A DNA stretch of 64,000 nt, from NCBI GenBank assembly GCA_951406725.2, contig OX597816.1:96658001-96722000 (forward strand), read 5' to 3'. Positions 1 to 64,000 of the stretch are shown here, piece after piece. Within the stretch, counting starts at the first letter, position 1. Every line of letters begins with the position of its first letter. The notes beneath the pieces are model-generated. The model was not told the DNA's origin. It ran no database searches and worked only from the letters and a program-made list of their open reading frames with translations. This DNA is from Octopus vulgaris (lineage: Eukaryota). The position numbers and the translations under genes were made by a program.

Positions 1-480
1 CTACTGTCGCATGTGGGACGGATCCATCCGTCGGCCAAGTCCATAGTGAGGATTGCCTCACCGATTTCCTTAAATCGGGCAAGTAAGGTTGTTTTCTTTT
101 TCCTGGTGGTGGTGGTAGCGAAAGAGATTGTCTGGTGAATAAGGCTGAAAGGCAATAAGTCACAGACCTTCCTCTCTGACAGAGCCCTCATCGATTTTTT
201 CAAGTTTTACATGAAAAGGAAAGCGATGTTAGAGAAGGAGGTGCTGTCCTCAAGTGAATTTACTGAAGAGTAGGTGAAAGTTGCGAAAATGGCAAAAGTA
301 CAGACCTATGAATCGGAGAACAGGAATTGGAGAGGGCACCTGCCTTGGTGTTCAGGGAGATCTTTGATTGTCGGGTTCCTCGATTATCCCTAGAGGTCCT
401 TCTGCGTCAGGAAGACTACATCACTATCATCCTCCCCACTTTTATTTTTATTTGTTTTTACAATTCTAAACAATATATGC
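1..480 (+). mobile_element. 3' remnant of an L1/Tx1-like LINE (decayed ORF2 C-terminus plus 3' UTR; the UTR probably resumes at about 6590-6680)
   Basis: Stop-interrupted frame reads ...VVAKEIVW*IRLKG...FFKFYMKRKAMLEKE..., typical of Tx1-type ORF2 ends. It is followed by a T-rich UTR, and an AATAAA-containing tail lies at about 6670. Recognised by eye. Confidence 0.5.
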
Positions 481-483
481 TTC

Positions 484-536
<53 letters not shown>

Positions 537-594
537 ATTCTTATTGCATACAATGCATACTTTCTATATATACAGACATATATTTATGTATGTG

Positions 595-653
<59 letters not shown>

Positions 654-788
654 AGATGTACCTGCATAGCAAGTGATTTGATCTGAGATCGTGTGCTGAA
701 ACGAAAACAATTGCAGCGTGGAAGGTGTTTGTAAGCCATTTAAGAAACACACAAAAGCCGTTCGATTCACTTCAACATTTAAGTTTAA

Positions 789-838
789 TTTGTCAAAATA
801 TTTTCGTCGCTAAAATCCGCGACCTGTTCACTGACAAA
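789..838 (-). ncRNA. Minimal type I hammerhead-like motif in the PLE terminal repeat (G3/C8 core variant)
   Basis: Minus strand reads TTTGTCA GTGAACA G GTCGC ggatttta GCGAC GAAA ATAT TT TGACAAA: 7-bp stem I, 5-bp stem II, palindromic stem III. Confidence 0.7.
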
Positions 839-972
839 AATCCGTGCTGCATCTGAGAAAGTAACAGTTAGTTCGTTATATATATGTACGTATCTATGTG
901 TGTGTGTATGTATGTATGCACGCATGTATGTATGCATGCATGTATGTATGTACGTACGTACGCCTGTGTGTA

Positions 973-2264
973 CGAGGGGCGTTCAATAAGTAATGCCCCT
1001 GACCCACTTCCCATAGCAGTAGAGCAACGAAACTTGGCACAGTTATTAGTCTTTTTCTACATAGGAACCACTCAGAGTTACGCATTTCTCCCATTGTTTG
1101 ATGCAGCTCTGGAGACCGTTTTTGTAGAAGACCCCAGCTTGGTCCTCCAACCTGAACGTGACTTCAGAAATCAAGGCTGCATCATCTGGGAAACGCTTTC
1201 CTTTCAAAAACAACTTCATGACTGGGAAGAGGGGAAAATCAGAGGGTGCAAGGTCAGGAAAGTAGGAGGATGGGGGATGAGTTCATAGCCATACGGCTGT
1301 GCTTCTGATCTGGCGACAAGCGAGTTGTGGACCGGAGCGTTGTCCTGCAGGAGGAGGATGCCTTTGCTGATCTTGCCCCGCCTCTTGATTTTGATAACTT
1401 CTCTTAATTTCCTCAAAAGTGAAGCATAATAGGCTCCTGTAATTGTGGTACCCTTTGCCAGGAAATCTGTCATCACTACTCCGTCCTGGTCCCAGAAGAC
1501 TGTGAGCATCACCTTGCCAGCGGAGGGCTGCACCCTTGCCTTCTTTGGAGGGTGAGTCACGGTGCTTCCACTGCATTGACTGGGCTTTGGTCTCTGGATC
1601 ATCGTGATGGACCCAGGTTTCATCCTGTGTAATCAGTCTTTTGAAAAATTTTGACTCATCTTCTTGGCACATCTCCAAATTCATCCTCGAGCACTCGACG
1701 CGTTCTTGCTTCTGGAAAGGCGTGAGCAACCTGGGAATCCATCTGGCAGACACCTTTTGCATATGCAAATGATCATGAATGATAGTTTCCACAGACCCGG
1801 TACTAATCTTGACCTCATGGGCTATTTGGCGAATAATTATGCGTCGATCTTCCAAAATAGCAGCCTCAACTTGACGGACAGATGCCTCATCAATGGCAGA
1901 AGCGGGGCGACCAGATCTGGGAGCTGTTTCCACAGAGTTCCGACCATGTTTGAATTCCTGATACCAGCGTTTTACAAGGTCATATGATGGGGCATCATCA
2001 CCATAAGTTACTTTCATTTCATCAAAAGTCTCCCGTGGTGTGCGTCCTTTCAAATACAAAAACCGGATCACTGCTCGACACTCAACAGGCTCCATTTCAC
2101 ACTTGACTCAGTTCAAACACCTGTAAATCAGAACACCACAATTAGTTTCAGAGCTGTAATTTGCCACTTAATCTATAGAGATATAAATAATTGCACATGC
2201 AAAATTTCAGCTAGATCAAACAACTCCAAGTGGGTCAGGGGCATTACTTATTGAACGTCCCTCG
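973..2264 (-). mobile_element. Full-length mariner transposon (about 1.29 kb)
   Basis: TIRs CGAGGGGCGTTCAATAAGTAATGCCCCTGACCCACTT with one mismatch. TA TSD at 971-972 and 2265-2266. The empty TA site is visible in the other PLE arm at about 6026. Confidence 0.95.
1046..2095 (-). pseudogene. mariner DD34D transposase with frameshifts
   Basis: HTH region, WIPRLL, ITQDETW, QDNAPVH, PDLAPSDF-like motif and C-terminal WEKCV...GSYVEKD*, split over ORFs 1283-2095 and 1216-1623. Confidence 0.92.
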
Positions 2265-3488
2265 TATGTATGTATGTATGTATGTATGTATGTATGTATG
2301 TATGTATGTATGTATGTGTGTATATGCACGCACACACACACTATAAACTTAAAGCTATAAACTTGTAGTGATGGATAGATGTAGACTGACCACTCATCAC
2401 AACAATATCAAATTTCAACCTCCCCCGCCGGAACTAGGAAGTGATTTACGACTCTCACCCCCACGACAAAACTCTAAGACCTATTATCAGTAACTTATCT
2501 CTATATCACAAAACTTTTGTTTTACTATTACTTATCTCTTTTTTTTCCTCCCTTACATCTAGTTAGTTCAGGTTATATATACGTATGTATGTGTGTATGT
2601 ATGTATGTATGTATGTATGTGTGTATGCACGTACGTACGCATGTGCGCATGTATGTATATGCGCACGTATGCATGTGCGTATGTATGTGTGTTTGTACAT
2701 GTACGTGCGTATGTACGTGTGTACGCCCATACGCAGGTATGTATGTTTGTACTTATATGCTACGTATGTATGTGAGTATCTAGGAGAACGGGCAGACGCG
2801 TCTGTGTGTGTGTACATGTGTATGTGCATGTGAACTATGTCCGTGTACTGGTATGTGTCCGTCTAAGTTGTGTACAAGACTGTTACTTTGTTGAAGGTTC
2901 TATATATATACACCCATATATGTTTGCATAGACGCACACACATATAAATATATATGTGTGGGTGTGTGTTTGTTCCTCTCATCATCGTCTAACGGTGAAT
3001 GGATACAACGTTTAGGTGCAACTGTGCACATATAACCATATACATATACACAAGTACACACAATCATATAGACACACTCATAAATACACTTATAACCTTA
3101 AATTATATACTCATATATGCTTATCCACTTCAACATACATATGTCCTATTACACACATACACACACACACGCACACACTCGCATAAACATACATATGCAC
3201 ACACACACACATACATATAAAATAAATCACAGTATTCAAGGGCAACGGTTAAAAATCGAACATGCATTATATTAACATATCTGCTCTTTTTTTATTATAT
3301 ATATATGCATAAACGCATACATATACCCATATATACTCATATGTGCATGCATGTGCATTAAATTCCTTTTTTATAGCACCACACACGCACATACGTAACA
3401 AACAACGTACGCTCATACGGTTATATATAACTGCACACGCATTGCAACATGTATGTAAGGATTACATGTAAACGAGAGAGAGGGGTGG

Positions 3489-5280
3489 TTATAGAATGGT
3501 CCTCCTGAATGGGATCTGGATGTTACTCCATTCGGATTTTCGGTTGAGAGTAGGTTTGTATTCTTGTATACAAACAGCTTCTGTGACCTGTCTCATCATT
3601 GCATCGGTGGGATGTGTTGATAGGATGTTTAACTTAAGTTTCCCTAAGAATCCCTTGTGGCTGTCTACAAAATGTTGATAGAAGATGGAGTTTGGCTTCC
3701 TTTCAATGTAGTTGTCCAGGTGTTCTTTGAACCTATCATTGATACTCCTAGAAGTCTCACCTATGTATGACTCTGGGTTAGTCGCACAAGCTCCCTCTTG
3801 TCACTCAATTTGGTATACAGTGCCCTTGGTTTTGCAGTTCACATGTGGGTTTGTCGAACATACTGCACAATTACTTTGACATGTGATTCTATCAAATGGA
3901 TATGATCTGCATAATGCAGATTTGATAGTCCTACCTGTCTTTTCTACAACTTTGATTTTAAGGCCAGTAGTGCGCAGGATATTCTTGAATGCCTTACTTA
4001 GCTCGTTTTTAGGTGTGGCGTCAACGAACATTACCCCGTGAAATTTCCTGTTATCATACCAAGTATCGTTTCTCATCCTTTTGTTGGTGTCTCTCTCTAA
4101 CCTATTCCAGAACTTGTTGCGGTATATACTTGTTGCGGCATATACCGTTTTCGTCGTCCCTTAGAATGCGTTCGAATCTTGCTTTCGCTCCCTTGTACAC
4201 TCTGACTCTATCGCCTTGTGTGTATCTGGAGCGTTGCATTCGGAATATGTAGTGCTGGATGTGTTGTTGTCGTTCTTGTGGTTGGCATAGTGGGGATACA
4301 TTCCTCATTACTCTAATTAAGTCTGTCACTAGGATGTTGAGTTTGGTAGTATTCGACATAGCTGAGTCACTACGGATTACTAGTGGATTAGCCATCGGTT
4401 TCTGATAGTGTGAGTGGAGTATACAGGGTTTAATGGTTCCATTAACCATAGTATCTTCTATACATAGCTCAGTATCTAGGACGGGTAGTCGTTTACTGAG
4501 GTGTTTAGAGGGGTAGTCTATGATAACTTTTATACTGCTGTGGATAGAGTCAGCTATGTGTTGTATGGATGTCATCACCTGTTCTTCACTTAATAGAGAG
4601 CCCATAACTGTGTCTGTATTATAACATTTCACGACAAGGTTAATGTCGTCGACGTAACGAGAGTACATAGCTAAGTGCATGTTACGGGTTGCTAGGCACT
4701 GTTTAAAATGCCTGTCCCACCATACCATGAAGAGGTTTGCAACGTCACCGGCGATCCCTACCCCAATGGCACCGCCTTTCGTCTGCTTACACAGTTTGTT
4801 GTCAAACTTAAAAATATATGTTTTAAGTGTAATTCTCAGGCTGACACCGATAGCATGTGCGATGGTAGTTCTAATGTCGTGTGCATTTGAAGCCAGCGCT
4901 CACAGTGAGTCTTTCTGTATGCTGAGGTGGTCTACCTCGTTTGTTACGGGTGGGACAAGCATACAGAAGATTATTGTGCGACAGGTATTCATTGGTACAC
5001 GTCAGGGCCAGGAAGAGCCCTAGTTCATATACATCCACATTTTAAAAAATCATACTACTTTCACTAATTATTTCTATACATTTATCGACAGTAAAGTCTT
5101 CATCGATGGAGGGGTATAGTGATACCACATCCATGCTACCTACGATGTGGTTCTTGAGGATCCTGCTGTGGATCCTGCTGAGGAGGTCCTCAGTACTGTC
5201 ACATACATCCGCAGATAGTTCTATTAATGGTCGTAGGAATTGTGAGAGAAAATATATTTTGTGGTTGTTTGCATTGTTGG
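3489..5280 (-). pseudogene. PLE reverse transcriptase plus C-terminal GIY-YIG endonuclease, frameshifted
   Basis: Motifs GSMDVVSLYPSI, QTKGGAIGVGIAGDVANLFM, YSRYVDDI, LPVLDTEL, HYQKPMAN, linker CQSNCAVC, then VYQIE*QEGAC...YIGETSRSINDRFKEH...QHFVDSH...RQVTEA...LNRKSEW. Confidence 0.9.
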
Positions 5281-5295
5281 CACCCACACACACAC

Positions 5296-5337
<42 letters not shown>

Positions 5338-6143
5338 GCGTCTATACAAACATTTCTGGGTGTATATATACAACCTTCAACAAAGTATCAGTCATGTACA
5401 CAACTTACACGGACACATACCAGTACACGGACATACGTTCACATGCATATACACATGTACACACACACAGACGCATCTGCCCGTTCTCCGAGGTACTCAC
5501 ATACATACGTAGCATATAAGTACAAACATACATACATGCGTATGGGCATACACACGTACGTACGCACGTACATGTACACACACACATACGTACGCACATG
5601 CATACGTGCGCATATACATACATACGCACATGCATACGTACGTGCATACACATATACATACATACATACATACATACATACATACATACATACATACATA
5701 CATACATACATACATACATACATACATACACACATACATACGTATATATAACTTGAACTAACTAGATGTAAGGAAGGAAAAAAAAGATAAGTAATAGTAA
5801 AACAAAAGTTTTGTGATATAGAGATAAGTTACTGATAATAGGTCTCAGAGTTTTGTCGTGGGGGTGAGGGTCGTAAATCACTTCCTAGTTCCGGCGGGGG
5901 AGGTTGAAATTTGATATTGTTGTGATGAGTGGTCAGTCTACATCTATCCATCACTACAGGTTTATAGCTTTAAGTTTATAGTGTGTGTGCGTGCATATAC
6001 ACACATACATACATACATACATACATACGCACAGGCGTACGTACATACATACATACATGCATGCATACATACATACACACACACATACATACGTACATAT
6101 ATATAACGAACTAACTGTTACTTTCTCAGATACAGCACGGATT

Positions 6144-6194
6144 TTTGTCAGTGAACAGGTCGCGGTCTTAAAGCGACGAAAATATTTTGACAAA
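6144..6194 (+). ncRNA. Second copy of the G3/C8 hammerhead-like motif in the inverted arm
   Basis: TTTGTCA GTGAACA G GTCGC ggtcttaaa GCGAC GAAA ATAT TT TGACAAA. It differs from the first copy only in loop II. Confidence 0.7.
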
Positions 6195-6205
6195 TTAAAC
6201 TTAAA

Positions 6206-6499
6206 GGATCTTTTCCTTTTGATGGACGGAATTTCTAGCTAACTAAACAATTTGAAACTTCGTATACTCGTAGAATGTGTCAAAAGAAAACATTATTTTC
6301 ACTTGGCGTTTTTGAGAAAATTGTAATTTGTAAGTTTAACGTAGTTTAATTCTTCGAATTTTAACCAATGAAATGCCAGCATATGAGCTCAAATCATTTG
6401 CTGCGTCTAAAAACTCAGACAACATCCTTTTGCAACGTAAACAGCACACACACACACACTAGCTAACTAGAAATTCCGTCCATCAAAAGGAAAAGATCC
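6206..6499. mobile_element. MITE with 33-bp perfect TIRs and 8-bp TSD (Merlin-like)
   Basis: TIR GGATCTTTTCCTTTTGATGGACGGAATTTCTAG. TSD AACTTAAA at 6198-6205 and 6500-6507, with a single-copy empty site at 778-785. GG termini plus an 8-bp TSD fit Merlin; the superfamily is inferred. Confidence 0.85.
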
Positions 6500-6686
6500 A
6501 ACTTAAATGTTGAAGTGAATCGAACGGCTTTTGTGTGTTTCTTAAATGGCTTACAAACACCTTCCACGCTGCAATTGTATATATATATATATTCTTATTT
6601 CATTATCTATAGTCCCCTATACTTGATGTCTGTTTCTGTACTGTCCCCCTCATCCTTCGCCTTGGAGGCAAATAAAAGCTATCATT

Positions 6687-6897
6687 GGCGAGTTGGCAGA
6701 ATCGTTAGCACGTTGGACGAAATGCTTAGCGGTATTTCGCCCGTCGCTCCGTTCTGAGTTCAAATTCTGCCGAGGTTGACTTTGCCTTTCATCCTTTCAG
6801 GGTCGATAAAATAGGTACCAGTTGAACACTGGGGTCGATGTAATCGACTCATCTCCTCCCCCAAAATTGCTGCCCTTGTGCCAAAATTTGAAACCAT
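6687..6897 (+). mobile_element. tRNA-derived SINE with a MetaSINE-like central domain
   Basis: A-box TGGCAGAATCG, B-box GAGTTCAAATT, core GCCTTTCATCCTTTCAGGGTCGATAAAATAGGTACCAG and (TTA)n tail. The family recurs in the window. Confidence 0.75.
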
Positions 6898-7707
6898 TAT
6901 TATCGTTATTATTGCATGTGTATAAAACACAAGTACATGTGTGAATGTGCACGTGTGTGTTTATCTGTATGTTCCCGAAGACAAGTTTATCATATAACAT
7001 TATTTTCAGCCACGGACATTTAGAGGGACGATCGATTTTTAACAGTCACGGTACCATACTTGACTGGTACTATTTTTATGATCCCAGAAGCATAAACAGG
7101 AAAAAACAGATCCCAGAAGTATCGAAAATCAGGTCTGTGGAAAGATATACTTGAATATTACATACACGACATTTTGTCCACCACGGTACCGATTCTGGCA
7201 AAACATAATCCTTGTATTTTATAGATGTAGTCCTAGGTGTACACAAAGAAGGTATTAAAGACCTTGATTCTGATTTGCAGAAAAAGAGCTGATCTGGGAC
7301 TAAACCAACAATGCCACTGTGTGTGTGCATGCGCGCGCGCATGTATATGTTCTCCCAAATGACAAGATACCTAACGTAACATTTAGTCATTTTATAAGCC
7401 AAGCACCAAGTATCGCAACTCTATAACTAACAATTCTATCTTACAGTGGAATGACTACTCCCATCTAACGTAGTAATTAATGTACATTGCCACAAGAACC
7501 AGATCTAAATGTATCTATCTACGGTACACTATCATCATTCTCATCATCATCATCATCATCATCATCTTCACCATTATTTCTATATACATACATACTCACG
7601 TGTATGTGTGTCTGATGTTTAAACTCTACATATGTATGTAGGTGTATATATATACATATAAATATATACATTTACATTATATATATATATATATAAATAT
7701 ATACATT

Positions 7708-7751
<44 letters not shown>

Positions 7752-7991
7752 TATACATTTACATATATTAATCAATATAGGGTGGCAAAAAAATTTTGTA
7801 GAATTCTTTTGCCACCAGCGGCCTAGTAGGAAAAAATTAAATAGTCATAAACCATTTTTACGTTCAACATCACAATCAAGGAACGGCCATAATAGGCCAT
7901 TCACCTACTAGAAATAACAGCCAAAAGCTTTAACCGCAAAATAACATTAATACCGTAAACCAGGAGAAAATTGAAAAACTTTTACCCTGTA

Positions 7992-8098
7992 ATTTCTTAG
8001 ACGATGCACCGTTTCATCTACCGTTTAATGGTAAACTAACCTGATTAAATTAAATCAAGCCAATCCACCATAGGCCCTTAGACTCATCAGTAAGAAAT
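7992..8098 (-). ncRNA. Type I hammerhead ribozyme, copy 1 (predicted cleavage between 8000 and 7999)
   Basis: ATTTCTTA CTGATGA GTCTA...TAGAT GAAA CG GTGCAT CG TC|TAAGAAAT: 8-bp stem I, canonical CUGAUGA and GAAA core, GUC triplet. Confidence 0.92.
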
Positions 8099-8475
8099 AG
8101 CCAAATCGGGACAGATATTTTTCACGAGGCATTCCTCTTGCTGCCTCGGCAGTATCTGACCTAAAATTTTCAAATCGTCGCACTCGCGCCAAATTTATCG
8201 GCAGCAAATGAACCACCGATTCCGTTACGGAACTAACCAGAAAATTCATAATTAATCAATATAGGGTGGCAAAAAAATTTTGTAGAATTCTTTTGCCACC
8301 AGCGGCCTAGTAGGAAAAAATTAAATAGTCATAAACCATTTTTACGTTCAACATCACAATCAAGGAACGGCCATAATAGGCCATTCACCTACTAGAAATA
8401 ACAGCCAAAAGCTTTAACCGCAAAATAACATTAATACCGTAAACCAGGAGAAAATTGAAAAACTTTTACCCTGTA

Positions 8476-8582
8476 ATTTCTTAGACGATGCACCGTTTCA
8501 TCTACCGTTTAATGGTAAACTAACCTGATTAAATTAAATCAAGCCAATCCACCATAGGCCCTTAGACTCATCAGTAAGAAAT
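8476..8582 (-). ncRNA. Type I hammerhead ribozyme, copy 2 (cleavage between 8484 and 8483)
   Basis: Identical to copy 1. Confidence 0.92.
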
Positions 8583-8959
8583 AGCCAAATCGGGACAGAT
8601 ATTTTTCACGAGGCATTCCTCTTGCTGCCTCGGCAGTATCTGACCTAAAATTTTCAAATCGTCGCACTCGCGCCAAATTTATCGGCAGCAAATGAACCAC
8701 CGATTCCGTTACGGAACTAACCAGAAAATTCATAATTAATCAATATAGGGTGGCAAAAAAATTTTGTAGAATTCATTTGCCACCAGCGGCCTAGTAGGAA
8801 AAAATTAAATAGTCATAAACCATTTTTACGTTCAACATCACAATCAAGGAACGGCCATAATAGGCCATTCACCTACTAGAAATAACAGCCAAAAGCTTTA
8901 ACCGCAAAATAACATTAATACCGTAAACCAGGAGAAAATTGAAAAACTTTTACCCTGTA

Positions 8960-9066
8960 ATTTCTTAGACGATGCACCGTTTCATCTACCGTTTAATGGT
9001 AAACTAACCTGATTAAATTAAATCAAGCCAATCCACCATAGGCCCTTAGACTCATCAGTAAGAAAT
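8960..9066 (-). ncRNA. Type I hammerhead ribozyme, copy 3 (cleavage between 8968 and 8967)
   Basis: Identical to copy 1. Confidence 0.92.
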
Positions 9067-10115
9067 AGCCAAATCGGGACAGATATTTTTCACGAGGCAT
9101 TCCTCTTGCTGCCTCGGCAGTATCTGACCTAAAATTTTCAAATCGTCGCACTCGCGCCAAATTTATCGGCAGCAAAAGAACCACCGATTCCGTTACGGAA
9201 CTAACCAGAAAATTCATAATTAATCAATATAGGGTGGCAAAAAAATTTTGTAGAATTCTTTTGCCACCAGCGGCCTAGTAGGAAAAAAATTAAATAGTCA
9301 TAAACCATTTTTACGTTCAACATCACAATCAAGGAACGGCCATAATAGGCCATTCACCTACTAGAAATAACAGCCAAAAGCTTTAACCGCAAAATAACAT
9401 TAATACCGTAAACCAGGAGAAAATTGAAAAACTTTTACCCTGTAATTTCTTATATATATATATATATATATGTATGTATATATATACATATATATATAGA
9501 GAGAGTGTGTGAGTGTGTGTGTTTGTGTGTGTATGTATGTGTGTGTGTCCATGCGTGCGTGCGTGCGTGAGTGAGTGCGTGCGTGCGTGAGTGCGTGCGT
9601 GCGTACGTAAGGTGTTCAGACTATATCGCCTTGATATTCAACATAGTTGGCAAAACGAATCAAAACAACAATAACGAAAATGACAAAAGGGTGAGAATAA
9701 ATAGTACAGGTGAAAGAAAATACTGAAGAGGCTTAAAATTTTGTCAAAATTTAAATAGAAATAGCTTAGAAAATTATAAAATAGCATCGTGAGTGAAATG
9801 ACTTCTAGAAAATATTCTTAATAAAGGTCATGAATTACATTTCATACCGAAAATTGAAAAACCGAGCACAGCACTTTTCAATTAGGAAGGTGACAAGAAA
9901 ACATAGATTAGAAAATGTAGTAGGACAAAAAGATTATATATATATATATGTATGTATGTGTGTGTGTCTGTGTGTGTGTATATAGATATATATGTATGTA
10001 TGTATGAATGTATGTATGCATACATATATCTATAGATAGATAGATAGATACATGCATACATAATACATACATAGACATACAGACAGGCAGACAGAGAGAC
10101 AGATAGATATATTAA

Positions 10116-10265
10116 GCGCAGACGTGGCTGTATGGTAGGAACGTTGCTTCCCAACCACAGTACTCCAGGTCCAGTCCCACTGCATGGCACCTTTGGCAAG
10201 TGTCTTCTAAGTCAAAAGTCTTGCAAGTGGATTCGATAGACGGAAACTAAACGAAGCCCGTCCTA
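10116..10265 (+). mobile_element. tRNA-derived SINE head (family B)
   Basis: GTGGCTGTATGGTAGG...TTCCCAACCAC...GGTCCAGTCCCACTG...GGCAAGTGTCTTCT followed by microsatellite. The family recurs in the window. Confidence 0.7.
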
Positions 10266-10269
10266 TATT

Positions 10270-10347
<78 letters not shown>

Positions 10348-10848
10348 AAGATAGATAGATAGATAGACATACAATGGAACAAAAACGCAATAGAGGACAA
10401 TAAAACATTCGGTCAGATAGACGATACAAAGGCGGACAGGAAAAACAGCAATTAGGACAGGGGGAAAGGGACGTGTCATTTGTGGCCTTCTTTCTTCAGT
10501 CAAGTTACCAGATGTCCTTACAGTTTCGGGCAGTTACAATTGAGACTGTTAAAAAAAGTCTAAGCTAAGAGTATTAGATTTTTTTGTAAGTAAGTTAGCG
10601 ATTGTGTACAGCAGCAAAGACAAAAGCGGAGAACATGATGCACAATTACAAATACAAACAACAATAATATAGCAACAAGTGTCTTTCGACTGAGGACGAT
10701 TCCTATTGAGCTGGCATGTATGAAGTGAAAGCCTAAAAGCAAGAACATAGGAGATGGGCATAAGGGGTATTAGCGATCGGCAGTCAGGCCAAGAAATAAA
10801 GATCATGGCTGGTTGGACGCCGGTCACACACACACACACACACAAACA

Positions 10849-10880
<32 letters not shown>

Positions 10881-11132
10881 CATATGTATGTGTGTAAATG
10901 TGTGTATGCAGGAGTGTCTGTCTGAGTGTGTATATGTGTGTATGTTTGTGTATAAGTAAGATATGAAGAAAATGACGTCAAAAGGCATCACTTCCCAAGA
11001 GTTCTAGCACTGCTTCCAATAGTGGAAACGTGCCCGGACTAATGCATTGCTTCAAATGAAGTATTCTTTGAAGGCAATAAAAGTGAATAAAATAATATTG
11101 CGAAGTTCCTGCCTCTTTTAAGGTTCACTCTC

Positions 11133-11195
<63 letters not shown>

Positions 11196-11213
11196 CATAC
11201 ATACATACATACA

Positions 11214-11248
<35 letters not shown>

Positions 11249-11270
11249 TTACATATATATACATACATAT

Positions 11271-11314
<44 letters not shown>

Positions 11315-11699
11315 GTATGTATATATATATATATACACTTAATACATATATGAGTGAGTGAGTGTGTATCTGTGTGCGATTGTGTGTATGTGTATGTGTA
11401 TACATATAATTTCGAAGGAGGGGAGCAAAATTACAGATATTCTTTATAAAATGCGTTATAACAGAATCTGTATTGCTTCAATATTGATACTGACGTAGAC
11501 GGTATTAGCGGCGATATATAGTATATACTTGTACTGATTGCATTAGTATTTGTGTTGATGGTGATGTTGGTCTTAATATTGATACATATACAATGTATAA
11601 GTGGTGTCAATAGTTATGGTATTGGCAGCGTTATTGAATATCTATAGTGTAGGCAGCAAATGGTTTTGAAATAATGAAGTAATTTCCGGCGTAGCGAAC

Positions 11700-12440
11700 A
11701 TAGGTGTCTGAAATTTGATGAATATATGTTAATATTTTCTTCCATTGTCGAATGGACACGTCATTGGACGAATGATGGTTACAGTGGGTTGGTTTTTATT
11801 ATTTGTATTGGTAAATTGTATTGGTTTCTGGTAAAGATAATGCTGCTGACGATGATAGCTTTGTTGGTAGTGATGGTGTTGGTAATGGTGGAGATGGTAT
11901 TGGTGGTAGTAGTGTTGGTGGTATTGACGGTAATGGAAGTGGTAGATGTAATGGTGGTGGATGTAGTCAGATTGTGATGGAGATGATGTAGGGAGTTATT
12001 GTTTGATGTAATTAACGACTTGATGTTCGAAATGTTTGTTAATTGCGATCGTGATGGTGACGGTGATGTTGTTATAGCTATCATGTTCTGGTGATCATAT
12101 TATCTATTAGGGTTGTATGCATCATCATAGCAGTAGGGACGATAATCGCCGTCATGCGAGCTTTGGTGGAACAGCTGAAGCTGGCGGTGTTGTACATAGG
12201 TGGTGCGATAATTGAGGTAATGCAGTTGACCAATGGTAATAATGGTAGTTGCGGTGGTCGCGGCGGCAGCGATGGTGGTGGTAGTGGTGGTGGTGGTGAC
12301 GATGCTGTTGCCGATACTGACAATAGCGGTAGGGCTGGTGGTCGAGATAATACAGATTATGAGGAAGAGGAGGGGGAGGAGGAGGAGGAGGAGGAGGAGG
12401 ATGTTCATAGTGATAGTGAGGACAAAGTGACAGTGATGGT
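11700..12440. repeat. Degenerate GGT/GAT/GAG trinucleotide low-complexity tract
   Basis: Dense GGT, GAT and GAG triplets giving poly-V/G/E/T ORFs. Confidence 0.7.
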
Positions 12441-13070
12441 GATATGTACTTCGCTTGCCATCTTTCTAATAAATAATCAGTCTTGTACTAGGGACGATTC
12501 CTTTTCTGTCACTTTATGTTTCTGTCCATTCTTCTCTCTCCTGGAAGTTATCAGCTGTGACATCTTATTCTTGACTACACCAAATATAAAATCTCACTAC
12601 GACACAGCAAGTATAATATGTCACAACGATGCCCCTACTATTACATGAAGGAGTTGAGTGACCAAGGTAAGGCACGACAAAATTATAACATCTTTAGAGA
12701 GACACGCAAGTATTAGTTGGGAATTTCTAAATACTTAAATTATTGTTTCAAAAACCATTGACGCTCTTAGATACAACTCGCAGTGCATTAGCTTACAATA
12801 GTTGAACCACTACAATGTAGTATGATCTTATTTTGCAACTATTTTTAGCAGATTGAGTAACTGCGTAGAAGTTCTTTCACTGGGTTTTATGAAGTTTTGT
12901 AAAAAGATTTTAAAAAAAAGAAGATAATCATATTTAGGAGACTTCATGGGAGAACGAGTTATACAAGTTAAAGCTGGTGATGTCACCGTTTTAAAGAATA
13001 GGTTAAATCTACAATTCAGAACGTTGGATTGGATGAATTGAGAGAACATTAGACAAAATATCTTGATATA

Positions 13071-13857
13071 CACTGAACCGCAAAAGAAACGCGGTGACTA
13101 TGAAATAGGTTTTAATTTCATTATGCCAGAGATAAATTTTGATAAATCTGATAAAGTGAATTCTTGGATGCACTTTGACCACAGTCTATGGGTCGTTGTC
13201 ATATGTTCTGGTAGTGGGCAGATCCAGTACATCGAGATTGAAGGGCATGACATGTTCAATACCGTATATTCCTTCCCTGGGTGTTCAAAACGGCCATACA
13301 CGGAGTGCATGAGGCGGTTCACAAAAGCCACTGGCACCTGCCTCCAGTTCCACACGAGTTGTCAGCCTTTGGACCACCTGGTTCAGCTGTGTCTGGATTT
13401 CATCTCACAGGTAGTCAATTGGGTTCAAATCCGGGCTGAGAGCCAACTACGGCATGGCTCTGATGTTATGCTGACAGGGAATCCATGGTGACCTTGGCCG
13501 TGTGGGAGGGAGCATTTTCCTGCTGTAACATGTGGCTATGATGACGTGCGAAGAAGGGCACGATGTGAAGTCATAGAATTTGGTCAACGTAGCGCTGCAC
13601 TGTGATACCATTCCCTCTGCCTGCACCAACATTTCAGTTTTCCTGACAATTGTTTGCGATTTCCACCCACGGCATTCAACGCAGCTGCATTTTGGCGTCA
13701 CGTTTCAGGGAAAGTTGAAAGATTACCGGCAATTTGGACCTCAGTCATAAACCAACATGTCTTGGAATATTTACACTTACAACCCCGAAATAAATTTTCA
13801 GTATTTACCATATAAATGTGACATTTGAAAAAATCGCGTTTCTTTTGCGGTTTAGTG
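13071..13857 (-). mobile_element. Internally deleted Tc1-like transposon
   Basis: TIRs CACTRAACCGCAAAAGAAACGCG and TA TSDs at 13069-70 and 13858-59. Minus-strand remnant reads QENAPSHTAKV / ALSPDLNPIDYL*DEI. Confidence 0.85.
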
Positions 13858-15249
13858 TATTTAGTTGCGACTTTTTATCCACTAACTTCTAATCCTAAGT
13901 AGACAAAGCCCAAATGAAACGAGTATGAGTTAAAATAACTCAATACTATTTAAAAATCGTAGTATATATATTAGATAATGTGGATCTTTTCTGATTGATT
14001 TGCTGAGTCCGGCAGTTTTTATATTTTCTATACAGTATAGTTGTGTATACTAATTACAAACATCGCAGTAATTATTTTCTTTTATGAAAAATGAATTAAT
14101 ATGTCAAACAACCTTTAAAGATTATTATTTTATTTTTGTAATCTTAGCCAATCAGACCCATCTGCTCTCTGTGAGGTCGTCTCGGTGTTATGGAAGGCGC
14201 CATGTTTTTTTTTTTCATTTTGCTTTCGAAACGTGGTTAAGAAAAATCACAACTTGTTTTTTTAGAAATTGATAATAAAACATTATAGAGAACATTAAAG
14301 TTGAACATATTTAATTAACGGAAGCAAAAAAAAAGAAAAGAAATTAACTTTTGTAATGAAGTTTAGCTTCACACTACAAACTCTAATTCTTAATCCTTAC
14401 CTCCAAATTGTAAACTCTAATCTTTAACATTAAATTCTAACTCTAATCTTAACCCCTAAATCCTAACACTATTTTCATTTTCCGATGACGAAAATAGAGG
14501 GTTTGAGTTGGTAAAGGTTACTAAAATATCAAGAAAGATGGAGATCTTTAAGTCAAACGGAAACGATCCGACAATGTTTGCAGAAAAGGTGCAACCAGCA
14601 TAATATTTTCGTTTCTCTTCTTTCATTTGATTTGTTTTTTTATATAAGAGCTGACAAGGTTGGGATAGTGGGGGAGATAAATGTAATCAAAATCAACAAA
14701 AAGACAATGGTGGAGCTAAAATCAGCACCGCAAGCTAACAAAACATCCGTTTATTCTACAATGTTCAACTCACTGCTTATGAATAATAATGAAATGTACC
14801 GTTCGAAAATTAAATATTTTTTCACCATGGATACAGTGCAATGTTGGTCACATTGTACAAACAGCGAATGCTCGCGTGTCATCAGACGCCATACTGATGC
14901 TGCTAGATTGTGACTCACGATAATTTATAACTTCTAGTAGTCTTAATCTGTTATGCTACATCTATTGTTTTGCAGTTCGGTCTTTTTCCTTAAAAAAATA
15001 TTCTACTTTCTTCCACATATTACAATGATGCGTTAGATCAACACAATGCCCGACTTCCTCTTTACAAATAATTTATATATATATATATATCTTTTTAGTA
15101 TTTTTTGTTTTGTTTTGTTTTATAAAATATTGTTATTTCTGTCAAGAGTACTTTCTCTGTATTATCATTTCGTTTTACATTCAATATTCAAATTTCAAAT
15201 CTATTGTTTTATTATCCAATCGAAATACTTCATTACAAATTAGGACGCA

Positions 15250-15284
<35 letters not shown>

Positions 15285-15622
15285 TACATACATACATACT
15301 GACAGACAAACAGAGCACACATATATACGCACGCTTTTAGAAAGGATGGCTATCTTATCTCATTTTGCTCTAGCATGTTTTGGAAACTAAGTAATGAAAT
15401 TACTACATCAGTGCTTTCTAATGTGGTACACTCCACCCATTACGCATAATATTTGCTTTCGAGATATTTTAATTCGTGTGTAGCGGAATACTTTAAATGT
15501 TATGTCCATTCGTATGTGTTAAAATGTGTGTTTATGCATGTCAAACAAAATATAAATATATACACAAACCATATATGCATATATATTTACATATATGCAG
15601 ATAGACAGACAGACAGACAGAC

Positions 15623-15718
<96 letters not shown>

Positions 15719-15904
15719 GATAGATTTAATCAAAATAAAAGAAAAAAGGCAGACTAACATTTTTAATGATCAGTTACAATTGTTTCTGTATGAACTCTGT
15801 TTTCAATGCCAGTTCACGTAGAAGTTCCAAGTGAGAATTTACGTAATAATTGCAGCTTTCAAGATGATAGTGACACTTCCTGTAAGTATATATTAACATA
15901 TACA

Positions 15905-16223
15905 ACAAAACAGGAGGCTGGAAAAGTTTTTGGTATTATTTTTGCACTATCACATGTTTCATCAGCTTATAAGTATCAGAAAGTTGTACATTTTGGAAAA
16001 ATATGTAAGAAATCTCCTATTAGTAATTCTTCAAACAAGAATGCTTATAGAAGTCAGACAGAAACAAATAATGCATTAATTGGGAGTGTCTGTCTGAAGA
16101 ATTTCTAATAGGAAATTTGTTACATAATTTTCCAAAATGTACAACTTTGTGACTCCTACTAGCAGATGAAACATGTGATGCTGAAAAAATAATACCAAAA
16201 TATTTTCCAGCTTCTTGTTTTGT
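15905..16223. repeat. Imperfect long inverted repeat (foldback, arms about 130 bp)
   Basis: AAAGTTGTACATTTTGGAAAA pairs with TTTTCCAAAATGTACAACTTT. TTTTGGTATTATTTTT pairs with AAAAATAATACCAAAA. Confidence 0.8.
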
Positions 16224-16591
16224 TATAATAACTCTGCAAGCATTATTATTTTAGTGACTTATTTCTTTATTTGATTAAGCGCTTAATCTTTTGAACAATG
16301 TGCTCAAATTCCTGTGATGCATCGGTAGGAACTGGAATCCACAAAATCAAAGCAAACCCTCAATTACTTCGGATGATTTCGCGGTGCTTCATTTTCACAT
16401 TTACAATTAAATATCACAAATGCATTTAAGTTTGATACACAATGACTCTTACTGAAATGTAAAAATAATGAATGAAAATGAAATAAATTACAATATAGCT
16501 ATTGAAATATATTGCGTAACATATGTGTAGTTATGTAACTTGGTTTTTGATAGCTGAAAGTGGAAGACGAAACAATAATTATTGCCCTATA

Positions 16592-17359
16592 TCTCTATAT
16601 ATAAAACTGAAATGCGTTTGGACCGCTTGGATCGCTTTCAAAGCCACTACATCCCGTCGGATTGACTCCAAAATTTACAGGGACATGTAAAATGAGGTGA
16701 CGATGCCCATGGGCTACCTTAGAAATCCCTATCTTAAAAGGTGTCGTTGCTAGGGCCAAAAACCCACTTTGACAAGTCCACTCCCATTCTTTAATGTATC
16801 TGTCTTTCTCAACTCACTCACGCTATTTCCTCCCTTGCCAGCACTTTTTCATTCACTCTATTTCCTACCTTCCTATCACTTTCACTTCATCAAACGGCGT
16901 TCTTTTATGTATCTGTATGCATTCATAGACAGAATTATCATCGCCACCCCCAACACACAATCATGGCAACAAATATGAATCTCGCCATCGCATTCTAATG
17001 TCTGCCTGTCAACGCGCCGATGGAGGAAATACAAACAGAACACACCAACGAGCGTTCGTGTTCTGGTGATAACGTAGGTTTTTCGTATCTATTACATTTT
17101 AACATTTATTTAGAACCCTGCAAATTTTTCGTGCTAAATTTTCATTTTTTACTACTTCATTATTTTTTCTTAAATTGATGCTTTTATTAAAATTAATTCT
17201 AATTGTCTGGGTCAACAGTTCGTTTCCTCGGAGGATATGGAAATTCCTATTACCCGTCAGAGAAATAACTCCAGCAGCTCACAACTATTTCAACAAAGAC
17301 AAGGTTACCTGCTTACCAGTCGAATTCAGCGTCAACGCTCACGTATGAGAGAGACTCCA

Positions 17360-17392
<33 letters not shown>

Positions 17393-18589
17393 TATATAAT
17401 GTGTGCATTATGTGGTCGATTGAGCTGAAAATATGCAGACCTATGTTAAAAGTGCTGGTAAGTTTGCATGACAACTATTTTTTTCCTCAAATGAAACGCG
17501 TGACCTCTAGGACAAAATTCCTCATCTTATAAAATGTGGCCCCAGTAGACCCGAATGAAATCGGGTTATATTAACCAAAATGTGAAAAGGGGTCTGAATG
17601 GGGCTGGAAGGGGATTAAAATTTAAATGAGCAGTGTTTAGGAATTCTCTGTTACATCAAGCTAAAAAATTTGCGCCAGCCTTTTAATCGTCAATGTGTTA
17701 CCGTCCATGATGAAGAAGTTTTGAATGGTTGCCATGGTGAGTCTACTGTCGTGAGAAAGAATCACTTCAAAACTTGGTGTTTAGGGATTTTCTTTTACAT
17801 CAAGTTCAAAATTTTACGCCAGCCGTTAAACTGTCAAAACGTTGCTGTCCGTTGTTAAGAAATGCCAGCCATGGTGACTCTACTATCCTCAGATTCTATC
17901 CCTTCAAACTTTGGTTTCCAATATTTTATTATTTTTATTCAGCTCGCAAGTTCGTCTGTCCCTTTTAAATGTTAGTGTTTTGCTGTCTGCCTTGAAGCAG
18001 ACCTTTTTGTTGTTACTGCCTGATATTTATGATTGATCTTTCTAAATATTTTATTTCTCAACTTACTCAAGATCTTTTGTTGTTTATAAATGGGAGAGAG
18101 ATAGATAAAGATAGAGAGTAAGAGAAAACGAGGGAGAGTCCGAGAGAAAGGAAGAGTAAGAGAGTGGGGAAAGTGAGAGAGAAAGGAGAGAGAAACAAAG
18201 AGGGAGAATCATCATCATCATCATCATCGTTTAACGTCCGTTTTCCGTGCTAGCACGGGTTGGACAGTTTGACCGGGGTCTAGGAAGCCAGGAGGCTGCA
18301 CCAGGCTCCAGTCTGATCTGGAAGTGTTTCTACAGGTGAATGCCCTTCCTAACGCCAACCACTCTGTGAGCGTAGTGGGTGCTTTTTTCGTGCCGCCGGC
18401 ACAGGTGCCAGGGGGGCTGGCAGCGGCCACGATCGGTTGGTGCTTTTTACGTACCACCGGCACAGAAGCCAGTCAAGGCGGCGCCGCAATCGGCCACGTT
18501 CGGGTGGTGCTTTTTACGTGCTGAAAGGAAGCAACAGAAAGTAACAACCACACTCTTACCCGCGCGTAGAGCGGGTCACCTTCAGCTAG
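16592..18589 (+). mobile_element. Non-autonomous Helitron with nested insertions
   Basis: 5' end A|TCTCTATATATAAAACTG. 3' hairpin ACCCGC-gcgtaga-GCGGGT followed by CTAG|T. A-T target with no TSD. Confidence 0.65.
18209..18522 (-). mobile_element. RTE-LINE 3' tail fragment
   Basis: Reverse complement of the 55540-55720 tail (…AAAACGGACGTTAAACGATGATGAT). Confidence 0.75.
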
Positions 18590-18656
18590 TCATGTTATAT
18601 TAATATATTCTTGTCACGATCTGATCCTCTCTGTTGTTGAATAAGCAAATATATAT

Positions 18657-18853
18657 ACTGCATTTGATGGCATAAAAGACGCACGGATATATTAGATATA
18701 TCTCTATTTCAGCAGCACATATTCAGGAGGGGGGGATTAATGCATTAAAACTTATGGGAGACCCAAGACCCGGAGTGATTTTTTTTCTCCTCTTTCTGTT
18801 TTATTTTTTCTATGGAAAAGAAATGTGCGTTTTATATGCCATCAAATTCGCTA
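18657..18853. mobile_element. Small MITE (Tc1/pogo-like TIRs)
   Basis: ATTTGATGGCATAAAAGACGCAC pairs with GTGCGTTTTATATGCCATCAAAT. Confidence 0.6.
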
Positions 18854-19339
18854 ATTACTTCAAGAACTTTTTCACAGCACACCCACCTATATAACACCTG
18901 CATGCAATTAACATCGACTAACACCTTACTGTTCATTATATGTTACATTGGGTAATTTAAGCTGATCTTTCGTTTTATTTTGAGGGTATTATATTTTTCC
19001 CTTGTTAATATTACCAAGAAAAAAACTTACAGATTTTTCTGATTAAAAATAAACGGTATTACGAAGAAATAATCTGGATGAAGCGGAAATAGAAGGAAGA
19101 AAGTTGTTAATCAAGAAAAATAAACATCAAATTATCAGATAATGGGCGCCTATACTTCATGCAGAAAACGCGTGATGTTCGCCGCACCAGAAATGGGATT
19201 CGATGAACAGGTTCTACCTGCCTTCAACACGACAGAGACGGTATCCATACCGTTAGGTTTGCACTTCAAGTACAAACATTTAAAGACTTTTGACCTTGAG
19301 GCAAGTGATAGAATCTTGGCTATTGCTGCTGTATAAGTA

Positions 19340-20860
19340 TCCAGGTATTATTGCTGCCAAGTATCCAGGTATTATCTTCTCAGTAAACTAGTCCATTTTT
19401 TACATTTTATGCTTCTAATAAATAGAATTTACAATGCTCTGCAGGGAGAGATCAGTATCATATCTTATTTCATACAGCTCCTTATATTATTGATTTCATG
19501 GGCTCAAACTTAGGCAAGATAGTACTGGTCTTTTTTCTTTGCTGCAAATGTTATTTCAGTGTCATATGACATCAGTACAGTTTTGAGACCAGGACCACCA
19601 ACCTTGCGTAGGAAGTATAGCCTGTCTACATCTCCATTGATGTTGAAGTTTCTTGTAACCCTGAGAAGCTTGCGAGTTCGAACATTTGTTTCATTGGGCT
19701 CTAGTAGTGAACAGCTCAGGAGGCCAAACGTAGGGGTGGGGACAGTCATTGCAAAGATCTTGTGAGCAATATGTTTGTTATAAGCTGAGAGTTCTGATGA
19801 TCATATTCTCTTTACACTCCTGAAGTATTCATTCCTGATCCGCTCTTTCTTTATGGATCCATCACATCTAACATTCTCATCTTGTCCATGATACCAATAA
19901 CTGTCACCTGACTGTAGAGATAATATTACCAGGCCGTTTATTTTTAGGTTTTCAGAGGAGGGTACAACTTTTTAACGTTTTAAGGTCAAAAATGTACATT
20001 TGGACTCATCAAATGTCATTCCAGTGTCTATAGAAAATTAGGTAGTGAAGTCCAATTGCTTTTTAAATGCTTGATTTTTGGTTCATACATTTTCAGGTCG
20101 CCGACTAATAAAAGATGGGATATACTCCTGGATCCATTTCTATGGCCTCTATACTTTGTGAACAGATAGGATAATAGGTTTAATAAGCGGATGAAGATAA
20201 ACACAGGCTATCACCCTGAAAAATGCCTTTTACGTAGTGAATGCTATCCGGTTCAGTTTGCTCTTTATCACTCCTAAGGAGCAAAGTGGTGTATCAAGTC
20301 TTGGCCAGGAGTTCAATAGCACACACTAGTGGTTGCCGGACTTTGGTTAACTGGCTTACTAGTCCAACCATAATACAGTTAAGTTCCTGTGATTTTTACT
20401 GTTTTACCTAGATCCTTTTGTTAATTAGTAGTTACTGTATGCAGTCCCACACCTCCTTCTTTCCTCTAGTTTGCTCAGGTGTTATAATGCTGCTGCTGGT
20501 ACAAATTGAGGTACTCAGTGTAAAATTTGTACAGGATGTTCTGGCAGGCTGTTGGACGGTAATTTTTAGCAAGGGTGTTTTGGCTATTCTTGGAAATGAA
20601 GAGAATAGTTGCAGTTGGTTGCCATTCAGGCAGTTCTTGTATGCCCTTGATACTTTCTCCATGCAACTGTATAAGATCTCGCCAATAAAAGGTGAAATTC
20701 TTCGGCCACTAGCCTGTTATGAGTTCTGGGTCTGGGGATTTCTTTTTAGATATTTTCTCTAGCACCGTTTCCAGTATTTCGGCTTCTTTTCATATTGCTC
20801 TTGCTGGACATGTTGTGTACTACTCCTGCTTCAGTTCTTTTAGCCATACAACTTCTTTAT
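19340..20860 (-). pseudogene. Decayed R4/Dong-like non-LTR reverse transcriptase fragment
   Basis: KNYRPTACQNILYK, ITPEQ.RGKK, GIFQGDSL, SHLL..GDLK and DVDRLYFLRKVGGPGL motifs with many stops. Confidence 0.75.
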
Positions 20861-20896
20861 TGAATACATCAACTTGTATGTATGTATGTATGTATG

Positions 20897-20927
<31 letters not shown>

Positions 20928-21800
20928 TATATATATATATATATATACACATACATACATACATATATATATATATGTATGCATGAATTATCTATGTATG
21001 CATATATTACGTATATATGTATGCATATAAATGTTCGTATGTATGAATGTATACTAAATGCATAGATGTGTTCATTTGTGATAAAAAAAATTGTTTTTAC
21101 AGTTTAGGGAAAGTTTAAGTGTAAAAATAAAAGAATAGTTTTAAACTGTTTTATAGTTTTCTCATTGTTACGACCGAACACAAACAATCCGTATCTGAAC
21201 AAGGTGAAAAGAGCCATGAAACTAAATCTGAATATTTCTATAGAGCTGTAATCGGCCAAGTAAATGTACGTGACCCGCTTAAGGCAATAAATATTCGTGA
21301 TATATTGCGGAAGATACGTAGTTCGTTGGCCAATAACCTTCAATTATAACCATGTTTTAATTGTTAGGATTTTGTTTTTTAATATAATCAAAACTTAAAT
21401 GAAGCTCAAGGCGCTTGCAGTTGAAACATGAACGAAAATCTTTTCAAGAAATTGCAATTATTTCCATAGTTTTTTCAAGCTCTTCAATAATTGTTGAACG
21501 TATTAAACTGGTTCAGGGCAATAAGGAAAAAATATTAAAAAATATAAACAAGATTAAATGATTAGTTTTGTTAAATTATTTAGTTATAAAAATATTTCGT
21601 TCCTGGATCTTCGATCGGAATGTATTTTTCTGTTTTGCTGTATGGATTTTTATTTTCGACTAGGGCCATTCGGTTCACTCTCACAGAGGTTGTCATTAGT
21701 AAAGGCATAATGGTAACTTCATATCACTCCAGTCCCTTCCTCAGAAAAGGTAAGTTTTGTGAATAATCAAAAAGAAATCAATAATTATTTTATGTAGCAA

Positions 21801-22015
21801 GGCGAAGAATTAGCAGAATCGTTCGCGCACCGGGCAAAAGGCTTAGCGGCATTTCGTCTGCCTTTGCGTTTTGAGTTCAAATTAATCTGAGGGAGACTTT
21901 GCCTTTTATTCTTTCGGGTTCAATAAAATAAGTACCAGTCGAGCACTGGGGTCAATGTAATCGACTTATTCCCTAAACATAAATTGCTGGCCTTGTGCCA
22001 AACTTTGAAACCAAT
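21801..22015 (+). mobile_element. MetaSINE-like SINE
   Basis: Same head and core as 6687-6897. Confidence 0.72.
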
Positions 22016-22223
22016 ATTTATTTTGTGTGGTAAAGAGCGATGTAGTTTCAATGTTTCCGTATGCCAAGAACAGCACCAATGTCAACGGTTCTTATCTCAC
22101 TCTTTCCGTTCAAGTGGAATGTCGTAATATTCTGTCACTTATACGCCATGGAAACCAAGTAACCGGCCCTATGAGTCCTAGGACGCGTGACAGCAATGTC
22201 CAGAGGTTAACAACAACAACAAC

Positions 22224-22273
<50 letters not shown>

Positions 22274-22789
22274 TGATGCCGCTGCACCTTGACAAACATT
22301 CATCTATTTTCTATTGGTGATTGGAATTTAGTTTCGACTTTTAGATGAAGCTATTTTCGATCGTAACCAAAGCCTTTTTTTACCTTCTTCCCGCCCCTAT
22401 AATTTTCCAGTTATTAATAAGAAATTCTACAAGTGAATAAGCATATGAAAAGACCACCAGACTTACTTTAATGCTTCCACTGTCCAGTTCCAAATCTATA
22501 TCCATTGATCTGAGATCAAATCCCACTACAGGATAAAACAGTCAATAACTAGTTTAAATCAGGTAACTATACTCTAAACCCAAGAAACATTCAGCGAAAG
22601 TAAAAGAGCAAATATTCATTGTTTAGCATGTCAGGAAACACAACAGAAGGTAAGTTCCCATCATCCTAAGAACTAAACCGACTTCTTATTCCTGTTTACT
22701 AATAATCATGCGAAAATTTATCAACAACTATTGCTCCCTTCAGATAACAAAACTCAGCATTTTTGCTCAATTGTTCTGTATTGTACAAA

Positions 22790-22996
22790 CAAGGGGTGCT
22801 GAAAAGTTCCAGGCTCTAAGGGTTTCGCGATAAGCCTAATTGGAGGCCCAACCTTCCGAGTTCTTTAACAGAGCTTAGAAAAACTAAAGGACCGCTGCAA
22901 TAAGTGTGAATCTGAGAGGGGAATATGTTGAATAAAATTAACTGATCCACCTGTATTTTCTTTTACCTAAAGCCGGGAACTTTTCAGTACCCGTCG
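22790..22996 (+). mobile_element. mariner-derived MITE
   Basis: TIRs GGGTGCTGAAAAGTTCC / GGAACTTTTCAGTACCC. Retains a transposase C-terminus (…GEYVE*). Confidence 0.7.
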
Positions 22997-23399
22997 TATG
23001 TCACTGTAAATTATCAATTCTCAATGAACACCCTAATCCTCATTCTCATCCCATAATGTAGATTTATCTGTAGTTGTGGGATGGTTGATTGCAATTAATG
23101 CTGTCTGTTGTTAGTTGAAAGATGACAGACAGTTAATTTGGTGAATGCTGGTTTAAACTGATTATTTGAGAATCAAAAAAGTGTACATCTATGTTCGAGA
23201 TGATATGAGAGCGTTATGTGTTCTATATAGAAGGTTCTATGTATGCTATGAGAAAATGTGGGTGGGTCGTGTAGGTCATGTTAAATATACAGGATACTAG
23301 AAGGCACACTTAATTACTCCATTCGCGACATAGTGTATTGTAGGTATGTTGATGCTTATAATATATTGTCTTAGCGACATTAGAAGTAGTTTGCTACCC

Positions 23400-23620
23400 A
23401 GTATTCTGGGGTTTTATCGTTGAACCCCATGTCAGCAAGCAAAATTATGATCAAAAGTATTTTACTCGTCTTTTTTTGTAGGCATTGCGTATTTTAGACT
23501 ACATTAACCAATGAGACCTTACCATTTTTAAGACAGGAGGCTGTAATTTGGTTGGATTTAATTTAAGTAGCATTTTACTGCTATTTCTAGCAGGTAACTA
23601 CACAGAGGCTCCTTTAGGTG
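23400..23620 (+). repeat. Dispersed repeat carrying the GCTATTTCTAGCAGGT box
   Basis: The same box recurs at about 42790, 42975, 43981, 48061 and 56080. Confidence 0.55.
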
Positions 23621-24009
23621 AGGTGAGTGTTTGTGGTATAAATGGGCAACGGGGTTTAGAGGCAAAACTTTTGCAGATGTCAATAGTCTTTAAAATAATA
23701 TGTGTGTGCGAAGGAGACAAAAACCGTTGTATCTACAAAACTGTAAATAGCATGGTAGTCAGTGTAGCAGCATGAATCTCTGTAGAAATTTCAAGATAGG
23801 AAAATGTTGGGTAACGATATCAAGGATGATTATTTCTAAAGCTCTTGAGGGGTGAATATAAGAGGGAATGGTATATATGATGCAACATCTCTTAGATTTG
23901 CTGAACTTAAAACTTCTTATAATTTTTTACACATCTTGCTGATTTCTATATCCAAGCCTTTATTATTAGCCATCTTTTCTGTGACTTTCGTGAAAGTGTT
24001 TCTTTCATG

Positions 24010-24240
24010 TGTAACATGATGATTGAAATAATACCAATGGTTATTGAAACTATGGGACTCGTGAAGAAGGACATGGAAATGTTCATCACCCGTATCGCAG
24101 ACGGCGCGAATAGGTACGTAGTTCAGAAGATCGTACAACTTGGATTAGATCACATACTACAGAGAGTGTTGTTATCAAGTGGCATCCTCCCTATGACATC
24201 TCATGCCCTGCAGGATACTAAAGCAGGAAGTACAAAAGGA
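24010..24240 (+). pseudogene. R4/Dong-like restriction-like endonuclease C-terminus fragment
   Basis: IIPMVIETMGLV...VQKIVQLGLDHILQRVL, followed by an (AAT)n tail. Confidence 0.6.
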
Positions 24241-26290
24241 ATAATAATAATTATAGTTTTTATTTAGACATAAGTTCAGCAATTTTGAAGAAACTCTTAG
24301 ACTGTTACTTTGATTTATTGACCCCGGAAGGCCGAACTCGGAGGATTTAAACACAGAATGCAAAGAGATGGAACAAATACCACAAAGTACTTTCCAGATG
24401 CTCTTAAAATTCAGCCAAAGCACGTCCTATATTTCTGAAATAAGCAAAAGGTCGCAAATTAAAGGTAAGAAGTTACTCAATTGCATCGATCTCAGTACTT
24501 GACTGGTTGTCTATTTTATTGAAGACGGAATGATTAAAGACGAAGTTGACTACGATGGACATAGAATGCCCTTAGGGAACAGAATATGCAATACCAACGG
24601 TAAAAAGAAAATTAACAATATGAAACGCACCAATACGTATAGTTCAATAAACTGTGTACGGGGATACCGATATTTCGTTTGAGTTATTAACTTTGAGATA
24701 CATAGTGTGGCCAAGAGAGTTAGCAGATGCAACAGGAAAACAGCAACATTCACACACACGTCAAAAAAGTGTAAAAACTATTTTCGAAAACAGCAGTTTT
24801 AGTTGTGTTAGTGAAACAAAAGAAAAAAAATTGGATATGTACAGTACATGCAAAAGAGAGTGGTTTGACAAAATTGTCAGACTATAGAAAGTCATATATT
24901 TGCGCATATTAAAAATAGTGAGAGATTTCAGTTGCTTTCTCAGTGGACGGAATATGCTCTTAATTATGTGTTGCGAGAAGTACTCGGCGTTTCACGTGGT
25001 GAAGTCCTGCTGAACTATATGCCTGATAGTGAGTATAGAGACCACAATGAGAAAGCAGCTGAAACTGTGATACACCAGCCCGTATATTTGTACTAAATGT
25101 ACATGTACATGGGCAAAATTAAAGCAAAGGTAGTACTTAGGGGCATCGGCCACAACGCTGACCTCGGGTTTGTTGTTGCCTTTGTATCGCTATATGAAAA
25201 GGTGATCTGTGCAGAGGTCAATAGAGGAGATATATTGTGGTGAGGTTGAGTTAATTTACAAGTTCTAACTATCCTTGAATATCGCAGAGCTTACCCACAT
25301 GAAAAAAAAAAACAGAAACAAAAGACGTGAAACAAATGGTATTGAGCAAAAAGCTAAGTTGTTATTGTTAAGATTGCAAGAAAAGCTTAAAAGCTGGAAG
25401 AGTAGTAGACAATGGAAATCAACATACTTCAATCTTCAGGGTATAATCGGTCACAATCCCAGAAACTGATGTCACCAATCTCACCAACGATTGTAGCTCC
25501 GAGAGCAACTGGAAAACACGCCTTACTTTCTGTCCCAGAAACGAACGACGTTGAATATCTCCATCGGCTTGTGATGAACTGTCGTGGTGGGTTTTTTTTG
25601 GGGGGGGGTTTGGTTGGGGGAGACGAAGAGGGTTAAGCTTCCAGTTGAGACCATCAAATGTAAAATATCCCGAAAAAGACAAATGAACCTAAGGGTGACC
25701 AAAAGTTCAAAGTATTTCCTAAAAGTCTGACTCGCAGAGTCTTCGTCAAACTGCAAATAGAAAACGAACGACTAATAGATGGCCTAACTGAAGTACAAGA
25801 ATATTTTGAAAAAGACAGACTGAAAATATGCGTAAACGTGATACCACTAAGTAGAACATGACAGAGACAAGCTGGCTCGAGACAGTAATATGATTTTTAA
25901 TCATTGCTCTACATAAACTACCGAGACGTGAACCCTTTCTTGCTCTTTACCAGCACTCGAATTTTCGGGATGAAAGATTTCCAGTAACTTCACAGAATAG
26001 AGAAGAGAAGTAATTAGAGTTTTGTAGCGCTCTAATCCAATCAAAGCAAAATGACATTTTCTGATATCTTGATTAAATATATAGTGTGATCTTTCATAAA
26101 CTTTCTTGTTATTCTGTTTCCTTTATTACACTTTTAAGCCACCTGTTGTATAACGTCTGCACTTCGACGACTCATCTTCTCACCCATTCTATATAACTTT
26201 GTTCATCCTGTTCCATATGTATCATAGTCCTAATCTCTTTAGTATATATATGAGTCCTTTGTAGGTGATAAATTATTATCATCATCTTCA

Positions 26291-26388
<98 letters not shown>

Positions 26389-26814
26389 CTTGTTTTGTAG
26401 TGATTGTTTTTGTTGTTTTCGTCATCGTCATCATCATCATCATCATCGCCACCGCCACCACTACCATCATCATCATCTCCCCCACTTCGGTAAGTATCAC
26501 ACGTTAACAAGGAGAGGAAATGTAATTATGTGACGTTCAGGATTTTATTAAGAGTGTTAGCGGCATAAATGAATGGAATAATTGGCTTCAATTAAGACTC
26601 ACAATCTACTTGTTGCTGATTAATCTTACTAGAAGCTTATGCCTTGTTCTACAGCACTTATCATAATTCAGTATATTTGAAATCTAAAGAGACCTGGAGA
26701 CAAAGGAATTTCAATAGTGATGGACAAATTGCAGAGCTGTGCTTAACTGCATCCGCTTTCTTTTGAGATCAAATCTTGCCGAATTACTAATCTACAACTG
26801 AGAATGATTTAATC

Positions 26815-27177
26815 CAGTGGTTCTCAACCGGAGTTCATATGGCCCCTGAGAGTCCATATAAAGTTTGTGGGGCGAAGAAGTGGGGTCCACGCAACAAAAC
26901 AGTAAATTGAAGATACACAATAGTATTTTAAGTGCCCCTGAAAAAAAAGTTTGCTTTAGATATATGTATGGATATATATTGCAAGAAACAGCTAGGTTTC
27001 TTTCTCTTAACATTCTACCTAGTTTAATCTATACAAGTTAATGTGTGAAAAACAAAATAGGAATTTTGAAAGAAGTTTCTATACAACTAATTTTTAAACA
27101 TCGAATGGCTATGGGAGTCCACCAGAATAAAACTGTAATCAAAGGAGTCTATAAGCAACAAATGGCTGAAAACCCTG
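26815..27177. mobile_element. hAT (Charlie-like) MITE
   Basis: Termini CAGTGGTTCTCAACC / GGCTGAAAACCCTG. 8-bp TSD ATTTAATC / ATTTAACC. Confidence 0.8.
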
Positions 27178-27544
27178 ATTTAACCGATGATACCCAGTTC
27201 CATAATTTAAGGCCATGTAACTATTAGAAATCTAGAATTTTAACCTTTCGTCTATTGATTTTTTTAAATTTTTTGGTATTTTGTTACAGATTTTTCTTTT
27301 TTTTTTCTAAGTATGTATTAAAAGGTAAATGGTGTGTTGTGATATTTATAGCCCTATCGGCAGCATGAGATAATGGTGTCAGTTACGCCAAGATTTTAAT
27401 CTTTATTTTTCTTTTCCTTTCTTTTATCTTTAAAAAACTGAAAGTCTCTGGTGGAACAGTTAAGTTTCAATATGATTACTTTGATTATTAATAAAACAGT
27501 AATATGAGATTTTTCATGAAATCTGCGGTTAAACGTTGTCATAA

Positions 27545-27870
27545 ACTACCTTCCCGGCCCCAGCAGACAAAATGGAAAAGGTGTTGCGCCGGAGGATGGC
27601 GAGGGACATGCACTAAAACTGCCACTCTGACTCATGGGGCTCACGCTTGCGGAGAGCCATCTCCGCTCCGATAGCGGTGAGCCGGGGACTAAGAACGTCG
27701 GAGGTCTCCACTACCAAAGGCTCGATCATAAACCTGTCGGAGAGCGACCGATACTTAGACTGCTTGCTTTTCTCAGCCTGACAAGCAGCGGAGCCTGGGC
27801 TGGTAGCTGACTGCACCAAGTTGCTTACTACAGAAGGTATCATAGCATGGGGCATCCCAAACGAGGGGAC
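27545..27870 (-). pseudogene. CRE-clade non-LTR element, endonuclease C-terminus
   Basis: GSAACQAEKSKQSKYRSLSDRFMIEPLVVETSDVL...SLAILRRN. Confidence 0.65.
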
Positions 27871-28109
27871 TGCCACCACTTTCATCTTCCCCTTCACCCT
27901 TATTCTGTTTTAGGATTAAGCAGTCCGATGTTTACCTAAACATCACAAACTTATTGGGAAGGAATATTTCACCCATACAAGACAGGTAAAGAGAGAATGT
28001 GAAACCCAGTTGGATTTGAACTCAGGACGTAAAAGGAGGTGAGGAAAACATTTAATTCGTTATGCTAAAGTTACTGCCTGTCACATTATCATCCAAGTCT
28101 CATTTTTAA

Positions 28110-28506
28110 ATCTATCTATCTTTTATCTTTTACTCGTTTCAGTCATTTGACTGCGGCCATGCTGGAGCACCACCTTTAGTCGAGCAAATCGACCCCGGGA
28201 CTTATTCTTTGTAAGCCCAGTACTTATTCTATCGGTCTCTTTTGCCGAACCGCTAAGTGACGGGGACATAAACACACCAGCATTAGTTGTCAAGCAATGC
28301 TAGGGGGACAAACACAGACACACAAACACACATACATATACATATATATACATATATACGACAGGCTTCTTTCAGTTTCCGTCTACCAAATACACTCACA
28401 AGGCATTGGTCGGCCCGGGGCTATAGCAGAAGACACTTGCCCAAGATGCCACGCAGTGGGACTGAACCCAGAACCATGTGGTTGGTTAGCAAGCTACTTA
28501 CCACAC
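28110..28506 (-). mobile_element. SINE family B, full length with central microsatellite
   Basis: tRNA-like head, TTGGGCAAGTGTCTTCT, internal (TG/TA)n and AAAAGAT tail. Confidence 0.75.
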
Positions 28507-29076
28507 AGGAACAACTTCCACAAAACTAAGTTTTTGCTTGTTTACATGAGATTTATTGTTTTTCTCGATGGATCTGCTTTATTATAAAGCTGTCAGCTAG
28601 TCACATCGATGAAAATCATGGAAATCTCCAAATGATATCGCATATCCGGCAACTGTTGTCAAAATTTCATTTCTTCTACCGCTGTATCGTTGTTAACTAA
28701 ACCAACATGGCGTTTCACAAGAAACGACAGAATAAAGTAACCAACTAATTAATGACTGTTATTTTGTGAAATCTCTCGTTTTTGGTTTTATATTTAACAT
28801 TATCTTGCTTCCTCGTAATTTCAGATATGTGAAATTCGTGCCAGATTCTATCAGTTTCCAAGCAAAACAATACAATTACAGCATGCTATCGTCAGACATG
28901 AGAGAATATATAGAAATAACAAAACAGAAGCATACCTTATGAGACTTTATCTGCGTGAGCGTTCTGAAATAATGAATTGGCGATAAAAAAAGAATTTAGC
29001 TTTTTTTTTCGCTAAACACCCAATTTATCGATTCAAGGGAGCATTATTAAAAACCTCATTTATGTGTGCATATATT

Positions 29077-29157
<81 letters not shown>

Positions 29158-29849
29158 CGTGTGTGTGTATGTAGGTATGTATATTTCTGCATTTATTTTT
29201 TTTCTCCCCTGTTCTTTCTTTTGCGATATTTTCTCTAATAAGGAACAATGAACCATTAGAAACCTAGAAATTCCGTGTACGACAGTATAAATGAAAAAAA
29301 AAAAGTCAAGATATGAACGGATTATGTACGTGTATGTATGCGTGTATGTATGTATGTATGTATGTATGTATGTATGTATGTATGTATGTATGTATGTATG
29401 TATGTATGTATGTGTATGTATACATGTGTGTGTATGTGTGTTATATACGATGTAAATTTTCAACAATCCAAACCATTCGTTCGACAGATTATTTTGTTTA
29501 TTCTCTCTCGTTAAACTTACAATAGACATTGATATACATTTATACTTAGATACAAATGAGTATGTATATGTTTGCAAGCATTATTGCATTGTGTATTTTA
29601 TATAAACACATGTATATATGGATTATGCATTTGCATGTTTGTATGTTTGTGCGTGTTCTTATTTCGAGTCCATAACTATTTCTTTTCCATTTTTGTTTCC
29701 TGAAAATTACTTGAAAAAAGTTTTTGAAAATGTATTGCAAATTAGTGAACGATCACAGTTTCTGCAATCTGATATGTGAGGCAGTATTCAAAAGCACGAA
29801 TACATAAAATCATATATACCTATATAGACTTAGCTTGTGATTATGTATG

Positions 29850-29883
<34 letters not shown>

Positions 29884-29957
29884 TGTATGTATGTATGTAT
29901 GTATGAATGATTGCATGTATGTATGTATGTATGTATGTATGATTGTATGTATGTATG

Positions 29958-30300
29958 TGCTGGAGTGCTGAGACCCCCTTCGGTCATGACTGACCATGGG
30001 ATTGCACCTAGAAAGTTACCCTCCCAGGCACAAGTCCGGGCAAGGTTGTTTATGGAAGATCAGCAGTCGCCCATGCATACCAGCCTCCCCTCTCCACGCC
30101 ACCAGTGTTTATCCAAGGGAAAGGCAAAGGCCGATACAGCTTAGCACCTGTGACGTCGCAACTCATTTCTACAGCTGAGTGAACTGGAGCAACGTGAAAT
30201 AAAGTGTCTTGCTCAAGAACACAACACGCAGGTCGGTTCGGGATTCGAACTCACAAGCTCACGATCGGAAGCTCGACTATCTAACCACTGAGCCATGTGC
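29958..30300 (-). mobile_element. tRNA-derived CORE-like SINE
   Basis: TGGCTCAGTGGTTAG...GAGTTCGAATCCC...TTCTTGAGCAAGACACTT...CACTCAGCTGTAGAAATGAGT. Confidence 0.72.
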
Positions 30301-30469
30301 TTTCACATGCATGTATGTATATCTATATATATATGCGTACACACACGCGCGCACGCACACATGCATACATACATTATATATATATATCGTCAATAGTACA
30401 TATATCCGAAAAAAAGAAGTACACTCTAAAGCATTAGAGCAGTAATAAATTTTTTAGGGAATTAAAATT

Positions 30470-31160
30470 TATGGCCGGTCATAGAGTGACTATTGGTTTC
30501 GCATCTATAAATCGTTTAACAGTATAGGTGACACGTGAGACTCAAATGGCTGAAGGCGCATAACTTCTCTACAACTGGAGGAAGAAATACGTAACGATCG
30601 GTTGGTTTTGTAAACAGAAAATAACTGCCCGTGCTACGAGCGGGATGGGGTTAACTCCTTACCCCGGCTCCGGCCATGCTGATATTCGAAGGGGCGGTCG
30701 TGGAGCTCTTCAACAAATGGTATATTCCAAGCCTGAAGTGGGAAACGTTTTAGATGCAGGCATTGACTGAATACTCCTTTCTTGGAGTTTAAAAAGGACC
30801 CCGGGTCGAACGTGTTTTTTAGGATTCTTGTTCTCTCAGCCAACCAAAGCTTACTCCGTTTGCTCCTGTTTATATAAGCCCCTAGTTGTCCAATGAGCTT
30901 CCATTTAATTAAGTATCGGCTTCCTTCCTCTTTTAAACGTCATACGTGGCTGCCCAAGGACGTGATGTTGCACCTTTCCAGTATCCTAAAAGAGGACTTG
31001 TGGTTGTTCAGATGTTGCTTAAAGGGGGGCGTAGTTGAACCGATATATTTTTGTGTTTATGTATTGGATGTGCTACCACCGACGATGTTTCTTTCGTTAA
31101 CTCCGCGTCTGGTGTTGTTTTTGTTACTGCTGGTGTCCACATTCAGGAATATCAGCACTG
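30470..31160 (-). mobile_element. PLE 3' fragment (GIY-YIG remnant plus terminal repeat)
   Basis: YIGSTTPPFKQHLNNHKSSF...IKWKLI...LNSKKGVFSQCLH. Degenerate CTGTTAA...GAAACCAATAGTC motif at about 30495-30535. Confidence 0.65.
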
Positions 31161-31175
31161 GCAGCGACTTCATCG

Positions 31176-31199
<24 letters not shown>

Positions 31200-31216
<17 letters not shown>

Positions 31217-31685
31217 GAGTGAGAGAGTAGCACATACCATCAAAGCAACACTGGGGTAAAAAAAAAATGATAAAAGTACACCAGGCAGATGCCGTTAAAA
31301 CCTCATGTGCTCGACGTGGTGACCTCGTATCAAGATAAACAGGGCATGAACTTGCAAGTGGGAGACAAAATTTTCTTTAGGTCGAGTAGCCCATCGCGCT
31401 CAAAAGGTCCCTGAATAAGGATTGTTTAAGGATGATGAACAAAACACCCCTATTTCCAGGGGTGAATTATTCAATTGAATTAATTGAATTAATCAAACTG
31501 CAAACGATCCCTCTGAACAAATGGCTATCAAGCTCCCCCACTACTCCTGCTCGCGATCAGAGATGCACATATCGAATTGAGCAGAATATTTGCAGTAGCC
31601 CAAGAGCAAACATGTATGAGCTAATACTTCCAATCAGTTAAGATCAGTAGCCATGAAAGCAACGGCCTGATACTGCATTAATGTT
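31200..31685 (-). mobile_element. (AAT)n-flanked non-autonomous retroelement; second copy at 49945-50515 (+)
   Basis: Shares CTGATCTTAACTGATTGGAAG, GCATCTCTGATC and CTCTCTCACTCAATAATAAT with the other copy. Confidence 0.65.
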
Positions 31686-31742
31686 TGGTTTTTATTATTA
31701 TTGTTGTTGTTGTTGCTGTTGTTGTTGTTGTTGTTGTTGTTG

Positions 31743-31821
<79 letters not shown>

Positions 31822-31838
31822 CATTATTATTATCATTA

Positions 31839-32055
31839 GGCGGCAAGCTGTCAGAATCGTAAACACGCCGGAAAGAATGCTTCGTGGCATTTCTTCCGAC
31901 TTTACGTTCTTAGTTCAAATTTCTCCGAGGTTGTCTTTGGCCTTCATCCTTTCACTATATATGATACAAATACCAGTTGAACACTGGGGTCGATGTAATC
32001 GATTACTCCCCACCACTAAAATTTCAGGCCCTGAGGTTTGAATAGAAAGATTATT
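31839..32055 (+). mobile_element. MetaSINE-like SINE
   Basis: Same family as 6687-6897. Confidence 0.68.
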
Positions 32056-32311
32056 ATTATTTTTGTTGATGTTGTTGCTGTCGTCGCTGTCGATGTTGTA
32101 GTAGTACGTATCTAATAAACATACGCATATATCTCTATAACTACTTAGATTACTTTCTGCTTAATTTGGTGCTTTTAATGAACACTTATACCTGAAGCTC
32201 TATAAAATTTTGTATTACCATATGTCTATACGTATATATATATATGTTTGAGGGTGTTTGTATATGTGTTTGTCTGTGGTGTGTATTGTGCATATCAACA
32301 TAAACAGATGT

Positions 32312-32352
<41 letters not shown>

Positions 32353-33269
32353 ATATGATGTATGTATGCATGCATGTATGTATGTATGCATGAGTATATA
32401 TATATATATATACATGAATTTATTTAAAAGCATAATATTCAAAATATACATATATATATGCATACACACACAAACACAGAAAAAGACACGTGCGCACACA
32501 CACGCACGCACACACACGCACGCACACACACGCACGCACACACACGCACGCACACACACGCACGCACACACACGCACGCACACACACGCACGCACACACA
32601 CGCACGCACACACACGCACGCACACACACGCACGCACACACACGCACGCACACACACGCACGCACACACACACGGTCTACGCATGTATTAGTGCGACAGA
32701 TGTTTACATGATTTAACATTATCAGAATCAAATCAAAAGTTATTAAAGTTATTATATACGTACACACGTATGTTTGTCCATAAACACACATGCACATACA
32801 TATATACACACACACACATACATACATACATACATACATACATACATACATACATACATACATACATACATACATACATACACACAAACACGCGCACGCA
32901 TATATATATATAATTGGGAATAATCAAAGCTACCTCTTTTTTATATATATTACAGCTGTGTGTTCTCAAATTAAAATCAAAGTTCAATTATTTTATTTAC
33001 ATCACGTATAATTTACATTTCACTACGAAATGTAAAGTTACACCCAAATGCTAACAACCAGCAAAGAAATTACATCTCTCTTGAGATGGAACTTTTTTTC
33101 TCTTTTCTTTTCATTTTTCAGTTTTCAGAGTAGACAAAACATGCTGCTAGTGTTTACTGTACTGCTCTCTGTCTAGTCATGTAACACTGCACATTACAGC
33201 TGTTTCCTTTTAGCTACACTTTATTCACTCCGCTCATTTGAGCCCCGCCATTCATGTACATAACATTAC

Positions 33270-34420
33270 ATATCAAGCGGAATACGCTTACTTTGATAGG
33301 TTTCGGCTATTATTGGCCCAGGCCATGTCTAACTTAATAACATCACCTTACTTCATTTATTTCTCTGCTTTTGTAGCTCTTCCACATCCCATTGCCCATA
33401 TTTTGCTACCATGCAATATCACGTTCGTAAGTATTATATAATCTGCCTTTTTTACTCGGAAAGGTAATCCTTTTGATGCCAACACAAGTAATAGTTCTCT
33501 GACCTTTTTCCATCCGCTCTTTCCTGGCTACTTCCCAGAAGCTGCCAACTAATTCATTCGAACGAATTTATTTCATTACTAATCTTATTGATTACTGCTC
33601 TTCTGTTCTCCGCAACGTACAGAATCTTTCTTCTCTACCATCTTACTTATACCTTAAATGCCTCTCCTGTGCAACCATAGCTAACCTTAGGTAACTTTTC
33701 TGCATATCATGTATGGCCAATTCTCAGAGGCACTAACTTCTGCATTTATTCTTGCTAACTAAGACTTTGTCTTTTCTAGATTTAGCCCTCTAAATTCTAG
33801 GTTCTACTTCCATATTTGATCCATTTTTACTCAAGTTGTTGACTGATTCAGCTACAAAATCTACGTCAGATGCTTATAGGAGTGCACGAGTTCTCACATA
33901 GAAAGTGTTTTTAACTCTTCTGCTATGGCCCTGCTATGGTTCATGAACGATAATTCACTTCTAAAAACATGCTAAATTCTTTACTGAACTCATTCTTAAT
34001 TCTCACTTAAAAGATAGTGCCACAATACATGCCTTGCTATACTCTCACAAGCCATTTATCTGCATCCAGTTTCTTAGCGACCATCAACTTACAACAGATC
34101 TAGGCATCTTATCAAAGGAATTTTCTAGTACAATGAATGTTAGGTTTATAAGTCTTCTTGAATAAGAATGTCTGAAACTGTCTCACAAATAACAGAGCAT
34201 CCCGCGTACTCATCCTAGAGTTATTTAGACAAGTTCTCTTTTTAAATGACTACTACTTTCATAATTTGATCCACTGGTTTAATACATTTGTAATTGCCTG
34301 TTTGTAGAGTATTGGTTTGGCACTTTTACCAGTTGACCATGATACTATAACCGTTCCTATACTTCCTAACCTTGGTGACTATTCGAATGGCGAACAGGCG
34401 TCCAACTTACACCATTTTCA
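33270..34420 (-). pseudogene. Heavily decayed RTE-like LINE fragment
   Basis: Remnants homologous to the RT region at 53500-54700 (KAFDK/R.., YASDV.., LESKGL.., KFRELLL..). Confidence 0.5.
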
Positions 34421-34701
34421 GCAACTCCGAGACAATCTCTCATCTATTTTTAATGTCTTTAAATTCTTCATGAACCATTTCAGCATACACATATCAACTC
34501 CAACAACAGATACTTCCGCTGAATCTGTTCTAGTAGTCACTCACTCTCTCTCTCTCTCCTTTTTCAATGCTTTCTTTTGATTCAGTAAGTACGCGAAGTA
34601 GCATTCCCATGCCTTTTTCGTCTTAATTTTGAATAGCGCGCTAATATCATTCCTTACACGCACACACACACACACATATTTTTGTATGTGCATGTGTGTG
34701 T

Positions 34702-34732
<31 letters not shown>

Positions 34733-35052
34733 AATTTATTGTACATTTCTATGGACACAATTCACAGGATTCAAAACTCACTCCAGGTTAAATGTATTTA
34801 AGTATGCAATACAGGAGTCATACACATAACAAATTGTAGTAATTGCTTGACTAATTCTTTTCACAGGAAGGTAATTAAGACTGGAACACAATTATCTTAC
34901 ATATAATAGGTATTAGCAGGAGTTTTATTTATGCTGAACTCAAAAACTAGAAATTCTGTCAATGATATTAACCCGAATTTAAATTTAACTTTATTTAAAG
35001 TATGTAGTATCAAATGTTTCTCAACATCTTATTATAACCGATTCCACTATCA

Positions 35053-35271
35053 TTTACTCTTTATCTATTTTACTTGTTTCTGTCACTAAACTGCGGCCAT
35101 GCTGGGACATTGCCTTGAAGAATTTTTACCCCAATACTTATATTTTTAAGCCAGGTACTTATAAACTCACCAGCACCGGTTTTCAAGCGGTAATGGTGGG
35201 ACAAACACAGACACAAGGAAACACAAACATAGAAACACACACACATACACACACGCGCACGCACCACACAC

Positions 35272-35319
<48 letters not shown>

Positions 35320-35473
35320 GACGGTCTCCTTTCAGTTTCCATCTACCGCTCATAAGGCTTTGTTCGGCCCGAGGTTATAGCAGAAGACACTTGCCCAAGG
35401 TGCTACGCAGTGGCTCTGAACCAGAAACCATGTGGTTGTGTAGGAATCTTCTTACCACACAGCCATGCTTGCA
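35053..35473 (-). mobile_element. SINE family B
   Basis: Same architecture as 28110-28506. Confidence 0.72.
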
Positions 35474-35886
35474 CCTATTGGTGACTTGGGACGAAATGTT
35501 CCAAGGAATAAGAGTTGTCAATCTCAACTCTGTTACTGTGTACATCAAACGATTATATAAAAAAAAGAACGCGAATTGGTTAAAATAGGGTCCACAAGCT
35601 TCAGCCTGCTGGAGCCTATAAGATGGTAGTTAAAGGAAAAATCCAGTTATTTCACAACAGTCATAAATTGTGAAAAACATATTAGCTGTTTGTTAATACC
35701 GGAAGATTGTTATAAAACATAAAAGTACTTCTAATATGGTAAAATTGTAATACAAAAATATAATGAAAAATTCGGACTATGCTGGAATTTAATGAATACA
35801 CAATATATGTGGGCGTGGGTATGTGTGTGTACATACACATATAAATACATACGTATATATACAAACATGTGTGTGTGCGCGTGTGA

Positions 35887-36140
35887 GGATGTATGACCTA
35901 GTGGTTAGGGAGATCGTGGTTTCAATTCCGGTGCGTTGCGTTCTTGAGCAAAATACTTCATCTCATGTTGCTCTACGATCACTTTGACTCCTGACGCGTC
36001 GTACATCATGCACCTGTTCACATCGAGTTGATGAAGGGAGTGAGCTAATGTATAACAAATTTGATCACTATAAACACATCATTTGTGCAGGTCGGACGGC
36101 AAAAGCTGAACACTCAAACGCCGTCTTCGATGGAATAGCC
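35887..36140 (+). mobile_element. CORE-like SINE, degraded
   Basis: GACCTAGTGGTTAGGG...GGTTTCAATTCC...TTCTTGAGCAAAATACTT. Confidence 0.55.
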
Positions 36141-36616
36141 CATCGTATGTGTATGTATGCCCATCGTATGTGTATGTATGAATATGTATGTATATAGATA
36201 TATAGGTAGCTATTCAGAGTTCTGACATGGCAGTTGGCAAGCGACTTCATCTAAGACAGTGAGTTGACTCAGCAACAGTTACATCTTAGATGACTTATGC
36301 TAGATCAAAAAGAAAAAAATTATTACATTCATATTCATTTATTTCTTAATAGTATTCTATAATTCTATATAAAGCTATGTGGTATTGAAAGCATGACTCT
36401 ATTCTATAATCATGATCTTTTTATTTGGTGCTTGTTTTATTTTTTCTTGTTTTTTTTTCATTTTGCATGACCTCCCCACGCGAAAATACGAAGACGAAAA
36501 AAACTTGATAAAAAAGATAAAACTAGCAGACAGTTGTGTTTCCAATACACGTTTAAAAGAAAAGTTGTAACCATGTGTATACGAACGTGTATGTGAGTGC
36601 ATGTGTATATATGCGC

Positions 36617-36656
<40 letters not shown>

Positions 36657-37419
36657 CACATATATATGCATATACATGTGAATCTCTTTCTCTCTCCCCT
36701 ATATATATATGCATAAATATATGCATATGTGTGTGTGTGTGTGTGTGTATATAGAGAGAGATATAGAGATATAATTGTACACGCACACACACACATACAA
36801 ACACAAAAACTCACATACACACACAGATACACACACACATATATATATGAACTGAGAAAATACGTGTGCGTATGTGGTTTTTAAAATTTATGTGTATATG
36901 TATGCGTGATTTATAAGGTTCTCAAGAACACACCAGAGTACATTTCAATTCGTTTAAAGTAAGTATATACAACGCACAAAAAGTGTGAAAGAAAAATCAC
37001 AATTTTTTTAATATATTTCTCGGAGCGACATGTCAAATGTGAAGAAATATAATGGAATGAGCAAACTTTGATACACCAAAGAAAGGAAATATATTTAATC
37101 CTTACCTGACTTACCATTTCTGTGACAGACATTGTACCTAAGATCATTCACTTCATCAGTGAACATATAACAGTTGGACACGCGTGATTGGATATATAAG
37201 CGAGCAAACAAACGAATATCTCCCTTTAAGGCGGCAGTGAATATTCTAAAACGTGCTCAATATGGGAGAAAATTCTTAGAAGCAATTTCGATGTAGCAAT
37301 AACTCAAAAGAACCCAACGGACTGCAAATCAATTCAGCTGTCCTTTTCTCTCTCTCCCACCTGTCTTCCTCTCCCTCCCTTTCTCTCTTTTCTCTGTGTA
37401 TATATTACATACAGTTGCA

Positions 37420-37540
37420 ATTTACAAAAAGCAAAAGACAGGTGCATAAACAACAAACAGGTGTATTAGTTTGATATACGGGGAAGTGAGAAAGTCTTTT
37501 ACGTTTCGAGCCAACGCTCTTCAACAGAAAGGAACATGAT
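37420..37540 (-). mobile_element. Solo PLE terminal-repeat fragment with a minimal hammerhead-like motif
   Basis: CTTT CTGTTGA A GAGC gttg GCTC GAAA CG TA AAAG. Homologous to 59160-59260, which is attached to a GIY-YIG fragment. Confidence 0.6.
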
Positions 37541-37568
37541 GAAATAAATATGCATATACATACGTGTG

Positions 37569-37625
<57 letters not shown>

Positions 37626-37627
<2 letters not shown>

Positions 37628-37775
37628 CGATGTCGTGCTCTGTGATAAAAATCTTGCTTCCCAACCAAATGGCTCCAGGTTCAGTCTCACTGCGTAGCAC
37701 CTTGAGCAAGTGTTTTCTACTATACCTTCAAGCCGACCACCGCCTTGTGAGTGGATTTAGCAGGCGGAAACTATA
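37626..37775 (+). mobile_element. SINE family B head
   Basis: TTCCCAACC...GGTTCAGTCTCACTG...TTGAGCAAGTG. Confidence 0.6.
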
Positions 37776-37792
37776 TGTATTCGCTTGCCCTT

Positions 37793-37847
<55 letters not shown>

Positions 37848-37850
<3 letters not shown>

Positions 37851-38420
37851 CGACAGCTGGAGATTTCAACGGGACAACTTAATGAAGACCACTGACCAAA
37901 TTTGTGGCTGGTGCAAAGTCTCTACCAGACTTAAGGTGACATGGTAGTAAAACAGTGGAGAAGACAGAGCCTTTAAAGAGAAGAGACAGTTCTGGTAGGA
38001 CTGGAAGAAAGGTGGTAGAAGAGAGCTATATCATGTAGTTGAAGGGAAGCTAGGAGACAGGTATATTTAGCTAGGGGAGAAGCAGAATGGAAGAAATTTG
38101 ACAACGTTTTGCGGCGTATGCACTACAGGCTTGAGGTGTTTCGGGTTGTAAGGCAGTGTGTCAGCGAAAATCGTGCGTTCGCATGGATGATGGTTCACTT
38201 GCAGTTAGCGATTCTGCAAAGAAACAGACTTGGAAGTGCCACAATGAAAAGCTGCTAAATGTACAGAATGCATGGGAGAAGGAGGGTCTGTCTAATATAG
38301 ACCGAAAAGGGCAGAGGGACTAGCTATCCGAATCGACAGTAGCTTGATAGATAAAGCAATTAAGGATATGAAGACAGGGAAAGCCACTGGTCCATCAAGA
38401 ATCACCATTGTGATGCTTAA
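37848..38420 (+). pseudogene. RTE LINE internal fragment
   Basis: Homologous to 52850-53440 (DQICGWCKV..., IDKAIKDMKTGKA.GP). Confidence 0.8.
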
Positions 38421-38585
38421 ATCAGAAGCCGGAATCATCTTGGTTAAGCTGACAGTCCCTTATGATAGCCGAGTAGATGAACAACGCGAATTCAAGTTGA
38501 GGAAATGCGATAACTTTGCGAAAGAACGAGCAGAAAAGGGGTACTGTTGCACAGTAAAGGCAGTTGAAGTTGACGCACGGGTGTT

Positions 38586-38586
<1 letters not shown>
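38421..38586 (+). pseudogene. Restriction-like endonuclease fragment of a NeSL/HERO-type non-LTR element
   Basis: IILVKLTVPYDSRVDEQREFKLRK...GY...AVEVDAR matches the ELTVP..K..KY..VEVG.RG pattern. Confidence 0.6.
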
Positions 38587-38633
<47 letters not shown>

Positions 38634-38772
38634 TTATTTGAGGGAATAAAATCCAAACTTACAAGGAAAAAGAATTCAATTTAGAAATACTAAATCAAAT
38701 TCCACACAATATATATAAAATATTTGAAAAAAAAAACCTTTTATCAATTCAATGTATGTGTGTGTGCGTGTG

Positions 38773-38852
<80 letters not shown>

Positions 38853-38858
38853 TATATA

Positions 38859-38917
<59 letters not shown>

Positions 38918-38922
38918 TATAT

Positions 38923-38973
<51 letters not shown>

Positions 38974-40054
38974 TACATGTGTGTGCGTGTGTGTGTGTGC
39001 ATGTGTGTGTGTGTGTGTGTGCACGCACGGAAAATTCAAAGACAGTGGTAGATGAAGTATAATGACAGCAATACACAGCTAAACCCGTTTGTTACTTTGT
39101 TGTAACATCCTCCATGATACACTTCACCAACCACCAACTGTTTCCCTGTTGTGGTTTTTACCTTCCGTACGGGACATACGATTTGGCTATATTTCACTAA
39201 AGTTTCTCTTCTTAGACTTTCCTTTCTGTTTGAAGGTCATCCAGAATCGTTCTGATAAAAAGTAAGGCATTGTTTCTTGCTCATAGAACCAGTCGAAAGA
39301 ATGTGATGCCATCCATATACTCCACGTATATGCATTACCCAAAAACTCTAAATTTACTTTTACTTACTGTATATTAAGATTACCCATTAAAAATAACTGC
39401 ACGGAATTAAATTTAGCTGCTAAAGTACAACCAGTTTCTTAGAATTCTAGTGGTTCAACCTTGTCCCTACATGCATTTGATGTGAGTGAACGCGGGAAAA
39501 TTCTGTATACCAATTTCGCAACGAATATTTATCGTCTTGGATACCGTACCCATGCTCATTTCCAGTTTTCATAACAATTCTCTTTCAGATTCGGTCCAAT
39601 GTACAAAAGAAGCTTACCTTCTATTTTGTTCACATTATTAAGTTATCCGACCCCAGCTTCTTTTTTTCATTTCTGCCAGTTTGATTAAATACTTTGCAAC
39701 AGAGCCAAGCAAAATTGTTGTCACTAATCAATACTGCACTTATGATGTTTTCATACATAAAATTGGAAAACGGTTTTCAGTTGTGATCAGATAATCGAAT
39801 AATCAGAAAGTATGGCAAATCGGTTCTTTTTATTCCTCCGAATCAGTTTCTGTCGTTGCTTTCTTTCTGTGATTACATATGTCTTTCTCCTTATCTAACC
39901 TTCATTTTACCCTCAACATTCTTTTCTTTCCACTTGATAAAAAATCTTCATTATTTTCTATTTTGACAATTAAAATACTGCTGTGTCAGTTGTTTCGCTG
40001 CTATAACGTACTATAGAAGATACTTGTAAAACTCTTAACCAACACTATATTCTG

Positions 40055-41286
40055 CAATGAAACCTGTGCCTCACAATGGAAGTCTGCCAATTCCAGTTCC
40101 ACCAGATGCTGGTATTGAAACAACAGATAATGATGCTGACTGTAACCTCTGAAATGTTCCCAGGCTGAACTGAATGACCTTGTCAGAGACCCATCCCTCT
40201 CAAAAGATAAAGTAGAACTACTGGCATCGAGACTGGAGGGGAAGTATTTGCCAGAGCACGGTGTTCGTATAACTTATTTTCGGCAGAGAAATGTGGTTCT
40301 ACAAACGTGTTTTCCTGTTGAAGGCCCGCTTTGCTTTTGCAGTAATATCGATGAACATCAAACTGGCAGACAAGAACACCATACCAGCCAGGACTGTCTA
40401 GCGTCAAGAATACAACTCTTGTAGATCCATGTAATGTCATATTGCCTCCTTTGCACATAAAGCTTGGACTGATGAAACAGATTGTAAAGACACTAGGGAA
40501 GAGAAATGCCAGAGAGGTTTGAGAATATTATAGAAAAGTTTCCCAAAATCCCACAGGCGAAGTTGAAAGAGGGTATCTTTGTCGGACTCTAAATTAGAGA
40601 AGTACTCAAAGATGTCAACTTCAAGACAACACTGGATGAACTGAAATTGCCTGCCTGGAATGCTTTCAATTGGATCTGTGAAAATGTCTTGGGTAACAAG
40701 AAGGAAATGCACTACAAAGATGGCATCAAGAATCTCCTGAAATGTTACTCAGCAATGGGTTGTTGCATGTCACTGAAAGTTCACTTCATGGACTCCCGTC
40801 TGGATTTCTTCGCAGATAACCTTGGAGCAGTATCTGATGGACATGGTGAAAGATTTCACCAGGATATTAGTGTTTTGGAGAAACGGTATCAAGGCTTCTG
40901 GAATGACAGTATGCTGACTGTGTACTGCTAGACACTTTACTATGATCGACCAGATCAGGAACACTGCAGGAAATCCAAATCACAATGTTGTTAACTCCGT
41001 TGTTCTAACTTTGTATTGTCTGACCTATTTTTTGTGTATTCACTCTTTGTACACTGATAGTGATGATTTTGAACTCTAAACTCATTTACTTTCTTAAAAC
41101 AATATGTCCTTATCTATTACGTTAATGACTTCATATATACAAATATGTAAATTTCAGCATAATCAACTGAAAAACTGATACGTGCTGCATACAAATGGAG
41201 TGAAATTTTGAGATCAGCATGAAAAATTAGCCTAAAGTTGGTTTGCATTTATAATGAGTATAATACATCTAATTTTGTTGACCACT
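40055..41286 (+). mobile_element. Chapaev3-type (CMC) DNA transposon remnant
   Basis: KPVPH..LPIPVPP, ELNDLVR, LPPLHIKLGLMK, KEGIFVG, MSLKVHF, GAVSDGHGERFHQDI..EKRYQG.W. Right end ...TTTTGTTGACCAC. Confidence 0.8.
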
Positions 41287-41762
41287 TTTATTTACTATAC
41301 TTTATACAAACACTCGTAACACACACACACGCACACACATGCATACACACATTTACATTCACACAATAATACTTTCAGACATATACCAATTATGATGACA
41401 TACGGTCGCATGGTGAGGTTTAGTGAAATGAATTAATCAAATACATGAACAGTGCTGATGTTATCGACATACAAGCGAATAACTACGAAAGTCGACTCCA
41501 GTGAGATTTATTCAAAATACACAGATATGAAACTTTTAGTGCTGGTAATATTTAGTCTAAAGTACTGTCCCTTCTGCTTTTCCTATCACACACCCAATGC
41601 TTCTGCCATTCCTATGACTTAATTATACCCAATATCAGTTTTATGTATTTTTCTTCTTGCAAATAAGTTACTGAATTGCAAAGGCTAAAACGTTTAAGTT
41701 GCAGTCACCTTCGCTTTTCATTCTCATAGATAATTTGTTGAAGTACCAGTTAAATACTAGAA

Positions 41763-41829
<67 letters not shown>

Positions 41830-41844
41830 TTCTCTCATATATCA

Positions 41845-42680
41845 CCATCATCATCATCATCATTTAACGTCCGTTTTCCATGCTGGCATGAGTTGGTCAG
41901 TTTGACTGAAAACTGGTAAGCTGGGAGGCTGCAACAAACTCCAGTCTGATTTGCCATAGTTTCTACGGCTGGGTGCCCTTCCTAACGCCAATCACTCTGA
42001 TAGTTTAAAGGGTACTTTTACGTGCTGCTGACACGGGTGCCAGTTGCGTGACACCAGTATCTGTCACGACTATGATTTCACTTGGCTTCATAGGTCTTCT
42101 ACTCAAGTACAGTATATTGCCAAAGGTCTCGGTCGTTTGTCACTGCCTCCTTGGAACCCAACGCTCGAAAGGTGCATTTCACGTACCACCGGCATAGGTG
42201 CTAGTTACGTGACACCGGTATCACCCACATTACCTCCGTGAGGCTCAACGCTCGAAAGGTGTTTTTTACGTGGCACAGGCAGGAGTGCTATTTACGCCAC
42301 ACCTGCATCGGCCACATTGCCTCGGTGAGGCCCAACGCTCGAAAGGTGATTTTTACATGCTACCAGCACGGGTGCCAGTTACGTGACACTGGCATCGGCC
42401 ATGACTATGATTTCACTTGGTTTGACGGGTCTTCTCAAGAGCACGGCATATCGCCAAAGTCTCGGTCACTAGTCATTGTCTCCGTGAGGCCCAACGTGAA
42501 TATCATGCTTCACCACCTCGTCCCATATATTCCTGGGTCTACTTCTTCCACAGGTTCCCTCCACAATTAGAGATCAGCACTTCTTTATACAGGTGCCCTC
42601 ATCCATATGCATCACATGACCATACTAACGCAGTTGTCTCTCTTGCACACCACATCTGATGCCTCTTATGTCCAACATTT
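41845..42680 (-). mobile_element. RTE LINE 3' end with internal tandem repeats
   Basis: The ORF end (GRSRPRNIWDEVV) and the (GAT)n tail match 54830-55720. Confidence 0.75.
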
Positions 42681-44146
42681 CTCTCATGGAAAGAAGAGCA
42701 CCGTCAGGGCGTTCAGGGCCCAAGAAAAGATACCTTGGTTACAATACTCAGTGTCACTTTCCTTTCACAAAACGCGTTTTGAAAGAGATCTGACTGCTAT
42801 TTCTAGCAGCTGAAATGATCGTATAGTGACATTTTCGCTTACTTCGTTATTTCACAATTATGTTTGTTTGTAGTTAGTTGGTAATGTCACCAGCCCGTCA
42901 TTTTGGACAGCATTATTCAATGTGTCTCCTTTCGTTTCTATTTTTATACAATGGAATATAATTAGGAGATAAAGTTATTATTTCTAGTAAGTCGAGGCAC
43001 TACATAGAGGCTCCTTCATCGGTTCATATCACATGCATACATGTGAAACAGAAACCGTGTCATTAAGAACTACAATTTCTACAGTTGAAATTGTAGAAAT
43101 TCTGCTTCAACAATATATGAAACACATTTATATTTTTGCTTGCATGGAATAATTCGATGCAAAACGCAAAGATAATATATATATAAAAGATGATAAAAAA
43201 ACAAAAAACAAGATTGAATTATGGAGTATCTAAACTTATTAACCTTTATACAGATGTTCGTAGGTTTGTATCAGATTTTATCAGTGACAAACTCAAATTA
43301 AAATATTAAAATCAGAAAACAATTTTGTAAAAATATCGATAAATTATTCTGAAAACGAAAAACTATTTTGGAAAGGAAAATTCAAAAATAAAAATCCATC
43401 TGCAATGTTTTCTACATACTAGTTTTATTTTGACAACTTGCTTCATCAATCTAATTGGCTTTATCAAGGTGTTGTATGTAGTTCTTCACATTTTCTAATT
43501 AAGATTCTTTTATGGCAATGAATTTCATATCAATAAAACGAAGTTGTAAGTTAGAGATGAAGAAAATTGCTTTCTAACCAATTAATAATGAAATTATGGA
43601 GGACTTGCACATCATACCAGTTACTAAAGTCAATTATTTTTCTATTTTTTTAATTACTTCATCCTCTCCACCCCAACCTACACTACACTACACATACATT
43701 CTTTCACCGCCTTTTCTCTTGTCATCTTTCTCTTGGATGCTTTCTCTACTGTATAAATGATTTGCTATATTTCATTGAAACAAATTTGTTAGAAATAGAA
43801 CTATATATTCAGCTGCAGTTCTTGGTGTCGCTTAGCCCTAGGTTAGCTCTGATTGAGCAAACAGATGATCAAATTATTTCTATTTACCCGTATTTCAAAC
43901 ATTTAAGAACAGCATTAATCAATGTGTCCTCTTTCTTTTTTGTAGTTTTTTTGTGCAATAGAATATAATTAGAAGAAAGAACTGTTATTTCTAGTAAGTC
44001 GACTCACCATATAGAGGCTCTTTCATTGGTTCATATCACATGTATACACGTGAAGGAGAAACCGTATCATGAACTGAACATATAAAATTATATATAAACC
44101 TCTCAGACTTCTGACCCATAACCATATCCTTTATTATTATAGAGTT

Positions 44147-44290
44147 AAGGTGGTGAGCTGGCAGAATAGTTAGCGTGTCAGAAAAATGCTAAGCATTCTT
44201 TCATCTCTTTACATTCTGTGTCCATTTCCCACTGAGGTCAACTTTGCCATTCATCTTTCGGAGTCGTAGTCAACTAACCCATCCTCCTCC
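44147..44290 (+). mobile_element. MetaSINE-like SINE, truncated
   Basis: GGTGAGCTGGCAGAATAGTTAGC...GTCAACTTTGCCATTCATC. Confidence 0.55.
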
Positions 44291-44599
44291 AAATGACTTA
44301 TGCCACCAACACTCTCGCTGTCATTTTCTTCAAGCATCAACGGTTGAATGAATGTAAAACGTTTATCTGCTCGCTTGCTGAAGGGCAAAAGTCTTCTTTC
44401 CACTTACTAAAATACTTTCAGAGCAACTAACTTCCTTATTAATTACATTTGTTAGGTAACAAAGGATATCTACTACTTCTAGTGAGCCATCAAAGCATCT
44501 AAAAACTATTTCCAGTACTACTCCAGTACATCAATTGCACACAAATCTTAAATTTTTTAATTTTCTGTATGTGATTCTACTAAGTTTCTTGTGTGTCCT

Positions 44600-45120
44600 T
44601 GGCTTACATTGAGTGCAGCATATAAAATTTATACATACTCCTTTTCTGCATATTGAACAAGACCATTTCCTGGCAGAGGCAAAAATACTGTCTTCTTTTC
44701 TACTTTACTAAATCCTTCATCTTTGCTAGGTTCACCTTATGACCTCTCGTTTCTTGGCTAAACCTCCAAGCTGGAAATTTTTCTCTAATTCCCCAACATT
44801 CAGCTATGAGAGCTAGATCATCAGCAAAAGGACATCCAGTCTTGAGAGGTTCTATGACTATGATGACTGGAGATTGAACCTAGTTGGACTCCTTACCTTC
44901 ATGCTAAATTAGTTACAGAAAGCATGGCCAATTCTACTTACTGCATACATAGTTTGCACATAGCTTGTATAGCTCTCATATATCAGCCATCCACACCATT
45001 TTCTCAGTGACCAACAAATTAGTGAGCATGCTTTCTCTAAATCAACGAAAGCCAGGAACAGTGTTTTTTTCTTTTTCTTAACCAAATATTTCTCTAGCAG
45101 TTGTCTTACTAGGAAGATTC
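44600..45120 (-). pseudogene. Decayed RTE RT fragment
   Basis: FADDLALI, GVQLGSISS and FVDLEKA remnants. Confidence 0.55.
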
Positions 45121-46191
45121 AAGGACAATATAAGTTGTGGTATTTATTTATTATGAATCTGAATTTCACAAAGGTTGTCTATGCCTTCCTTCTAGGGTTC
45201 ATTGAGAACTAATCAACTATCAGAGGCGTTTAGATTTTCTACACTCATCTCCAATAGTGTATAGTCTTGTGCCAAATTTTAAAATGATCATTATTAAGAT
45301 GAACGTATTTTTCCAGAGGAGAGAGAGATTTCTAAAAGGGTTTAGATTTTAAAATTGATGGATCATGTTATAAAGAGACAAAGGAATTTGTTGAGAAAGA
45401 TTTGGCTATACGATGGAACATGTTGAATGTTTACATTTGATGATCCCTCATTGGCTAAAACTTGCCAATGTTATTATTGTAAACATTCACGACAGTAATT
45501 TAGTTGGAAATAAACCAAGTGCAGAGGATGTTTGCAAGGAAATAAAATTACAGCAGCATAATACCCAAGCAGATAAATTACTGGACTACTGACTTTTGCA
45601 TCATGAGCTCAAATATATCTATTTTAGCTAATATATTGTGTTTCCCTTAGTAAAGCACATGTAATCCAGCTTTTGTTTGCCTAATTAAATCAGACTCTGA
45701 CAGGTGTTACTACTCTGGTTCAGAGTAGATCTGGGAACAATAGTGGCTAAGAGGTGGTTCCACATTCCTCAAAACCCTGGAACTCATGAACCAGGGGCCC
45801 ACAACTGGATTCAGTTTAAAGTCATACCCAGGACATTTTCAGCATATATACTCTAGCAAATGGACACCTTTGTTAAACATTCATTGCTTTTTGCATCACA
45901 TCTCCATACGAGTGCAGCTGTCTCATCTTCACTCATCAACTGATATGTCTAAATCAACAGTTACACTTTAGTTGACATGTACTTATTTGTGAATAATTGT
46001 TGTCAACCTGATCAACATGACCATGAGAAGAGATGTAGATGTTACATGATACACACAAGATAAGCAAACTTAGATATATCTTCAACTAATACAATAAAAT
46101 ACAGTATGTATACTGTTTCTCTCTTAAATTTTGGTTCTTTATTTTTGTGATTCAAACTACACTTTCTTGCCGTGTACTTTGAATGGATATA

Positions 46192-47450
46192 TCAGGTCAT
46201 CCCATAATTTCTGTCCGAATTTTGAATAAAGAAAACAAGTGATCAAATGTGATATTTAATTGAAATTTAATCATCAATGTACTTTCCCTGATTATCTATG
46301 ATTTCCTTCCATTGACTTACAAGCTTTTAAATCCCATCAATGTAAAACTCTTTTGGTTTCAAAGCAAAGAACTCTGAAATGTCAGTTTCAACCTCCTCCT
46401 GGCTTGCGAAATTTATGTCCCCCAAATGATTCTGTAAACTACAAAACAAATGGTAGTCTGAAGGAGCAAGGTTGGGAGAATAAGGTGGATGAGGAGGTTT
46501 TTCCCAACCAAGCTCTTTGATCTTCTGTGATGTGATTTTTGCAGTGTTGGGTCGCACATTGTCCTGATGAAACATCACTCCTTTTTGATTCACCAAAGAG
46601 GATCTTTTTTTCTTCAAAGCTTGGTTCAAAGACTCTGTTGCTGACAGTAGACTTGAGCATTGATTGTTGCATTAGGTGGTAGCAATCCCACCAGATAGAG
46701 AGAACCTTTTTACCATGAAGTTCCTTTCTCGGTTGTGGTTGAGCTTTTTCCCTTTAACCAAGCCACTGTTTATGACGTTTCACATTTCGATAGAAGATCC
46801 ATTTTTTGTCACCAGTCACAAGTCTATCCAAAAAGGGTGAAATGAATTTGCAAGAATGGAGAGAAGAGCAGATGTCAACTCAGGATTTGTGGTTGCTTTT
46901 GAACAGTTCATGAGGCACCCATTTTCAAAGTTTAGGAACCTTTCCAGGTTCTTGAAGATGATGATGAATAGTTGGATGGTTTAAACTAAGCTTTATTGCC
47001 AATTCTTCAACTGATAATGCAGGATTTTTTTAAGTAATGCCTCAAGGAGCTTATCATCAAACTCAATTGGATGTCCCGTTTGATCTACATCTTCAAGGTT
47101 GAAATATCTACTTCTGAATTTTGCAAACCATCTTCTGCAAGTTCTTTCATTCAAGCATTCTTTCCCATAAACTGAGTGTATGTTTCAAATCACTTCGGCT
47201 GAAAAGTTTCCTTTTTTGTACCCATGAAGCATTATGTGCCTCAAATGCTCTTTGGATACTTCCATGTTAGAAAGGGTTTTAATCAAAGAAATTTTAATTC
47301 TATTATTCTGTAAAATAATATTTAATTAGTTTAAATGTACCCAAATGCATTAAAATAATTTTTTAATTCCATTAGACATTCTAAAATTCTATTAAATTTC
47401 ATTCAATTTTAAAAAAGGTAAAATCAGACAGAACTTATAGAATGAACTGA
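46192..47450 (-). mobile_element. Full-length decayed mariner transposon (transposase pseudogene 46267-47265)
   Basis: TIRs TCAGGTCATCCCATAATTTCTGTC / GACAGAACTTATAGAATGAACTGA with TA flanks. Motifs WVPHEL, VTGDKKW, HQDNVRPN, PYSPNLAPSDYHLF. Confidence 0.9.
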
Positions 47451-47479
47451 TATTTTATCAAACACAAGTATGTGGTATA

Positions 47480-47649
47480 GGCCAAGACATGGCTGTGCAG
47501 TTAAGAAGCCTGCTTCCCAACAATGTGGTCCCAGGTTCAGTCTAACTGTACATCACCTTGAGTGTCTTCTACTGTAGCCCTGGGATGACCAAAGTTTTGT
47601 GACTGGAAACCGAAAGAAGCCCAACACACACATACACAGATAGATAGAC

Positions 47650-47696
<47 letters not shown>

Positions 47697-47900
47697 TAGA
47701 TGTAGGAGCACACATGTATGTGTTTGTGTACAGTTGTAGATAAGCATCATCACATAGCAAATTCTTTTGCTTCCAGTCTTCAATGAAAAACATATCTAGC
47801 AATGAGAAAATAGTTTGCTAACAAGAAGGGCATCTGGCCATAGAAAATCAGCCTCAACATATTCCATGTGACTGAGGAAATCATGTGAAAGTGGATATTA
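47480..47900 (+). mobile_element. SINE family B head with an RTE-like tail
   Basis: TGGCTGTGCAGTTAAG...GGTTCAGTC head, microsatellite, and AAGAAGGGCATCTGGCCATAGAAA resembling the RTE 3' end. Confidence 0.55.
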
Positions 47901-48870
47901 AATGAACGCTACACTGTTGTTTAAAAGCAGGTCAGCCCAGATGAGCAAACTATGACCATAGATATTCCAGTTAAAACTATCCTGTCCTTTCATATATCCA
48001 AGTCTACTTTGTTTGAGTGTTTCCATTTTTTTAAAACAGTAAAGTGTGATTTTGAGGAAAATTTGACTTCTATTTCTAGTAAGTTAATCAATCATATGAT
48101 ATTCCCTCATTGTTAAATTATCATTAGATATAATAAGCTGAAAGTAAAAGTCATACTAACAAAAAGTGTGATAAAGGCCAAATAAAGCACATTTAAAGCT
48201 TTTCTTATTTACTTTATACAAAGAAACAAACTAAATTTATGACAGAGAACTGTACTACACAATTCTTGTAAACATGTGTCAAATACTTGGAACTGTTCAG
48301 GAGTGAATGATTATGTTTTGATACAGTAGCAAGTAATTTAACTGTGAAAAGGATAGAAAATAGTAAGTGCAAATGAGATTTAATATTTACAAAAAAAAAA
48401 ACTGGAAAGAAAATAATAGAAAATACAAAAGAAGCATTAAATCTACACGCATAGTGTTATGACAAAATACACATTTTACATCACCTATAATTTACTGCAA
48501 TCTAAAATTATTACAGTTTTTATTTAACACTTGCATCTCATAAACTATTTATCAGCAAAGATGTAAAATTTAGTTTTCTCAAAGAAATAATGTATATTAT
48601 TTCCTGAGAAATAAAATCCCCAAAGAAAACATAATGGAATTTTACTTGAAATGTGGAATATTATTATAAACAGGAAGTATGTGGTGTTATATTGCCTTTA
48701 AAGTTAGAGCAAATATCATAAATAATTGCAACAAAACAATATCATTATTTCAAATATGTATTTTAAGAAATCTATTTGGTATATAATTATAAAGGTGCAA
48801 GTGTATGTGTGTGTTTATATGGTGTTTGTTTATTGTGCTGTGCATATGCATGTTTGTTTCTGTGTACTCT

Positions 48871-48920
<50 letters not shown>

Positions 48921-49349
48921 TGTACTGAATGACATACATGAAAATTTTCCTCTTAGGTGAAAAGCAAAATAAAAATCCCATAGGTAATGTTAGCAACTCT
49001 CAAGAATGAGAGAGAGAGACATAGTTTCAAGAATTTAAGAATTGATATCACAAAATTAAGTCTACAGACAAAAGGAACACCTATGCGTATGTTTTGGTTT
49101 TATTGAACCATATCAGTATAGCAATGTATACTCCAGAGGTTCTCAATTGTCTTTGTTAAAAGTGCAAGCATGAATGATTGACTAAGAAGTTTACTTAGCA
49201 ACCATGTGATTTCAGGTCCAGTCTCACAAGCTGTGTATGAGTGCATGTGTGTGTGTGTGTATACATATACATACATGTACATGTATGCATCTTTAAGAAA
49301 ATTATACAATTGTTGGCCAAAACTTGTTATAACCCTGTTATTCATACAG

Positions 49350-49391
<42 letters not shown>

Positions 49392-49397
49392 TATAAT

Positions 49398-49638
49398 ACA
49401 ATGGGCTAGATATCTGTTGTAATTTAGTCAACCATAGTCTGATAATATTTCGGAATAAAATTCCTTCTTCAGATATACTTAGATGGAGTCGCTGCTATAA
49501 TCGGTTTTCCAACTGCTTTTCTTTTGGAAAACCGATTTTAGCAGCGACTCCATCTAAGAATATCTGAAGAAGGAATTTTATTCCGAAATATTATCAGACT
49601 ATGGATGACTAAATTACAACAGGTATATAGCCCATTGT
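49398..49638. repeat. Near-perfect palindrome (two 115-bp arms, 11-nt spacer) with a hammerhead core in each arm
   Basis: CTGAAGA A GGAAT ttt ATTCC GAAA TATTA TC at 49564-49595 (+), mirrored at 49441-49472 (-). Confidence 0.85.
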
Positions 49639-49833
49639 TTGCAGTGCATTGTTGTACTATTCAAAATTTTTTGTCCTCTACAAGCAATACATAATGCTTC
49701 AAGCAAACTACAATACTCTCCTATATATATATATATCCATATTTTGCTTAAGCATTGTGATACTAAAAACCCGGTGTAGAACTCAATATACATATGCTTC
49801 AGAATGAAGTTTAGTTGAGTTCAGAGCAGTAAT

Positions 49834-49919
49834 AAGAAATTGAGATGACAAAGGAATAAACAATAAGCTTTAGTTCATGACACAATGAATTGTTTAGTCC
49901 TTTGTCATTTCAATTTCTT
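49834..49919. repeat. Short foldback (arms about 31 bp)
   Basis: AAGAAATTGAGATGACAAAGGAATAAACAAT pairs with ATTGTTTAGTCCTTTGTCATTTCAATTTCTT. Confidence 0.7.
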
Positions 49920-49944
49920 CTTATATATATAATGATAATAATAA

Positions 49945-50515
49945 TAAATGCCCTGATGCAGTACCAAGCAGTGGCTCTCATGGCTTCTGATCTTAACTGA
50001 TTGGAAGTGTTATCATGTACATTGTTTTGTCTTGGTATAAAAGATGGGCTACAGCAAATATTCTGCTCAATACCACAGGTTTGCTTGTCGGTTGTTTGAC
50101 CTTAACCAGTTGAGCATGTCCCTTAGTGGCTGACAATATGTGCATCTCTGATCACGAGCGGAAGTAGTGGGGGAGTATCATAGCCATGTGTTGAGAGCGA
50201 TTCTATGGAGTTTGAATAATTCACCTCTGGAAACATAGGTGTTTCGTTCAACATCCTTAAACAACCCTTATTCAAGGACCTTTTGAGCGGGATGGGTTAC
50301 TCGACCAGAAGAATATTCTAACTGGGCCCCACCTGCAAGGTCATGTGCTGTTTATCTCGATATGAGATCACCATGTCGCGCACATATGGTTGCGATGCAT
50401 GTGCCTGGTGTACCCTTATCAGACGGGTCGTCATGATGGGTATACTGGGCTTCGTATATTTTACCCCAGTGTCACTTTGATGGCATGAACTGCTCTCTCA
50501 CTCAATAATAATAAT
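49945..50515 (+). mobile_element. (AAT)n-flanked non-autonomous retroelement
   Basis: Homologous to 31200-31685, with AAT repeats on both sides. Confidence 0.68.
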
Positions 50516-50900
50516 ATGAGGGAATATTATTCCAATCTTACAGGGAAAAATTCAATTTAGAAATACTAAATCAAATTTCACAAAATATAATATATATATA
50601 TATATATATAAATTAGAAAAAAAAAACACCTTTCATCAATTCAATATTGAAAAATTAAATTATACCATATAGAAAAATTACGTATTATAGAAAGGTTAAA
50701 TATAAGATAAAATATATAACGATGATTAAATAATGTGCAAAATATTAAATAAAATGTATATATTTGGTACAAAATTGATACGTATTTCGTGGCCTATATT
50801 TAAGAAATGATAATAGTCAAAATAATAGTAGTAGTAGTAAAATCACTTCAGTATAAATATAGCCACTCTTCAGGTTAAAGATAACAACAATAATAAAATA
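50516..50900 (-). mobile_element. PLE-like terminal repeat with a hammerhead core and long stem II
   Basis: CTGAAGA GTGGC TATATTTA...TAAATATAG GCCAC GAAA TACGTA TC at 50777-50873. The left part recurs at 38640-38750. Confidence 0.55.
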
Positions 50901-51859
50901 ATTAATTAGATAAATTAATAAATATACGTAAATAATCTTGTAAAGTATGAAATATCTTAATAAATGTATTCTTGTTTAAAAATAAGATACAATTATATGC
51001 ATGTTTGTATGTATATATGTGTATGTGTATACATATGCATGTGCATACATGTATCACTGTGGTTTCCCCTAAGCTGCACAACAACTGGTGTTGGTTCATT
51101 TACATTAACACACTTCTTCACCCAAAATGTAAAAGTTCGTGTAAGATCCTTCTTAGCTTAATGGATAAACACTTTACTGGCAGTCACAACTCACTCAGAC
51201 TTTTGGTATAAGAAACACAATCATTAATAGAATTCCATCTCTTATTTGATGGCTTTGTTTAGTTTTATAGCACCAAAAACTGGGATGACAACGATCACTA
51301 TTTTTTTTCTGATGAGTGTAGTCTGACAAACTAATAACTTGTGTGAAACCAACAGGTAAGATCATCAGAAATGGATCTATAATCCAATATACCTTGATCA
51401 ACACACACACATGCACAGGCACACACACACACACACACACACACAAACATACTGACACACACACACAAGATATTCAAAGTTGTGACAAATTGATTTCTGC
51501 GCTTTGAAAAAAATAAACTTTACAGCTTTAACTATTTTTCTACTCTCTATACACCCAAACACATATATCCTCAATCCATGCAAGTATGGAAAATGTGATG
51601 TAAAATTATAATACATAAGTCTTACCCTCAAGATGTTGAATCATGTTTCAAATTGCATTTTAATAACTCCCCCAAAAGAATATGCATCCAGAACATGCTC
51701 TTGTCTGCTTTTGCTATCTTGTGGTATGCCTGCCCTCCCACCCCAAGCACCTGTACCAGAAGTCCCTATCCTCTGCCATCCTTTGGTTGTCTCTCATGAA
51801 CATTTCTAAAGGCTTAGCACCATCCCCACCCTTACTTAAGGTTTATCACCTATGTAAGG

Positions 51860-54800
51860 TAGTGATCATATAGTGCATAAACATGATGGTGTAGTACATG
51901 CAGGTTGAAGGCTATTGTTTGTTTATGAATTCTGCTAAATGCAAGCTTTCTTTTCAGGTACATGATGCTGCTGTCCCCCATCCCACGGTCTCATGGGTTC
52001 ACACCTCCCACACCCTAAGAGTTGGCACACTCAACGTGAGCACACTGAAAGGTAGTTCTGGTGAGATTGTTGAGATGCTTGAACAGAGATGTGTAGATTT
52101 GTGCTGCCTCCAAGAAGTAAGGTGGAGAGGAGGTTTCGCTAGGTTCCTCACAAGCAAAGAACACAGGTACAAGATTTTCTGGGCAGGGAACACTGATGAG
52201 GTTAGGGGCGTGGGTATACTTCTTGCAGAGAAATGGGTTGATAAGGTAATCGAGGTAGTCAGAGTATGTGATAGAATACCTAAGATTAGTGTTACATCAT
52301 GGGTTAGCAACCATTATCTCAGCCTATGCTTCTCAGCCAGGGCTACCTGATGGACAGAAAGACCGATTTTATGACATCCTTTTGCAGACTACCTCATTGA
52401 CAAATGACAGGGACCTTCCCTTTGTGGCTGGCAACTTCAATGGACATGTTGGACAACATGCAGGGGGCTTCAATGGTGTACATGGGAGCTATAGTTTTGG
52501 TTCACACAATGAGGAGGGAACCAGGCTGCTGGAGTTCTGCAATGCGGAAACCTGCCTAGTCATCTACTGTTCTGGCAGACACACTAGCCAAATTGACAAC
52601 ATCCTCACCAGAAAAAGGGAAAGATGGCTGCTTATAAATGCCAAAACCTTCCCAGGCAAAGAATGTACTCCACAACATAGACTAGTAGTTACCAACTTCA
52701 GGATTAGGACTAAATGGATGCCCAGAAGACAACCAGCATTGAGGAGAAGGGTCTGGAAGCTTCAAGATCCTGCGAATGGATAGAGATTTAGAGATGTATT
52801 ACTCGAAGCCCTTAACAAAATAGAGGAGGATATAGCATCACATGATGTGGAAGACAACTTGAGCTTTCTACGGGACAACCTGCAGAGGGCCACTGAGCAG
52901 ATCTGTGGATGGTGCAAAGTTCCTTCTCAGCCCAAGGTATCATGGTGGTGGAACAATGTTGTTGACAGGGATATTAAGGAAAAGAAACAGGCTTGGAAGG
53001 ACTTGAAGAACAGTGTTAGAAGGGAATTATATCAGACTTATAGAAGGGCAGCTAGGAGACAGGTTTATTTAGCCAGAGAGGAAGCAGATAAGAAAAAAAT
53101 TTGCTAACGTTCTGCACCATGAGGACCAAAGACTTGAGGTGTTTTGTGTTGCAAGACAGTGTGTGAGAGAGAACCGTGATGTCGTAGGAGAGAAATGTGT
53201 CCACATGAATGATGGTTCACTTGCATTAAACAAGGCTGCAAAGAGAGAGGTTTGGAGACACCATTATGAAAGGTTGCTCACTAAAGAGAATGAATGGGAG
53301 AAAGAGAGTCTGCCGGATGTTGACCCAAGAGAGGGATCAGCTAGCCGAATTGACAGTACCTTGGTAGATAAAGCAATTAAGGGTATGAAGACGGAAAGCT
53401 TCTGGCCCATCAGGAATCACCGCAGAGAAGCTCAAAATATCTGGCAGTGTTGGCTATAGCCTAGTCACCCATATATTAAACCAGCTGAGACATGAAGGAG
53501 TCATACCCAATGACTGGTGTAGCAGCACAAGTCAACTGCTACAAAGGTAAAGGTGACGCTTTAGATACAAATAATTACAGAGGGATCAAGTTGTTGGATC
53601 AGGTAATGAAGGTCACGGAGAGGGTCATAGCCCAACTAATTAGGAAGAGAATCAGTTTAGATGAGATGCAGTTTGGGTTTGTGCCAAGGAAAAGCACCAA
53701 TGATGCTATATTTCTGGTAAGAGATATACCTAGCCAAAGATAAACCTCTGTATCTGGCTTTCGTTGACATGGAGAAAGCCTTTGACAGGGTCCCCCAATA
53801 CTTTATCTGGTGGTCAATGAGAAAACTAGGGATAGATGAATGGTTAGTGAGAGCTGTGCAAGCCATGTACAGGGATGCAGTCAGTAAGGTGAGGTTTGGC
53901 GATGGGTACAGTGAAGAATTCCAGTTAGGGGTAGGGGTCCACCAAGGATCAGTCCTCAGCCCCCTCTTATTCATCATAGTCCTCCATGCAATTACAGAGG
54001 AATTCAAGACAGGGTGCCCCTGGGAGCTCCTCTATGCTGATGAACTTGCTCTAATTGCTGAGTCACTACCAGAACTAGAGGAAAAGTTTCAGGTGTGGAA
54101 GCAAGGATTAGAATCGAAGGGCCTTAGAGTCAACCTAGCTAAAACCAAAGTCTTAATAAGTAGGAAGGCAGACAAACCACAAATCCCTTCATGTAGATGG
54201 CCCTGCTCGATCTGTAGAAAAGGCATGGGTAGAAACTCCATAAAATGTACCTAGTGTAAGCTATGGACACATAAGAGGTGCAGCAATATCAAAGGGGGGC
54301 TAACTGGGAAGATATTTTTTTTTATGTGGCAAATACTCAGGTGCTATAAACACTGAAAATGTGCAGAGAACAGCTTCTGTCACATTCCAGGGAGAAAAAC
54401 TAGGAATAGTTGATAGCTTCCATTACCTCGGAGATCAAGTTAGTAGCAAGGGTGGATGCTCTGAAAGTGTAGCTGTTAGAATAAGAATTGTCTCAGGAAA
54501 GTTCAGAGAATTCCTACCTCTGCTGGTGACAGGGCCTCTTGCTCAGAGTAAAAAGTAGACTGTATGACACGTGTATGAACAGCCGTGAAACATGGGTTGT
54601 GACTGCTGAGGACATGCATAAGCTTGCAAGGAATGAAGCCAGTATGCTCCGCTTGATGTGTAATGTCAGAATGCATACACGATAGAGTGTAAGCGCCCTG
54701 AGAGAAAAGTTGGATTTAAGAAGCATCAGATGTGGTGTGCAAGAGAGATAACTGCGCTGGTATGGTCATGTGTTGTGAATGAATGAGGACAGCTGTGTGA

Positions 54801-55730
54801 AAAAGTGTCACACCCTAGCAGTTAAGGGAACCTGTGGAAGAGGTAGACCCAGGAAGACCTGGGATGAGGTGGTGAAGCACAACCTCCGAACACTGGGCCT
54901 TACCAAGGCAATGACTAGTGACTGAGACCTTTGGAGATATGCTGTGCTTGAGAAGATCTGACGAGCCAAGTGAGACCATAGCTCATGGCCTATGCTAGTG
55001 AGTGTAACCAGCCCACTGATCGATACCCCTCATTCATTGGATAATAAATTTTGCTTGTGAAGACCTATTGAGGCAAGTGAAATCAAAATCAAAATCACTG
55101 ACATGGCTGATGACAGTACTGCCTGATTGGCACTCGTGCCAGTGGAATGTTAAAAGTACATCCAGTGGGGTGTAACCGGCCCACTTATGAGTACCCCTCA
55201 TTCATTAGACAATGAACTTTGCTTGCGAAGACCTATTGCGGTATGTGTAAACAAATCAAAATTGCTGACGTGGCCGATGGCAGTACTGCTTGATTGGCAC
55301 CCATGCCATTGGAATGTTAAAAGCACATCTGAGTGATCGTTTCCAGGGCCATGCCGGTGACACATGAAAAGCACCATTTGAGCATGATCATTGCCAGTGT
55401 TGCCTTACTGGCACATGAAAAACAACATTCGAGAATGGTCGTTGCCAGTGCTGCCAGACTGGATCCTGTGCAGGTAGCACATAAAAACACCTTTTGAATG
55501 TGGTCGTTGCCAGAACCGCATGATTGGCCCTCATGCCGGTGGCACATTAAAGCACCCACTACACTCTCAGAGTGGTTGGTGTTAGGAAGGGCATCCAGCT
55601 GTAGAAACTTTGCCAGATCAGATTGAGCTTGGTGCAGCCTCTGGCTCACCAGTCCCCAGTCAAACCGTCCAACCCATGCCAGCATGGAAAGTGAACGTTA
55701 AATGATGACGATGATGATGATAATGATGAT
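51860..55730 (+). mobile_element. Near full-length RTE-clade LINE (APE, RT and PHD insert), frameshifted
   Basis: APE: VGTLNV, CCLQEVRW, GVGILL, AGNFNGHVG, SQIDNIL, PQHRLV. RT: NYRGIKLL, QFGF, DMEKAFDRV, GVHQGSVLSPLLF, YADEL, FHYLG. 3' UTR has a ~170-bp duplication and a (GAT)n tail. Confidence 0.92.
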
Positions 55731-56827
55731 GATACTTCTCATCATTTCATATGATTCTTCTTCTCTCAAACTCATAAACCGTATTGAGAGATAGCTATCA
55801 TTCTCTAATATTCTGTAGACTTAACATTTTCATATATTTGTGTAGTGAGCATATCTGTATGCTTGAAAAGAAAGGAAACAGAACAATAAAACTAACGACA
55901 GAGAGAAGCTTCAACTTTGAATAGAAGTTTTGAATACCATTTTAGTCTTATTTATAAATCCAAATACACAAATATATGAAGGCATTCTAGCCATAAACAT
56001 CACACTGTTTCATGTGTGCAGTGGACCCAGGAACACATTATGAAATGTGTCCTGTTCTAAAATAGTGCAGTGTGGTATGGTTGCTATTTCTAGCAGGTCA
56101 AGCAATCATGTAAAGACTTCCTTGTTGACTCATGCATCCATGTATTTTTATGGTCTATATGAATGTGTCTGTGAGTGTATGTACTTTTGTGTATACATTA
56201 AGTATATATAATTGAAAACAACACTGTTCCAGTTTTAATACTTTTATTAATAATTTTCATATTTAACATTTATATGAAATCCATTTGAGAAATAAAAAAA
56301 ACTCTGAGATAGGGAATTTAATTAACGGCTACAATAGCAGCCAACTTTCAATTAAAATATATCAACTCTATATCTTCAGTACTCTTTATTTTGTTTGTAG
56401 TTTTGTATTGCAAAAAGGAACATACAATATTTTTTAAAAAATTTAAATCATTCTATAATTACAATATGGAATCAATTATATCATGTTACTTTGAGTTTCT
56501 GATAAACTCCTCTGAAAATTCTAATATTGAATGAAATGTATACCACCACTGACTTAAAATCATCAGATTTATCTCAACCTGGTCTCAACAATTCTATAAA
56601 TATAGCAGGTTTACTCTGCAGAAGTAAGCCTAATTCCATCACGGAATTGCTGAAAGTAGGTAAAGGTATGTCTGATGATTTTTAAAACCAGTGGTAGTAT
56701 AGATTTTATTCAATTCAATATGAATTTTCACTGGAGATTTTCAAACTTAGAGTATCATGTTTTAACTGATTACATAACATAGTGATACCTATAAACAAGT
56801 ACTTTTGAACTTGTATGAATTCATATA

Positions 56828-57530
<703 letters not shown>

Positions 57531-58929
57531 TATAATGTGAAACAAATTGGTTTATTTTACTATTCATCCTCATAAACAAATTAAAGTATTGTAAATCCTC
57601 CTTAAAATATCTATGTGAACTAACAGTATACATATTTCCATTCTGATATATTTACAAAGAGAACAAATATATTAATGTTAACTTGTGGGTATTTACTACA
57701 TTTTTTAATGAAGCAAAAAATGACATTTGGACAAACAAAATGCATTTGTGTGCATTTTCATGTGTGTTACAGTAAAACAGACTAGTGAATCAGTAAATAA
57801 CTTGACAGATAATGGTAATAAACAAGGGTATAAATCGCTTTATACAGGTATTTTTTCCCTCCTAGCACCCATAATTCATTTTCTCTTATTATACTCCTAA
57901 TATTGAGGTGAATGAAAATAAATACAATGCAACATCAACATAAAAATCACATATTATGACATGTAACATCAGCAACATTAAAATCACTTATTAGCATATT
58001 ATCACATGTAGCAACATTCATTCTCAAAAAGAATGCATGTAGCATATGCAAAGAACTAAAACAGGAAACACATCATATCAAAAGCTATTTAGAAAATTTG
58101 ATGAAATCACATGCATCTGTGAAGTCAAAATCCCATGAATTGACTTCTTTATATTGGTTTTTATATTTAGAAGAACGTTTTTTGCTAAAAGAAATCTCCT
58201 TTGATGGCTGAAATAAAGATCTCTGCTTTGCCTTAGTTTCTTCTGTAATGGGTGCCTAGAATAAATAAATAAAGCAAATATGGCAGAATATAAATTTTTA
58301 ATGTTTACACAGCTTGGTGAATAAGCTATAAATTGCCTTCTGCCTGTATAATAGTTGTACAATCAATGTTATTTTATAGCAAGATCATATTAAAATACCA
58401 TGATATCAGAAACTTATTTGAAAATTCCAACATTTTATATAAAACGTGTTTCTTTTTCCTTTTTAATATTTCCTTCGAGAATTTTCATTAAATGCCAAAT
58501 TAAGTGTTGTTTAAGAGCAGTGAAAGTCAAAGAATATCTATAACTGTGAGATTTAAAATCAAGAATATACTTATCTCTCCTAAGTCTTTTCCACCTTAGA
58601 ATCATGTGTCTGTTTGTGTAACATTTATTTAACTATTTGAATAGTTAAGTATCTGATTTCTTGATCTTGGTCAAGTAATAAAATATGTTGACCAATTCAG
58701 GCAAAAAATTTAATGTGCTAAAATGGAAATTAGTATTAATAATACATACCTTAGCTGACTGTTTTTGCTGTTTAGATTGAGACTGTTTTGATACGAAATT
58801 AATCAATGCATTGTAGAGACCACTGGACACAAAAAGAGGATTGTAAGTCTCAAGAAATTCCAACTAAATTGAAAAAAAAAAAAGTGTCATATTAAATTTT
58901 CACTATTATTTTCATTTAAAAATTAATCT

Positions 58930-59089
58930 GCCAGCATGGCAGTGGGGTAAAAAATTTGCTTCCCAACCAAATGGTTCCAGGTTCAGTCCCACTGTGTGGT
59001 ACCTTGGGTAACTGTATTCTATTATAGCCTTCAACTGACCAAAGCCTTGTGAATGGGTTTCATAAACAAAAACTGAAGAAGCCCTTCAC

Positions 59090-59120
<31 letters not shown>

Positions 59121-60522
59121 TATACGGAGAATTCACAAAAACAAAAAAAGAAGACGAAGACAGGTGGTGTAGACAACAAATATATGTATTAGTATAATGC
59201 TCGAGAAGTGAGAAAGTCTTTAACGTTTTGGGCCTACACTCTTCCAGAGAAAGGAACACAGAAAGAAACAAGGAGAGAAAATAAAGAATGTGAAGTGGCT
59301 AGCGATCTATTATGGAAAAGGCCGGACAGAAGGGTCACACAAGAGAGCTAGGGAAAAGGGGAGATAAAGTGGTGGTGATCCCAAAACGAAGGTGCGCATG
59401 CGTGTGTATAAGAGAGTTGTATGTGCATGTGGAAGAGGGCTGGTGATCAAGATATGTGCGTGTGTGTATGTGTAGGTGTGGAAATGTGGGTCTGGGAAGT
59501 GGTCAGTGCTGATGTGTGCATGGTCGTGTGTTGTGATGTGATGTGTTGTGTGGTATGGTGGTGTAAGGTGTAGTGATGTGATGGTGTTTGGAGGTGGGGA
59601 GGCAGGAGTGGGGAAAGCAAGGGTGGGGTGTGGGTATAAGGGGTGAGGTGGCGTGGTGTGGGATGGGGAAGGATAGGGAAGTTGGGGTTAGAATGTGCAG
59701 GGGTGCGGTGGGCTAACGAGGGAGGGATGACAATGAAGGGAAGAAGGTGGATAGGAGTGAAGAGAAGAAAAGGTGGGTAGGAGTGAAGAGAAGAAAGGAG
59801 TTAGGAGTGAAGGCAAGAAGTAGGGGTTGGCGTAAGAGAGGAGAGGTGGGTGGGAGGCGAGGGGAGTAGAGTTGAACCCATGTGGCACAAAGGAGCAAAG
59901 AGAGAAGATTAATCTTGGTAGAGCAGAAATGGTGCAAGACCAGGGTGCCATTACTGAGTTGGATATCTTGGAGGTGTTCTGCGAACCAGTAAGCCAAGCG
60001 GTGTCCCATTTGCCCAATGTATATAAAATGGCAGAGAAAGCAGGTGATGCAGTAGATGATATTGGTAGAAATGCAGGTGAAGGAGTCGGTGATGTGATAA
60101 GGTTGGTGATAGGTGCCTGTGAAGAAGGTTGTGTTGGAGAGGTAAGAGCAAGTGCGGCAAGTATAGTCGAAGAACACTACTACAATTCCTGGAGAAGTCC
60201 CTTAACACTAGTACAATATCTCAAAAATGCCATCTTAAAAGCAAGAAATACCTTAATGCATCACACAGTCTGTAAAGCTCTCGACCAAATTTCAGGAATA
60301 TATATATATATATATATACATGTCTGTTTATCCCCCACCACTGCTTGATAACTTGTGTTGGTATGTTTACAGACCTGTAACTTAATGGCATGGGGATAGA
60401 GAATGATAGAATAAGTACCAGGCTTAAAAAAATTAGTAGGAGTATCAATTCAATTGACTAAAAATTCTTCAAGCCCCAGCATGGCTACAGTTCAATGACA
60501 GAAATGAGTAAAAGATAAAAGA
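58930..60522 (+). mobile_element. SINE family B split in its central microsatellite (head 58930-59086, tail 60320-60522)
   Basis: The two halves match the head and tail of the intact copies at 28110 and 35053. Confidence 0.65.
59124..60160 (-). mobile_element. PLE 3' fragment: GIY-YIG endonuclease, pyrimidine-rich UTR and terminal repeat
   Basis: CRTCSYL...SFTCISTNIIYCITCFLC..IYIGQ.GHRLA..FAEH. Degenerate hammerhead at about 59215-59255. Confidence 0.8.
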
Positions 60523-63500
60523 AATCAATTAACATACTGAAACACAGTCATCATCATCCTTTTCGTCAAGCTTTCATGGGTTGGATAAGTTCTTTTCCAA
60601 AGAACAACCAGATAACTGTTTTGTTCTTTTGTCATCTCCTTCCTGAGATCGGTCTTTACCACTTCTGCCTATGTCTTCCTCTTCCATTGGCTTCCCTTAT
60701 ACTAAGTTCTAACAAAATCTATGACGGACACACTAACACACCAAATACTTTTTATTTGTTCCCCACTTCTAAACCCAATCTTTACTCATGCATTATCTTT
60801 GCCTCCATAGGATCAGCTGGCTACTGTGAAACAGATATAACATATTACAAATTCTTTTACTGCACTACATACCCACCTACTGAAGTTTATGATCATTAAC
60901 TGTCAGGATTTGTCTGTGTTCCAACAGTTTTAGGCTAACTACTGGTAGTAAATGTCTTTCACATCCAACACTTCTGAAGGATTATCAGTCATTCTAGTCA
61001 TATTACTTCCATTTTCATACAACCAAAGTCCACAGCCTAAAACACCCAAGTAATTTACCAGTGACTACATTATAGAAGTATAGTCAAAGAACACTACTAC
61101 AATTCCTGGAGATGTCCTTTAATACAATATCTGAAAACTTACATTTTTAAATTGAAAAATACCTTAATGCATCACACAGTCTGTAAGCTCCCCACCAAAT
61201 TTCAGGAATTCTGTAGCCTGTCATATCTCTTCCATCATTCTTAAACAATTCACTCAAAAGTTAGCTTTTTGTTTGCCATTCAATAACTCTATCCCAATCT
61301 TTGGAAGCATGCTTCAGTGTGTTCCATCGCCCAAAAGAGTCACTTATCTGTGCCTGTCAGCTTATCACATTCACTTCCAATATCTTGAAAGTAATGGAGA
61401 CAGTTCCTTTATCACCTTGAATCTCTCTCTGCCTCCATCTATCACCCTCTCTTTCTCTCTCTCCTCTTTAGTGATAATCACTATGGCTTCTGTAGAACCA
61501 TGTCACCAGAGGTCCATCACCTACATATAATTTACATATGTTTCTCATTTCTTGATCAGACACTTCCTATTAAACCAAACCATTGAGGTATGTACTGATG
61601 AAAGCTCTCTGACCCACATATTATTAACTACTTACTTTTGGCAACATATGTACTCTGAAGCAGATCATACAAAGCATCACCCCACTTAACCTTACATATA
61701 CAGGCATTGTCTACAAACAACCTCAAGACTTCTTTCGAGACAAACACTGTATTCATTACTTGAGAGCATCCTTCAATTAACCTTTCATTGGTCAACAGAA
61801 CAAAGATTCAACTGCACATATCAAAAAAATTATCTTCTCCTTCACACTCTGTAGCAATAGGTTGTTTCAAATGCTGGAGTTCACAATCTTTGATGTTGAT
61901 TCATGGTGATTGCACATATATAACTATATCAACGCTATTCCACAAAGGCAAGGATTCAACTTTAGATCCAGGAAATATTTCAGCTTTGATCAGATGCTAA
62001 TCCTCCACAACTTTCAAGTACGACCTGATACTGCTTACCCTTAAGTATGATGCTGTTGCTACAAATGCTCACATCCCAAAGAAGGCCAGTCAACTAACTG
62101 ACAAAAATTCAGTCATCAGCATGCTTCAACCACTAGCTCACAGATATGCTACTTCTGTAATCTACCTTTGTTGTTATGAGAGTTGCAATGCCCCTTTGTA
62201 AGAGATAGACTGGTCCAAGTAAAGTATAAATAGTAACAATCTGAGTGAGCTTGACAGTTCAGAGCCAAGTGAAGTTCATGTTAGTTTGCAGTGAAGTCAG
62301 GTGTCAGTTGGTTAGTTCACAAGGAATATTTATTGTTGGTTCATAAAGAGATTTGTTAGTTTGTTACATTGTTTTTACGGTCATCTGGTTATCTTGTTTA
62401 CTGTATGTAACAATTACGTTGCAACAACCTTTTTTGTCACAATTATAATGGTCTCTGCTTCTCTGCACATGCTAGCTGCTTACCTTCTTCTCCCAGGCCA
62501 TCTTGTCCCACCTATCTTTCCCATGTCATTAATTGTCTCAGTCCTTTATCTTACTACTTAGATTTTGCACTAAATACTTCATACAATCCTTCCTTTTCAG
62601 AATGACAACCAAAAAGAATTCTGAGAAAAATATTTGTTTGAATTTTAAAAGATTAGCTTGTATAAATGTGTTGAGAGATATGCTGGTTGAACCTCATAGA
62701 GAATATGATAAAGGACTGAGACGATTAATGACACACTGTGCTTAAGAAAATGTCCAACTATGCAAGAATGGCAAAGCTAGTGTTAAAAATGGTTTTAGTG
62801 ATTGAGGCTAGAGGCATAATACATATATGTGTGTATAGATGTGTATATACCTGCACACATTTGGATTTCTCATCTAATGTGTCTGTCAAGTCTACATCTG
62901 CTACTCCACTCCTCTATTTGATACCTTCTTATCTCCCTGTCACTCTTCCCAACTCATCTCACTCATTCTCATTTTTCTACCTAACATGTATTGTCTCTCC
63001 ATCCAAACCTATTTGCTGTATTATTCTGCTACAGAACCTATTACATCATATCATTAATGACTTAGACAATAACAACCCATCAAATCCAAAAAGCAAAAGT
63101 AAAGTAACAAATATGATGAGGTGATAAGGATCAGATTTGATGAAAACATTAATACAACAGAAAAGAAAGCAAGTTTCTAGAGATTGCATTCTAATCTGTG
63201 AATAGTTTCTTTGAAATAAAAAATTCCAAGCTGCTTCAATAGTTATTTCATAATTACAGACAATTTTCACTGATTTTGTTTTCTAAACTTTATTAAATTA
63301 TCAATATTTTCTCCACAATTTAACAGCAAGGTAAAATATATCTGTTAAGAGAAGAGCGACCGTCTATTGGTATAACTTTACTCATATCTTTAAATATAGT
63401 CTGCTTAAGTTAGCAACGTGAATATTGAAGAGTAGAAAGGAAATCCAGCCACGTTTCATGGTTTGCTATCTCAATAACTTCTTTATAGCATCTAGTGGCC

Positions 63501-64000
63501 AAAGACATTATCAGGAGGAACCATGTCTGGTTTTGGCCCCTATTCCTCTACTATTTTTGGTATTAAATGCTTATATTAAATCATATTAAATGCTTCTATT
63601 GTTTTCTTTTTAGTGCAATGCAATAGTGTTTCTACAACCAAATGTTCTTTATCTGTAATCTTCTGGGTCTGCTGCCACTAGTACTTGCATAGGTTACACC
63701 ATTTTTGTCTCCCTTTCTATATTTCTGCACAATAAAATCACAATAAAAATCCCCAGAAAATGCATGGTGGCCATTTTCACTGTGTACACTTTACATTTAT
63801 TAATTCTGCTTTTAATATTCTTCATTCTTTTTCTATATTTTAGTTTAGAGCAGAAATAAAACACAAATTACAAAGAAATTCTTGAATGGGGTAGAAAAAT
63901 TTTCATTTAATCTGAGAATGGAATGTCTGCATCCCATCATACATAAAAACAATATAGAAATATGATAGTAGATGAAGCTGGCATCAAGAGTGGGTGGCTA

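Follow-up and report, generated by a model that had tools for sequence, protein, structure and literature searches.

Structure of the array

The window examined in this study is a 64,000-nt stretch of the Octopus vulgaris genome (contig OX597816.1, positions 96,658,001 to 96,722,000, forward strand; designated contig C3 below). Direct reading of the sequence revealed a minus-strand array of 1,686 nt, composed of 485+484+484+233 nt (Table 1), as in an initial annotation of the window, which had parsed it into three cleavage-to-cleavage monomers and a 233-nt partial. TRF described the array as 3.5 copies of period 484 (99%). The GC content of the repeat is 0.35-0.38. Positions within a unit are counted from the first base 3' of the predicted ribozyme cut (U1), and unit 3, with U1 at 8483, is the reference unit U.

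On the plus strand, four copies of CTGTAATTTCTTA are found in the array, ending at 7999, 8483, 8967, and 9452. The first three are followed directly by GACGATGCACCG and the fourth by (TA)n. Read on the minus strand, all three internal junctions have the form ...CATCGTC / TAAGAAAT, with the cut between the two parts; the fourth boundary has nothing upstream of TAAGAAAT, which merges into (TA)n. The array had been proposed to stop at the ribozyme cut, and its 5' end indeed lies 0-2 nt from the predicted cut. The ambiguity attributed to the last TA was also confirmed: the first TA of the unit merges with the flank, and the end falls at U1-U3. The array is 99.8% uniform; its units are separated by three variants, each present in one unit only, and a rare A allele at U94 occurs in every piece. 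No unique target-site duplication is readable at the window array, where both flanks are of the (TA)n type. No ORF of at least 130 aa was present among the ORFs listed for positions 6501-10500 of the window, and no telomerase-like RT/GIY-YIG ORF was found in the element.

Elsewhere in the window, an 87-nt tandem repeat (2.8 copies, 78% matches) was detected at 42157-42401. Isolated CTGATGAG words at 51309 and 52193 (plus strand) lie outside the array and are probably due to chance.

Table 1. Features of the retrozyme array and its flanks (window positions; hammerheads and cuts are predictions).
Feature	Position	Strand	Basis
Imperfect (TA)n flank, 3' (priming) side	7645..7766	.	Sequence read, TRF
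Complete insertion of 1,686 nt: non-LTR retrozyme present as a solo B arm, with no ORF-bearing part seen	7767..9452	-	TRF, sequence read
Site B, U231-236: 14-bp hairpin U184-217, then CTATATTGATTAAT; 3' end of window insertion at 7767	7764..7816	-	Family 3' ends
3' partial unit, U1-233, terminating at priming site B	7767..7999	-	Sequence read, family 3' ends
Site A, U131 = 7869: hairpin U98-119, then CTTGATTGTGAT; read through at this locus, repeated in every unit	7869..7902	-	Family 3' ends
Type I hammerhead copy 3, predicted cut between 8000 and 7999	7992..8098	-	Rfam, core motif, pairing (predicted)
Unit 3, 484 nt, reference unit U	8000..8483	-	Sequence read
Type I hammerhead copy 2, predicted cut between 8484 and 8483	8476..8582	-	Rfam, core motif, pairing (predicted)
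Unit 2, 484 nt; U193 A>T	8484..8967	-	Unit comparison
Type I hammerhead copy 1, predicted cut between 8968 and 8967	8960..9066	-	Rfam, core motif, pairing (predicted)
Unit 1 (5'-most), cleavage-to-cleavage, 485 nt; extra T near U164 and U275/276 A>T	8968..9452	-	Unit comparison
Insertion 5' end at U1-U3, first bases past the predicted GUC cut; of helix I only the 3' strand present	9450..9452	-	Sequence read
(TA)n flank, 5' side	9453..9498	.	Sequence read, TRF

Predicted hammerhead ribozyme

The predicted type I hammerhead consists of an 8-bp helix I, a CUGAUGA core, a 5-bp helix II with a long (19-bp) hairpin extension, GAAA, a short helix III with a palindromic UGCA loop, and GUC. The Rfam model RF00163 (type I hammerhead) gave three minus-strand matches of 22 bits (E=0.09), below the gathering score of 34. 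Because these scores are sub-threshold, the assignment rests on the core motif, helix pairing, and covariation; the long insert in helix II probably pulls the score down. The general core CUGANGA...GAAA...UH was found between three helices, with helix I open-ended. In the commonest variant (146 of the 335 pattern matches, which come from fetched loci and include 19 spurious ones among the matches listed), helices I (8 bp), II (5 bp), and III (4 bp including A15.1-U16.1) are fully paired. Helix II covaries, both strands being changed between subfamilies (GTCTA/TAGAT, ATCTG/CAGAT). Compensatory changes were observed for helix I in one minor variant and in a sister family, and for helix III in that same sister family. 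The cleavage triplet is GUC or GUA across subfamilies.

In the main variants, the segment that forms helix III is its own complement, with duplex energies of -10 to -14 kcal/mol (-4.4 kcal/mol in one minor variant). A palindromic helix III of this kind has been linked to cleavage as a dimer or multimer, sparing monomer circles (PMC4209133). In monomer folding, the hammerhead fold is predicted to lie 3.9 kcal/mol above the minimum-energy fold. The distribution of genomic 5' ends described below would indirectly support self-cleavage after H17. A combined Rfam scan of four loci returned no hammerhead, though one of them was a retrozyme locus; the scan is thus insensitive. Matches to miRNAs were dismissed, being located on microsatellites and palindromes and scoring below the gathering thresholds.

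A dispersed retrozyme family

Roughly a thousand insertions make up the family of which the repeat is a member. In the 2.8-Gb genome, a 20-nt motif near U211-230 occurs 3,102 times, and a 3' end at site A (Table 1) running into (TA)n is found at 875 places, from which about 1,660 arms can be scaled genome-wide. Around 140 loci were read besides the window. A positional set, called unbiased below, was formed by 103 loci taken in positional order from the lists of 20-nt motifs and site-A ends (C1 and the start of C2); a similarity set contains 36 loci plus the window and was chosen for likeness to the window. Pattern hits at the cut were parsed separately, and natural units of seven sequence groups served as references for alignment. 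The 103 loci of the positional set hold 77 head-to-head pairs and 30 solo arms. Unit size is 484-493 nt, and arms reach a length of 10 units.

A non-LTR retrozyme has been defined as a tandem repeat in which two or more successive units each contain a complete type I hammerhead (bioRxiv 10.64898/2026.07.22.740005); three consecutive units of the window array carry one. The repeat is also non-coding and dispersed, with a GC content below 50% and no LTR. Judged from its sequence, the window array fits the definition of a non-LTR retrozyme where this is testable and appears to behave as a non-autonomous Penelope-like element (PLE). Contigs of two sequencing runs, taken as RNA by guess only, hold the repeat without flanks; contigs cannot reveal RNA ends or circles. 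At C11:31.90-31.96 Mb (L255, L256), a single retrozyme insertion is present in three identical copies that share their ends, implying a local segmental duplication or an assembly duplicate.

Two fixed 3' ends and the pairing of arms

The end singled out by the initial annotation is the variable one; it is on the 3' side that the insertions have fixed ends. Of the pieces in the positional set, 98 end at about U131 (site A), 87 at about U231-236 (site B), and seven elsewhere (inner fragments or odd ends), and one is cut off. Site A is the fixed 3' end of about half of the arms in the family. The 3' flanks are TA-like in 179 of 184 arms of this set. Both sites lie 12-19 nt downstream of a hairpin (z -3.8 and -3.5), and TTGATT is common to both.

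Head-to-head pairs were composed of one A arm and one B arm in every classifiable case (77/77 in the positional set and 24/24 in the similarity-picked set, 101/101 together; one further pair per set is cut off). The spacing from A to B, or "tail," is about 100 nt. Elements mobilized by PLEs are recognized by two alternative fixed 3' ends, one at each end of inverted insertions, and by head-to-head, 5'-truncated arms in AT-rich or microsatellite targets; both features were found here. The two fixed ends, one per arm, read as a Penelope-like tail signature. Internal priming of reverse transcription had been suggested initially and is supported by the fixed 3' ends at U131 and U231-236. The main feature, absent from that annotation, is that there are two fixed priming sites, one for each arm. 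We consider PLE-type two-site priming highly probable on the basis of these ends.

Fold-back or self-priming was rejected as the origin of most inverted pairs, as the arms terminate at different fixed sites. In 24 of 77 pairs the A arm is the longer one by over 20 nt, and only 26 of 77 have 5' ends no more than 20 nt apart, which also speaks against fold-back though the latter count is above chance. This excess of close ends probably comes from joining via hairpin or palindromic segments. Twin priming of the L1 type with abutting arms was likewise rejected: six and four of 77 pairs were seen, vs about five each by chance. A recurrent inversion joint from about U271 to the cleavage site, via a CTTATA microhomology, was noted at L137, L143, and L150, in subfamilies with a 6-nt insertion.

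Distribution of 5' ends around the predicted cut

A histogram of ends on the unit had been expected to show a sharp peak at the cut. No such peak was observed in the positional set, where the 5' ends of only two of 184 arms fall at U481-3. A shoulder was found inside the cut. The 5' ends of 45/184 arms lie at U4-40, giving 47/184 for U481-40 vs about 17 if ends were uniform (first-site rate ratio 3.7, p=4e-8). Stop rates per 1000 nt were 1.15 for U41-80 and 7.37 for U1-40; past the cut, two zones of 40 nt each had rates of 1.42 and 0.49. The shoulder is one-sided, spans 1-40 nt inside the cut, exceeds the flanking zones about 5-6-fold, and appears at the first site met. Both arms stop in the shoulder zone in 15 of 77 pairs (Fisher p=1e-7), in every case at the first site. 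Among arms reaching U40, 40/149 (~27%) stop by U481, roughly 30 above background, or about a fifth. At least one junction is crossed by 109 of 184 arms. Stop ratios at the second and later sites were 1.7 and 0.7; the later-site excess was 1.22-fold (8 stops, p=0.35) in the unbiased set and 1.70-fold (18 stops, p=0.03) when the sets were pooled without the window.

A hot spot driven by sequence would recur at each pass. This was not observed, so the shoulder is read as run-off from RNA ended at the cut. We infer that copying ran off an RNA whose 5' end lay at the cut, with subsequent trimming and microhomology joining, in about a fifth of the arms. The use of cleaved templates within the family is accordingly graded here as probable, judging from the genomic ends. 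The U1-40 segment contains a hairpin, and head-to-head microhomology is somewhat higher there (4.6% vs 2.7% elsewhere); both may shape the exact joints. The earlier proposal that the DNA was copied from RNA cleaved in vivo gains support at the level of the family (7.4 stops per 1000 nt vs 1.15 and 1.42, and three palindromic joins at the cut, described below); for multi-unit arms the excess is weak (1.2-1.7-fold). First-site stops also differ between sequence groups, with 22/53 arms in a GTA-type group (L046-like) vs 1/17 and 0/6 in two GTC-type groups, possibly reflecting unequal efficiency of cleavage or circularization.

Exact ends at the predicted cut

The genome was searched with a pattern that requires TA before an end at the cut; a hand tally resolved its 28 matches into 18 true arm ends (15 loci) and 10 internal variants. 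A control pattern at U175 gave five matches (one internal, three copies of one duplicated locus, and one other end), i.e., two independent ends, and one at U392 gave a single internal match and no ends; these controls are imperfectly matched, being stricter for GTA-type subfamilies, which template the TA sought (GTC-type ends are 7/18). Perfect palindromic joins with both arms starting at U1 were found at three loci (C14, C20, C21). In one of these, L253, a 623-nt A arm is joined to a 1,714-nt B arm that consists of three units and a B partial, like the window array. About 0.004 loci of the L253 type are expected by chance. One variant at this locus is common to the two 5'-most units and missing from the other two full units, which is what one linear multimer would give; against this reading, the shared variant is a single site and arm-to-arm conversion is possible.

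With about 1,660 arms in the genome, roughly four (counting within 3 nt) to six (within 5 nt) multi-unit arms are expected to end at the cut by chance. At least nine were found, including the window array (detection is incomplete), at least three of them in microhomology joins. The window end is therefore not beyond chance when taken alone and becomes informative only through the population data. That it represents run-off and not chance is, in our judgment, somewhat favored; chance is a real option here given the weak later-site excess (1.2-fold, p=0.35; 1.7-fold, p=0.03).

PLE families and sister retrozymes

Two abundant ORF-bearing PLE families, with ORFs of 811 aa and about 1,311 aa, were identified in the genome. 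Each family terminates at a pair of sites in (TA)n, spaced by about 42 nt in one and 55-60 nt in the other, and their readable inverted pairs have one site per end (6/6 and 3/3). A C-terminal GIY-YIG-like region with weak Pfam support follows a Cx4CxxC motif in both families, an arrangement that fits the description of Neptune/Nematis (PMC8557442). No sequence similarity to the repeat was seen in the two PLE families compared, and no homologous pLTR was found among them.

The 811-aa PLE (L235, L236; C25:4.97 Mb and C8:63.66 Mb) is very abundant in near-identical copies, with a tandem period of ~4.0 kb and 3' ends ~42 nt apart; a pattern search found no hammerhead core in its 3' region. At L066 (C1:63.846 Mb), a retrozyme pair adjoins the 3' end of an 811-aa PLE, and one (TA)n tract is common to both. 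The 1,311-aa PLE (L237, L238; C19:14.37 Mb and C1:212.44 Mb) is abundant and has a ~4.6-kb period. Its 3' region contains a hammerhead-like motif with the variant core CTGATGCG, a GTCAC/GTGAC helix, and GAAA, about 125 nt before the first of the two fixed ends, and this order of motif and ends matches that of the retrozyme.

Two sister retrozyme families (L117 2442-3091, L240-L252, L267-L270), ~70-75% identical to the unit, have the same A and B ends in (TA)n. Their helix III is perfectly palindromic (CTATGCATAG), one of them has a U4-to-C core variant, CCGATGA, and copies mostly hold fewer than two units. No attached PLE ORF was found at 13 and 4 loci of the two families. The 74%-identical sister family, together with a third family recovered by a generic hammerhead pattern, was considered as the partner PLE and rejected, both being further retrozymes. 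Another dispersed hammerhead-like family, CTGAGGAGACA...GAAACACTGCAGTGTC, accounts for ~30 of 76 generic-pattern matches (e.g., C3:1.5-14.8 Mb). It is clustered near the start of C3 and includes one tandem pair 237 nt apart (C23:44402462/44402699).

Nature of the template

Junctions are crossed without a gap within 5 nt in 344 of 348 cases among all loci aligned; of the four exceptions, two come from aligning a diverged sister family. On this ground, imprecise jumping from one cut monomer to the next was rejected; seamless jumps are compatible with the data. Where a multi-unit arm ends at the cut, a linear multimer cut at its 5' end makes the simpler template, since a circle would be paired to cDNA while it was being copied and its ribozyme could not fold. 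The template of the window array was thus rather likely a linear multimer and not a circle, provided that its end is a run-off. Of the two sources originally offered, a circle copied for about 3.5 turns or a cleaved multimer, the cleaved multimer fits better and a circle stopping at the junction fits less well. Private or rare variants are fixed in 12 of 25 loci with three or more full units, and most loci are uniform across units and arms. Uniformity and private variants are explained more simply by a monomer circle, and an unsampled uniform donor would look alike, leaving this evidence mixed. Both template types, circle and linear multimer, probably occur in the family.

The main alternative for the window array, PLE-type priming at site B on a monomer circle that was copied for ~3.5 turns until a stop fell at the cut by chance, is unlikely in our estimate. 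It accommodates the gap-free crossings, the confinement of 75 of 95 within-locus substitutions to a single unit, the presence of own variants in all units and both arms at L108, L102, L091, and L106, and the rare U94 allele in all pieces of the window array. Helix III stays palindromic across subfamilies, an arrangement said to spare monomer circles (PMC4209133), retrozyme circles have been shown in other animals (PMC7229834), and the four to six multi-unit ends expected at the cut by chance also suit this account. The double exact end of L253 is unexpected under it, and a single monomer circle as the sole template is excluded for mosaic loci in which one unit carries the 6-nt subfamily insertion (L095, L111) or three variants are arm-specific (L055). 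A circle might instead have been rolled until the enzyme stalled at the ligation junction, or the circle might have reopened there, as the initial annotation proposed first. The pooled 1.7-fold excess at later sites is compatible with a weak block at each pass, but a stall predicts a similar rate at each pass, contrary to the ~27% at the first site and the ratios of 1.7 and 0.7 later, and would still require a separate linear class; we hold it to be improbable.

Marginally less improbable is the insertion of a shorter arm (e.g., a single unit and the partial, starting at the cut) that later grew by unequal crossing-over, in which case copy number would be uninformative on the template. Variants shared periodically at other loci (units 3/6 and 5/8 of L057, units 1/4 of L072) suggest block duplication after insertion or in the donor. 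Against such growth in the window array, its three variants are all confined to single units in an otherwise uniform array, and multi-unit arms are usual in the youngest loci (58/62 arms, in a set picked for full units). An assembly artifact at the (TA)n tract, affecting the boundary or the copy number, is very improbable. None of the public contigs searched bridges either boundary of the window array, and N gaps adjoin the element at some loci (L095); on the other side, the window contains no N, the ends match positions fixed throughout the family, and the junction of site A with (TA)n is also present in sequencing data from other studies (runs X5 and X10, with loose (TA)n ends at 7868/7869).

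Proposed mechanism and significance

The following model starts from what was directly observed: the anatomy of the insertions, that their 3' ends are fixed at two sites, that A and B arms are strictly paired, that 5' ends are in one-sided excess inside the cut, and that junctions are read through seamlessly. The array would be transcribed, and partial hammerhead cleavage would yield linear pieces and probably circles too. A PLE protein would bind the RNA at the two hairpin-plus-TTGATT sites, and the enzyme, probably a dimer, would nick both strands of a (TA)n tract. One subunit would prime at A, 131 nt past the cut, and the other at B, ~233 nt past the cut, on opposite target strands. The two cDNAs would grow toward the RNA 5' end and be joined head to head after trimming of 0-40 nt or via microhomology; a solo arm would represent one cDNA joined straight to the target. 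For about 20% of the arms, the template would already end at the first cleavage site, being a cleaved linear monomer or a terminal piece; the remaining arms would be copied from continuous RNA, circular or in the form of an uncut multimer.

For the window array itself, it is about an even call that the solo site-B arm was written by a PLE-like RT as run-off from a linear multimer cut at its 5' end and uncut at three internal junctions. For the family, we lean cautiously toward reading the insertions as a thousand-event in vivo footprint of a dimeric PLE that always uses two RNA start sites on two strands, with about a fifth of the templates being linear and hammerhead-cut and the rest circles or uncut multimers of up to ten units. 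The value of the data lies in this family-wide map of ends, the single array end of the window being weak evidence alone. How retrozymes return to the genome and what role hammerheads have in PLE retrotransposition have been called open questions (PMC7229834; bioRxiv 10.64898/2026.07.22.740005; PMC11167929). If true, the model would provide direct genomic evidence that animal retrozymes rely on PLE machinery for their movement and that their templates are shaped in vivo by hammerhead cleavage; paired priming, and not self-priming, would account for the tails of PLEs and for their head-to-head inversions. The family offers a short RNA with two defined start sites and a defined cut, together with a large, young set of insertions.

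Comparison with known systems

Mobilization of metazoan non-LTR retrozymes by a PLE RT acting on circRNA has been proposed from co-occurrence and pLTR similarity (Cervera and de la Pena, 2020, PMC7229834; Li et al., bioRxiv 10.64898/2026.07.22.740005). The octopus family resembles these elements in its non-coding tandem repeats with a type I hammerhead per unit, low GC, and dispersed high copy number; no LTR, PBS, or PPT was seen, and PLEs co-occur. It differs in the 19-bp hairpin extension on helix II. Its unit of 484-493 nt is above the 170-400 nt given in PMC7229834 and inside the 51-972 bp of bioRxiv 10.64898/2026.07.22.740005. The link to PLEs is drawn here from insertion anatomy, vs co-occurrence and pLTR similarity in those two studies, whose text as consulted describes no fixed 3' ends, head-to-head pairs, or 5'-end distributions. 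More generally, the literature consulted, mostly open-access main texts without supplements, held no mapping of retrozyme insertion ends and no strict A+B rule. The supplementary model figure of PMC7229834 and the tables of bioRxiv 10.64898/2026.07.22.740005 could bear on novelty, and older PLE papers on tails may already imply A+B pairing.

The PLE protein of Poseidon PAc has been described as cutting and extending both strands of AT-rich DNA and was modeled as a dimer, the tail being the stretch between two internal RT start sites on the RNA (PMC11167929). Cleavage was unnecessary for this PLE in vitro, and no reads ending at the cut were found (PMC11167929); the octopus 5' ends, in contrast, appear to record the ribozyme cut. 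The PLE tail is known as a 30-40 bp extension, often present at one end only (PMC8557442, PMC3846280). The octopus family shares with C-terminal GIY-YIG PLEs a pair of internal RT starts that follow a type I hammerhead, a preference for AT-rich or (TA)n DNA as target, truncation at the 5' side, inverted arms in head-to-head order with one end bearing a tail, and microhomology junctions (PMC8557442, PMC3846280). The octopus pairs fit two separately primed cDNAs, and neither self-priming (PMC3846280) nor nuclease resolution of the tail (PMC8557442). Unlike GIY-YIG PLEs, the octopus retrozyme has no ORF, its tail is ~100 nt and not 30-40, and its arms reach 10 units.

In L1 twin priming, a head-to-head inversion results from two priming events, one per target strand. 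The octopus pairs differ in that both priming sites are fixed, the arms overlap in sequence, and the 5' end of one arm does not abut the priming site of the other. Processing of the R2 5' end by a ribozyme offers another parallel, in which the ribozyme and the enzyme class are different; in octopus, a minority of arms end at the cut.
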